From an uncultured Spirochaetaceae bacterium (GTDB lineage: Bacteria; Spirochaetota; Spirochaetia; SZUA-6; CAZLRN01): DNA of 37,566 nt. Positions within the stretch are counted from its first letter, which is position 1. Each line of letters opens with the position of its first letter. Below the pieces are notes generated by a model. The model did no database searches. It was not told the DNA's origin and saw only the letters and a list, made by a program, of their open reading frames with translations. Below are positions 1 through 37,566 of this stretch, piece after piece. The translations under genes were made by a program, and so were the position numbers. The stretch is from positions 1-37,566 of the forward strand of contig CBDUZM010000001.1 in assembly GCA_965371685.1 (NCBI GenBank). The letters are read 5' to 3'.

Positions 1-7944: not shown

Positions 7945-8964
7945 ATGTCACTAAAAATAAATTCAAAGGCGGTATCGAAGGCAAAGAGCCTGATCGCCGC
8001 CGGCAAGATAAACGAGGACGGCGCCTGGAGTTTCTCGGCGGCTGACGGCAATGCTCTTTTCAGCTCCGAGGGGGAAGACTGGAAGAAATACAGCGCCTGG
8101 TTTCTGGTCTACGACGATGAGGCTGACGAGGATACAAAGGCGCACTACAAGTATCCCTATGGAAAGGAGGGGAAAATATGGCGGCGAGCGGTCATCGCAA
8201 TCAAGCAGCGAGCCTCACAGAATAATTTTGATGCGCTGATGGAAACGGCAGACCGGCTCCTGAAAGCTATAGACAAGAAGCTGGGAAAGGACGAGGACTC
8301 TGCTCTGGAGACAGGAATCGAGCGACGTTATTATCCCATCCATGAAATGCGGGTTTCCAAGGGCGATGATGGAGAGATGATCATCGAAGGATATCCGATC
8401 GTCTACGAAAAATACGCCGACCTCTGGGGTTTTAAAGAGATTATCCGGAAGGGAGCGGCAAGAGAAGCGCTAAAGATCAGTAATGAGTTTGTGCTCTGGA
8501 ACCATTTGTCGGAACAGCCTATGGCTGGCAAAACAAACGGGACACTGGAGGCAAAGGAGGACGATAAAGGAGTTTTCATCCGGGCGGACGTATCAAAGAC
8601 GGTTTGGGGAAGAAACGGTTATGAAGCAATAGCAGCTGAACTCGTGGATAAGATGTCCTTTTCTTTCATTATCAGCCGGAAAAAAGGAGAGATATGGACG
8701 GTGGAAGAATTCGACGGGGTGGAGTGGGACGTTCGGGAGATTCTTAAATATGAGGAGATCTATGATTACGCGCCGGTAACATATCCGGCATACGAAGATA
8801 CGGAAGTCATTGCGCGAAGTAAACAACTGGCTCTGAGGAACAAGCCTGAGTCGGAGGCGTCCGACGAGGAGGCAAGCGGGACGCCGCTGGAAATCTATGA
8901 GGAAGCCAGGGACAACATCGCGCAGCGCAGAAAACTAAGCAAGGAGATGACAAATTATGGCTAA
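7945..8964 (+). CDS. Prohead protease (HK97/S78-like) with N-terminal extension
   Basis: IEGYPIVYEKYADLWGFKEIIRKGAAREAL core. Located between portal and capsid. Confidence 0.8.
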   Translation: MSLKINSKAVSKAKSLIAAGKINEDGAWSFSAADGNALFSSEGEDWKKYSAWFLVYDDEADEDTKAHYKYPYGKEGKIWRRAVIAIKQRASQNNFDALMETADRLLKAIDKKLGKDEDSALETGIERRYYPIHEMRVSKGDDGEMIIEGYPIVYEKYADLWGFKEIIRKGAAREALKISNEFVLWNHLSEQPMAGKTNGTLEAKEDDKGVFIRADVSKTVWGRNGYEAIAAELVDKMSFSFIISRKKGEIWTVEEFDGVEWDVREILKYEEIYDYAPVTYPAYEDTEVIARSKQLALRNKPESEASDEEASGTPLEIYEEARDNIAQRRKLSKEMTNYG

Positions 8965-10246
8965 AAAAACAGACATTAAACTTCTGATGAGGAAAAAGGA
9001 CGAGCTTCTCGCCGAACGTCAGAAGATACTCGACAAGAACGTTGAAGAAGAGCGAGGCTACACAGACGAGGAGCGGGAAGAGGTCAAGAAGCTCCAGACG
9101 CAGATCGCGGATCTGGACGAACAGATCCGGGAGGCGCAGGAGATCGAAAAGCAAAGAGCGGGGATCCCAGCAGACCAGCCGAAACCCGGCATGCCGACCG
9201 GAGATCCGGCAGCGTCAAAACCGGCCTTCAGGAACCTCGGGCATTTTGTGCGGAACATCTGGGAGGCACGGCATGGAAACATGTCGGAGGAACTCAGGGA
9301 GTATGCCAGGGCAATGGAGGCAGGTTTCAGGGCCATGAACATCTCCGACGGAACCTCCCTGGGATTCCTGATCCCGGACACCTTCGAAGCTGGCACGCTG
9401 CAGCTGGTCGGCCCCGGGGGCTGGATCCGGCAGAGAGCCCAGATCATCCCGGCCGGGGAATATCCGGACGCACGCTTTCGCAAAAGGGTGCTGAAGCAGG
9501 GGGCGGGCGGAGTTTACAGCGGCATCCTGGTGAACTATACCGGTGAAGGAAACGCCCCGGTGGACGAGAGCAAGCTTGAGTATTTTCTCTTCACCCTGGA
9601 TCCATCGGACAAGAAGATCGGCCTTTTCTACATCACGTCCGACGAGAGCTTGCAGAACCCGACAGCTGTCACGGCGGACATGGAAAGCTCTTTCCGGGGA
9701 GCCCTGGCCGAGCTCGAGGATGACCTGTTCATCAACGGTGACGGGGTGGGCAAGCCGAAAGGAATCCTCAATTCAAGTGGGATCCGGCTCATCGACCGGA
9801 ACACGACCCTCGATTTCAAGTTCGAAGACGTTCTCCAGATGGCCAAGTACATGTATCCCAGGGCGGTAAAACGCAACTGGGAGATCACCCTGGATCTCTA
9901 CGACAAGGTAGGGGGCATGGTGGACGCCGGGAGCCGATACATTATGATAACCGGAGACGCCACCAAAGGAATCCCGGACATACTGCACGGGCGCCCAATC
10001 CACTGGAGCGAGGCGCAGCCTGCGAAGGGAGTCCGAGGAGACGTCATCCTGGCGGACTGGAGTTTCTACTACATCAAGGACGGCTCAGGTCCTTTCTTTG
10101 CAACCGATCCTTACAACCGCTTCCTGGAGGGTGAGATCCGCGTGAAGATGACGGTGAAAATGGATGGGGACACCTGGGTGAAAGAGCCCCTGACACTCAA
10201 AAACGGAATGGAGGTTTCTCCATTTGTGGTACTGGAGGCGATATAA
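8957..10246 (+). CDS. Major capsid protein, HK97 fold, with coiled-coil delta domain
   Basis: Charged N-terminal coiled coil (~100 aa), then a capsid-like body. Position and size (429 aa) fit. Confidence 0.9.
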   Translation: MAKKTDIKLLMRKKDELLAERQKILDKNVEEERGYTDEEREEVKKLQTQIADLDEQIREAQEIEKQRAGIPADQPKPGMPTGDPAASKPAFRNLGHFVRNIWEARHGNMSEELREYARAMEAGFRAMNISDGTSLGFLIPDTFEAGTLQLVGPGGWIRQRAQIIPAGEYPDARFRKRVLKQGAGGVYSGILVNYTGEGNAPVDESKLEYFLFTLDPSDKKIGLFYITSDESLQNPTAVTADMESSFRGALAELEDDLFINGDGVGKPKGILNSSGIRLIDRNTTLDFKFEDVLQMAKYMYPRAVKRNWEITLDLYDKVGGMVDAGSRYIMITGDATKGIPDILHGRPIHWSEAQPAKGVRGDVILADWSFYYIKDGSGPFFATDPYNRFLEGEIRVKMTVKMDGDTWVKEPLTLKNGMEVSPFVVLEAI

Positions 10247-10987
10247 ATGAAACAGAGAATTACGGAAGAGATCAAAGTCGACATCGGATTGGTCGCCCAG
10301 GCGCTGAACAACACGAACGCCACGGGGAAGTACCATCCGATCAAAGATTACGCCGCTATAGCGGCAATCCTTTCAGGCGGCGCCATGGCGGCAACAAAGA
10401 CATCAAAGATCGAGCTTCTGCAGGCCTCAGATTATGCCGGCACAGGCTCCAAGGTTATACCCGCGGGAGGGCAGCTTGCAACGGCGGAGATTACAGCAAA
10501 CACCCTTGTGACTGAAATGACGATCACCCTCGCGACATTCCTGGCCACCGGCACGATTACTATAAACGGACTGGTTTTCACGGCTCATGCAACGGTTACC
10601 ACCGTGGCAGACAGGGAGTTCAGCATTTCCGGCGCCGACACGGCGGACGCGGTGGAGCTATGTGTCTGTATCAACGACCCGACCTACGGGGTTCCCGGGG
10701 TAACGGCGACCAGCGCACTCGGAGTGATAACGCTGGTGGCAACGGAACCCGGAGAAACGCTGATAACCGTGACCAGCGCCCCGGACGACGGGACCTGCGT
10801 GAAAGCCACCACTAAGGCGCAAGCCTATGTGGAGATAGATACCCGGAAGATCGACAAGAAAAACGGCTTCGATTACGTAGCGATCAAGATAACTACCACG
10901 GCCAACAGCAACGTGGCGGCGGCGCTTTTAAGGGGTAACGCCAGGTACTCGCCGGACCAGAAAGTCGGGGCATCGGCTACCATCTAA
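10247..10987 (+). CDS. Putative head decoration / auxiliary capsid protein carrying a ~102-aa insert domain
   Basis: Directly follows the capsid gene (TAA then ATG) and is followed by a strong terminator. Residues encoded by 10511-10816 are paralogous to 12075-12380. Confidence 0.5.
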   Translation: MKQRITEEIKVDIGLVAQALNNTNATGKYHPIKDYAAIAAILSGGAMAATKTSKIELLQASDYAGTGSKVIPAGGQLATAEITANTLVTEMTITLATFLATGTITINGLVFTAHATVTTVADREFSISGADTADAVELCVCINDPTYGVPGVTATSALGVITLVATEPGETLITVTSAPDDGTCVKATTKAQAYVEIDTRKIDKKNGFDYVAIKITTTANSNVAAALLRGNARYSPDQKVGASATI

Positions 10988-11017
10988 GCGGCAGGCGGTC
11001 CGAAAAGATCAAACCAA

Positions 11018-11045
11018 CCGGGGGCTTAGCCGCCCCCGGATTTTC
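11018..11045 (+). terminator. Intrinsic terminator after the capsid/decoration genes
   Basis: Perfect 8-bp stem CCGGGGGC/GCCCCCGG with a 6-nt loop, then ATTTT. Confidence 0.6.
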
Positions 11046-11059
11046 AGAAGGAGAAAGAT

Positions 11060-11632
11060 ATGCAAGTAGAAATAATCAAACGGTCACGATTGAACGGCCG
11101 TGACGTGGAAGCAGGTGAAGTCGTCGAGCTCAATGCCGCATTGGCGGTGGACTGGTTTCGGGCTGGAAGGGCAAGGAAGATGTCCCTCCCGGCCAAGCCG
11201 CCCAAAGTGGAGATCCAGCTAAAGGCGCTGGACGTTTACAGCCCGGAGGAACTCGGAAAGCTGACTGTAAAGAATCTCCACCAGCTGGCGAGACTCAACG
11301 GGATCGAGGTTTCAAAGAAAGCCGACAAACAGGATCTGATCGATCTATTAATAGAGAGACAGGAAGATGAGGGATCAGAAAAAGAAGCCGGAGGAGAAGG
11401 AGATCAAGGTACAACAAAACCAACAGAAGAAGGGCTTTTGGATATGAGTATGAAAAAACTACTTCAGCTGGCAAGGCTCAACGGGATCAAGGTTTCAAAG
11501 AAAGCCACAAAGATCGGGGTGATCCATCTGCTCATAGAGGCGAAGAGAAATGAAGGAACTGGAGAAGAATGCGATGAAGAAAAGAAAGATCCAGGAGAAG
11601 CCGAAGGAGAAAACCCGGCATCTTCCTATTGA
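11060..11632 (+). CDS. Protein with two Rho_N/SAP-like helix-extended-helix motifs and acidic linkers
   Basis: LTVKNLHQLARLNGIEVSKKADKQDLIDLLIE and MSMKKLLQLARLNGIKVSKKATKIGVIHLLIE. Good SD (AAGGAG). Confidence 0.55.
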   Translation: MQVEIIKRSRLNGRDVEAGEVVELNAALAVDWFRAGRARKMSLPAKPPKVEIQLKALDVYSPEELGKLTVKNLHQLARLNGIEVSKKADKQDLIDLLIERQEDEGSEKEAGGEGDQGTTKPTEEGLLDMSMKKLLQLARLNGIKVSKKATKIGVIHLLIEAKRNEGTGEECDEEKKDPGEAEGENPASSY

Positions 11633-11684
11633 AGAGGCGGTAAAGAAACCGCCTGAAAATATGGCCCGGCGATAGGAGCGTATA

Positions 11685-12572
11685 ATGGCCCTGGATGCAA
11701 ACGCCCTGGTGGATTGGACAAAGACAAAGGCATATCTCGCGCTCGACGACAGCAAGCAGACCTATATGGAACCGCTGATTAATTCGGTCTGCACCCAGGC
11801 GAACAACAAAACGGTAAGGCTGCTCAAGGCCCGGGCTTATACTTTGATACTGGACGGCGCCGGCTCGGACACTCTCATACTACCTCAATATCCGGTGAAT
11901 TTTATAACCAAGCTCTATTCGGATACCGAGCGAGTTTTCGGCGCAGATAAGGAGATCCTTAGCTCCGATTACGCGCTTTATAAAGAGAGCGGTGTCATCA
12001 AGCTATATTCGAAGAAATTCTCATCTAAGATCCAGACTATAAAGGCGGAATTCAACGCCGGCTTTGGACAGGTAACGGAGATGACGATCACCCTCTTGAC
12101 CTTTCTTGCAGACGGCATAATCACCATAAACGATCTGGACTTCAAGGCTCATGCAACGGTCACCACGCCGGCTAATAGGGAATTCAGCATCGCCGGCGAC
12201 GACACGGCGGATGCGGCGGAGCTGGCGACATGTATCAACGACGCGACCTACGGCGTTCCCGGAGTCACGGCTGCCAGCGCTCTCGGAGTGGTTAAGCTGG
12301 TTTCCACGGATCCGGATGAAACGGTGATCACGGTATCCACCGACCCTGATGATGCAACCTGCGTAAAGGCAACGATAAAGGAAATGGTGCCCGAGGACCT
12401 CCAATTTGCGGTGCTCGAAATACTCTCCTGGAATATGGCTCGCTTTGCTTCCGGAGGACAGGCAATAGGCGTCAGGAGCCGAACGGCGGACGGTGTGGAC
12501 ACGGGAATGGAAATAACCATTCCCCTGAATGCCCAGAGGACCCTCGAATTCTATCACAGGCCGGAAGGTTAA
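11685..12572 (+). CDS. Head-tail connector (gp6-like) with an inserted ~102-aa domain
   Basis: The N-terminus (VDWTKTKAYLALDDSKQTYMEPLINSVCTQAN) and C-terminus (VPEDLQFAVLEILSWNMARF) are gp6-like. The insert is shared with the 10247..10987 product. Confidence 0.65.
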   Translation: MALDANALVDWTKTKAYLALDDSKQTYMEPLINSVCTQANNKTVRLLKARAYTLILDGAGSDTLILPQYPVNFITKLYSDTERVFGADKEILSSDYALYKESGVIKLYSKKFSSKIQTIKAEFNAGFGQVTEMTITLLTFLADGIITINDLDFKAHATVTTPANREFSIAGDDTADAAELATCINDATYGVPGVTAASALGVVKLVSTDPDETVITVSTDPDDATCVKATIKEMVPEDLQFAVLEILSWNMARFASGGQAIGVRSRTADGVDTGMEITIPLNAQRTLEFYHRPEG

Positions 12573-12573
12573 A

Positions 12574-13029
12574 ATGATTTCTATTAGTCTTGACGACCAG
12601 GTTTCCCCGGCGCTGAAAAAGTTGATAAACGATATGCCCAAGGTAATAGATCATATTTTGAGGGTGATGTCGGAAGATTATATGGGACATGTAAAATCCC
12701 GATATCTGAGCGGCCAGGTTCTAAAGAAAGTGACAGGAGAGCTGATCGGGCGGTACAAAATAAAGAAGGAACGGAAAAACGTCTATTCGGTATATCCGGG
12801 CACATTGGGATACGTCAATATTTTTGAAAGAGGAGGAATCATCAGACCTAAGAAAGCAAAGGTCTTGAGATTCTATATCCAGGGAAAACCGGTGTTTGCT
12901 AAAGAGGTCTACATCCGACCGAGACCATTCATAGGGAAATCGGCAAGGGATTATGTGGCCAGCGGAAAAGGAATGCGAAAAGCCAACCAGATCATCGACC
13001 TGGAGATTGCAAAGAGAGGGCTCGCCTGA
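12574..13029 (+). CDS. HK97 gp10-like head-tail joining / tail completion protein
   Basis: TGELIG...YVNIFERGGIIRPKKAKVLRF...PRPFIGKS pattern. SD GGAAGG precedes ATG 12574. Confidence 0.55.
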   Translation: MISISLDDQVSPALKKLINDMPKVIDHILRVMSEDYMGHVKSRYLSGQVLKKVTGELIGRYKIKKERKNVYSVYPGTLGYVNIFERGGIIRPKKAKVLRFYIQGKPVFAKEVYIRPRPFIGKSARDYVASGKGMRKANQIIDLEIAKRGLA

Positions 13030-13514
13030 TGGGATCGACGACACCGATCGAGAACGCTCTCTATGGCCTGAAAGATTTCGTCGAGAGCAATATCGGAACT
13101 TATCTCGCGGCGATCGAAGCGGAGAAAGGAGACGGGATCTCGCTTCCTACATTCGCGATCTATGACCTGGGCTATAAGGATCCCTTTGGACAGCGCGATT
13201 ATCCGGTGATCTGTTTCGTGCCCGACGGCGTGGTGATCGAGCCGGAGAACCAGGCGGAGGATATCGAAATCATCGTGGACATGGTCTTTGCCCTAACTTC
13301 GAGCGATCCGGAAAATCCGATGATTGAGCTCACGAAAAAGCAGCTCCGCTATTCGGACGCGCTCCGGACGCTGATCGCCGATGACGCATCGCTCGGCGGA
13401 AAGGTGTCGATCGCTGATACAAACGGAGTGGAATTTTTTCCGGCGGATCCGGAAAATCCAAAAATAAACCTGACCATCATTGAGGTCAAAATAATAATAG
13501 AGGACATACTCTGA
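13029..13514 (+). CDS. Putative tail terminator / head-tail joining protein
   Basis: Called on position and size only (161 aa, between the gp10-like protein and the tail tube). ATGA-type overlap with the previous gene. Confidence 0.4.
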   Translation: MGSTTPIENALYGLKDFVESNIGTYLAAIEAEKGDGISLPTFAIYDLGYKDPFGQRDYPVICFVPDGVVIEPENQAEDIEIIVDMVFALTSSDPENPMIELTKKQLRYSDALRTLIADDASLGGKVSIADTNGVEFFPADPENPKINLTIIEVKIIIEDIL

Positions 13515-13527
13515 TAGGAGGAGAACA

Positions 13528-15195
13528 ATGCCTGCTGTAAAAAATGTTAAATATACGATCGGGGGGCCGGAGAGCACTCCCGGTGTGGCGGTAGCCAGGA
13601 CCCACGTGATCCCGATCCGGGGAAAGGGCGGCCTGGATAAGAGCGCAGAGAGAGGAGAGGACCCGGCTATAACGGGCGTTAACATGTCGGTGGGAGAACA
13701 CTTTCTCTCAGACGATGTGGGCGGACCGATTCCCCTGGCTATCCGCGCGACTCCCGGGATAGGAAAAATCTTAAAGTCTCTCCTGGGAACAGAATCTACG
13801 CCGGCGCAGATCGGCGCATGTATCCGACTCATCTACAAGGGATCGGAGAAGAGCTGCAAGATCATATCAAACACCACAACCGACACGCTGAAGTCTTATG
13901 TCGGGGTCAAGGGAAGCGAGAGTCTGGACACCGATTTCGGAACGGCAGGATCAATCGATCTTTCGGATCCCGCCTCCGACAAAGTCGGGGAGTTGGTGGA
14001 GGTCATCAACAACGTAGCGGACATCTACGCCCTGCTGAACGAAGCGAAGCTGGACTACGAAGCGAACAGGATCAACACAACCTCGCATCATGGAGAGGCG
14101 GACGCGACGAATGTGATAACAGCTCCGGATGCGGATACAAAAGCCAAGGCGATCACCCTCGCCAATGACCTGAGGAACCAGCTGAACGCACATATGGCTT
14201 TCATCGACAGCGTTCATACCGTCGCAGATACAACGAACCCGATCACTCTCGGAGCTTTGCGGGTAACCGCCACCTGGGCAGAAATAGCATTGCTGGCCAA
14301 TGCTATCAGGACGGCCTACGAGGCGCATAGACAGCTGGTTGACACCGTTCACGCTGGCGCCGATTCGACAAACACGATTACAGCGGAAGCGGTCAACACC
14401 AACTATTATTGCGAGAAACTTTTCGGAGCGGACGCGACGGACGCGGCGGATATCATCGACGTCACTCTTCAGGCAAAGGGCATGTATGCATCTCTGTGGT
14501 TCAGCTCGGCTGCTTCCGGCATCTACATGCGGCAATACACGCCGGACAATACCGACACCCAGCGGCCTACCTATTCGATTCAGAAAGACGGCTTTCACGA
14601 CAATTTTCTTTATGCCGGCGATGTCGTGGACACACTGAGTCTCTCGGCAGCGCTGAAGGGTTTCGTGGAAGGGGAATGTGCGGTCATCGGATTCTCGGAA
14701 GCCATAGGTCAGGGAGCTTCAGGCCTCACCCTGGAGGATATCGATCCCCTGGTATTCTACAAGGGATCTTTTACTCTTGGGAATCATACATACACTTTCA
14801 TCCGGAACCACAACCTGGCGATCGCTAACAACCATAATGCGGAAGGATATGGCCAGGGGACTCCCTCGCGGCAGTACCATCAGAAAGGATTTTTCGATAT
14901 TACCGGTGATTGCCAGCTGCGGCTCGATGCGGATTCCTATGCGGAAAGGGCGAAAGTCTTCGACGGATCCCTGGTAGGGATCTCCTTCTACTACAAAGGC
15001 AAAGAGCTGAAAACCGATATCCCGGAGCTCATGCTCGTGGAAATCCCCTATTGTTCGCTGCGGGAGCCGGACTGGCCTGAGACAAACGAACAGATCGACA
15101 TCAAGCTGGGATTCCGAGGCAACAATCCGAAGGGGACCCTATATAACAAACCGCTTACGATCACGATCCTGACCGACGACCCAGGCGCCTATTAA
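13528..15195 (+). CDS. Major tail (tube) protein with a central three-repeat helical insertion
   Basis: Immediately upstream of the G/T chaperone pair. Tube-like N- and C-terminal beta-rich regions. The internal repeat is A..L.N.....H......H..AD.TN.IT, three times. Confidence 0.6.
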   Translation: MPAVKNVKYTIGGPESTPGVAVARTHVIPIRGKGGLDKSAERGEDPAITGVNMSVGEHFLSDDVGGPIPLAIRATPGIGKILKSLLGTESTPAQIGACIRLIYKGSEKSCKIISNTTTDTLKSYVGVKGSESLDTDFGTAGSIDLSDPASDKVGELVEVINNVADIYALLNEAKLDYEANRINTTSHHGEADATNVITAPDADTKAKAITLANDLRNQLNAHMAFIDSVHTVADTTNPITLGALRVTATWAEIALLANAIRTAYEAHRQLVDTVHAGADSTNTITAEAVNTNYYCEKLFGADATDAADIIDVTLQAKGMYASLWFSSAASGIYMRQYTPDNTDTQRPTYSIQKDGFHDNFLYAGDVVDTLSLSAALKGFVEGECAVIGFSEAIGQGASGLTLEDIDPLVFYKGSFTLGNHTYTFIRNHNLAIANNHNAEGYGQGTPSRQYHQKGFFDITGDCQLRLDADSYAERAKVFDGSLVGISFYYKGKELKTDIPELMLVEIPYCSLREPDWPETNEQIDIKLGFRGNNPKGTLYNKPLTITILTDDPGAY

Positions 15196-15204
15196 GGAGG
15201 ACAT

Positions 15205-15732
15205 ATGGCAAAGCAGCCCGATCTCGGGGTAACGATCAAACGGAAGATCATGGGACCCAGGAGTGATCTCGAATCGCTTCCTGGCTTCTGGATCAAACCA
15301 ACGAAATATGGCTCCACAGGCGGAGAAGAAATCCAGGCGGTCCAGTTCAAGATAAGCAAAGGAGCTCGAAATCCTGTTGTCGCAAGATATGTGAAAAGGT
15401 TCCGGGCACAGGGAATTGAGAATCCAACGGTATCAGATATTGCCGACAAGCTGGACGACGAGGAGCTTGCCGAGCTCCTGAATGCGATGGGTTCGGTTGA
15501 TCCAAGATCGAATGCGGAATTGCAGGGGAAGACTATGCTGCACGGAATAGGTGAGCACAATTTCCGACAGGGTGGAAAATTGCTGAGCATCGAAGACGCT
15601 ATCCCTATCATCATGCAGGACATCGAGGCAGTCAAGGAAATAATCGACGTTATAGAAGGATGGAACCCCCCTTTAGCCCGAGAGTCGTCAGGGAAATCCG
15701 GGACGCAACAGAGTGGATCCACAAAAAAGTAG
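15205..15732 (+). CDS. Tail assembly chaperone (G-like)
   Basis: Lies between tail tube and tape measure, and ends at a slippery site. Confidence 0.75.
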   Translation: MAKQPDLGVTIKRKIMGPRSDLESLPGFWIKPTKYGSTGGEEIQAVQFKISKGARNPVVARYVKRFRAQGIENPTVSDIADKLDDEELAELLNAMGSVDPRSNAELQGKTMLHGIGEHNFRQGGKLLSIEDAIPIIMQDIEAVKEIIDVIEGWNPPLARESSGKSGTQQSGSTKK

Positions 15733-15983
15733 AGTTTCCGGAAGACGAAGAAGACAGAGAGTATCCGGACGGCTCGGACCCATATTATATCAGGAAGAAA
15801 TGGGAACCATGGATCACCGAATGCATAGAGCTCTTTCTCGATGCGGACGGCGCTTTCAGACGGTTCAAATACGATCTTTCCATAGACGAGTATCCCCAGG
15901 TGGACATCAAGATCTATCGGATCATCAGGGCACGCTACATTGAGATGAGAAATGAAGAAATTCCAAAAATAGGATCAAAGTAG
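15660..15983 (+). CDS. T-like extension of the tail assembly chaperone (expressed as a 15205..15729/15729..15983 -1 frameshift fusion)
   Basis: ORF in the -1 frame relative to G, with no SD/start of its own near the overlap. This is the classic G/GT arrangement. Confidence 0.7.
   Translation: MEPPFSPRVVREIRDATEWIHKKVEFPEDEEDREYPDGSDPYYIRKKWEPWITECIELFLDADGAFRRFKYDLSIDEYPQVDIKIYRIIRARYIEMRNEEIPKIGSK
15723..15729 (+). promoter_or_regulatory. -1 programmed ribosomal frameshift slippery heptamer A_AAA_AAG
   Basis: The zero frame reads ACA AAA AAG TAG. The -1 frame continues as KKVEFPEDEEDREY... to 15983. Confidence 0.75.
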
Positions 15984-15984
15984 A

Positions 15985-18129
15985 ATGGCCAAAGACATTA
16001 AGGTACGCTTCAAAGGAGAAGATAAAGGCGCAATCGCTACGACCAAAAAGGTCAAGGGCGAGCTCGGAGATCTCGATAAGACAGTAAAAAAATCAAGCGC
16101 CTCTATGCTGGCTGCCGGCGCCGCAATTGGGATCGCTGTCGTTGCGCTGCGCACCATAAGCAGGGTTATGAATGACCTGCAGGAGGCTTATTACAAACAG
16201 GAAGCGGCGGTCACAAAGCTAGAAGCAGCTCTCCATGCAACGAATAATGCTCTCGGAATGTCTTCCACCGAATTACAGAATTTCGCTTCACAGATGGCCA
16301 GCGTAACGGCGATCGCCGACGAAGATATCATCACTGTTGAAGCCCTCATGGTCACTTTTACCAAAATCGGGAGGGACGTATTTCCTACTGCGATCAAGGC
16401 TGCTGCTGATATGTCGGTGATGTTCGGACAGGAACTGCAGCAATCCGCGATCCAGCTCGGGACAGCATTAAATGATCCCATTGCCGGCATCGGACGATTG
16501 AGACGCATAGGCATAGCTTTTACCGAAGAACAAAAAAACATGATCGCTTCATTCATGGAGGTTAACGATCTGGCCGGCGCCCAGGGTGTTATCCTCAATG
16601 AGCTTTCAGCTGAATTTGGAGGAGTCGCTGAAGCGATGGGAAAGACGGCAGAGATGATTGACAAGAGATTGAAAGACTCAATAACCGATTTAAAAGAATC
16701 TTTGGGGGGATTGCTTATTGAGTTATTGGGAATCAGTAAAGGAAAAGAAAAATTAACCGGATTTATTGATTCTATTAGAAACAATTTTATTGACATGCCG
16801 GTTCTTACCAGGGAAACTCAGGCTGGTTTAGAGCAATTGGCGGCGGCAACAAATAACTGGGCCGACCTTTCTGTTGAAGATTACAATACTGTAAATGAGC
16901 TTATGGAAAAGTGTCAGAAAATCATGTCGTGGCAGGTCGAGGCAAACAGCCAGGCGGCATTATCCTGGCGAAACATGAGAAATCAATTGTCATTAATGTT
17001 GGGCGATCTGCAGGATGAGTATGACGCTCAACAGAAACGGCTGGCCTTGCAAATCGATATAGGCAAAGGATTTGAATTTTATGAAAAAGCTCTCGAAGAT
17101 ACGCTTACCGCTGAAGAAAAGAAGCGAAGGATGTATCAAACCGTAATCGATCAGCTGGCGGCATATCGAGCAAATCTAAAGAAAGCCGGCGAATGGGAAA
17201 CGGAACATGGCAAGGGGGTGCAGGCATTAATCAATGTATATGTTGCTTTACTTGAGGCTATCGGGGATGCGGCTGATGCCTGGTCAGACCTGGGCGGAGA
17301 AATAGACAAATGGCCTGCGGGAGGTATTCTGATGGGTGGAATGGGACAACCTTTTTCTCCTGGATTGCCGCAGGCAGGCACGCCTCCGATAGCCGGCGCT
17401 GCGGGAGGCGGGGCGCAGATGTTACTTCGCCCAACGCCGGAGCCTCCTACTAAATCTATGGATGCCATAGCCATTTTTTCAAGAGCATTAGAAGGAACCA
17501 TCGGCGGTCTCATGAATTTTCTCAATTTGTTTCAATCTTTTCAGGCAGTAATTCAACCACTTCAGCTTATTTTCCAGGGCATGATGCAGGTGCTTCAGCC
17601 CCTGGTCGATAGAATCCTGCAGCCGCTTATTGGAATATTTATTATCATCGGTAGAGTTCTTGGAACGATCCTTGCTCCTGTCTTCGAAGCGCTGGCCATG
17701 ATTGTCGACAAACTCGCCCAGGCTTTTGTCTGGTTCTATAACAAAGTAATCAGGCCGGTAGGAAATTTCATCATTTCCATATTCAATATTGTAGCAAACG
17801 CTTTAATATTTTTTGCTAATTTATTCCTCCGGAAAAGCAAGGAGATTGCTTATCGTCCTATTACGGCCGGCCATCTTCCGGAGATCTCTCTCGGAGATGT
17901 ATACGCTGCCGGCGAGACAGGAATGGGTGGAACTACTGCCGACCTGGGCAGCACAACCACGATCCAGCGGCAGCCGGATATTTATATATATGTCAATTTC
18001 AACGATGCCGTAATCGGCCCTATGGGCTGGGAGCAGGCAGGAGCGGATATTGCCGACGCGCTCGAGCGTCATGCTGGAATCGGCGGAATAATCCATATTG
18101 AAGAAGCGATAGCTCCGGTAGGCGGGTAG
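15985..18129 (+). CDS. Tape measure protein
   Basis: 714 aa, helical and Ala/Gly/Ile-rich, with hydrophobic segments near the C-terminus. Positioned after G/T. Confidence 0.9.
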   Translation: MAKDIKVRFKGEDKGAIATTKKVKGELGDLDKTVKKSSASMLAAGAAIGIAVVALRTISRVMNDLQEAYYKQEAAVTKLEAALHATNNALGMSSTELQNFASQMASVTAIADEDIITVEALMVTFTKIGRDVFPTAIKAAADMSVMFGQELQQSAIQLGTALNDPIAGIGRLRRIGIAFTEEQKNMIASFMEVNDLAGAQGVILNELSAEFGGVAEAMGKTAEMIDKRLKDSITDLKESLGGLLIELLGISKGKEKLTGFIDSIRNNFIDMPVLTRETQAGLEQLAAATNNWADLSVEDYNTVNELMEKCQKIMSWQVEANSQAALSWRNMRNQLSLMLGDLQDEYDAQQKRLALQIDIGKGFEFYEKALEDTLTAEEKKRRMYQTVIDQLAAYRANLKKAGEWETEHGKGVQALINVYVALLEAIGDAADAWSDLGGEIDKWPAGGILMGGMGQPFSPGLPQAGTPPIAGAAGGGAQMLLRPTPEPPTKSMDAIAIFSRALEGTIGGLMNFLNLFQSFQAVIQPLQLIFQGMMQVLQPLVDRILQPLIGIFIIIGRVLGTILAPVFEALAMIVDKLAQAFVWFYNKVIRPVGNFIISIFNIVANALIFFANLFLRKSKEIAYRPITAGHLPEISLGDVYAAGETGMGGTTADLGSTTTIQRQPDIYIYVNFNDAVIGPMGWEQAGADIADALERHAGIGGIIHIEEAIAPVGG

Positions 18130-18131
18130 AA

Positions 18132-21100
18132 ATGGCCTATTTCGTACCATGCACTCAAGACTTTAAGGACGCTGTTGCCGACCCTCTTTCGGCGCGATAT
18201 CTGAAGGTCCTGATAGATATCGACGACGATGACGTCCTCGAGGACGTGACTGCCGATCTGGACAATAATTACGTCCAGGGCGGCGGTCGGCTGCAGGGCG
18301 CTATAGGTATATCCACAAAACAGTATACGGTAAGACTTCGTAATACCTCCCAGACTTACGCAGAAGGAGACTTCGCCGGCGCAATATGCGCGATTGAGGC
18401 CAAAGTCGGTACAGCAGAATACATCCGGATCTTCACCGGTATCGTATCTGAGGAGGGCTGCAGCCGGACAAAGCGAACAAAGAGCGGCGATCACGTAACC
18501 ATCCAGATGAATGATGCATCGAAGAGCAAGGGTATGCGGGCGAAATGTAAACCGGTCGTCTATACCACACACAAGATATGCGATACAGCAACGCCGGCCA
18601 ACTCTATTTTTCACAAGCTTGCCGCACTCATGGGCCTGGCGGCCGGCGATCTGGAAACCGCCACAATCAACCAGACAAAGGATTACCTCCCGCTGACTCA
18701 AAAGCGTACGGCCTGGCAGGAGCTCCAGGATCTAAACGCTCAATATATCGGTCATATGTGCTTCCGCTACGACGGCAAGCTTCGCTTTATCTCCCGCCAT
18801 CAAACCGGATGGACTGACCCGGTAAGTGAGTGGACTTTCGATACTGATAATATCCATTCTCCCTGGAAAGGCAGGAGCTCTCCGATTAAGTGCAACCGGG
18901 TCAAAACCGTATTCGAAAACTATGAGAATCTCGGCCAGCGGGTGATTTATAAGAATACCGATGAATGGGATTCTGTGCTCGAGCGAAACGCCATTGCTGT
19001 CCCAGCCGGAGATTACTGGCCTGGCCCGAATGCCGGCGACAAGGCGCAGCTCAACTATAAGGATCCTGTCTCCGGAGAGAAATTTCCCATTGGTATATCT
19101 ATTCAAACGCCGAACATTGGCGCCGTGGCAAGCGGATCCGATATCGAATGTGAAAATGGCCTGCTTACCCTTACCAGTTTCAACGGATCCACAGGCGCCA
19201 CACATCAGAATCCGGGAAACTCAGAAATAATACTCTATAATAACACGGGCTCCACTATCTATGTTCGTAAATTCGAGATCAGGGGAACGGCGCTCAGGAT
19301 CCAGAAGAAAGTGATCGTCGAGGACGTGGACGCCGGCGTCACAGACGAATGGAATTATGTGGACAAGACTATCCCCGGGAAGTACGCAGTCAGCGATACC
19401 CAGGCGCACATATCAACCCAACGCTGGGTTGAATTCGGCAAGGTAAAGCGAAAGCTATTCGATCATGTTACCGATTGGATCCCACAGATCCAGGAGGGCG
19501 CGGTCATTACGTTTCATCCGGATGCCGCAATAAATATGTCGGCGGTAGTTGAATCGTTTCAGCATCAATGCTCAGGGTCGATGCGGAAATGGAAAACAAA
19601 AATTGATATCCGGGGAAAAGAAGATTTTTCTCCTTCCGGATCTGCCCAGGTGATCGAGGCAAACCAGGGAGAGGCGGCTACAGAGACGGGTGAACAGTTT
19701 GTCACCCATGATGAGGCGATGGCTGGGTTCAACAACAGTCCGAGCGGTGGCACTACAACGCCGACGCAGGTAACCATAGCCGTCTGCAAGGCGGTTGCCA
19801 CAAAATCAATACTGCTGATCTGGAACCGCCAGCTCACCCTGACCAATTTCGACCATTATGAGATCCAGGTCTCTGATGACGATGCAACATGGTATTCTCT
19901 CAAATTCGATGGAACCGACTGGAAAGATCAGGTAGGGGCTGTTACCGCAGTTTATCCTGAATATTTAATTCATTCCGGGATTCCGCATACAGGCACTGCG
20001 GATAATCCAAGCGGTCGGACGCTTTATTATAGAGTCCGCCGGGTGACGAAAGAGCCTGCAAACGGAACCTGGTCTTCTTCCGCAAGCACGACAACGAAAA
20101 CGGTCGCGGCCGGGGACCTGGCTGCAAATTCAATATATGCAAATAATATTCTTGCTGCAGCAATTCAAACAATGCTTCTTCGAGCTGCTTATATCTGGAT
20201 CGGATATGCTGGTAGTGGCGCCTATACCAGCCCTGATGAAGGAGATAGGAGAATTTATGGCGATGACGATGAAATCAAATTTCAAGTTTATACAAACGGA
20301 GCCTGGTCAGCTGAACGTCAGATTGCTTTTGGCGGTGTCGATAGTAACGGTAATTTTCGTTCCCTTTTAGGGTGCCAGGGAATCCTCAGAGATATAACGG
20401 ATTCACCGCTTCTGGATCCTATCCCTAGTCGTGGTCATAAATTATTTAAATGGGATAATAATGCAGAAGATCAGCATGGCGTCGATCCATGGACAGTTGT
20501 ACTGGGCGCTTTTGTTTATTCAACTACCAGGTGGGAAGGTACGCAGTCCCTTTCTCCTTCTGATCTTTTACTGAATGCCTGGTACGCCGGGGGCTGGGTA
20601 GCCGGAGCAAGTTGTACGACTTGTTTTATGTTTCGTGATGATGGATCTCAAATAGGACACAATTTAATATCATTTAATGCATCTAATCTGGATGATCGTA
20701 TTATTACCAAATACAGTTACGGCCGGTCAATAAGACTTGAAATCAAAAAAGGTGTTGCGGCTGCCCAGTATGTCGACTCGGCTGTTCTTTCTACCGGTGT
20801 TTGGCATTTTATCGGAATGACTTATAACAGCGTTACCAATACGGGATATCTCCGGGTTGATAACAATCAATATTCATTGACCCCAACAGGCACATGGGGC
20901 TCTGGAACAAAAAGTATTTATTTAGAACTTCCGGGCGGGACGTATCAGCGGCGAATGGATGATCTTTTGATCTCCTCCGATACGGCGATGGATCCAGATC
21001 TTTTCTTCCAGCATGTCAATCGGGATGTAGCCTGGACTGCTGATTATTTTGCGCCAGATGTTCTATTAAAACCTAAATCAGGCGGCCGGGTGGTAATTGA

Positions 21101-21479
21101 TGATAGTGACACCGAGCCTTCTCTTGGCACAGGACATTGGCGGGGAAATACTTCAAGCGCAACGCCTCTATTAGATCAAAATCTTTCAGTTGCAGAAACA
21201 TGGTATACAGTAACATTTTCTAATGCACCAGAAGGCGCGAAATGTGCGTGGGCTTTTAGTATCGTTAGTATTGCTGCGCCGACTAATATACTTATGAGAG
21301 TAAGGAAATATGGAGATACCGTCCCCGTAGGTGCTGAGTTAACACAGATGTATGCAAGCAGTGTCTTACTTATTGGGGGACTATGTAGATTTCCGTTGGA
21401 TGGAAGCAAAAGAGCACAAGTTACATCAAACAAAAACACAAGAATAAGAGTATACGAGGGCGTATTCTATGATATATAG
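18132..21479 (+). CDS. Large tail tip / host-recognition protein (FN3-like and LamG/concanavalin-like regions)
   Basis: 1115 aa directly after the tape measure. WNRQLTLTNFDHYEIQVSDDDATWYSL is FN3-like. VWHFIGMTYNSVTNTGYLRVDNNQYSL is LamG-like. Confidence 0.7.
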   Translation: MAYFVPCTQDFKDAVADPLSARYLKVLIDIDDDDVLEDVTADLDNNYVQGGGRLQGAIGISTKQYTVRLRNTSQTYAEGDFAGAICAIEAKVGTAEYIRIFTGIVSEEGCSRTKRTKSGDHVTIQMNDASKSKGMRAKCKPVVYTTHKICDTATPANSIFHKLAALMGLAAGDLETATINQTKDYLPLTQKRTAWQELQDLNAQYIGHMCFRYDGKLRFISRHQTGWTDPVSEWTFDTDNIHSPWKGRSSPIKCNRVKTVFENYENLGQRVIYKNTDEWDSVLERNAIAVPAGDYWPGPNAGDKAQLNYKDPVSGEKFPIGISIQTPNIGAVASGSDIECENGLLTLTSFNGSTGATHQNPGNSEIILYNNTGSTIYVRKFEIRGTALRIQKKVIVEDVDAGVTDEWNYVDKTIPGKYAVSDTQAHISTQRWVEFGKVKRKLFDHVTDWIPQIQEGAVITFHPDAAINMSAVVESFQHQCSGSMRKWKTKIDIRGKEDFSPSGSAQVIEANQGEAATETGEQFVTHDEAMAGFNNSPSGGTTTPTQVTIAVCKAVATKSILLIWNRQLTLTNFDHYEIQVSDDDATWYSLKFDGTDWKDQVGAVTAVYPEYLIHSGIPHTGTADNPSGRTLYYRVRRVTKEPANGTWSSSASTTTKTVAAGDLAANSIYANNILAAAIQTMLLRAAYIWIGYAGSGAYTSPDEGDRRIYGDDDEIKFQVYTNGAWSAERQIAFGGVDSNGNFRSLLGCQGILRDITDSPLLDPIPSRGHKLFKWDNNAEDQHGVDPWTVVLGAFVYSTTRWEGTQSLSPSDLLLNAWYAGGWVAGASCTTCFMFRDDGSQIGHNLISFNASNLDDRIITKYSYGRSIRLEIKKGVAAAQYVDSAVLSTGVWHFIGMTYNSVTNTGYLRVDNNQYSLTPTGTWGSGTKSIYLELPGGTYQRRMDDLLISSDTAMDPDLFFQHVNRDVAWTADYFAPDVLLKPKSGGRVVIDDSDTEPSLGTGHWRGNTSSATPLLDQNLSVAETWYTVTFSNAPEGAKCAWAFSIVSIAAPTNILMRVRKYGDTVPVGAELTQMYASSVLLIGGLCRFPLDGSKRAQVTSNKNTRIRVYEGVFYDI

Positions 21480-21828
21480 ATACAACACAGAAGAAAAGAA
21501 CGGCAAACTCTATATTACTGGATATGCTTCAGAGAAAGGCACACCAGACAATATTAACACTTTCGATAGAACGTGTGACATGGAAGAACCGTGGCAGTAT
21601 GTGCTTGAGAAACAGCCAGATGGAACGTTCAAAAAAGTGTTTGATCCCCTACCAAAGACTCCGGAGGAATTGGCTGAAGAGCACAGGCTAAAGGTAAACC
21701 AGGAAATACAGGAGAAGTTACCCGAGCTCATACGTATAATTGCCCTCGACGATATCAAAGGTTTTGAGGATTTGAAAGCAGAAATCAAGGCGATAGATCA
21801 ATCGGTGGAGGTGAAAAGTGCCAGATAA
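21469..21828 (+). CDS. Hypothetical protein (tail-fibre-associated position)
   Basis: Compact ORF overlapping both neighbours. No recognisable motif. Confidence 0.5.
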   Translation: MIYRYNTEEKNGKLYITGYASEKGTPDNINTFDRTCDMEEPWQYVLEKQPDGTFKKVFDPLPKTPEELAEEHRLKVNQEIQEKLPELIRIIALDDIKGFEDLKAEIKAIDQSVEVKSAR

Positions 21829-22030
21829 GCCATCCACACAAAAAGAAATGATCTACCAGCTATGGTACTGCATCGTCGGCACAAATGGGGACGGTTTAGT
21901 GGATCATATAAAGCATATTGAAAAACGACTGGATCAATGTGTGACATACAAAGCGCTGGCAGCTATCGGAGGCGCACTGACGTTTTTATTAGGCGGCGGA
22001 TTTGTGACAAAGATTTTCGGGTTATGGTGA
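21818..22030 (+). CDS. XhlA-like / holin-associated membrane protein
   Basis: HIKHIEKRLDQ helix followed by a single C-terminal TM (ALAAIGGALTFLLGGGFV). Sits immediately before the endolysin. Confidence 0.45.
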   Translation: MPDKPSTQKEMIYQLWYCIVGTNGDGLVDHIKHIEKRLDQCVTYKALAAIGGALTFLLGGGFVTKIFGLW

Positions 22031-22031
22031 A

Positions 22032-22562
22032 ATGGACGGACCTAACTGGATAGAAATATTCAAATTCCTCAAAAGCAGATATGAGCAGGCCACTATGCCG
22101 GATCGCTGGCGAATGCTGCTCCGGTTCTTCGCAGGGATCCCCTACGGCTGGGGAAAGGAGAACCTGGTTGAGTCTGACTGCTCCGGTCTTGTCTGCGCCG
22201 TTCTGTACATCATGGGCTACAATATCCGGGTCAGCGCCGATTTTCTATTCAAGCGTGTTTTCACAAAGAAGATAACGAGCTACACGGCCCGGGACCGGAT
22301 CATGGCTGTATTCTACATCGAAAAAATAACAGGCCATTGTTCCCATATTGCGCCCGTGCTCGAAAATTATATCGTTCTTAATGCTGAAAAAATCATCCAG
22401 GAAAAGACAGCCAGGTCGGTGCGATTATATTTCGAAGCTATAGGATATCGCGATGTATGGCGCGAGCTGGATTGGCAAGCCCTGGAGAACCTCTCTCTTT
22501 CGGGGAAATATGTATATGGCCTGGATCCACAGCTTGAAGGCTTGAGGAGGATAGTTGAATGA
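22032..22562 (+). CDS. NlpC/P60-family cysteine peptidase endolysin
   Basis: GIPYGWGKENLVESDCSGLVCAVLY plus a downstream GHCSHIAPV (Cys-His catalytic pair pattern). Confidence 0.8.
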   Translation: MDGPNWIEIFKFLKSRYEQATMPDRWRMLLRFFAGIPYGWGKENLVESDCSGLVCAVLYIMGYNIRVSADFLFKRVFTKKITSYTARDRIMAVFYIEKITGHCSHIAPVLENYIVLNAEKIIQEKTARSVRLYFEAIGYRDVWRELDWQALENLSLSGKYVYGLDPQLEGLRRIVE

Positions 22563-22804
22563 AAATTGACGCCAAGGACCTGATCCAGAAAGCCTGGGTC
22601 GTCGAAGTAGGCCTGCTCATCCTCTATGGCCTGGTCATCGTTACCTGCCTGGATCCTGACAGGGTAGAGCTTTTCATCCGGATGCTGCCGACATACGGAT
22701 CCCTGATAGCTGGTCAGGGATTGATAGCTGCCGGCGGACCGCGAATCAAAGCCATGCAGGAAAATCAGCTTGAAAAGATCAAAAACGGAGGGATAGATGC
22801 GTGA
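22559..22804 (+). CDS. Holin-like protein (two hydrophobic segments)
   Basis: 81 aa containing WVVEVGLLILYGLVIVTCL and YGSLIAGQGLIAAGG. ATGA-type overlap with the endolysin. Confidence 0.5.
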   Translation: MKIDAKDLIQKAWVVEVGLLILYGLVIVTCLDPDRVELFIRMLPTYGSLIAGQGLIAAGGPRIKAMQENQLEKIKNGGIDA

Positions 22805-23243
22805 TAAAATTATCAAGATTGTCATTATGGCTCTTCCGATCATCCTGGCGATTGGCCTGGCTGGCAGCACTATTCGCAGTTGTGCTATCCGGCGCAGCGA
22901 CAGCAAACGAGCAGCCGAGCTGGAAAAACGAGCTGTCAAATATGAAAGCTTGTATGCTGAGGCAGATAAGCTATATAGCGAAGCTCTCAGAACTATTGAA
23001 AAATCGGGACTTGAGCTTAGAAACTTACGAGCGGCTAATCGCAGAGCTGGAGAGATCGCAGCCGAGCTTCGAGAAGAAAATCAGCGATTTGCTGCAACAA
23101 TTAGCGAGCTCGGAGATCTACACAGCGAACTTGCAGAAGGAAGTGGACGAGCTTGCGAGCTTATACGAGCAATTGGTGGAGAAGCACGAAGAGCTCTTGA
23201 CTGCGTGGAACGACTACAAGCAGGAAGCGGAGAGCCAGATTAG
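22797..23243 (+). CDS. N-terminal TM + coiled-coil protein (spanin-like topology), frame 0
   Basis: Strong SD GGAGGG lies 3 nt (22794-22796) before ATG 22797, and the N-terminal TM MALPIILAIGLAG is clean. The 3' half overlaps a second open frame, so its true extent is uncertain. Confidence 0.45.
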   Translation: MRDKIIKIVIMALPIILAIGLAGSTIRSCAIRRSDSKRAAELEKRAVKYESLYAEADKLYSEALRTIEKSGLELRNLRAANRRAGEIAAELREENQRFAATISELGDLHSELAEGSGRACELIRAIGGEARRALDCVERLQAGSGEPD

Positions 23244-23343
23244 CGAGCTGCAGGAAGAACGTGATCGAGCACGAAAGTGGATCCCCAGGATCGGATTGAC
23301 AGCTCTTATTCTTGGAGGAATTCTGGGCGCTCTGTTTTTTTAA
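22801..23343 (+). CDS. Alternative +1-frame ORF: coiled coil with C-terminal TM anchor
   Basis: The 3' half has GAG/AAG/CAG/CTG codon usage like other coiled-coil genes here, and ends in RIGLTALILGGILGALFF. Its stop abuts the next ORF. The 5' end (GTG, no separate SD) is doubtful. Confidence 0.4.
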   Translation: MIKLSRLSLWLFRSSWRLAWLAALFAVVLSGAATANEQPSWKNELSNMKACMLRQISYIAKLSELLKNRDLSLETYERLIAELERSQPSFEKKISDLLQQLASSEIYTANLQKEVDELASLYEQLVEKHEELLTAWNDYKQEAESQISELQEERDRARKWIPRIGLTALILGGILGALFF

Positions 23344-23382
23344 ATGGCACGGCTTTTGCATGATAAATGGCAGGAGGCCATA

Positions 23383-23592
23383 ATGCAGAAGCGGCACTAC
23401 GATCCGGAACAGCGGCGCCGGCGTTACCTGGAGCACAAGGAACGGGAGCTGGCGCGGCAAAAGAAGTACTACCAGGAGCATAGAGAAGCTCAAAGGGCCT
23501 CCCGGGCCGATTACTACCAGCAGCACCGGGAAGAAACCATAAAAAGATCGATCGATAACCGCAAGAAAAGACAGAAAATCGTTAGGCGGTAA
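23383..23592 (+). CDS. Small highly basic protein with (K/Q)YYQ(E/Q)HRE repeats
   Basis: AGGAGG lies 5 nt before ATG 23383 (the ORF is open from 23344). Confidence 0.5.
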   Translation: MQKRHYDPEQRRRRYLEHKERELARQKKYYQEHREAQRASRADYYQQHREETIKRSIDNRKKRQKIVRR

Positions 23593-23599
23593 AACCCCT

Positions 23600-23699
23600 G
23601 GGTCAATACGAAACACACTTCCCAAAAACCGATGAAAAAGCGGGTCAATACGAAACATATCCCCCGAATTTGCCCGAAAAAGCGGGTCAATACGAAACA
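23600..23699. repeat. Three direct copies of GGGTCAATACGAAACA spaced exactly 42 bp apart
   Basis: Copies at 23600-23615, 23642-23657 and 23684-23699. Copies 2 and 3 share a 24-nt version, GAAAAAGCGGGTCAATACGAAACA. A rearranged copy (GGGTCA 23830-23835 + TGTTTCGT 23839-23846) lies 130 bp downstream. Confidence 0.9.
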
Positions 23700-23776
23700 C
23701 TTTTCTTATCCCTTTCCTGTTAGGCGATAAATCCTTCTCCCCTTCCCTTCACAATCAGCAGCCATAGACAGCAAAT

Positions 23777-23800
23777 TGCAGAAAAACTCTGCACTTTTCT
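23777..23800 (+). terminator. Weak terminator-like hairpin TGCAGA-AAAAC-TCTGCA + CTTTTCT
   Basis: 6-bp stem followed by a T-rich tail, downstream of the lysis operon. Confidence 0.3.
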
Positions 23801-24042
23801 CAAACTTAGCCACGATTCAGCCAGGCCCCGGGTCAGGATGTTTCGTCTTGGCACAGAACTTGCATCTATATCTATATGTTCTTTGAAAGATGAAGGGGAA
23901 GGGCCGACGGTGAGATAAAAGCGGCGGATCGGCGCCCTGGATCAGAGAAGGAAAAATTAAAAAAATGTCGAAACGTCCCAGCAGGGGCGTCCGCCGGGGC
24001 TGACCTCCCGGCGCCGAAGAGACAGGTTATGAGGAGAAAACC

Positions 24043-24360
24043 ATGAAACTTATGACAAAAGAAATCGAGGCCAGCATGCCGGCTCTCTACAGCCAGGCGG
24101 ACCAGTACGATCCGATCTGCCACGTGAAATATTTTACCCCGGATTCGAACTGGACCTGGTACGGGATGGAATACGATCCGGAAGACCGGATATTTTTCGG
24201 ATACGTGATCGGCCCCGAACCCGAGCTCGGAAATTTCAGCCTGGACGAGCTTGAGAGCGCCCGGGGTCCCCTGGGACTCCCGATCGAAAGGGACTTCAGT
24301 TTCGAACCCGCTCCGCTCAGCGAAATAAAAAAGGGACAGCAAGTCTCGAACCCCGCCTGA
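24043..24360 (+). CDS. DUF2958-family protein
   Basis: KYFTPDSNWTWYGMEYDPEDRIFFGYVIGPEPELGNFSLDELESARGPLGLPIERD is the characteristic DUF2958 signature, usually seen beside ArdC on plasmids and ICEs. Confidence 0.8.
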   Translation: MKLMTKEIEASMPALYSQADQYDPICHVKYFTPDSNWTWYGMEYDPEDRIFFGYVIGPEPELGNFSLDELESARGPLGLPIERDFSFEPAPLSEIKKGQQVSNPA

Positions 24361-24457
24361 CGAGGACCGGCCGGCAGCCGGTCGAAATCCCGGAGCAATC
24401 CGGGATCGCGGGAAGCCGCAAAACAAAGAAGGCGCGAAAGCGCCGGGAGGACATATC

Positions 24458-25252
24458 ATGAACAGCGAAAAGGCACAAGAAACATTGGATTGGCTCATAG
24501 ACAGGCTGATTTACCAGGAGGAGCTGCCCGGGACCCTGACCAGGCTGATCCTGCAGCCGCCTGCCGGCCCCATGCAGAAATGGAGCTTGATGAATCAGCT
24601 CATGGTGCGGACACATGGCTATCAGGAAGCCAGGGGATTCAGGCAGTGGCAGCAGGTCAAGCGGTATGTGAAGAAAGGTATGAAGGCTGTCTACATCCTG
24701 GGCCCGATCATGATCCCGGTCAAGGAAGAGGACGAGACAGGGGAAAAGAAGACAAAGCTCGTCGGGTTCAAGGCCATACCTGTTTTCGGCTATGAGCAGA
24801 CAGAAGGGGAAGAGCTTCAGGAATATAACCAGAGACGCCACATCTCAGAATCCCTTCCGCATCTCCCCCTGGCTAACATTGCGTCGGATCTCGGCATCGA
24901 AGTCAAGGCCGATTTCACACACAACGGCGAGGCCGGCTATTTCCAGCCCTCGGACAGGATCATCGGAATCTGCACCGACTCCCAGCAGACCTTCCTCCAT
25001 GAGATCAGCCACGCGATTGATTACAAGTTAGGTAATAACAGCAGCCGTGAGGAAGGAGAGGTTGTGGCCGAGCTCTCAGCCTGCTTCCTGGCTCACATCC
25101 TGAGGCTTTCGGCAAACATGAAATATACGCAGAATTATATCCGCTCCTGGAGCGGCCGGCAGCACGCTGGGGTCGCCATCGGCCGGGAAATCGACCGGGT
25201 AAAGGCGATCTACGATTTCTGCAGCCGACACATCGAAGAGCAGGCAGCCTGA
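24458..25252 (+). CDS. ardC: ArdC-like antirestriction protein (ssDNA-binding N-domain + HExxH metalloprotease domain)
   Basis: The N-domain ...GFRQWQQVKRYVKKGMKAVYILGP... is DUF1738-like. The C-domain has FLHEISHAIDY (HExxH). Confidence 0.75.
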   Translation: MNSEKAQETLDWLIDRLIYQEELPGTLTRLILQPPAGPMQKWSLMNQLMVRTHGYQEARGFRQWQQVKRYVKKGMKAVYILGPIMIPVKEEDETGEKKTKLVGFKAIPVFGYEQTEGEELQEYNQRRHISESLPHLPLANIASDLGIEVKADFTHNGEAGYFQPSDRIIGICTDSQQTFLHEISHAIDYKLGNNSSREEGEVVAELSACFLAHILRLSANMKYTQNYIRSWSGRQHAGVAIGREIDRVKAIYDFCSRHIEEQAA

Positions 25253-25335
25253 GTAGGGCAAGGGACAGTCCCGTGAAAGCCGGGACCGGGGGAGAGATCC
25301 CCCGCTCCGCTCAACCTATTACAAGGAGGCGCAGA

Positions 25336-25506
25336 ATGTTCAACTATTGTTTATGTGGCAGTGCGGCAGGATACCCGCACAAGAAATGGTGTCCATATCC
25401 CTTATATCAGGCAACGGAAAAAGAAACCGAGGAATGGCAAAAAGCTATGAAAAAGAAAAAGCTTGAGACGCCTACGCCGTTGCCAGAAATCGGATTGTTT
25501 GAATAA
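25336..25506 (+). CDS. Small Cys-containing hypothetical protein
   Basis: AAGGAGG SD precedes ATG 25336 (the ORF is open from 25273). Followed by a strong terminator. Confidence 0.5.
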   Translation: MFNYCLCGSAAGYPHKKWCPYPLYQATEKETEEWQKAMKKKKLETPTPLPEIGLFE

Positions 25507-25520
25507 GAGGAGATGGGAAA

Positions 25521-25559
25521 GGGCTCCGGAGATTTTCTGATCCGGGGCTCTTTTTTTTT
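25521..25559 (+). terminator. Intrinsic terminator (GC stem + T9)
   Basis: GGCTCCGGA...TCCGGGGCT stem followed by TTTTTTTTT at 25551-25559. Confidence 0.7.
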
Positions 25560-25930
25560 GCCTGGTCGGATGCGGCTTCTTGAGGAGGTAAAATCATACC
25601 ACCAACTCCGCCGGCGTGCGTTCTTGACCCCTCTACGTAGCTATTATCAATAGAAAAAGAGAAGCCCCCGGGGGATCCCCGTCATTGTGCCATAAATGTG
25701 TCACAATACATAAGAAAAGAATGGATATATCTGGAAATGGGAACCGGTTATTTAACTATATAGAGATAAGTTAGCACATAATTGGACATTATTGAAAACC
25801 GGCTTTGTATCGTCGTACGATTTTGTCATAAAAAAAGGGCTCAAAACCTGCTTATATCGCTTCTCCTTTCTCTGTAAGCAATTAAAGATTCTATTTAACT
25901 TATTTAAGACTTTATATATGAGAAAAAAAC

Positions 25931-25960
25931 TTGCAATGTGCCACGAATGTGCTATATAAT
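25931..25960 (+). promoter_or_regulatory. Integrase promoter TTGCAA-18-TATAAT, giving a (near-)leaderless int mRNA
   Basis: -35 at 25931-25936 and -10 at 25955-25960. The int ATG is at 25972 with no SD. The spacer holds two AATGTGC half-sites 11 bp apart. Confidence 0.55.
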
Positions 25961-25971
25961 TAAGACACATT

Positions 25972-27081
25972 ATGCCGCGGCCTTATCTTCTGAAAAAACG
26001 TGGGAAATACTGGCACTATCGGCTCGCCGGAGAGGTCACTTTCCATACCACCGGATGCAAGAGCAAGGAGGCGGCCCACGTCTTTGCCGTCGAGGCCATT
26101 AAGAACAAGAACCCGGGACCGGAAATCCTTCTGGCCGAATTTTCCCTGGGATTCTTCGCCCAGGACGGACCCTGGGTGGCCGCCCGAAAGGCCAGGGACC
26201 GACCCTTTTCCCCGCCAATGACCCGGATTAGAACCGCTCATATGAAAAACTACATCCTCCCGACCTTCGGCCGGCAATCCCTCTCCCGGATCAAGGCCCA
26301 TGAGGTCGATGACTGGATCCTCGGCCTACCCCTGGCGAACGGCACCAAGAACGCCATACTCGACTCCTTCCGCCTAATTCTCAAAGAGGCGCAGCGCCGG
26401 AAGATCATCGATCGGAACGTCATCGAGGACATCGAGCGAATGGCAAATAAATACGTTCTCACCGATGTGTTTACCCTGGAGGAATTGGGAAAGCTCTTTC
26501 CACAGGATCGCTCCGAGCTGATCGGGGTCTGGGGACATGTGAAATGGGCGAGCATGCACTATCTGATGCTTACCGCAGGACTCCGGGTCGGGGAGGCGGC
26601 GGCGCTTCTCTGGCGCCACGTGGTCTGGGATCTCGGGGGCCTCCTGGTTCTCCAGGCTGTCAAAGGAGACGAAACCATTGGGCCGCCAAAGAGCGGGGAG
26701 GAGAGGAGCGTGATCCTGCCCGACCGCTCGATTGAGATGCTCAGGGCCTGGCAGGAAGAGACTCCGTATCCGGATCCGGAGCATTATATCTTCTTCAGTC
26801 TATCCGGAGAGGAGTATTTCAGAAGCTCCAGCGTCAGCCGGAAGATGCCCGAAGCCCTCCGCAGGTCCGGGATCGATCCGGCCGGCCGCCGGCTGCGGAC
26901 TCATTCCCTCCGCCATACCTACAATACCCGGCTGGAGAAGGTGCTGCCGGCGGAGATCCTCCGCTACATGATGGGCCATAAGACCGACGTAATGACACGG
27001 CGCTACCTCCATGTCACACCGGAGGAAAGGCTGCAGGAATATCTGCCGGTAAAAAAACAGATCGAGCAGGCCTGGGATTAA
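25972..27081 (+). CDS. int: Tyrosine recombinase / phage integrase
   Basis: C-terminal catalytic pattern ...GLRVGEAAAL... HSLRHTYNT ... MGHKTDVMTRRYLHV (R, H-x-x-R, Y). Confidence 0.9.
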   Translation: MPRPYLLKKRGKYWHYRLAGEVTFHTTGCKSKEAAHVFAVEAIKNKNPGPEILLAEFSLGFFAQDGPWVAARKARDRPFSPPMTRIRTAHMKNYILPTFGRQSLSRIKAHEVDDWILGLPLANGTKNAILDSFRLILKEAQRRKIIDRNVIEDIERMANKYVLTDVFTLEELGKLFPQDRSELIGVWGHVKWASMHYLMLTAGLRVGEAAALLWRHVVWDLGGLLVLQAVKGDETIGPPKSGEERSVILPDRSIEMLRAWQEETPYPDPEHYIFFSLSGEEYFRSSSVSRKMPEALRRSGIDPAGRRLRTHSLRHTYNTRLEKVLPAEILRYMMGHKTDVMTRRYLHVTPEERLQEYLPVKKQIEQAWD

Positions 27082-27314
27082 TCTTTTAATCCCATTTTAG
27101 GAATTCGAGACATGAAATCCTTCTCTTTTTTATCTGGCTTTGTAGATAGAATAGCTTCGCGGACTGCATTTTCTATGTGATCCATCGATTTCATTATTCC
27201 CCATTGGACGCCGATTCGAATGATCCAGGCAATTATTACGACGGAAAAAAGAAATATAATTACCCCTAAAGCAATAAATACGCCTATGCCCAAGACCCCT
27301 ATTAAATAATCCAT
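27078..27314 (-). CDS. Small membrane protein in the lysogeny (minus-strand) operon; candidate superinfection-exclusion factor or moron
   Basis: AGGAGGGA SD upstream on the minus strand. The N-terminal 40 aa are hydrophobic (LIGVLGIGVFIALGVIIFLFSVVIIAWII). Confidence 0.65.
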   Translation of the reverse strand: MDYLIGVLGIGVFIALGVIIFLFSVVIIAWIIRIGVQWGIMKSMDHIENAVREAILSTKPDKKEKDFMSRIPKMGLKD

Positions 27315-27456
27315 TAATTATTCCCTCCTAAACTGCAATATTGTCCTATATTCCAACTTCTCAAAACAGCCCTATCTATCAGGTTTTTTTACCCCCAAAG
27401 TCAGGGAATCCCTTACCTGTTTTTTTCTTTTATGTGATATCTTTTCCTATAGCTAA

Positions 27457-27678
27457 TCAATCCTTTGTACCAGGCTGGCCGCTTGCTTTTCCCGGCAGGC
27501 CAGCCTGGTACTTTTCTGCAATTGTTACCCTATTATTTTTCTCTAAATATCCATTTCTAAAAAGAATATCCTCAATCATCCATGCAATCTGTTCTTTCAT
27601 AGAGCGATGCTGGCTTTTGCTATATTGCTTAAAAAGATTAAGAATCTTTTCTTCGATATCTGTTCCAATGCGGGCCAT
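27457..27678 (-). CDS. Ribbon-helix-helix (Arc/CopG-like) repressor candidate
   Basis: MARIGTDIEEKILNLFKQYSKSQHRSMKEQIAWMIEDIL fits strand-helix-helix. Divergent from the early operon and leaderless. Confidence 0.65.
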   Translation of the reverse strand: MARIGTDIEEKILNLFKQYSKSQHRSMKEQIAWMIEDILFRNGYLEKNNRVTIAEKYQAGLPGKASGQPGTKD

Positions 27679-27685
27679 AATTTAA

Positions 27686-27713
27686 ATAATATCCATTTTT
27701 AACATATTTTCAA
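27686..27713 (-). promoter_or_regulatory. Minus-strand promoter TTGAAA-(17/18)-TATTAT for the RHH repressor (leaderless)
   Basis: On the minus strand the -35 is at 27713-27708 and the -10 at 27691-27686. The ATG begins 7 nt after the -10. Confidence 0.45.
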
Positions 27714-27734
27714 CTATTATTTTCTATAAAAGTA

Positions 27735-27763
27735 TTGACAAAACGTCATAGCTATGCTAAATT
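27735..27763 (+). promoter_or_regulatory. Early promoter TTGACA-17-(TGc)TAAATT with palindrome CATAGCTATG in the spacer
   Basis: -35 at 27735-27740 and -10 at 27758-27763. The 10-bp perfect palindrome is at 27747-27756. ATG 27772 lies 8 nt after the -10 (leaderless). Confidence 0.55.
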
Positions 27764-27771
27764 AAAGTCAT

Positions 27772-27960
27772 ATGAAAGCTACAATAGCTCCTAAACGACG
27801 TAAATATTCTATTGGCGTGCTATTGACCGAAGAAGAATGGGACCGCATCAATCGCTTTATCGATCGAACTGGACTCAAGAAGCAATTTTTCTTTCATGAG
27901 GCTATCTTGAAAGAGCTCGAATGCCAGGATCCCCATGAAGAGATCAAGGCGAATGAGTAA
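27772..27960 (+). CDS. Cro-like small RHH DNA-binding protein
   Basis: KYSIGVLLTEEEWDRINRFIDRTGLKKQFFFHEAILKEL fits strand-helix-helix. It is the first gene of the rightward early operon. Confidence 0.55.
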   Translation: MKATIAPKRRKYSIGVLLTEEEWDRINRFIDRTGLKKQFFFHEAILKELECQDPHEEIKANE

Positions 27961-28330
27961 GCATACACCTGGTCCGTGGAAATGGACATTATCTGGTGAT
28001 CCGAGAGATATGTATCAACTTGAAGGCAATATCAAATATGCGGATATGAATCCCATTTTGGTGGCATATGATTGTGGCTGCCAGGCAGATAAAGAAACAG
28101 ACCGATGCCCTATTGGGCCCGATCCCGCAGACATGAAGATAATTGCGGCTGTTCCGGATCTGCTCGCAGCATGTAAGGCAGCTTTGGAAATGTGTTCATT
28201 CCCGATTGGGACAGCGTGGGTCAAAGAGCAGCTTCAGAACGCTATTTCCAAGGCTCAAGATTTACCAAAATTCAAAGACATAATTGGTTTATATGCTGAT
28301 GACAAGAATGAGGAAAGCCAGGAGAGTTAG
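27953..28330 (+). CDS. Hypothetical protein (HTPGPW ... AAVPDLLAACKAAL type)
   Basis: The ATG 27953 overlaps the upstream stop (ATGAGTAA). Alternative ATG at 27935. Confidence 0.55.
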   Translation: MSKHTPGPWKWTLSGDPRDMYQLEGNIKYADMNPILVAYDCGCQADKETDRCPIGPDPADMKIIAAVPDLLAACKAALEMCSFPIGTAWVKEQLQNAISKAQDLPKFKDIIGLYADDKNEESQES

Positions 28331-28332
28331 GA

Positions 28333-28542
28333 GTGAAGCTCTATAAGAAACCGGAAGCGGCGGAATATCTATGTATCGGTATTTCCTCGCTCAACGTGCT
28401 AATGGCCCGGGAGCTTATTTCTTATTACAAGAATCCGGGAAGCCGGGGACGCGTGGTTTTCTCCGAAGAACATCTCGACCAATATCTGAAAAGCATCAAG
28501 GTAGAGACGATGGGAGAAAAATCTATCGGTTCCAGGCAATAA
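28333..28542 (+). CDS. Excisionase / AlpA-MerR-like HTH DNA-binding protein
   Basis: LYKKPEAAEYLCIGISSLNVLMARELISYYK fits the HTH_17 pattern. GTG start 6 nt after GGAGAG. Confidence 0.6.
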   Translation: MKLYKKPEAAEYLCIGISSLNVLMARELISYYKNPGSRGRVVFSEEHLDQYLKSIKVETMGEKSIGSRQ

Positions 28543-28553
28543 GACAATACGAA

Positions 28554-28928
28554 ATGGGAGGATCCAAAAGAAAAATGAAGCAGATCTGCTGCGAATGTAA
28601 GAAGATATATGGAGAGAAGCCCGGCGAAGGCTACACTCACGGTTACTGCCCGGAATGCGAGGATACGGTCCGCGAGAACCTGGGCCTGGCGCCGCGTAAA
28701 ACGGAAAAGAACAGGCTTGAATCGACTCTGCTCGAGGTGGCTGTGGATCGTAGAGACGAGGCGATCAATATACTCGACCAGCTGGCCAGCACATTACCGC
28801 GATCAACTATAGCTGGCCGTTCGCTTGTAAGATCAAAGGCCGAGGCACGGAAAGCCCAGTGTTTTATCAAGATGGACTGGATGGATCTGCGGATCCATAG
28901 CCAGGGAAATGCCGGGAAACCGGCATGA
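28554..28928 (+). CDS. Zn-ribbon protein (CxxC...CxxC)
   Basis: ICCECKKIYGEKPGEGYTHGYCPECED. The start is either ATG 28554 or ATG 28575. Confidence 0.5.
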   Translation: MGGSKRKMKQICCECKKIYGEKPGEGYTHGYCPECEDTVRENLGLAPRKTEKNRLESTLLEVAVDRRDEAINILDQLASTLPRSTIAGRSLVRSKAEARKAQCFIKMDWMDLRIHSQGNAGKPA

Positions 28929-28939
28929 AGGAGAGAGAT

Positions 28940-29137
28940 ATGTCAGAAAAAAAACCTGATTCGGATAGCCTGACTACTATCAGACGATTACCGCATATTC
29001 ATATACATATCCATTTCGACAACGGAGATAACGACCCGATGAGTCGGGAGCAGATCGGGAAAGATATTCCCGATGCGCTCGAGCGTTATCCGGGAATAGG
29101 CGGATCTATCAAACATAAAGAAGAAATTATTTCATAA
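28940..29137 (+). CDS. Small protein paralogous to the C-terminal ~55 aa of the tape measure protein
   Basis: AAGGAG lies 6 nt before ATG 28940. TTIRRLPHIHIHIHFDNGDNDPMSREQIGKDIPDALERYPGIGGSIKHKEEI aligns with the TMP tail TTIQRQPDIYIYVNFNDAVIGPMGWEQAGADIADALERHAGIGGIIHIEEAI. Confidence 0.55.
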   Translation: MSEKKPDSDSLTTIRRLPHIHIHIHFDNGDNDPMSREQIGKDIPDALERYPGIGGSIKHKEEIIS

Positions 29138-29193
29138 TGTATTTAAGCATAGAATCAGCAAAGCCATATACGGCCCTTCCTGAGTCTTTATTC

Positions 29194-29230
29194 CCCTCCC
29201 AGAAAAAAGAACTTTTGGGAGGGCCTTTTT
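29194..29230 (+). terminator. Terminator-like hairpin CCCTCCCA/TGGGAGGG (14-nt loop) + CCTTTTT
   Basis: 8-bp perfect stem at 29194-29201/29216-29223, then a T5 run. Confidence 0.45.
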
Positions 29231-29251
29231 AATGAGAAGTGGGAGCTTTCG

Positions 29252-29455
29252 ATGACGCAATGTCCCTGGTGCAAAAAATATAAGAAAGGCGACAACTGCA
29301 TAAGCTGCTACAGAACCGTGAGGCAGCGTTATAAAAAACTGATGGAGGATCTGAAATTCATCTCCAGGAGTACTGCATATTACCGCGTTCAAGAAGAGCT
29401 TGTCTTAAGGTTAAACCAGGAGCCGGATATCCATGACCTTGATATCGGTTCATGA
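29252..29455 (+). CDS. Small Zn-finger-like protein (CPWC...CISC)
   Basis: MTQCPWCKKYKKGDNCISCY. Confidence 0.5.
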   Translation: MTQCPWCKKYKKGDNCISCYRTVRQRYKKLMEDLKFISRSTAYYRVQEELVLRLNQEPDIHDLDIGS

Positions 29456-29672
29456 CAGCGATGGATGCAAGGGACGCTGCGACGAAAAATGCTACGAAGC
29501 AAAAAAGAAAAGATGCTCCTGCTGCTGCGGGGGCTTAAATCATGGAAGAGGCCTGCAGGAGGCGAAGGATCTGACCTCCCAATATGCGAAAACCATCGTT
29601 CAGGCGTGGGATATAAAGCATCCGGGAGAGAAGATGCGGATTAAACCTATCCAGCCGGAGCTCTTTGCATGA
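29433..29672 (+). CDS. Cys-rich small protein (CKGRCDEKCYEAKKKRCSCCCGGLNHG)
   Basis: A conserved-looking Cys cluster of a type seen in many phage early regions. Confidence 0.55.
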   Translation: MTLISVHDSDGCKGRCDEKCYEAKKKRCSCCCGGLNHGRGLQEAKDLTSQYAKTIVQAWDIKHPGEKMRIKPIQPELFA

Positions 29673-29688
29673 GAAGGAGATGAGAGAA

Positions 29689-29976
29689 ATGCTTGAAAAC
29701 AAACCTTACCCGGGAATCGTAACACTATTAAATTGGACCGCCATGCAGGACGGCGAAGAATACCGCTATGCATGGTGTAAGGATTGGAGGATTCAAACGG
29801 ATAAGCAAATGCCTGTTGAGGGATTCCGCTCATCAGAGCACTGGCAGCTCATCGCATATTATAACGATAAGCCGGTCATGCTGATTCCCGGCTGCCAGGT
29901 CAAAGCATTTGTGATTTGCGATGAAGATCCGGCGGTGAAACGAATTTTTTCTATCGATTTCTGGATGACGATCTAA
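29689..29976 (+). CDS. Hypothetical protein
   Basis: AAGGAG lies 9 nt before ATG 29689 (the ORF is open from 29665). Confidence 0.55.
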   Translation: MLENKPYPGIVTLLNWTAMQDGEEYRYAWCKDWRIQTDKQMPVEGFRSSEHWQLIAYYNDKPVMLIPGCQVKAFVICDEDPAVKRIFSIDFWMTI

Positions 29977-29983
29977 TGATTTT

Positions 29984-30053
29984 GCAGCGGGGAGTCAGCC
30001 ATCGGCTCGTGCTGTTTGACCTTCCATTTTACAGCACAAACCCGCTGCTTTTA
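29984..30053 (+). ncRNA. Branched stem-loop element (outer stem GCAGCGGG/CCCGCTGC, two inner hairpins) followed by TTTTA; terminator or part of a larger structured RNA
   Basis: Outer stem at 29984-29991/30041-30048. Inner hairpins are AGCC-ATC-GGCT and GTGCTGT-N15-ACAGCAC. Confidence 0.4.
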
Positions 30054-30054
30054 T

Positions 30055-30126
30055 GGGGACGTGGTGTAATTGGTAACATGGTATGCCTGGCCAGGCCCGA
30101 TGCAGGTTCGAATCCTGCCGTCCCCC
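30055..30126 (+). ncRNA. tRNA-like element 1: canonical acceptor, D and T arms but no foldable anticodon arm (possible pseudo-tRNA)
   Basis: GGGGACG/CGTCCCC acceptor, GTGT-AATTGGTA-ACAT D arm, GCAGG-TTCGAAT-CCTGC T arm. The 12-nt palindrome GCCTGGCCAGGC (30085-30096) sits where the anticodon arm should be. I tested 6- to 9-nt loop registers by hand and none gave a 5-bp stem (7-nt: every window; 6/8/9-nt: most windows). Confidence 0.5.
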
Positions 30127-30276
30127 ATAGACGAATCACGAGCCTAAGAGAGGTTGGCCCAACCGATGCAGGCTCGGTCAAGGTTGGGACTGTTCGATAT
30201 CGCAGTCAAGACGAGGCGAACGCCGGTCAACGGAAGATATGAAGGCGTGACTTGCCGGGGGAGAGAACCGGCACAT

Positions 30277-30357
30277 GGGGATGTGGTGAAATTGACAATA
30301 TGTCAAGAGAGGAATGATCCAGCCGCAAGGTCGCAGGTTCAAATCCTGCCGTCCCCC
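30277..30357 (+). ncRNA. tRNA-like element 2: paralogue of element 1 with a 49-nt non-canonical core
   Basis: GGGGATG/CGTCCCC acceptor and GCAGG-TTCAAAT-CCTGC T arm. The core folds as TTGAC-AATAT-GTCAA, GGA-ATGA-TCC and GCC-GCAA-GGT rather than as D and anticodon arms. Confidence 0.45.
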
Positions 30358-30454
30358 AAACCGGAAGTGATGGGTCATCGGTTGATCGATGTTATCGTCC
30401 GGTAGGGCGACACCTGCCTAGTGGTGCTGACTGCCGGGGAGAGTACCGGCGCAT

Positions 30455-30526
30455 GGCTCTGTGGCTTAATGGTTGAGCAGCGGTCTGTTAAACCGCCAGA
30501 CGCAGGTTCAATTCCTGCCGGAGCCT
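30455..30526 (+). tRNA. tRNA-Asn (anticodon GTT)
   Basis: Acceptor GGCTCTG/CGGAGCC, D arm GCTT-AATGGTT-GAGC, anticodon arm GCGGT-CTGTTAA-ACCGC, variable loop CAGAC, T arm GCAGG-TTCAATT-CCTGC. CCA is not encoded. Confidence 0.9.
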
Positions 30527-30539
30527 ATAGGAGAGAATC

Positions 30540-30920
30540 ATGAACTGGATAGCCTTTATCTTCGCACTTGAAATCGGCTTTTTGCCTCAGGGTGATCTTA
30601 TCATGTATGAAGAGCTCAAGCTGGTTCCTGTGCAATATTCCGTTTACACCGACCTGCAGGCCGAGATTGAGATTGCGGGTTTTTTCTTCATCGGGGGCGG
30701 GGTATGGACTGGCGCCTGGTACCATGGTGGATACACCTTCTGGCCGCATCGTAGCATATACAGCTTTCGCACAGGGCTGCGCTGGAAGGGAATTGAAGCC
30801 GGCTGGCGGCATAATTGCTTTCATGCCCAGACGCCTTTTTTTGGATTCGGTGTCTTGGATTATCGGGCGATATGGGAAGGCGCATACGATGAGCTCTATT
30901 TGAGAATAAGCAATAGATGA
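30540..30920 (+). CDS. Hypothetical aromatic/Gly-rich, beta-strand-like protein
   Basis: AGGAGAG SD directly after the tRNA. Alternating hydrophobic pattern (YSVYTDLQAEIEIAGFFFIGGGVWTGAWY). No clear signal peptide. Confidence 0.5.
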   Translation: MNWIAFIFALEIGFLPQGDLIMYEELKLVPVQYSVYTDLQAEIEIAGFFFIGGGVWTGAWYHGGYTFWPHRSIYSFRTGLRWKGIEAGWRHNCFHAQTPFFGFGVLDYRAIWEGAYDELYLRISNR

Positions 30921-31390
30921 GAGGAAGATCTATGACCCGGTATGCAGAGAAAACAGAGGTTTCTACTGAACGCTCGAAGACGGAGATCGAAAGGATCCTG
31001 ACGCGCTACGGCGCCGGGCAGTTCGCTTATGGAACAGGACCTATACGCGCAATGGTAGGATTCGCTCTCGATCGCTGGTATGTCCGATTCATTCTACCGC
31101 TGCCGGATCCGAAGGGAGAGGAGTTCCGGAGAACGCCGACCGGCCGGATCCGCACGAAGGACGCGGCAGCCAAGGAATACGATCAGGAGATCCGCCGGCT
31201 CTGGAGGGCCCTGGCCCTGACGATCAAAAGCAAACTAGAGACGGTGCAGTCCGGGATCCTCACCTTCGAAGAGGAGTTCATGGCGAACATCGTGCTGTCA
31301 GACGGCCAGACGATCAGCCAGCATGTGCTGCCCCGGATTGACGATTACGAAATGAAGAAGATCCCGGAGCTCCTTCCGCTCCTGGAATAA
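30917..31390 (+). CDS. Conserved-looking hypothetical phage protein
   Basis: ATGA overlap with the previous ORF, with an alternative ATG at 30932 after GAGGAAG. No motif I can name. Confidence 0.55.
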   Translation: MRGRSMTRYAEKTEVSTERSKTEIERILTRYGAGQFAYGTGPIRAMVGFALDRWYVRFILPLPDPKGEEFRRTPTGRIRTKDAAAKEYDQEIRRLWRALALTIKSKLETVQSGILTFEEEFMANIVLSDGQTISQHVLPRIDDYEMKKIPELLPLLE

Positions 31391-31427
31391 ATCAATTTTG
31401 GCGCTGACACCAAAAAGGAGAAAAGTC

Positions 31428-32933
31428 ATGGGAGAAGAAATTCGGAACATCACCCTGGACAGCATCGTTCCTCATCCGGGGAACAGGCGTGTGGGGGGAT
31501 TCGATCAGGCCAAGCTCGAGGAGCTGGCGCTTTCTATCGAAGCGGTGGGCGTCCAGCAGCCGGCGGTAATCAGGCCGATAATCCGGCGTCTGAAGGAAGA
31601 TAAGATGTATCAGCTCGTCACCGGAGAGCGGCGCTGGCGGGCGGCCAGGATAGCCGGCATGGCAGCCCTCCCCTGCGTGATCCGAGAGATAAGCGACGAA
31701 GCGGTCCTGAAGATCCAGACGATCGAGAACCTCCAGCGGGAAGACATTCATCCCCTGGACGAGGCGGAGGGCTACCGGCGGCTCATCGAAGAGGCTGGTT
31801 ACGACGTGGAGCATCTGGCCAAAGATGTGGGAAAATCCATTTCCTATATCTATAGACGTCTGAAGCTGCGCGAACTATCCGACAAGACACGCCAGGATTT
31901 CATAGAAAATAAGATGACTACAGAACATGCAATCCTCATCGCCCGAATTCCGGAAGAGCAACAGAAGAAATGCCTTGATTATATCTCAACCTATAGGGGT
32001 GGGTGTACGGATATTTCTGTTAGAAATCTTTCCAATTTTATCAATGGGGAATTTCTTTTAGATCTCAGCGCAGCATCCTTCAAGAAGGACGATGAGAAGC
32101 TATATCCGAAAGCCGGCGCATGTGTCGATTGCAAGAAACGAACAGGCCATAATCCCGATCTCTTCGAAGATCTCAAAGGGAAGGATCACTGCCTGGACTC
32201 GAAATGCTTCAACCATAAGCTCGACGAGATGATCAAACGTGGGCAGCGAGAACTCGAGGGTGAGGATCATTACGAGGTATACAAGGATTGGGTGGGCAAT
32301 CCTAAAAAGGAAGCGCTAAACGTATACGATTGGGAGGAATGCAAAAAGAAGGATGAAGGGGCCAAGCCGGCGCTGATCATCAGCGGAGTCCAACGGGGCC
32401 GGCGCACATATGCCAAGAAACGTGAACAAACTACATACAGCAGATTCGAGAATCCGGAAGATGAAGCGGAATGGAAAAAAGAGCAGTATGAGAGAGAGCT
32501 CAAGATTTCCGAGAATACAATCCTGAACACAAAGATCCATGACCAACTCATACTTCAGTATCGATTAGCAGAGAAGAAATGGGACAGGAATCTCGCTCTC
32601 TGCATCATCTTCCAATTAAAGGATATTTTATGGGGCGTGGATATTGACGAATTTTTAGAAAAATATTTCGTCCAGCTTCCGGAGAACTATGATGATTCGC
32701 AGCTGCAGGAGATTATGGAAAAACTTCCGGACGAAGATCTGGAAATGATTACCATCGAAATGCTCATACAGGGCGAAACGTTCACCAATCACGAGAGAAT
32801 GGAAGAAACCTTATTGTATCGATGGGCTCAGAATCGGAGCATCGATGTGAAAGCCTTACAAAAAAGCGCCAGGGAAGAGGCGGAAAAAAAGCTGGCCGAG
32901 AAAGAGGAGCCTGAAAAAAATGACGAAGCTTGA
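31428..32933 (+). CDS. parB: ParB/Spo0J-family protein (CTPase-fold N-domain) with a Cys-rich middle region
   Basis: IVPHPGNRR...LALSIEAVGVQQPAVIRP...YQLVTGERRWRAARIAG...IQTIENLQREDIHPLDEAEGY are the ParB boxes I-III. AAGGAG SD precedes ATG 31428. Confidence 0.8.
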   Translation: MGEEIRNITLDSIVPHPGNRRVGGFDQAKLEELALSIEAVGVQQPAVIRPIIRRLKEDKMYQLVTGERRWRAARIAGMAALPCVIREISDEAVLKIQTIENLQREDIHPLDEAEGYRRLIEEAGYDVEHLAKDVGKSISYIYRRLKLRELSDKTRQDFIENKMTTEHAILIARIPEEQQKKCLDYISTYRGGCTDISVRNLSNFINGEFLLDLSAASFKKDDEKLYPKAGACVDCKKRTGHNPDLFEDLKGKDHCLDSKCFNHKLDEMIKRGQRELEGEDHYEVYKDWVGNPKKEALNVYDWEECKKKDEGAKPALIISGVQRGRRTYAKKREQTTYSRFENPEDEAEWKKEQYERELKISENTILNTKIHDQLILQYRLAEKKWDRNLALCIIFQLKDILWGVDIDEFLEKYFVQLPENYDDSQLQEIMEKLPDEDLEMITIEMLIQGETFTNHERMEETLLYRWAQNRSIDVKALQKSAREEAEKKLAEKEEPEKNDEA

Positions 32934-33132
32934 ACCGTGCCCGTGTAATGGAAAGACGAAGCCTGTGCCGAAAGTCGAACGGAATGAGGCAGGAAAAAAA
33001 GTCTATGTCTTCTACTGCCCTTCCTGCCGGCGCAGAAGCGAAGCATTGTACAGCCCATTGAAAGCGATCTGGATATGGAACGACATGATCAGGAGCGAAA
33101 GGCTCGCTCTGCAAAAAATCAATAAGCGCTAA
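32920..33132 (+). CDS. lar: Lar-family restriction alleviation protein
   Basis: MTKLEPCPCNGK...YVFYCPSCRRRSEALYSPLKAIWIWN matches the Lar pattern (PCPFCG ... C..C ... A...WN). Confidence 0.65.
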   Translation: MTKLEPCPCNGKTKPVPKVERNEAGKKVYVFYCPSCRRRSEALYSPLKAIWIWNDMIRSERLALQKINKR

Positions 33133-33146
33133 CATAGGAGGGGAAC

Positions 33147-34112
33147 GTGGCACGGCCGGAACGTCATGACGCAGATTATTTTCCATTTTATTCCAAGGAC
33201 GGAAGGACGCTCTTTCTCCTGCAGGATAGATTCGGTTTGGAGGGGATCGGTTTTTTCACGAATGTTTGCCGTTTTCTTTGTGAGACTCCTGATCATCATG
33301 TATGCATCCAGGATGATTCGGACAGGATGTATTTTTATGCCAAGATCGGCATCGAAGAAAAGAAAGGAGAGGCCATGCTTGATCTCATGGCGAAAACTGA
33401 AAAGATCGATCCGGATCTCTGGGACAAGAAAGTCATCGCATCGGAAGCCTTCCTGGAAAGCCTGGCAGCTTTGTATGAAAGACGGTCCAATGAGTGCATT
33501 ACTATTGAGGAAATAAGGAAACGGTATGATGAAACTTCCCGGGAGAACATGATCGACAATGAGGATTTACGGGAACAGAAACCCACTTCCGAGGAGGTTT
33601 CCGGGGACATAAACCCCGTAAATGAGGATTACCGGGTACATAAACCCACTTGCGACGGGGTTTCCGGGGACAATAACCCACAAAGTAAAGTAAAGAAGAG
33701 TAAAGTAAAGAAGAGTAAAGTAAAGAATATCAAAAACCTCACGCCGAAAACGGCGTCTTCTGAAGAATCTTCTATTTTCAAAAGAGCTCAGATTCTCATG
33801 GAAGAGATCCACGGAGACACATATCTGAATTACAAAAAGGAGGCGCCGTGCCTTAAGAGATTCATCGAGCAGGTATCCAAGAAATCAAAACATGATCCAT
33901 GGGAGTTGATTGAAGCCATGATCTACCAGTTTGCCGAAATGAAGCAGCATGATCGAACTTCCAAAGGATATTGGCGTACCATGGATTTCACGCCGTGTAA
34001 ACTATTGTCCCATGCAGAAAATATTTATGAGCAATTTAAGCAGCGGACGAAAGAAGAAAAATTAACCAGTGAAGATAAGGAGCTGATAAAACGGCTATGG
34101 GGCGGGGGATAA
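33147..34112 (+). CDS. DUF4373-type replisome organiser / replication initiation-like protein
   Basis: N-terminal DADYFPFYSKDGRTLFLLQDRFGLEGIGFFTNVCRFL (Lin1244/Lin1753-like). GTG start after GGAGGGGA. Contains internal DNA repeats. Confidence 0.65.
   Translation: MARPERHDADYFPFYSKDGRTLFLLQDRFGLEGIGFFTNVCRFLCETPDHHVCIQDDSDRMYFYAKIGIEEKKGEAMLDLMAKTEKIDPDLWDKKVIASEAFLESLAALYERRSNECITIEEIRKRYDETSRENMIDNEDLREQKPTSEEVSGDINPVNEDYRVHKPTCDGVSGDNNPQSKVKKSKVKKSKVKNIKNLTPKTASSEESSIFKRAQILMEEIHGDTYLNYKKEAPCLKRFIEQVSKKSKHDPWELIEAMIYQFAEMKQHDRTSKGYWRTMDFTPCKLLSHAENIYEQFKQRTKEEKLTSEDKELIKRLWGGG
33558..33728. repeat. Intragenic tandem repeats: 2 x 63 bp then 3 x 15 bp (AGTAAAGTAAAGAAG); candidate origin iterons
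   Basis: The 63-bp units are 33558-33620 and 33621-33683. The 15-bp units are 33684-33698, 33699-33713 and 33714-33728. Confidence 0.85.
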
Positions 34113-34113
34113 T

Positions 34114-34632
34114 ATGGGAATCACGGTGCAAAAATATATGGAGTTGAGCGAAGGATATTTCGGGGAATATACTCCGGCTTTTTTCAGGGAGACCATCATA
34201 GGATATTTAGCTAAATGCAGTGATGTGTATAGAGAAAAACTTCTGAAAATCTTAGTCGACAACGAAAAACGCACTTATGGGCCGCCAGATATGGCAACGT
34301 TAAGAAGTTACGAAGAATGGATTCGCCCGGATATTAAGACCGTTCAGAAGTTGTTACCTCGGTCGGGAATTAAACCCGAAGATAGGACCTGGATGCAGAA
34401 ACACATCAAGCATTTATTAGATGCATTGGCTGCCGGCGACAAACAGAAATTAGACGAACTACATCTGATCGGGCTGAAAAGAGCCTGGAAAGATGGTGAT
34501 GAAAAACCAACGTTAGAAGCATTCGAGTTGGAGCGCCAGGGCCTGAATCTGAATAACGTGCCAGATTCGCTTAATGGTGATGAAAAACAAGACGAAATAA
34601 ACGATGAAATAAAATTACCTGGATTGGGATAG
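34114..34632 (+). CDS. Hypothetical protein (replication module)
   Basis: Compact ORF directly after the organiser gene. No recognisable motif. Confidence 0.5.
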   Translation: MGITVQKYMELSEGYFGEYTPAFFRETIIGYLAKCSDVYREKLLKILVDNEKRTYGPPDMATLRSYEEWIRPDIKTVQKLLPRSGIKPEDRTWMQKHIKHLLDALAAGDKQKLDELHLIGLKRAWKDGDEKPTLEAFELERQGLNLNNVPDSLNGDEKQDEINDEIKLPGLG

Positions 34633-34689
34633 ATATTGATATTTCCAAGATCGAGAAAAAAAAGAGCAAGTAAAGGAGGAAAAGAAGAA

Positions 34690-35400
34690 ATGAAAAAAGC
34701 ATGGATCACTACGGAACAATGGCAGGCCTGCGCCTTTCATGTGGATTTGATTAAGCTGGAGAGGAAACCTTGCTACCTGGGCATGGAGCTCTCGGCTTTG
34801 CAGGATATTACGGCAGCGGCTCTCTGCTTTCCCCCGCAATCCTCAAGGGAACGCTATCAATTTCTCTTCAGATTTTTCATACCTTCAGAAATCATCATGG
34901 AAAGAGAGGGGAAGGAAAAGATCCCTTTTTCATCCTGGATCAACAAAGGCCTGGTGACCGCGACTCCGGGGAATGTCACAGACTATGATTTTATAGAGCA
35001 GCAGATCCTCGAGGATGCGGAGAGATATGAAATCCGGGGAATCGCATATGATTCCTGGAAGGCTCCTGAAATTGTCAATCATCTTATGAACAAAGGATTC
35101 ACAATGATCCAGATCAATCAGACCTTTTCAGGCATGGCCAGGCCGACAGAAATTTTTAAAAAGAAGGTCCTGACCCGGGTAATCGCCCATGACGGAAATC
35201 CGATTATGAACTGGATGATTTCATGCACGGAGCTGAAAAGAAATAAGCAAGGTGAGGAAATACCGAAGAATCTGCTCTATGAAAAAAGCTATAAAAAAGG
35301 CACACCGATCCGCGACTGGCCGGAAAACAAGAGCAGGATCAAGGGCGTGGTGGCTTCGATCATGGCCCTTGGAATAGCGGTAGGACCGACGGAGAAATAA
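34690..35400 (+). CDS. Stand-alone paralogue of the terL C-terminal RNase H-like nuclease domain (no ATPase domain)
   Basis: AAGGAGGA SD precedes ATG 34690. The product aligns over its whole length with terL residues from about CYVGMDLSASQDIT to VVASIIAIG. Examples: CYLGMELSALQDITAAALCFPPQS..RERYQFLFRFFIP and GNPIMNWMISCTE. Confidence 0.75.
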   Translation: MKKAWITTEQWQACAFHVDLIKLERKPCYLGMELSALQDITAAALCFPPQSSRERYQFLFRFFIPSEIIMEREGKEKIPFSSWINKGLVTATPGNVTDYDFIEQQILEDAERYEIRGIAYDSWKAPEIVNHLMNKGFTMIQINQTFSGMARPTEIFKKKVLTRVIAHDGNPIMNWMISCTELKRNKQGEEIPKNLLYEKSYKKGTPIRDWPENKSRIKGVVASIMALGIAVGPTEK

Positions 35401-35410
35401 GATCAATTCA

Positions 35411-35920
35411 ATGAAGATAACGGCCAAGACGATCCGCAATGTAATCGCTTGCAAGCATAGCAAGGACCTGATTGTTCCTGAATGCAAAACAGGACCGACC
35501 TGGTTCAACGATAATCTTCGAAAATTGGATGTATGGATCCTTCGGAGATCATGGACACAGTTCGCAACCATTGGCTACGAGATAAAGATAAGCCGATCGG
35601 ATTTTCTCAGGGATAAAAAATGGCCCGAATATCTTCAATACTGTCATGAGTTCTCCTTCGTCTGCCCCTGGGGAATAATTAATCCGGAAGAGATAACTGA
35701 TAGTTCTGTGGGCCTCTACTGGATCAGCAAGAACGGGAAGAGGCTCTTCATTCAGCGCAAGGCTGAACATAGAGAGATCGAGCTTCCGGATCTTCTGATC
35801 TATCACATTCTAATGAGCCGTGTTGTGGTGATCCGTCCATACGATATTTGGAAGATTAGAAGCGAAAGAGATCAATTGAAAAAAGAAATGGAGGATCTGA
35901 AGAAGGAAATGAATTTATGA
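35411..35920 (+). CDS. PD-(D/E)XK-type nuclease (MmcB-like)
   Basis: LDVWIL...IGYEIKISRSDF gives a D ... E-x-K arrangement. Confidence 0.55.
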   Translation: MKITAKTIRNVIACKHSKDLIVPECKTGPTWFNDNLRKLDVWILRRSWTQFATIGYEIKISRSDFLRDKKWPEYLQYCHEFSFVCPWGIINPEEITDSSVGLYWISKNGKRLFIQRKAEHREIELPDLLIYHILMSRVVVIRPYDIWKIRSERDQLKKEMEDLKKEMNL

Positions 35921-36147
35921 ATGTCGACGAGAAAAAGCCTTTAAGAAAACCCCCGGAAAGCAAAGACGATTTCGGACGTCTTTACAATAAGGCGAAAAGA
36001 TTTGCAAACCGGCTCTGTGCATCCGAGAGACCAGAAGATCATGTTCATGGAATATGGATTCGATTGGTTTTGACTGGCTATCTGATAGGTGAAAACCGGA
36101 ATATGGTCTACAAAGATCTCAGTGAACTTATAGGATTGGAAGAATAA
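35917..36147 (+). CDS. Hypothetical protein
   Basis: ATGA overlap with the previous gene. Confidence 0.5.
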   Translation: MNVDEKKPLRKPPESKDDFGRLYNKAKRFANRLCASERPEDHVHGIWIRLVLTGYLIGENRNMVYKDLSELIGLEE

Positions 36148-36310
36148 GAGCTATGAGCTGGGTTGATACCATGCGCACATTAGACCATCCCCCATTTATT
36201 GTCTGGCTTCTGGTTTTAAAGGAGGTATTTTTTGTGCTTTTAATTTTTAAAGTTTTCACAAATGACTGGCTTGGCAGAAAAGGATTCAAGAAGAGGAGGA
36301 AGAAGAAGAA

Positions 36311-36610
36311 ATGAAAGATTTTCTATTAAATCAAATACAACAACTAGGCCCCATTGGCATCCTGCTGCTCTTCGTCGGCTCTTTCTTTGTCGGTATTTTT
36401 GTTGCGCTGATTATTACTGCAGAAAAATCAAAAATAAAATACACGTACTATGCCTCGCAGCCCTGGCGACAATCATTGGTCATAGCTCATCTGGGGCCCA
36501 AGCCGATATTCGCAATCATGTATAGCGAGGCCTTTATGCGGTTCCTATGGAGACGGCTGAAAAAACAATGGGCAAGGATCGAAGCAATAAAGGAGATCGG
36601 GAAGATATAA
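36311..36610 (+). CDS. Small membrane protein
   Basis: AGGAGGAAG SD. TM segment LGPIGILLLFVGSFFVGIFVALII. Confidence 0.55.
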   Translation: MKDFLLNQIQQLGPIGILLLFVGSFFVGIFVALIITAEKSKIKYTYYASQPWRQSLVIAHLGPKPIFAIMYSEAFMRFLWRRLKKQWARIEAIKEIGKI

Positions 36611-36876
36611 TGCCAGCACTTAATTACCAGGAGCAGCGGATGAACGAATATAAATATATCTATTTTACCGAAGTACTTCCTGAAAGATTGCATAAAACAT
36701 TTACATGGATTTGCCGGAATAAAAAGAGCGACGAAGAACTCGGGACTGTCAGATGGTATGCGCCCTGGAGACAATATTGTTTTTTCAACAGAGTACAAGC
36801 AGTTTACAGCGCCGGATGTTTGGATGATATTTCAAATTTCATTAAAAAATCTATGGAAGAAAGGAAAGAACCATGA
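36610..36876 (+). CDS. Hypothetical protein
   Basis: TAATG overlap with the previous gene (the ORF is open from 36547). Contains a W.CRNKKSDEELGTVRWYAPWRQYCF pattern. Confidence 0.5.
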   Translation: MPALNYQEQRMNEYKYIYFTEVLPERLHKTFTWICRNKKSDEELGTVRWYAPWRQYCFFNRVQAVYSAGCLDDISNFIKKSMEERKEP

Positions 36877-37274
36877 ATGAAAAAACTTTCGAGGAGTGGT
36901 CGATTCTGGAGCTGATGGGACATCGACGGCTTGCAGGACTGATTAAGGAGCAGACAATTGGCTCGGCATCGTTCATCCGCATTGACGTACCGGATGGGAA
37001 AGGCGGGTTTAGCGCCACGCAGTTCTACAATCCTGCAGCAGTCTATTGCATGACGCCGACATCAAAAGAAGTGGCCGAGCAGGTGGCAGCTCGAGACAGA
37101 CCGGAACCAGTGAGCCGATGGGAACTGCAGGCGCCGGATCCGGAAGAAAAAGTGTTGGAACAAAAAGACTACCACTACCTATGTATCGAATGCGGAGAAG
37201 AGATCAAAGGAAAGGTGCTCCTATATTCAAGTGGGCAAGCTTATCATTATCCCTCTTGCGAGGATCCAGAATAA
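36873..37274 (+). CDS. Hypothetical protein with C-terminal Zn-ribbon-like CxxC...C motif
   Basis: ATGA overlap. Contains ILELMGHRRLAGLIKE...FIRIDVP...FYNPAAVYCMTP. Confidence 0.55.
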   Translation: MNEKTFEEWSILELMGHRRLAGLIKEQTIGSASFIRIDVPDGKGGFSATQFYNPAAVYCMTPTSKEVAEQVAARDRPEPVSRWELQAPDPEEKVLEQKDYHYLCIECGEEIKGKVLLYSSGQAYHYPSCEDPE

Positions 37275-37566
37275 TGCTTGCTGTATTATGGAAAGGAAAA
37301 GCAATCTCAGTCAATCGTTGGCACGTGATACGAAATGTAAGGATCAGCGCTTCCCAGGAATATGAGAAATTCATCGACAGCCTGGCCTGGACGATCCGTG
37401 CGGAAACAAAAGGACTAAAATGCAGCAGCCTAAATCTCACTATCGACTCGAAGCTTAACCCCTGGTTCGATCATCAGAATCTGCTAAAACCGATCTGTGA
37501 TGCAGTGCAGCGATCGGGGCTTTTGGCGGATGACATGAAAATAAAGAGTATATGGCTGCAGGACGC
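37274..37566 (+). CDS. rusA: RusA-like Holliday junction resolvase, 5' part (runs off the window and continues at 1..149)
   Basis: TAATG overlap with the previous gene. Contains ...NPWFDHQNLLKPICDAVQRSGLLADD... Confidence 0.75.
   Translation, partial: MLAVLWKGKAISVNRWHVIRNVRISASQEYEKFIDSLAWTIRAETKGLKCSSLNLTIDSKLNPWFDHQNLLKPICDAVQRSGLLADDMKIKSIWLQD
37482..37566. repeat. Terminal overlap with bases 1-85 (82/85 identical)
   Basis: Direct comparison: mismatches at window positions 55, 75 and 83, with the first 54 nt identical. Confidence 0.95.

Follow-up and report, generated by a model that had tools for sequence, protein, structure and literature searches.

A resurfaced, stand-alone paralogue of the tape measure C-terminus in the switch-proximal operon of a temperate phage

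Introduction

In cryo-EM work on phages JBD30 and T1, the tape measure protein (TMP) has its C-terminus anchored in the core of the baseplate or tip, the site where tail assembly starts; T5 and 80alpha are also cited there for the TMP C-terminus, and the JBD30 authors propose that this end is released first upon tip opening (PMC11445458; PMC11945409). Small phage proteins are known to act on the TMP. Tab, an 83-aa prophage protein described in Pseudomonas phage JBD26, blocks tail assembly via the C-terminal part of the TMP; an antidote, anti-Tab, binds it directly and thereby neutralises it (PMC10884400). T4 Imm and HK97 gp15 are small phage proteins, some of them early, that also act on the TMP (bioRxiv 10.64898/2026.03.06.709160). 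On the bacterial side, TerL is sensed by Avs1-3 and the TMP by Avs18, so that both are targets of bacterial sensors, and Avs18 binds the central helical segment of the TMP rather than its C-terminus (PMC13581612). Finally, prophage FimU-like proteins are phage copies of a machine component used in trans, in that case mimics of a host type IV pilus part (PMC12952977).

We describe here a small gene (the mini-gene) in a 37,566-nt stretch of phage DNA (the window), taken from a contig assigned to an uncultured Spirochaetaceae bacterium. Like the C-terminal domains of the siphophage TMPs T5 pb2, 80alpha, JBD30 gp46, and T1 gp38, its product goes back to the very C-terminal end of a TMP and, in an AF2 model, has a helix flanked by short extended segments; it differs from them in being a separate 65-aa product that is resurfaced and highly charged. 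With the Tab/anti-Tab pair it shares small size (65 vs. 83 aa) and a connection to the TMP C-terminal part, and the titration logic of anti-Tab is also that of the decoy reading developed below. Tab itself is encoded on the opposite strand, between terS and terL, has its own promoter, is paired with an anti-Tab gene, is made in the lysogen, and resembles no known protein (PMC10884400), whereas the mini-gene is paralogous to the TMP and closes a switch-proximal operon. In location the mini-gene is not Tab-like: TerL is encoded at 4128..5915, and the mini-gene, at 28940, does not adjoin terL and shares the strand of its neighbours. T4 Imm is a membrane protein with no reported TMP homology (bioRxiv 10.64898/2026.03.06.709160), in contrast to the TMP-homologous, acidic, and predicted soluble mini-gene product. 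The latter also differs from the FimU-like proteins in copying the terminal domain of the phage's own virion protein. The literature that we searched describes no stand-alone TMP-end paralogue, dominant-negative TMP fragment, or self-derived virion-protein decoy. The principle of domain duplication giving a trans-acting mimic is known, and we rate the mini-gene as a variant of it.

Results

A duplicate of the 3′ end of the TMP gene

The features on which the comparison rests are as follows.

15985..18129, + strand: TMP gene, 714 aa (Pfam TMP_2, E = 1.3e-08; 12 PHROG tape-measure families)
17923..18114, + strand: source of the copied module (residues 647-710 of the TMP), with a helix predicted between strand-like segments, at the extreme C-terminus
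28925, + strand: alternative in-frame ATG of the mini-gene, overlapping the stop codon of the upstream gene (ATGA)
28928..28933, + strand: Shine-Dalgarno site AAGGAG, 6 nt ahead of ATG 28940, read from the sequence
28940..29137, + strand: mini-gene, stand-alone paralogue of the TMP C-terminal module

The open reading frame of the mini-gene is 28925/28940..29137 (+) and encodes 65 aa plus a stop codon from the ATG at 28940, which we favour as the start because it is that of the database gene call and is preceded, 6 bases 5′, by the conserved AAGGAG. A first-pass annotation of the window, made from the letters alone, had likened the 65-aa product to the TMP C-terminus at about half of the positions. 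BLASTP against the phage's own 714-aa TMP bears this out: 32/65 residues are identical (49%), with one gap (E = 8e-17), and the alignment covers TMP residues 647-710. At the DNA level, the codon-aligned copies are 64% identical (123/192), and an independent repeat finder returned a direct repeat of 133 nt (17974-18106 vs. 28991-29123, 71%); the two 42-mers that the annotation had quoted for the match occur as quoted and differ at 6/42 positions. The codon of M647, an internal methionine in the TMP, lines up with the mini-gene ATG.

In a distance tree of 157 modules, the mini-gene product and its orthologue from a second phage (P0234, described below) form one clade, and the TMP module nearest to this clade is that of the window's own TMP, within the group winTMP/P0004/P0156. 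The mini-gene is thus a true paralogue of its own phage's TMP C-terminus, as the annotation had it. In a three-way DNA alignment, the orthologue agrees with the TMP at many sites that have changed in the window copy, and vice versa. The tree and this alignment together indicate that both copies descend from a single duplication of ~190 nt of the TMP 3′ end, in the common ancestor of the two phages. We set aside dN/dS between the mini-gene and its parent TMP, with dS at 1.44 and synonymous sites near saturation. The mini-gene is unchanged in L001 (99.68% identical), another assembly of the phage in the window. Other internal duplications are present in the same genome.

The source module and the tail tip

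The assignment of the parent as a TMP is secure on profile matches (best PHROG tape-measure match of the 714-aa ORF: E = 8e-25), and 189 TMP homologues were found, a subset of which share the C-terminal ~60 residues. The tail genes are ordered as a 555-aa Phage_tube_2 tube protein, two chaperone-sized ORFs, the TMP, and an 1115-aa protein (g1115):

18132..21479, + strand: g1115, large tail-tip protein, 1115 aa, starting 3 nt past the TMP stop codon; putative docking partner of the module

The Phage_tube_2 match, with no match to sheath families among the tail ORFs scanned, agrees with the non-contractile tail that the first-pass annotation had assumed. The shared motif is not a generic one. 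Of 1.84e9 representative proteins, no more than 160 matched the module profile (E ≤ 1e-3), and the matches listed lie at the extreme C-terminus of proteins of 200-1300 aa, that is, at TMP C-termini, barring fragments and stand-alone copies. Neither the mini-gene product nor the module matched Pfam, PHROGs, NCBIfam, or PDB sequences; the PDB sequence search gave the product no detectable match to any solved structure, and in Pfam it did not match TMP_2. For g1115 there was likewise no match in Pfam, PHROG, NCBIfam, or PDB.

In 8/8 loci examined (the window, L003, L004, L005, L008, L011, L012, and L013), the gene next after the module-bearing TMP is a g1115 homologue, 31-73% identical across the N-terminal 250-750 aa. 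L008 has conserved the module and the g1115 N-terminus, although the body of its TMP is not detectably similar to the window's TMP. Such strict co-inheritance points to docking in the tail tip, and given the anchoring of the TMP end in JBD30 and T1, we infer that the module is a docking end for g1115-type tail tips; within the TMP, these ~60 residues would dock into a tip complex built on the g1115-type protein. Of the roles that had been ascribed to the TMP C-terminus in the first reading, association with the tail tip is strengthened, and channel formation found no support. An AF2 monomer of the mini-gene product (76-sequence alignment, pLDDT 70.9) contains a helix only, at residues 36-49, with the flanking strand-like segments extended, as would be the case if they paired with a partner; these strands probably need one to form. 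The model offers too little information to guide a fold comparison.

Most short matches to the module proved on inspection to be contig-end fragments of TMPs and were rejected as stand-alone genes. Among them are P0122 and P0147, which begin at bases 2 and 39 of their contigs, respectively; further short matches were discarded for a non-Met start or for TMP-like sequence upstream. One other stand-alone copy was accepted, P0127 in L004 (NCBI GCA_016935735.1), a separate 63-aa ORF with its own ATG that lies 544 bp downstream of its TMP, to which it is 90% identical in DNA with 3 amino acid changes. It resembles the mini-gene in carrying the same module as a separate ORF, and differs from it in being recent, near its TMP, and unmodified in surface: against the TMP profile it ranks 5/157 and is thus not resurfaced. 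The L004 copy is an independent, recent duplication of a TMP 3′ end. Independent stand-alone lineages accordingly number only 2 among ~150 listed matches, and a module copy in an early region occurs in one lineage only among the matches listed.

The coupling of module and g1115 would suit a factor or timer for assembly of the phage's own tails, in line with the assembly regulator that the first-pass annotation had named first, in which the free module primes the g1115 tip complex or holds it until the TMP arrives. We regard this as very improbable. The mini-gene is 10.8 kb from the tail genes and belongs to a different transcription unit, one closed by a terminator; the stretches of L008, L011, L012, and L013 that were examined have the same module and tip and no second module copy; and, since only 2 of the ~150 listed matches represent stand-alone lineages, such a copy is not needed for assembly.

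A switch-proximal operon

The region around the mini-gene contains the following features.

25972..27081, + strand: tyrosine integrase (Pfam Phage_integrase, E = 3.2e-19)
27457..27678, - strand: 73-aa leftward ORF facing the operon, a candidate repressor read by eye as ribbon-helix-helix; no family match
27735..27763, + strand: sigma-70-like promoter (TTGACA, 17-nt spacer, TAAATT, TG), a consensus match only; candidate operon start
27772..27960, + strand: 62-aa ORF, first rightward gene, read by eye as ribbon-helix-helix and Cro-like; no family match
27935..28330, + strand: 131-aa gene, Phage_P22_Y8K6 / phrog_1273
28333..28542, + strand: 69-aa HTH_17 gene (excisionase/AlpA-like, Xis-like; E = 2.5e-4, below the Pfam cut-off), 76% identical in the second phage
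28575..28928, + strand: 117-aa zinc-ribbon-like protein (CxxC...CxxC), adjoining the mini-gene on its 5′ side across a conserved 11-nt gap; no family match
29172..29232, + strand: strong intrinsic terminator, GGCCCUUCC...GGGAGGGCC + UUUUU, closing the operon directly 3′ of the mini-gene

The presence of an integrase indicates that the phage is temperate. A divergent region separates the leftward ORFs, which include a 78-aa membrane-protein ORF besides the candidate repressor, from the rightward genes, and promoter-like sites in both directions occur at 27686-27763. A moron is a single added gene flanked by a promoter and a terminator of its own. The 11 nt between the zinc-ribbon gene and the mini-gene contain the Shine-Dalgarno site only, with no promoter-like site, and downstream of the mini-gene the strong terminator has a folding energy of -25.7 kcal/mol (z = -3.3). 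We infer that the rightward unit, of five genes with the mini-gene last, is an immediate-early operon, because of the consensus promoter matches and the by-eye ribbon-helix-helix reading of the two small ORFs, which also underlie its assignment to the lytic side. The early-region location proposed at first sight thus holds in that the mini-gene is in a switch-proximal operon near the integrase; its expression would be early.

A TerL-nuclease paralogue had been noted alongside the mini-gene in the early region. It is present at 34636-35400 and is 55% identical to residues 363-586 of the phage's own TerL. A search of PADLOC-DB 2.0 (2023 library) returned no match for the mini-gene product, eight neighbouring proteins, or the TerL-nuclease paralogue.

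An orthologue in a second phage and selection on the mini-gene

The orthologue P0234 (69 aa, 61% identical, E = 2e-25) sits on a 1.2-kb ENA contig (L002; ERZ23498859), on which the gene order is the same as in the window: HTH, zinc-ribbon, mini-gene, g67, g79. The block GCATGAAGGAGAGAG(A/T)TATGTCAGA is conserved between the two, and its GCATGAAGGAGAGAG(A/T)TATG part takes in the zinc-ribbon stop codon as well as the Shine-Dalgarno site, spacer, and ATG of the mini-gene. A block of ~65 nt at the terminator has one difference between the phages, compared with about 70-85% identity in the flanking coding DNA. The reading frame of the mini-gene is intact and without internal indels.

Between the two phages, the mini-gene has an omega of 0.41 at a dS of 0.69 (Nei-Gojobori), the highest omega in the block, with neighbours at 0.14 to 0.30. 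The zinc-ribbon gene is closest to it (62% identity and omega 0.30, compared with about 60-61% and 0.41 for the mini-gene). The 54 substitutions observed in the mini-gene are distributed over the three codon positions as 19/14/21. When 54 substitutions were placed at random on the mini-gene in a neutral simulation, amino acid changes numbered 32.9 ± 2.6, significantly more than the 26 observed (P = 0.008), and the open frame was kept in 25% of trials. The syntenic orthologue, the conserved Shine-Dalgarno site, ATG, and terminator, and the amino acid change below neutral expectation together indicate that the mini-gene is a maintained gene under purifying selection, the constraint being only moderate.

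These figures bear on the possibility that the mini-gene is a near-neutral relic of illegitimate recombination that by chance came to follow a ribosome-binding site and is still to decay. An omega of 0.41 is weak constraint, the chance of an open frame at this divergence is one in four, the genome holds other internal duplications, L004 has a second, independent duplicate of a TMP 3′ end, and the lineage is rare, all of which would be in keeping with such a relic. Against it are the intact frame free of internal indels, the conservation of Shine-Dalgarno site and ATG in two phages, the significant deficit of amino acid changes, and the selective retention of fold core positions (see below), and on these grounds we think a relic improbable.

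The mini-gene has few relatives in sequence collections. A word-indexed search of 5.8e9 proteins returned the mini-gene product itself as the only match, and searches for related loci with the product, the TMP end, and the alignment of the two mini-gene products found none in viral, genome, or metagenome contigs; the TMP-end alignment had no match in genome contigs. The family of g79 has three members, and apart from the window all are on contigs of ≤ 735 bp, which end short of the position of the mini-gene. In the one IMG/VR relative, UViG_3300037264_002859, the stretch covered (positions ~8268-37240) carries neither the mini-gene nor the TerL-nuclease paralogue; a switch region would be expected in the 8.2 kb ahead of it. 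The phage lineage is rare and known from metagenomic contigs only.

Residues changed and residues kept

The two mini-gene products are the two lowest-scoring of the 157 modules against a profile made from TMPs only (32 and 37 bits; median 89, TMP minimum 41), the window product scoring 32.3 bits (E = 2e-11) and P0234 37 bits. They also lie outside the TMP range in hydropathy and charge:

GRAVY: window mini-gene product -0.90; P0234 -0.80; TMP module median 0.02; TMP minimum -0.45
Charged fraction: window mini-gene product 0.32; P0234 0.30; TMP module median 0.14; TMP maximum 0.24

Relative to the TMP, 15 derived substitutions are common to both products, and nearly all replace Gly or a hydrophobic residue by a charged or polar one (G to S/E/D, L to S, V to D, I to S/K, Y to H). 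The module has near-invariant Gly residues at 9, 32, 35, 40, 54, and 55, and a near-invariant Pro18; the window product retains P18, G40, G54, and G55 and carries D9, D32, and S35, and P0234 additionally lacks P18 and G55, the invariant second Gly of GIGG. Kept in both are the I-x-I-x-I-x-F strand, the GIG turn, and the helix EQ.G.DI..ALE...G. The helix reads EQ(I/A)G.DI..ALE in the two products and in the phage's own TMP, where the family consensus is EVGEFVVEAIQEY; it is the best-conserved stretch between the products and their own TMP, although it is variable across the TMP family. Hallmarks of a TMP end are lacking: the mini-gene is a stand-alone 65-aa ORF with its own Shine-Dalgarno site and ATG, not the C-terminus of a long protein, and is followed by the terminator and unrelated small genes, not by a g1115-type gene.

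This pattern indicates that the hydrophobic core and the lineage-specific surface are kept and that charge has taken the place of the Gly-rich loop and of the hydrophobic face in the final strand. It is what is expected of a buried tail part turned into a free, apparently soluble protein; part of the polar shift would also be expected from relaxed selection on a Gly-rich and hydrophobic segment.

So strong a remodelling of the surface, in a gene that sits among regulatory genes, is also compatible with neofunctionalisation, the product now partnering or regulating the tightly linked zinc-ribbon protein or the Xis/HTH switch functions, with its likeness to the TMP a matter of history. The conserved 11-nt spacing and the similar rates of the mini-gene and the zinc-ribbon gene suggest a co-evolving pair. 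The helix argues the other way: best conserved with the phage's own TMP in spite of its variability in the family, it would be unexpected if a TMP-like surface were irrelevant. We consider such a new function improbable.

The sequence of the product contains no hydrophobic stretch or signal peptide (GRAVY -0.90, 32% charged residues). A membrane-located exclusion protein was considered and rejected, no transmembrane segment or lipoprotein signal being evident in the sequence.

The free module could be an interference factor, the second idea of the first-pass annotation. It would fill the site on g1115-type tips at which the TMP docks, or take up a host factor that the incoming TMP end needs, and so keep related phages from assembling tails or delivering their DNA, resulting in superinfection exclusion or inter-phage competition. 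The co-inheritance of module and g1115 and the evidence for mimicry of the TMP end speak for this possibility as well, and loss of one strand face with retention of the core has the look of a capping or poison subunit. There are also precedents, in that Tab blocks tail assembly and T4 Imm and HK97 gp15 block entry. However, a factor made from a lytic-side operon would strike the tails of the phage itself no less than those of a competitor, and no antidote is evident; moreover, the surface residues most likely to contact the hub (Tyr, the Gly loop, and the last strand) are those that have changed. Exclusion at entry meets the further objection that T4 Imm is a membrane protein, whereas the mini-gene product has neither a hydrophobic segment nor a signal peptide, and the likely expression on the lytic side makes exclusion of the prophage type less likely. 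Taken by itself, interference seems to us unlikely.

Discussion

The mini-gene arose by duplication of the 3′ end of the phage's own TMP gene and, we propose, exaptation of the copy. This copy came to lie last in the switch-proximal rightward operon, and subsequent resurfacing made its product a highly charged, predicted soluble protein. Made ahead of the late proteins, this protein would be a trans-acting molecular mimic of the TMP end, occupying whatever recognises the TMP C-terminus and not itself being built into tails. We lean, by a little, towards mimicry of the TMP end in one form or another.

Among the forms that mimicry may take, we tentatively rank first a protective decoy for the TMP C-terminus. 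Here, the mini-gene product would titrate a factor that targets this part of the TMP, for example a Tab-like blocker of tail assembly or an immune sensor, and so let the phage's own tails assemble. We place it first because it fits production before the late proteins, the likeness to the phage's own TMP, and the loss of features for incorporation into tails, a loss by which self-poisoning would be avoided. It is a possibility and hardly a firm one. Neither a Tab-like protein nor a sensor of the TMP end is known from this lineage, and Avs18, the known TMP sensor, binds the central segment. Interference with related phages comes close behind the protective decoy.

The protective decoy may have a counterpart in the same genome. 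The phage may keep a set of self-derived decoys, the TMP docking end and the TerL nuclease domain, against factors that recognise these two proteins; the copies would be made before the late genes and blunt host or prophage factors that recognise virion proteins. We regard such a set as decidedly improbable. Both copies are about 50-55% identical to their parent proteins, the TMP and TerL.

Conflict between phages, and between phage and host, is increasingly seen to centre on tape measure proteins, as Tab, T4 Imm, HK97 gp15, and Avs18 illustrate. The coupling of the module to g1115 adds a putative TMP docking domain that had so far lacked annotation, together with its likely partner, of a tail-tip family with no Pfam, PHROG, or PDB match. 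With the lineage known from metagenomic contigs only, there is a practical limit to its use; a resurfaced, soluble copy of the TMP end in a regulatory operon would nonetheless be a natural competitive probe of the interface between TMP and tail tip. The mini-gene would offer a direct test of how the TMP end engages the tip, and of self-derived decoys or interference factors. If the phage does keep a decoy set, it would represent a new route of counter-defence, in which a phage duplicates and resurfaces its own immune-visible domains.

Internal duplications

The tail-module gene is not the only late gene with a partial second copy. The duplicated segments are as follows.

34636-35400, stand-alone paralogue of the TerL nuclease domain (Pfam TerL_nuclease, E = 1.8e-19); parent TerL gene at 4128-5915
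10247-10987 and 11685-12572, two genes of the structural region, forming the third internal duplication of the window
1231-1401 and 1946-2116 of L004 (NCBI GCA_016935735.1, JAFGQK010000379.1), duplicated 3′ end of the tape measure protein (TMP) gene, a 171-nt direct repeat with 90% identity

Aligned with residues 363-586 of the phage's TerL, the stand-alone nuclease-domain paralogue shows 55% identity. It has diverged from its parent about as far as the mini-gene, the 65-aa stand-alone paralogue of the TMP C-terminus (28940-29137, +), has from the TMP; no such TerL paralogue was seen in the examined part (~8268-37240) of the IMG/VR relative UViG_3300037264_002859. The two structural-region genes have a 103-aa segment in common (75% identity), and the DNA repeats within them (10508-10817 and 12072-12381) are 77-78% identical.

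The duplication of the TMP 3′ end in L004, a related locus whose TMP ends in the same module, is independent of the mini-gene in the window. The repeat yields P0127, a stand-alone copy of 63 aa located 544 bp 3′ of the TMP gene and differing from the TMP end by 17 nt yet by only three amino acids. Between P0127 and the homologue of the gene listed next lies an oppositely oriented gene for a 620-aa protein.

18132-21479 (+), 1115-aa protein g1115, with homologues in L003-L005, L008, and L011-L013

The g1115 family is a family of large tail-tip proteins, conserved over the N-terminal ~700 aa and variable at the C-terminus, with no match in Pfam, PHROG, NCBIfam, or PDB-sequence searches. In the window and all seven of these loci, where the TMP ends in the module, a g1115-family gene always comes directly after it.

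Accessory genes, repeats, and contig ends

2196-3005, radical-SAM protein gene upstream of the terminase genes
24458-25252, weak match to an ArdC-N/zincin-like (anti-restriction-type) protein, adjoining the integrase region
30055-30126, tRNA-like gene with an odd anticodon loop (ARAGORN)
30277-30357, tRNA-like gene (Rfam, score barely over the gathering score)
30455-30526, tRNA-like gene, Asn (ARAGORN)
179-491, 36-nt repeat in at least eight tandem copies (GAGAAAACCA...AGCGAGCCA) within ORF 146-841
23600-23710, three copies of GGGTCAATACGAAACA at 42-nt spacing, in an intergenic or short-ORF region 3′ of lysis-like genes
1-85 and 37482-37566, 85-nt terminal direct repeat (96%, three mismatches)

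Radical-SAM genes also lie near the tail modules of the relatives L004 and L013, and positions 30055-30526 hold three tRNA-like genes. The 36-nt repeats could be iterons or encode a repeat protein, and the GGGTCAATACGAAACA copies may be binding sites. The terminal repeat makes it probable that the contig represents a genome that is either closed into a circle or terminally redundant, but its two ends are not identical.

Conserved block after the mini-gene

29170-29237, ~65-nt block including the terminator, conserved in L002 (a 1.2-kb ENA contig from a second related phage)

This block has a single mismatch to L002, whereas the coding DNA on either side is ~70-85% identical; the sole change, A to G opposite U, preserves pairing. 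The block may be more than a terminator, containing, for example, a promoter or ribosome-binding site for the downstream gene g67, or a small RNA.

Follow-up and report, generated by a model that had tools for sequence, protein, structure and literature searches.

The usual explanations for tRNA clusters in phages are codon supply and evasion of anticodon nucleases, and those elements of a cluster that tRNA finders do not accept are commonly set aside as pseudogenes. We analyzed a window, the whole 37,566-nucleotide stretch of DNA presented above, in which a temperate phage carries ~560 bases without coding sequence (29977-30539) that comprise one canonical tRNA-Asn(GUU), two tRNA-shaped elements (E1 and E2), and structured spacer RNA. 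The question raised by this locus is whether E1, E2, and the spacers are tRNA debris or parts of RNA genes. If an anticodon-less tRNA shape and its spacer are under selection in different phages, some "pseudo-tRNAs" would belong to small-RNA genes that make use of host tRNA processing, and new regulatory RNAs could be sought in the spacers of phage tRNA arrays. A sequence-only reading made before this analysis had seen no convincing ORF here, in agreement with the complete lack of Pfam matches for the four ORFs inside the region and with their frames, which are not retained in a homologous locus of another phage contig (L100). All of the elements listed in that reading are present at the positions it gave.

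Tandem layout of the tRNA-shaped elements

The locus is laid out on the forward strand as three units, E1 with the spacer S1 and a GC hairpin, E2 with the spacer S2 and the same hairpin, and tRNA-Asn with the downstream mRNA, and to all appearances this is a tandem series of old duplications. The units are related through the terminal hairpins of S1 and S2, the three T arms, the 5' halves of E1 and E2 (82%), and the AUAG trailer shared by E1 and tRNA-Asn. With the Rfam tRNA model RF00005 (gathering threshold, 29 bits), E1, E2, and tRNA-Asn score 44.8, 34.2, and 67.8 bits, respectively, and E1 and E2 exceed the threshold solely because the model skips the anticodon arm as a local end of 17 nt in E1 and 23 nt in E2. 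ARAGORN assigns no defined anticodon to E1 ("tRNA-???", with a 2-nt anticodon) and makes no call for E2, and it reports the third element as tRNA-Asn(gtt). The 7-bp acceptor stem and a T arm with a GTTCRAnYC loop are present in all three elements, each of which also has a U at position -1, and every acceptor position is paired across E1, E2, the L100 element, a further phage element (L008 11061), and tRNA-Asn. The D arm (3-4-bp stem; A14, G18G19, and A21) is found in E1 and tRNA-Asn but not in E2, whereas the 5-bp anticodon stem and 7-nt loop with U33 and an anticodon occur in tRNA-Asn but in neither E1 nor E2; tRNA-Asn alone is capable of decoding. E1 and E2 are clearly tRNA descendants without an anticodon loop, both retaining the acceptor and T arm, and E1 also the D arm and the elbow nucleotides.

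E1 (30055-30126) is 72 nt long and has a 7-bp acceptor stem, a canonical D arm (U8, A14, G18G19, and A21), and a canonical T arm, and the mini-hairpin GCCU-GGCC-AGGC occupies the position of the anticodon arm. Its discriminator is C, a CCA end is not encoded, and the fold has a z of -0.9. The same chassis is seen in L008 11061-11173. In the 81-nt E2 (30277-30357), a paralog of E1, the fold confirms the earlier description of an acceptor stem and a T arm around three small hairpins, one of them closed by a GCAA loop (z = -3.2). The acceptor stem (one G-U) and T arm match those of E1. The D arm is degenerate, with G19 replaced by A, an A-A at pair 13-22, and two G-U pairs, and its place is taken by a 6-bp hairpin, UUGACA-AUA-UGUCAA; the anticodon arm is absent, and a short GCAA-capped arm stands at the variable-arm position. 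The "perfect D arm" noted previously for E1 holds there, with one G-U pair, but not for E2, the D stem of which comprises three weak pairs. An isotype for the ancestor of E1 and E2 was considered from the D arm, which resembles those of phage tRNA-Pro(UGG) and type II tRNAs, and from the short variable-arm-like hairpin of E2, and was set aside as too uncertain.

The tRNA-Asn (30455-30526) is canonical, as had been proposed, being called by ARAGORN and aligned over its full length by Rfam; its discriminator is U73, and again no CCA is encoded. The Shine-Dalgarno AGGAGAG and the ATG of a 126-aa gene with homologues, read from the sequence and the ORF list, lie at 30529-30542, and this Shine-Dalgarno starts 2-3 nt past the 3' end of tRNA-Asn. 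Two ribozymes elsewhere in the genome, also on this strand, likewise end just short of a Shine-Dalgarno, with 0-1 nt between: a hammerhead at 23966-24031 and a twister-sister at 25251-25323. With two self-cleaving ribozymes and one tRNA directly before ribosome-binding sites, this genome offers a compact system in which to examine how RNA elements may punctuate the operons of a phage.

At the 5' end of the locus, directly 3' of the stop codon of a 103-aa ORF, lies a Y-shaped, terminator-like structure (29984-30054), in which an outer stem, GCAGCGGG/CCCGCUGC, surrounds two hairpins and is followed by UUUUAU. The branched element at 29984-30048 with its U-rich tract, as drawn in the sequence-only reading, is the minimum-free-energy (MFE) fold (-31.4 kcal/mol, z = -5.45), and 0 of 200 shuffles fold as well. 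An intrinsic terminator would consist of a GC-rich hairpin and, directly after it, a U-tract; here, an 8-bp outer stem and the UUUUAU are present, but the "loop" is branched and 49 nt long, and the terminator scanner flags an inner hairpin only. Neither an Rfam match nor a homologue was found for this element. The "nearly continuous structure" claimed for the region exceeds chance only in part, z being -2.1 for S1, -1.0 for S2, -0.9 for E1, and -1.8 for the region as a whole.

The tRNA model is the only Rfam model with a credible match at the locus, at the gathering threshold and at E up to 5, the ribozymes and C4 being among the families searched. GOLLD and ROOL, which the sequence-only reading had named, are unmatched in the whole window at the gathering threshold and in 29900-30600 at E up to 5; ARAGORN finds no tmRNA in the window, and the Y RNA-like YrlA (RF02553) gives no match in 29900-30600 at E up to 5. 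A sub-threshold YrlA match was seen only in an unrelated locus, L009. No promoter-like site was found at 29400-31000. The idea that the spacers are decayed copies of the downstream gene was rejected, the similarity being not above that of shuffles.

The S1 spacer and its homologue in a second phage

In L100, a tRNA-like element, S1, and the hairpin are found together at 3450-3675, followed by UUUUUU, and this unit lies ~145 nt downstream of a promoter-like TTTGCA-16-TATAAT in which 10 of the 12 positions match. The tRNA-like heads, E1 and L100 3450-3530, are 63% identical, and neither has a 7-nt anticodon loop. All seven acceptor pairs are formed in both heads, although four of the seven are changed on both strands between them; the D and T arms are conserved. 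S1 (30127-30273) and L100 3530-3675 are identical at 136 of 147 positions (92.5%, 11 differences). For comparison, third-codon positions in the best-conserved neighboring coding module are 74.6% identical between the window and L100 (36 of 49 at fourfold-type sites), and the flanking 157-aa and ParB genes show 59-61% DNA identity. In this one homologue, the fully paired acceptor stem and an S1 identity above the ~74% of synonymous sites are not what a neutral pseudogene would give. An ORF that spans S1 is frame-shifted in L100 by an indel. Since the unit of tRNA-like element and spacer is found in a second phage, the E1-S1 type of unit is probably a real, uncharacterized RNA gene and not decayed tRNA debris.

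The candidate helices of S1 are 30136-30140/30246-30250 (UCACG/CGUGA), 30155-30164/30182-30192, and 30193-30201/30236-30243, and the consensus fold ends in a terminal hairpin (30253-30258/30268-30273). In this fold, which was optimized on the same two sequences by which it is judged, five of the differences are unpaired, six preserve a pair, and none breaks one. Two adjacent pairs of the third helix, 30199-30238 and 30200-30237, are doubly compensated; at least two compensations arise with a probability of 0.026 in a random-transition simulation, and the built-in shuffle control, which cannot reach significance here, gave 99 of 500. The covariation is drawn from two sequences because there is one homologue only. 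The consensus is the MFE fold of the L100 S1 itself, whereas in the window sequence it lies 10 kcal/mol above the MFE with an ensemble probability near zero; there, the nested hairpin at 30139-30176 that had been noted earlier is the dominant local fold, with pair probabilities of at least 0.96. Within S1, CCGATGCAGGCTCG (30163-30176) is a copy of the variable loop and T-stem start of E1 (30097-30110; direct repeat family D4, 93% identity). Its local alignment score is 23 (shuffle mean, 14.9; shuffle maximum, 23), and a mini-hairpin precedes the copy as it does its counterpart in E1. Complementary 9-11-mers of S1 occur at shuffle level in the window, none recurring in L100, and no antisense target above chance was found in either phage genome.

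The second spacer, S2 (30358-30454), folds no better than shuffles. The 29 nt with which it closes (GUGCUGACUGCCGG-GGAGAGUA-CCGGCGCAU) have their paralog at the 3' end of S1, with an alignment score of 34 vs. a shuffle maximum of 23. A 35-nt part of S2 is 97% identical to an IMG/VR locus (L104 2381-2414); apart from the terminal hairpin, no homologue of E2 or S2 was found. The motif GCCGGGG..CCGGCRCAT occurs in exactly two copies, at 30254-30276 before E2 and at 30433-30454 before tRNA-Asn, with 0 expected by chance. The repeat had been noted previously and interpreted as a leader hairpin, which is probably wrong: it more likely forms the 3' ends of the spacers, because in L100 the hairpin ends the S1 unit and is then followed by UUUUUU. 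The window copies are without a U-tract, and tracts comparable to that of L100 follow in L119 and L142.

Further copies were sought widely. Relatives of the 126-aa gene (84-65% identity), as well as most relatives of the 157-aa gene, are without the locus, and L100 alone has it; for the 103-aa protein encoded upstream, neither an exact record nor a relative among the fetched loci was found. No relevant DNA similarity was found in INPHARED phages, PLSDB plasmids, or E. coli genomes. A T-arm/acceptor pattern returned many unrelated normal or aberrant tRNAs from IMG/VR, metagenomes, and GTDB and no copy of the locus, and the matches to a 5'-half pattern were tRNA-Pro genes of phages and fragments in which the D arm is similar. 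An S1 19-mer had zero matches in IMG/VR, the hairpin patterns matched mostly coding sequence plus a few real motif copies, and an S1 covariance model gave no further member in 60 loaded loci. In the phage tRNA array of L095, an orphan 5' half-tRNA is situated upstream of tRNA-Asn. Our literature search found no description of anticodon-less phage tRNA-like families.

Processing, decay, and other readings

The reading that we favor, with chances of about even, is a non-coding RNA locus punctuated by tRNAs, from which host RNase P and 3' tRNA-processing enzymes would release small RNAs, tRNA-Asn, and an mRNA with a short leader. Such a locus would have arisen when a unit in which a tRNA or tRNA-shaped element is combined with a structured spacer and a GC hairpin was duplicated in tandem long ago, and it would be transcribed rightward together with its neighbors. 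Host RNase P would cleave on the 5' side of every tRNA-shaped element and the 3' tRNA-processing enzymes on the 3' side, the tRNA-like heads serving as handles for processing and stability. The predicted products are S1 (~150 nt) and S2 (~97 nt) as discrete small RNAs with a protecting 3' hairpin. Cleavage would also set free E1 and E2, as stable tRNA-like RNAs that do not decode, the mature tRNA-Asn, and an mRNA with its 5' end 2-3 nt before its own ribosome-binding site. The conserved core with the function would be S1, most probably a small RNA that acts in trans or binds a protein. Several points speak against this reading: the comparison has one homologue, the consensus fold of S1 is disfavored in the window sequence, E2 has lost G19, E2 and S2 have no homologue beyond the terminal hairpin, S2 folds no better than shuffles, neither a promoter-like site at 29400-31000 nor an antisense target above chance was found, a terminator-like structure is located directly upstream of E1, and the identity of S1 could come from a more recent exchange of the module, as these phages are mosaic. 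A parallel in favor is the placement of the two ribozymes of this genome directly before a Shine-Dalgarno, and RNase P substrates do include non-tRNA and tRNA-like RNAs, such as the phage C4 antisense RNA and polycistronic mRNAs (PMC11143913).

The main rival, which we hold to be less likely, is that the locus is a decaying phage tRNA array, in which tandem tRNA duplicates had their anticodon arms deleted or scrambled except in tRNA-Asn; E1, E2, and the spacers would then be functionless relics and the hairpins leftovers, for example, of old terminators. A history of duplication and decay, one of the explanations offered by the sequence-only reading, is indeed visible in the paralogous T arms, 5' halves, trailers, and hairpins, in the tRNA fragment at 30163-30176, and in the degenerate D arm of E2, and it would agree with the chance-level structure of S2, with debris in other phage tRNA arrays, such as L095, and with the lack of the locus in phages carrying close homologues of the flanking genes. 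In prokaryotes, tRNA fragments are known to be mistaken for tRNA genes (PMC9897764). However, pure neutral decay fits poorly with the doubly compensated acceptor pairs of two elements that both lack an anticodon loop, with the conservation of S1 above synonymous sites and without a broken consensus pair, and with a replacement hairpin in E1 that is a perfect palindrome and not random sequence. Both elements keep the acceptor, the T arm, and, in E1, the D arm and elbow nucleotides, with the anticodon loop dispensable in two phages, and the acceptor stem has diverged more rapidly than other parts of the element while always remaining paired, which would fit an arms race. These features could also mean that E1 and E2 are themselves the effectors, acting as decoys of, or as substrates that compete for, host enzymes or defence toxins with specificity for the tRNA acceptor end or elbow (for example, CCA-end-modifying toxins or acceptor-stem nucleases), with the spacers secondary; phage tRNAs are known to counter tRNA-targeting defences (PMC10264068). 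We consider this improbable, as the best-conserved part is S1 and not the tRNA-like head, and within the window the locus has no linked gene for a defence system or a tRNA enzyme. Aminoacyl-tRNA synthetases that charge without reading the anticodon use G3-U70, A73, and G-1 as determinants, and by these identity rules E1 and E2 would have none of them. A combined version is unlikely, but less so: E1-S1 would be the founding pair of an undescribed phage ncRNA family, composed of an anticodon-less tRNA-shaped domain, a conserved ~115-nt multi-helix RNA, and a terminal hairpin, with a fast co-evolving acceptor stem. Its head would be more than a processing handle, namely an active mimic directed against some host enzyme or defence toxin by which the acceptor end or elbow of tRNA is read.

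Phage attachment cores are classically found in the 3' halves of tRNAs, and the perfect palindromes GCCTGGCCAGGC and TTGACA-ATA-TGTCAA, the integrase gene 3 kb upstream, and the ParB-like and replication-initiator genes 1-3 kb downstream might point to a DNA-level element (an attachment-site remnant, a replication origin, or an operator cluster), the palindromes of which only mimic RNA structure. That is very improbable in view of the complete cloverleaf parts on one strand with their acceptor covariation, the compensatory changes in S1, which include G-U-compatible ones sensible only in RNA, and the integrase gene, which is not adjacent to the locus. We give hardly any credence to the suggestion that the whole 560 nt are one large ornate ncRNA of the GOLLD/ROOL kind with embedded tRNA-like domains. 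RNAs of this kind have been reported beside tRNAs in prophages, the region has many hairpins, and an inverted repeat (29990-29999 with 30426-30435) could close a 450-nt domain; but other large-RNA models are as unmatched at E up to 5 as those of GOLLD and ROOL, the whole-region z is modest, a 10-nt imperfect inverted repeat is by a rough estimate expected by chance in 560 nt, and the homologous part of L100 is a discrete ~230-nt unit that ends in a hairpin and a U-tract. The idea holds up on a smaller scale, S1 being a conserved structured RNA absent from Rfam.

Comparison with known systems

GOLLD and ROOL resemble the present locus as structured non-coding phage regions beside a tRNA, but they measure 500-800 nt, whereas the conserved unit here is ~230 nt and matches no covariance model of theirs. 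tmRNA and YrlA likewise contain an acceptor and T-arm mimic without a decoding anticodon arm; neither is detected in the window, and the topology is different, as E1 and E2 are contiguous elements in cloverleaf order. HDV-like theta ribozymes, which also adjoin phage tRNAs, have a proposed role in tRNA end processing (PMC10879173). In contrast, the self-cleaving ribozymes of this genome, the hammerhead and the twister-sister, lie elsewhere. A theta or HDV-like ribozyme after the tRNAs, which would have a nested double-pseudoknot fold beginning ~5 nt or less from a tRNA 3' end, was rejected, given no HDV-family match at E up to 5 and, by eye, no P1-complementary strand after E1, E2, or tRNA-Asn; this is a weak test, made with the HDV families of Rfam and by inspection.

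In the case of the C4 antisense RNA of phages P1 and P7 (RF01695), a phage small RNA is cut from a longer transcript by the tRNA-processing machinery (PMC11143913), as is proposed here. The window differs in having no match to the C4 model, a full tRNA-shaped domain 5' of the small RNA, and no complementary cis target found. The C4 model does match L002, a relative of the window's neighboring gene, where C4 and isrK are located ~900 nt from that gene. Small RNAs that derive from tRNA transcript spacers, such as E. coli 3'ETS-leuZ, and the tRNA-microRNA units of murine gammaherpesvirus 68 likewise owe their processing sites, and sometimes their expression, to an adjacent tRNA or tRNA-like element in the same transcript. 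Their heads are working tRNAs or RNA polymerase III elements, whereas the putative head here is a non-decoding tRNA relic in a phage.

Phage tRNA clusters with pseudo-tRNAs and fragments share with this locus the tandem array on one strand and the combination of one canonical tRNA with tRNA-homologous elements that tRNA finders reject or flag, and similar aberrant elements occur in the arrays of L008, L009, L013, L014, and L095. Unlike in those clusters, the element and its spacer recur here in a second phage, the acceptor stem is compensated, and the spacer is conserved above the level of synonymous sites, a behavior that would not be expected of junk.

Architecture of the non-coding locus

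The phage genome in the window (~37.5 kb) carries all of its sizeable ORFs on the + strand. Recognisable + strand genes encode the small terminase, portal, head protease, major head protein, and tape measure, together with a large terminase (4128-5915) that shares less than 40% identity with its counterpart in any cultured phage, a tyrosine integrase (25972-27081), a ParB-like protein (31398-32933), and a replication initiator (33147-34112). A second ORF of 254 aa (34636-35400, +) lies far from this real terminase gene and matches large terminases (PHROG 2699, E = 7e-52) in their C-terminal (nuclease) part only. The non-coding locus (29977-30539) is flanked by a 103-aa ORF upstream (stop at 29976) and a 126-aa ORF downstream (ATG at 30540), and its internal ORFs gave no Pfam matches.

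Every element that the sequence-only reading had listed is present at the locus. Three of them, all on the + strand, match the Rfam tRNA model: E1 (30055-30126, 44.8 bits), E2 (30277-30357, 34.2 bits), and a canonical tRNA-Asn (30455-30526, 67.8 bits), which ARAGORN also calls as tRNA-Asn(GTT). The claim that E1 and E2 are tRNA-like elements without an anticodon arm is borne out by the Rfam alignments, which span the acceptor, D, and T arms and skip 17 nt (E1) and 23 nt (E2) at the anticodon-arm place, and by ARAGORN, which reports E1 as 'tRNA-???' with a 2-nt anticodon and leaves E2 uncalled. E1 has a perfect 7-bp acceptor stem, the T loop UUCGAAU, and the core nucleotides U8, A14, G18G19, and A21; the palindrome GCCUGGCCAGGC, with a potential 4-bp stem and 4-nt loop, stands instead of the anticodon arm. 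The D arm proposed for E1 is sound (4 bp, including one G-U), but that of E2 has a weak stem and a G19-to-A change. E2 shares the T arm of E1 and its acceptor stem, except for a C6-to-U change that gives a G-U pair. In the MFE fold of E2, the D arm gives way to a perfect hairpin, UUGACA-AUA-UGUCAA, with GGA-AUGA-UCC and then a GCAA-capped 3-bp stem on its 3' side. Position -1 is U in all three elements, and none of the three encodes CCA. The discriminator is C73 in E1 and E2 and U (30526) in tRNA-Asn; that of E. coli tRNA-Asn is G73.

An Rfam scan of the region at E up to 5 gave no credible family besides tRNA, the other listings being weak plastid and snoRNA model matches (E 0.3-4.8), and membership in the GOLLD or ROOL RNAs is thus rejected. 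The near-continuous structure described earlier holds for the branched 5' element, a Y-shaped structure at 29984-30048 followed by UUUUAU (z = -5.45, far beyond the shuffles), and for E2 (z = -3.2), but is uneven elsewhere, as in E1 (-0.9) and in S2, the spacer between E2 and tRNA-Asn (30358-30454, -1.0). S1, the spacer between E1 and E2 (30127-30273), has a z of -2.1, and the whole region -1.8. The branched 5' element is a strong terminator-like structure directly 5' of E1, and no promoter-like site was found in window positions 29400-31000.

The locus is an assembly of paralogous pieces. The T arms of E1, E2, and tRNA-Asn are near-identical (GCAGGUUC(G/A)A(A/U)UCCUGCC), E1 and E2 agree at 82% of positions in their 5' halves, and the trailer AUAG is common to E1 and tRNA-Asn. 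The same hairpin, (U)GCCGG-G(G)GAGAG(A/U)A-CCGGC(A/G)CAU, forms the last 29 nt upstream of both E2 and tRNA-Asn. In addition, S1 holds CCGAUGCAGGCUCG, a copy of the E1 variable loop and the start of the T stem, and a mini-hairpin precedes both copies. The acceptor stems of E1 and E2 differ from that of tRNA-Asn at four pairs, all fully compensated; hence, E2 is not a decayed tRNA-Asn copy.

A homologous unit in a second phage

No relatives of the locus emerged when cultured phages, plasmids, and E. coli genomes were searched by DNA similarity. Pattern scans with the shared T arm and acceptor 3' half returned 41 loci, including ordinary tRNAs, archaeal tRNAs with inserted sequence, and many aberrant phage tRNA-like elements, and the locus itself was in none of the 41. 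Close homologues of the 126-aa gene occur in other contexts and have no upstream RNA cluster; therefore, the cluster is a lineage-specific module. Homologues of the 157-aa gene, the next one after the 126-aa gene, led to L100, a phage contig with a 62% identical neighbour protein (amino acids) and a homologous piece of the locus. Its 81-nt tRNA-like element (3450-3530, Rfam 46.8 bits) has a D arm, GUGUAAUUGGCAACAC, almost equal to that of E1, a similar T arm, and an 'anticodon' stem CCUGG/CCAGG around a 16-nt loop. On the 3' side follows the S1 homologue, AUAGACGGAUCACGAGCC..., which ends in the GC hairpin as in the window, and UUUUUU comes next. With this 3' end and a promoter-like TTTGCA-16-TATAAT (10/12 positions) ~145 nt upstream, the L100 unit resembles a stand-alone RNA gene. 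The repeated hairpins (30253-30273 and 30433-30450), previously taken as leaders, more probably form the 3' ends of S1 and S2, since the same hairpin ends S1 in L100 before UUUUUU.

S1 is identical at 136 of 147 positions (92.5%) between the window and L100. In the same genome pair, the flanking 157-aa and ParB genes show 59-61% DNA identity, and in the coding module with the highest similarity (window 28566-28933), identity reaches 74.6% at third-codon positions and 90-91% at first and second positions, with 36 of 49 fourfold-type synonymous sites identical. By these yardsticks, S1 behaves as if under constraint, barring an exchange of S1 later than that of all other shared sequence. This constraint does not act on a protein, because an indel shifts the frame of the only ORF start common to both S1 sequences. 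In the RNAalifold consensus of these two sequences, 5 of the 11 differences are unpaired and 6 keep or improve pairs, including two adjacent full compensations (A30199-U30238 to G-C and U30200-A30237 to C-G) and changes at pairs 30196-30240 (G-U to A-U) and 30155-30192 (U-G to C-G). Of 1000 simulations, each introducing one deletion and ten random transitions, 2.6% gave at least two compensated pairs; covariation tests on two sequences are weak by design. The consensus equals the MFE fold of L100 alone and lies 10 kcal/mol above the MFE in the window sequence, whose ensemble is dominated by the local nested hairpin noted before. Of the candidate S1 fold, the pairing of 30193-30201 with 30236-30243 is taken as supported; it may form a helix or join the loops of two local hairpins. 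No S1 antisense targets above chance were found in either phage.

E1 and the L100 element are 63% identical, with the differences unevenly spread: the D and T arms are conserved, and acceptor pairs 1, 4, 5, and 6 have changed on both strands with 7/7 pairs still formed. The two acceptor strands, 60 nt apart, thus changed together although the stretches between and downstream of them remained similar, which one recombination breakpoint could not produce; judged from this one homologue, the pattern points to selection for acceptor pairing in the tRNA-like head. Both lack a usable anticodon loop (16 nt in L100, 4 nt in E1), and MAFFT aligns the E1 palindrome region to the long L100 loop with 13/20 identities. 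This match agrees with descent from an ancestor that was aberrant already, but is too short for proof.

Similar elements in other contigs

On L008, a 100-kb phage contig, positions 11061-11173 hold a third element on the E1 chassis, with an E1-type acceptor stem, a similar D arm, the leader GCGCAUGC, a long insertion, and an apparent Leu(CAA) anticodon arm. Phage 'tRNAs' of this 113-123-nt class with an insertion occur in L008 (-) at 9329-9444, 11061-11173, and 11301-11413, and in contig L009 (+) at 4649-4765, 4862-4977, and 5076-5198; they score above the Rfam threshold and are mostly rejected by ARAGORN. The insertion lies inside the anticodon arm or immediately 5' of it. Visual inspection places ~40 nt after the D arm and before an anticodon arm that looks real (Thr GGU, Leu CAA, Asn GUU, Lys UUU), whereas the Rfam alignment puts 55-60 nt within the anticodon stem. 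The hairpin of the insertion covaries between both phages (AGACUU/AAGUCU versus GGUCA/UGACC) and precedes a C(U/A)GCAA motif. The insertion is found in three different tRNA bodies in each phage, matched no Rfam family, and no description was found in the literature.

A 61-nt element (contigs L014 1883-1943, the same as L025 7347-7407, and L036 400-460) has acceptor, D, and T arms, a discriminator C like E1 and E2, and wholly lacks the anticodon arm; it is solitary, between a large ORF and the next ORF downstream, in two different contigs, one substitution apart. Four soil metagenome contigs (L026, L028, L039, L043) carry 67-nt elements that join the same acceptor stem and T arm to a single long hairpin, whose stem differs among contigs by wobble-compatible changes. 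In phage tRNA-like elements at three further loci (L013 4683-4773, the same as L040 12045-12135, and L045 257-338), the 3' 42 nt of E1 are matched at 94-95% identity as a GC hairpin followed by CCCGAUGCAGG and the T arm; the 5' half is unlike E1, with a D-loop insertion, and the central hairpin of L045 could present a UCA anticodon. Furthermore, six contigs (L057, L068, L074, L081, L087, L088) have the hairpin GCCGGGGGGAGACCCCCGGC and GCAU directly 5' of an aberrant tRNA-like element between head genes, with a bulged acceptor stem, a UCCGACU T loop, and encoded CCA, called tRNA-Ile(GAT) by ARAGORN in 1/6 loci.

A two-part motif, a closing helix ..UCACG.. / ..CGUGA(CU) and immediately thereafter the hairpin GCCGG-GNGAGAGWA-CCGGC, is absent from Rfam and occurs in S1 and S2, L100, and four other contigs (L104 2086-2416, L152 ~770-805, L119 1551-1602, and L142 on the - strand). 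Between the strands of the closing helix lie 7 nt in L119 and L142 (U-tract next), ~105 nt in S1, and ~300 nt in L104, to which the last 35 nt of S2 are 97% identical.

Interpretation and predicted processing

Of the readings compared, a small-RNA locus punctuated by tRNAs is the most likely; its one conserved unit, a tRNA-like element plus S1, is undescribed. The pseudogene reading, a plain decaying tRNA array, accounts for the paralogy, the tRNA fragment in S1, the damaged D arm of E2, and the unstructured S2, and tRNA arrays with such debris exist: in a phage array of 17 tRNAs, contig L095 carries an orphan tRNA 5' half (14164-14232, +; acceptor strand and D arm, GGGGATGTGGTGTAAACGGCAACATG) just 5' of a normal tRNA-Asn, so phage tRNA arrays can hold gene fragments. 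However, the pseudogene reading is incomplete, leaving unexplained both the conservation of S1 in its single homologue, L100, and the acceptor-stem covariation. The evidence does not support one large ornate RNA, and a DNA-level element is unlikely, given cloverleaf parts that are strand-specific and changes that depend on G-U pairing. A putative decoy role of E1 and E2, a rival reading, would be compatible with the data.

Beyond the observed anatomy, paralogy, conservation, and covariation, we infer that the locus would be transcribed together with the rightward genes, RNase P would cleave 5' of E1, E2, and tRNA-Asn, and 3' tRNA-processing enzymes would cleave on their 3' sides. The predicted products would be S1 and S2 as small RNAs with hairpin ends, two non-decoding tRNA-like RNAs, tRNA-Asn, and an mRNA starting 2-3 nt 5' of AGGAGAG, the Shine-Dalgarno sequence of the 126-aa gene. 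A cassette of two ORFs (24043-24360 and 24458-25252), of which the second resembles anti-restriction proteins, is bordered on one side by a type II hammerhead (23966-24031, +, 42.2 bits) and on the other by a twister-sister ribozyme (25251-25323, +, 48 bits). The 12-mer CCGGGGGAGAGA is common to the twister-sister hairpin (25283-25294) and the S1 terminal hairpin (30255-30266), which may reflect chance or a shared preference, and the hammerhead likewise has a GCCGGGG...CCCGGC stem. Both ribozymes end 0-1 nt 5' of a Shine-Dalgarno sequence and tRNA-Asn 2-3 nt 5' of one; therefore, cleavage just 5' of ribosome-binding sites is predicted at three sites in this phage. Known RNase P substrates include the phage C4 antisense RNA, polycistronic mRNAs, and other tRNA-like RNAs (PMC11143913).

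Follow-up and report, generated by a model that had tools for sequence, protein, structure and literature searches.

A duplicated TerL nuclease domain apparently maintained as a separate gene in the early operon of a temperate HK97-like phage

[quoted passage not shown] Sequence comparisons show that purifying selection has preserved this stand-alone (SA) gene in no fewer than four lineages. Over the same time its product went from acidic to basic, and the third aspartate (Asp) of the catalytic triad, otherwise invariant, was replaced by glutamate (Glu). Tentatively, we regard the SA protein as an exapted TerL nuclease domain, which would serve as an autonomous DNA-binding protein of the RNase H fold in the replication/recombination operon, and the copy in the window (the whole stretch of DNA analysed here, 37,566 nucleotides) as probably catalytically dead.

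The phage genome and its two terminase nuclease domains

The final 85 nt of the window repeat its first 85 nt (82 of 85 identical); it is a whole genome of about 37.5 kb, assembled as a circle, and to judge by its sequence it is that of a temperate HK97-like phage. The features referred to below are the following.

3249-3635, plus strand: HNH endonuclease, HK97-type packaging module
3689-4153, plus strand: small terminase (Terminase_4), HK97-type packaging module
4128..5915, plus strand: full-length TerL (ATPase and nuclease domains), likely start ATG at 4143
About 5229-5885, plus strand: nuclease domain of TerL, the region paralogous to the SA gene
5912-7930, plus strand: portal, with the S78 protease and HK97-type capsid in the same module
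25972-27081: integrase
33147..34112, plus strand: replication-initiator-like protein (phrog_2562)
34114..34632, plus strand: 172-aa protein with no assigned function, conserved upstream neighbour of the SA gene
34673..34679, plus strand: Shine-Dalgarno sequence AAGGAGG, 10 nt 5' of the SA ATG
34690..35400, plus strand: SA gene, 236 aa, ATG start
35411..35920, plus strand: MmcB-like PD-(D/E)XK protein (phrog_5429, 'DNA repair protein'), directly 3' of the SA gene
37274..37566, plus strand: 5' part of a RusA-like gene, which continues at 1..~148 over the circular junction

The HNH-terS-terL-portal module (3249-7930) is the place expected for a genuine terL half. The SA gene belongs instead to the replication module, where it is housed in a long, rightward, polycistronic early operon; its distance from terL is about 29 kb, or about 6 kb when measured over the circular junction. 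A promoter or terminator of its own was looked for and none was found, nor was a foreign base composition. The initiator gene contains iteron-like repeats at 33558-33681, in which a 32-nt unit recurs 3.8 times (33561-33681). An AT-rich (AAAGT)n run comes next and extends to 33727, and together these look like a putative replication origin. The window also encodes anti-restriction-type genes, for example one for an ArdC-like protein.

Two nuclease genes had been named as company for the SA gene in an earlier note on this DNA. The adjacent PD-(D/E)XK gene is recovered as MmcB-like by Pfam, at 25.9 bits against a cut-off of 22. For RusA, a gene is indeed present across the contig junction, but its Pfam match is weak and falls under the cut-off (19.1 bits against 22.8). 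PDB sequence searches with the 172-aa and MmcB-like neighbours returned nothing meaningful, and the single-sequence AlphaFold (AF2) model of the 172-aa protein reached a pLDDT of 52, too low to be of use.

A TerL nuclease domain without the rest of the terminase

BLASTP aligned the SA protein with the TerL of the window at 130 identities over 232 positions (56%; 72% positives; E 6e-94), SA residues 5-236 being matched to TerL residues 368-586 with a single 13-residue gap. At the nucleotide level, 71.7% identity was found across 474 nt; with every aligned codon counted the figure was 67%, and the best 60-nt stretch reached 82%. These values are in line with the 55-60% amino acid identity and about 75% nucleotide identity in the best stretches that the earlier note had given; the end-to-end match to the phage's own nuclease domain that it described holds over the aligned residues, but TerL has about 9 extra residues at its C-terminus.

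Pfam gave PF20441 (TerL_nuclease) alone, at 69.7 bits against a cut-off of 24 and over model positions 72-256 of 286, and PHROG terminase families matched the protein at 1e-51 and 7e-48, while NCBIfam gave no match. As had been claimed before, the protein is without an ATPase domain: the packaging ATPase (Walker A/B, PF03354) was searched for with no match, and the ORF begins at the ATPase/nuclease domain boundary, the ORF upstream being unrelated and closed by a stop codon. Pfam, NCBIfam and PHROGs showed no RuvC or RusA family membership, the matches in Pfam and PHROGs being only to terminase families.

The AF2 model, built from 16 sequences (pLDDT 88.2, pTM 0.87), is confident except for residues 198-213, the region of the insertion described below. 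The predicted fold is RNase H-like, and strands 182-184 and 190-192 would form the terminase-specific beta-hairpin. Foldseek placed the HK97 TerL structure 6Z6D first (E 2.4e-17, TMq 0.81), so that the structure prediction suggested with the first description of the gene led to a TerL nuclease fold; further matches were the TerL nucleases of G20c, P74-26, D6E and E217, and the list also contained the Avs3-terminase complex 8DGC.

Proteins of the SA family lack the ATPase domain, the linker and the C-terminal tail. They end about 9-10 residues short of the conserved hydrophobic tail of TerL (EVFVV, EIWAI or similar), and this truncation, about 10 residues before the tail, recurs in every complete homologue. 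The SA protein differs from a functional large terminase in having neither ATPase domain nor C-terminal tail and in the place of its gene, which lies off the packaging module.

Changes at the catalytic positions

The catalytic centre of HK97 TerL is formed by D302, D388 and D471, and K463, directly past the beta-hairpin, reaches into it (PMC9410871). To map these positions, the window TerL was aligned to 6Z6D with HMMER, the chain numbering being offset by +10.

Site 1, end of beta-1: HK97 D302; window TerL GMD396LS; SA GME33LS, codon GAG at 34786..34788, plus strand
Site 2: HK97 D388; window TerL GFD484PW; SA AYD121SW, codon GAT at 35050..35052, plus strand
Site 3, start of the last helix: HK97 D471; window TerL RID568G; SA RIK218G, codon AAG at 35341..35343, plus strand
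'Switch' position: HK97 K463; window TerL R560; SA Y197
35269..35280, plus strand: residues 194-197 (NLLY), replacing the K-P-x-R/K segment past the beta-hairpin
35290..35328, plus strand: residues 201-213, the 13-aa insertion YKKGTPIRDWPEN, unique to this genome

The motif changes that had been read by eye (GMDLS to GMELS, GFDPW to AYDSW with the Asp kept, and RIDGVVA to RIKGVVA) agree with the BLASTP alignment, and the 6Z6D alignment, taken with the published HK97 residues (PMC9410871), identifies the altered positions as metal ligands. In a census of 217 PF20441 proteins, the triad was D-D-D in 190, which are all the complete TerL domains examined, and 19 had a gap at one site, most of the proteins without D-D-D being truncated; triads other than D-D-D occurred only in the SA family (EDK, DDE, DDE and EDE) and in P0106, P0156, P0141 and P0013. 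The E-D-K triad belongs to the window copy, and the sister lineages have D-D-E, D-D-E and E-D-E. Thus, the Asp at site 2 is retained throughout the SA family, whereas site 3, an Asp in all complete TerL domains, is Glu (GAG/GAA) in the three sister lineages. Lys218 (AAG) was found only in this genome and is one G-to-A transition away from the GAG of the family. The window lineage is represented by one contig so far, the exact protein giving no record in the contig index, and K218 could be a polymorphism or an error, in which case the protein would be E-D-E.

Further changes surround the site. The window copy has lost two basic residues past the beta-hairpin, Asn194 standing where Lys is conserved in 91% of TerLs. 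An insertion of about 20 aa had also been reported; the insertion is real, but its net length is 13 aa (YKKGTPIRDWPEN) and its flanking residues are substituted. It lies just before Lys218 and is predicted to be disordered, with pLDDT below 50. TerLs have 34 positions at which conservation is 85% or higher; of these, P0002 deviated at 3, P0003 at 2 and the window copy at 7, five of these seven (33, 185, 189, 194 and 218) being located around the active site and hairpin.

The E-D-K site, the loss of the Lys/Arg pair and the disordered 13-aa loop beside the site make two-metal catalysis unlikely in the window copy; judged from these residues, it has most probably been abolished. Where a metal ion would otherwise be bound, Lys218 probably pairs with Glu33 and Asp121. 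We consider it quite improbable that the window copy is an active stand-alone nuclease, engaged in host DNA degradation or in branch or end processing, whose retuned site is rescued by other residues, for example Asp210 or Glu213 in the inserted loop. When isolated, the TerL nuclease domains of T4, SPP1, P22 and G20c do cut DNA in vitro, the acidic residues at sites 1 and 2 are kept, as is Asp39, and the neighbours of the gene have nuclease folds; yet the copy has Lys where each of the 190 complete TerL domains has Asp, the two conserved basic residues are lost as well, the insertion offered for rescue is predicted to be disordered, and losing one carboxylate normally abolishes the activity of RNase H-like enzymes.

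A conserved cassette on independent contigs

SA homologues were found on five other metagenome contigs, from other samples: L001 (carrying P0002), L084, L003 (P0003), L086 and L002 (P0005). The family consists of four lineages, namely the window, L001/L084, L003/L086 and L002. All of its proteins start with MK(K/N/G)(A/K)WI, which is the first helix of the nuclease domain, and the arrangement GGAGG-spacer-ATGAAA is conserved in all lineages, so that the gene does have the Shine-Dalgarno sequence of its own that had been ascribed to it. The upstream 172-aa gene is common to the window, L001/L084 and L003/L086 (64-68% identity) and the downstream MmcB-like gene to the window and L001 (76% identity), giving the conserved order initiator, 172-aa gene, SA gene, MmcB-like gene. 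In L002, the SA cassette, including its RBS, sits behind a different gene.

An assembly chimera or duplication artefact was excluded, since the gene recurs, behind the same RBS and mostly between the same neighbours, on five contigs assembled from other samples. A fusion of the SA ORF with the 172-aa ORF by read-through was also considered, as the two ORFs are in the same frame in all lineages where they are paired. It was rejected because L001 and L084 have two stops, the junction stops are of all three kinds, and TAA, TGA and TAG all serve as stops in the window; the junction is a conserved stop-SD-ATG.

The SA gene is not a split or frameshifted terL either, the pattern of which, as seen in L164, L190 and L191, is different. 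The short PF20441-only proteins of other kinds that were checked proved to be C-terminal halves of such genes. These halves (L190, L191, L164; short 'TerL' of the PHROG 2699 type) resemble the SA protein in being about 220 aa long and in matching PF20441 alone, but they directly follow the ATPase half between terS and portal and keep both D-D-D and the tail. An ATPase half is found directly upstream in L190 and L191, and not in the window, L001, L003, L084 or L086. The split halves are thus pieces of one terminase, whereas the SA gene is an extra gene.

Duplication, selection and reversal of charge

In neighbour-joining trees, the four SA lineages form one clade (100/100 bootstraps), which is nested in the TerL subfamily containing the window TerL and is sister to the window TerL lineage. 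The SA protein is 58% identical to the TerL of its own phage and 57-59% identical to the TerLs of related phages, and identity among SA proteins (55-63%) is lower than among related TerL domains (64-86%). The monophyly of the family, the equal identities to the different TerLs and the greater divergence among SA proteins indicate that one duplication took place long ago and that the copy evolved faster thereafter, free of gene conversion. A recent duplication of terL, or gene conversion with it, was accordingly rejected. The gene had been described as a diverged copy of this phage's own terL; the derivation from TerL holds, but it belongs to an older, four-lineage family and is not a copy of the present terL.

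Two close pairs of sequences allowed selection to be estimated. L001 and L084 differ by 5 synonymous and 3 non-synonymous changes (dN/dS 0.156), and L003 and L086 by 12 and 6 (dN/dS 0.11); the pooled binomial p value against neutrality is 7.5e-7. The SA gene is therefore maintained, and the conclusion drawn earlier, that it is a maintained gene rather than an assembly duplication, is supported by the independent contigs, the same gene order, the conserved RBS and dN/dS values of about 0.1-0.16.

The window copy itself might be a decaying relic with no present function while its relatives are functional, a case to which we give a slim chance. It deviates at 7 of the 34 TerL-conserved positions, with a cluster at the active site, it has the unique disordered insertion and K218, and its lineage has been seen on one contig. 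Its ORF of 236 codons is nevertheless intact and has a strong RBS, its conserved flanking genes are intact too, the model is confident outside the insertion, and its divergence from its sisters (56-63% identity) is no greater than that among the sisters (55-61%).

The charge of the protein has been reversed. SA family proteins have a pI of 8.2-9.3 and a net charge of +3 to +9, compared with a pI of 4.82 and a net charge of -8 for the nuclease domain of the phage's own TerL and a median pI of 5.26 for 190 TerL nuclease domains. Basic residues shared by three or all four SA members, and absent from the sister TerLs, were counted at nine positions (2, 53, 85, 86, 116, 135, 157, 193 and 232). Autonomous binding of nucleic acid, the ATPase domain being gone, would best explain this rise of about 13 charge units. 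Alternatively, the partner of the basic surface could be an acidic protein such as the TerL nuclease domain or the portal.

Such binding leads to another possible role, that of a non-catalytic regulator or competitor of packaging, in which the TerL look-alike would bind portal, TerS, HNH or TerL and tune cos cleavage or motor assembly, either of the phage's own packaging (timing control) or of that of related co-infecting phages (dominant-negative exclusion). We judge this role to be rather unlikely. The C-terminal tail of lambda gpA mediates prohead binding, and docking to the portal is made less likely by the loss of the TerL tail, which all related TerLs have. The nearest TerL kin of the SA family is the phage's own lineage, as a regulator would have it, but the identity to the own TerL is no higher than that to related TerLs, giving no sign of co-evolution or of upkeep of mimicry. 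The altered catalytic residues and a basic charge that complements the acidic TerL domain would suit a regulator; in the sister lineages, however, the triad is still acidic and hardly any conserved nuclease residue has changed, features for which a decoy that merely bound protein would have no need, and the gene is in the early replication operon rather than at a moron position expressed in lysogeny. A further point in favour of regulation is that the copied domain is the one that, in the HK97 motor, forms a ring directly under the portal, facing the DNA end (PMC10359639).

Scarcity of the family and further stand-alone genes

Comparative inference is limited by the extreme rarity of the SA family. 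When 1.84 billion representatives were searched exhaustively by HMM, it came back as a single cluster at 50% identity, scoring 446 bits, and the next score, 270 bits, belonged to ordinary TerLs. Scans of IMG/VR, JGI metagenomes and GTDB genomes gave full TerLs only, besides L084 and L086, and no SA family member was found in IMG/VR, GTDB genomes or GenBank phages. Among 50,697 GenBank phage records, no relative exceeded 36% identity, and a second match was almost never seen (1359 places in 1357 records).

A search with HMMs for other phages with split or extra nuclease domains had been put forward in the earlier note. Besides the SA family and the split terL halves, two further stand-alone TerL-nuclease genes with degenerate active sites came to light. 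P0106 (in L193), with the triad D-F-G, is encoded in an early operon between cro-like/HTH genes and a RusA gene, with an integrase adjoining. P0156 (in L194), with the triad H-D-D, lies amid small genes and methyltransferases. Each groups with a different TerL and never with the SA family, P0106 being joined to P0071 in 99 of 100 bootstraps; close relatives of both were searched for and none was found, so that both are singletons. Taken together, the SA family, P0106 and P0156 suggest that the TerL nuclease domain was captured independently at least three times within one TerL subfamily.

These repeated captures bear on a role in counter-defence, in which the SA protein would be a decoy that occupies host sensors of the TerL fold (Avs1-3, Upx-like) early without letting them oligomerise. 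By analogy with the known sensors this is conceivable, but we hold it to be very unlikely. The native terminase nuclease domain is extensively contacted by SeAvs3, and some nuclease domains are able to activate KpAvs2 in isolation (PMC13601566); an Avs3-terminase complex is among the Foldseek matches, other anti-restriction-type genes such as that of the ArdC-like protein are in the window, and stand-alone genes with degenerate active sites arose at least three times. Yet the ATPase domain is the main target sensed by Avs2 and Upx, and Avs3 reads active-site residues that are changed in the SA protein (PMC13601566). A free nuclease domain could also trigger a sensor rather than block it, no match to an anti-defence family was obtained, PADLOC giving none for the SA gene, its neighbours, P0002 or P0005, and the family is too rare for a broadly useful counter-defence. 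A broader version, in which the domain has been captured repeatedly (at least three times in one TerL subfamily) as an early-expressed mimic with a degenerate active site, acting either as a decoy for immune sensors of the Avs/Upx type or as a dominant-negative inhibitor of rival packaging motors, would also be decidedly unlikely in our view.

Proposed function

We return to the preferred reading, an exapted nuclease domain that binds DNA by itself. The basic surface would let the RNase H-fold domain bind DNA alone, with no ATPase domain, and the SA protein would then act on replicating or recombining phage DNA. The position of the gene behind replication genes and beside genes for nuclease-fold proteins, with no promoter of its own, points in the same direction.

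As to catalysis, the family and the window copy may differ. A carboxylate triad and almost all of the conserved core are still present in the family, and its ancestral job therefore probably still used the metal site; on this basis, the SA proteins may be RNase H-like nucleases of the DDE type whose activity has been retuned or attenuated. The D-D-E relatives may be RuvC-like structure-specific nucleases of reduced or retuned activity. Asp-to-Glu changes at the catalytic positions of RNase H-like enzymes are, however, often inactivating, and for this reason the whole family may be non-catalytic. The window copy, if it works at all, probably does so as a DNA- or partner-binding pseudo-nuclease and not as a cutter. 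Of the roles floated when the gene was first described, 'inactive' thus fits the window copy, and 'retuned' may fit the family. A recruited RuvC-like role would fit the genomic context, and RuvC is the closest structural kin of TerL nucleases (PMC10359639), but it is weakened for the window copy by E-D-K. Moreover, with a PD-(D/E)XK nuclease and a weakly RusA-like gene present in the same phage, a further branch-processing nuclease looks redundant.

Relation to known systems

The closest known relatives are the nuclease domains of HK97-type TerLs (PF20441; 6Z6D), with which the SA protein shares sequence homology, the RNase H-like fold with its auxiliary beta-hairpin (TM 0.81) and a one-to-one correspondence of catalytic positions. 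It differs from them in being encoded by a separate gene in the replication module, with no ATPase domain, linker or tail, in being basic instead of acidic, and in its triad, which is E-D-K (D/E-D-E in the family) against an invariant D-D-D. RuvC and the DDE-type RNase H-like nucleases belong to the same fold class, and the SA gene has its setting among recombination-type nucleases; as in DDE enzymes, the family consensus D-D-E has its last carboxylate on a helix. By sequence, however, the SA protein is outside the RuvC and RusA families, and the window copy is without the third carboxylate.

Truncated large-terminase products made beside the full-length enzyme are also on record. Shorter products of T4 gp17 reportedly arise from internal starts, and Franklin and Mosig are said to have proposed that they act on DNA in recombination and packaging; these come from the same gene with wild-type catalytic residues and are not a diverged paralogue. 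In HSV-1, UL15.5 is likewise a C-terminal part of the large terminase made beside the full-length protein, and it is non-essential, cannot replace UL15 and has no known function (PMC2885020). UL15.5 is, however, an in-frame product of the same gene (exon II) and identical in sequence, and an internal terminase product of this type was rejected for the SA gene, which is a separate, diverged gene at another locus, 56% identical to terL at the protein level and altered in its active site. The literature was searched for terminase nuclease domains that stand alone or are paralogous, and no separate, diverged and selected paralogue outside the packaging module was found described. The domain family and split terL genes are already known, and the SA gene is a rare case whose function we infer from its sequence and surroundings.

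Tailed phages and herpesviruses have TerL as their hallmark enzyme, and the packaging motor is regarded as the one setting in which its nuclease domain works. For annotation pipelines, the SA family means that a PF20441 match is not always 'the terminase'. DNA binding by TerL nucleases, and the way in which they are turned on and off, could be studied with the SA protein as a naturally occurring 'nuclease-only' variant that is probably dead in catalysis. Should it prove to be a mimic or decoy, packaging proteins would be linked to the arms race around terminase-sensing immunity, and a new class of phage 'self-mimic' counter-measures would be added. More generally, the SA protein, being conserved, selected, reversed in charge and remodelled at its active site, would show that the TerL nuclease domain can be exapted for another job.

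A complete circular genome and the reading frame across its ends

The first and last 85 nt of the window (1-85 and 37482-37566) are identical at 82 of 85 positions, and because the contig ends repeat each other in this way, the window represents a complete genome assembled as a circle. The three positions that differ point to population variants collapsed at the junction. The following features lie at this junction and elsewhere in the genome:

37274-37566 joined to 1-148: RusA-like ORF (118 aa) crossing the contig junction
998-1582: protein of 194 aa with a ParB N-terminal-type domain
2196-3005: radical SAM protein (Pfam E 1.2e-12)
5912-7930: portal protein (672 aa), with a Phage_portal domain at residues 52-381 only
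24458-25252: ArdC-N / zincin metallopeptidase-like protein (PHROG 'anti-restriction protein', 3.5e-14)
31398-32933: protein of 511 aa with a ParB N-terminal-type domain
33558-33727: iteron-like tandem repeats and AT-rich run within the replication-initiator-like gene

The junction-spanning ORF carries the RusA-like C-terminal motif DHQNLLKPICDAVQRSGLLADDK; as its score on Pfam RusA is 19.1 bits, below the cut-off of 22.8, its identity as the 'RusA' of this phage is plausible but weakly supported. The radical SAM gene is located immediately upstream of the HNH-terS-terL module, and the metallopeptidase-like gene adjoins the lysogeny region. Of the two ParB-type proteins, the longer also contains the ParB HTH, while the shorter matched PHROG methyltransferase/ParB families and, weakly, GmrSD_N. 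The C-terminal part of the portal protein (approximately 290 aa) gave no Pfam match and ends in a Cys/His-rich motif.

Candidate origin and the junction upstream of the stand-alone nuclease-domain gene

The iteron-like repeats can be read as 3.8 copies of a 32-nt unit or, alternatively, 1.9 copies of a 63-nt unit, and are followed by an AT-rich run of (AAAGT)n (15-nt unit, 2.9 copies). Together they form a likely origin of replication, located approximately 1 kb upstream of the stand-alone TerL-nuclease-domain gene. In addition, the initiator homologue on the metagenome contig L086 encodes a repeated 'SSSTV' stretch at the matching position.

The stand-alone gene (from 34690) and its conserved upstream neighbour (34114-34632), which encodes 172 aa, are in frame with each other in every lineage, even though the distance between them varies (spacers of 57, 27 and 15 nt). 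Read-through from the upstream gene is unlikely because two stops separate the genes in both L001 and L084. The shared frame is explained as an inherited stop-SD-ATG junction.

Other stand-alone TerL-nuclease-like genes and split terL genes

Two further stand-alone TerL-nuclease-like genes, an HTH gene beside one of them and three split terL genes were found on other contigs:

L193, 4347-4901: HTH protein, directly upstream of P0106
L193, 4898-5722: P0106, stand-alone (274 aa; catalytic positions D-F-G)
L194, 8001-8807: P0156, third stand-alone gene (268 aa; triad H-D-D)
L190, 477-2235; L191, 4875-6663; L164, 4426-6197: split terL (ATPase ORF and nuclease ORF)

The packaging modules that contain the three split genes are otherwise normal; the halves in L190 are separated by a 69-aa ORF, and in L164, from a Treponema MAG, there is a frameshift. 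Introns or inserts may account for these splits, as may programmed frameshifting or errors in the assembly.

P0156 has a degenerate TPGN motif and an unrelated C-terminal extension, and its neighbourhood comprises small ORFs together with genes for a phage-type N6 methyltransferase and for a type I R-M system. P0106 resides in the early operon of a high-GC temperate phage, in the order integrase, cro-like gene, HTH protein, P0106, four small genes and RusA. The HTH protein weakly matched HTH_23, sigma-70 region 4 and Terminase_5, the gpP-like small-terminase HTH (E approximately 5e-4 to 2e-3). It is curious to find a terS-like HTH paired with a TerL-nuclease-like protein within an early operon. 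P0106 and P0156 are each singletons. The nearest relative of P0106 is the TerL P0071 (51%) rather than the family of the window gene; P0106 is a second stand-alone TerL-nuclease-like gene, unrelated to that family.
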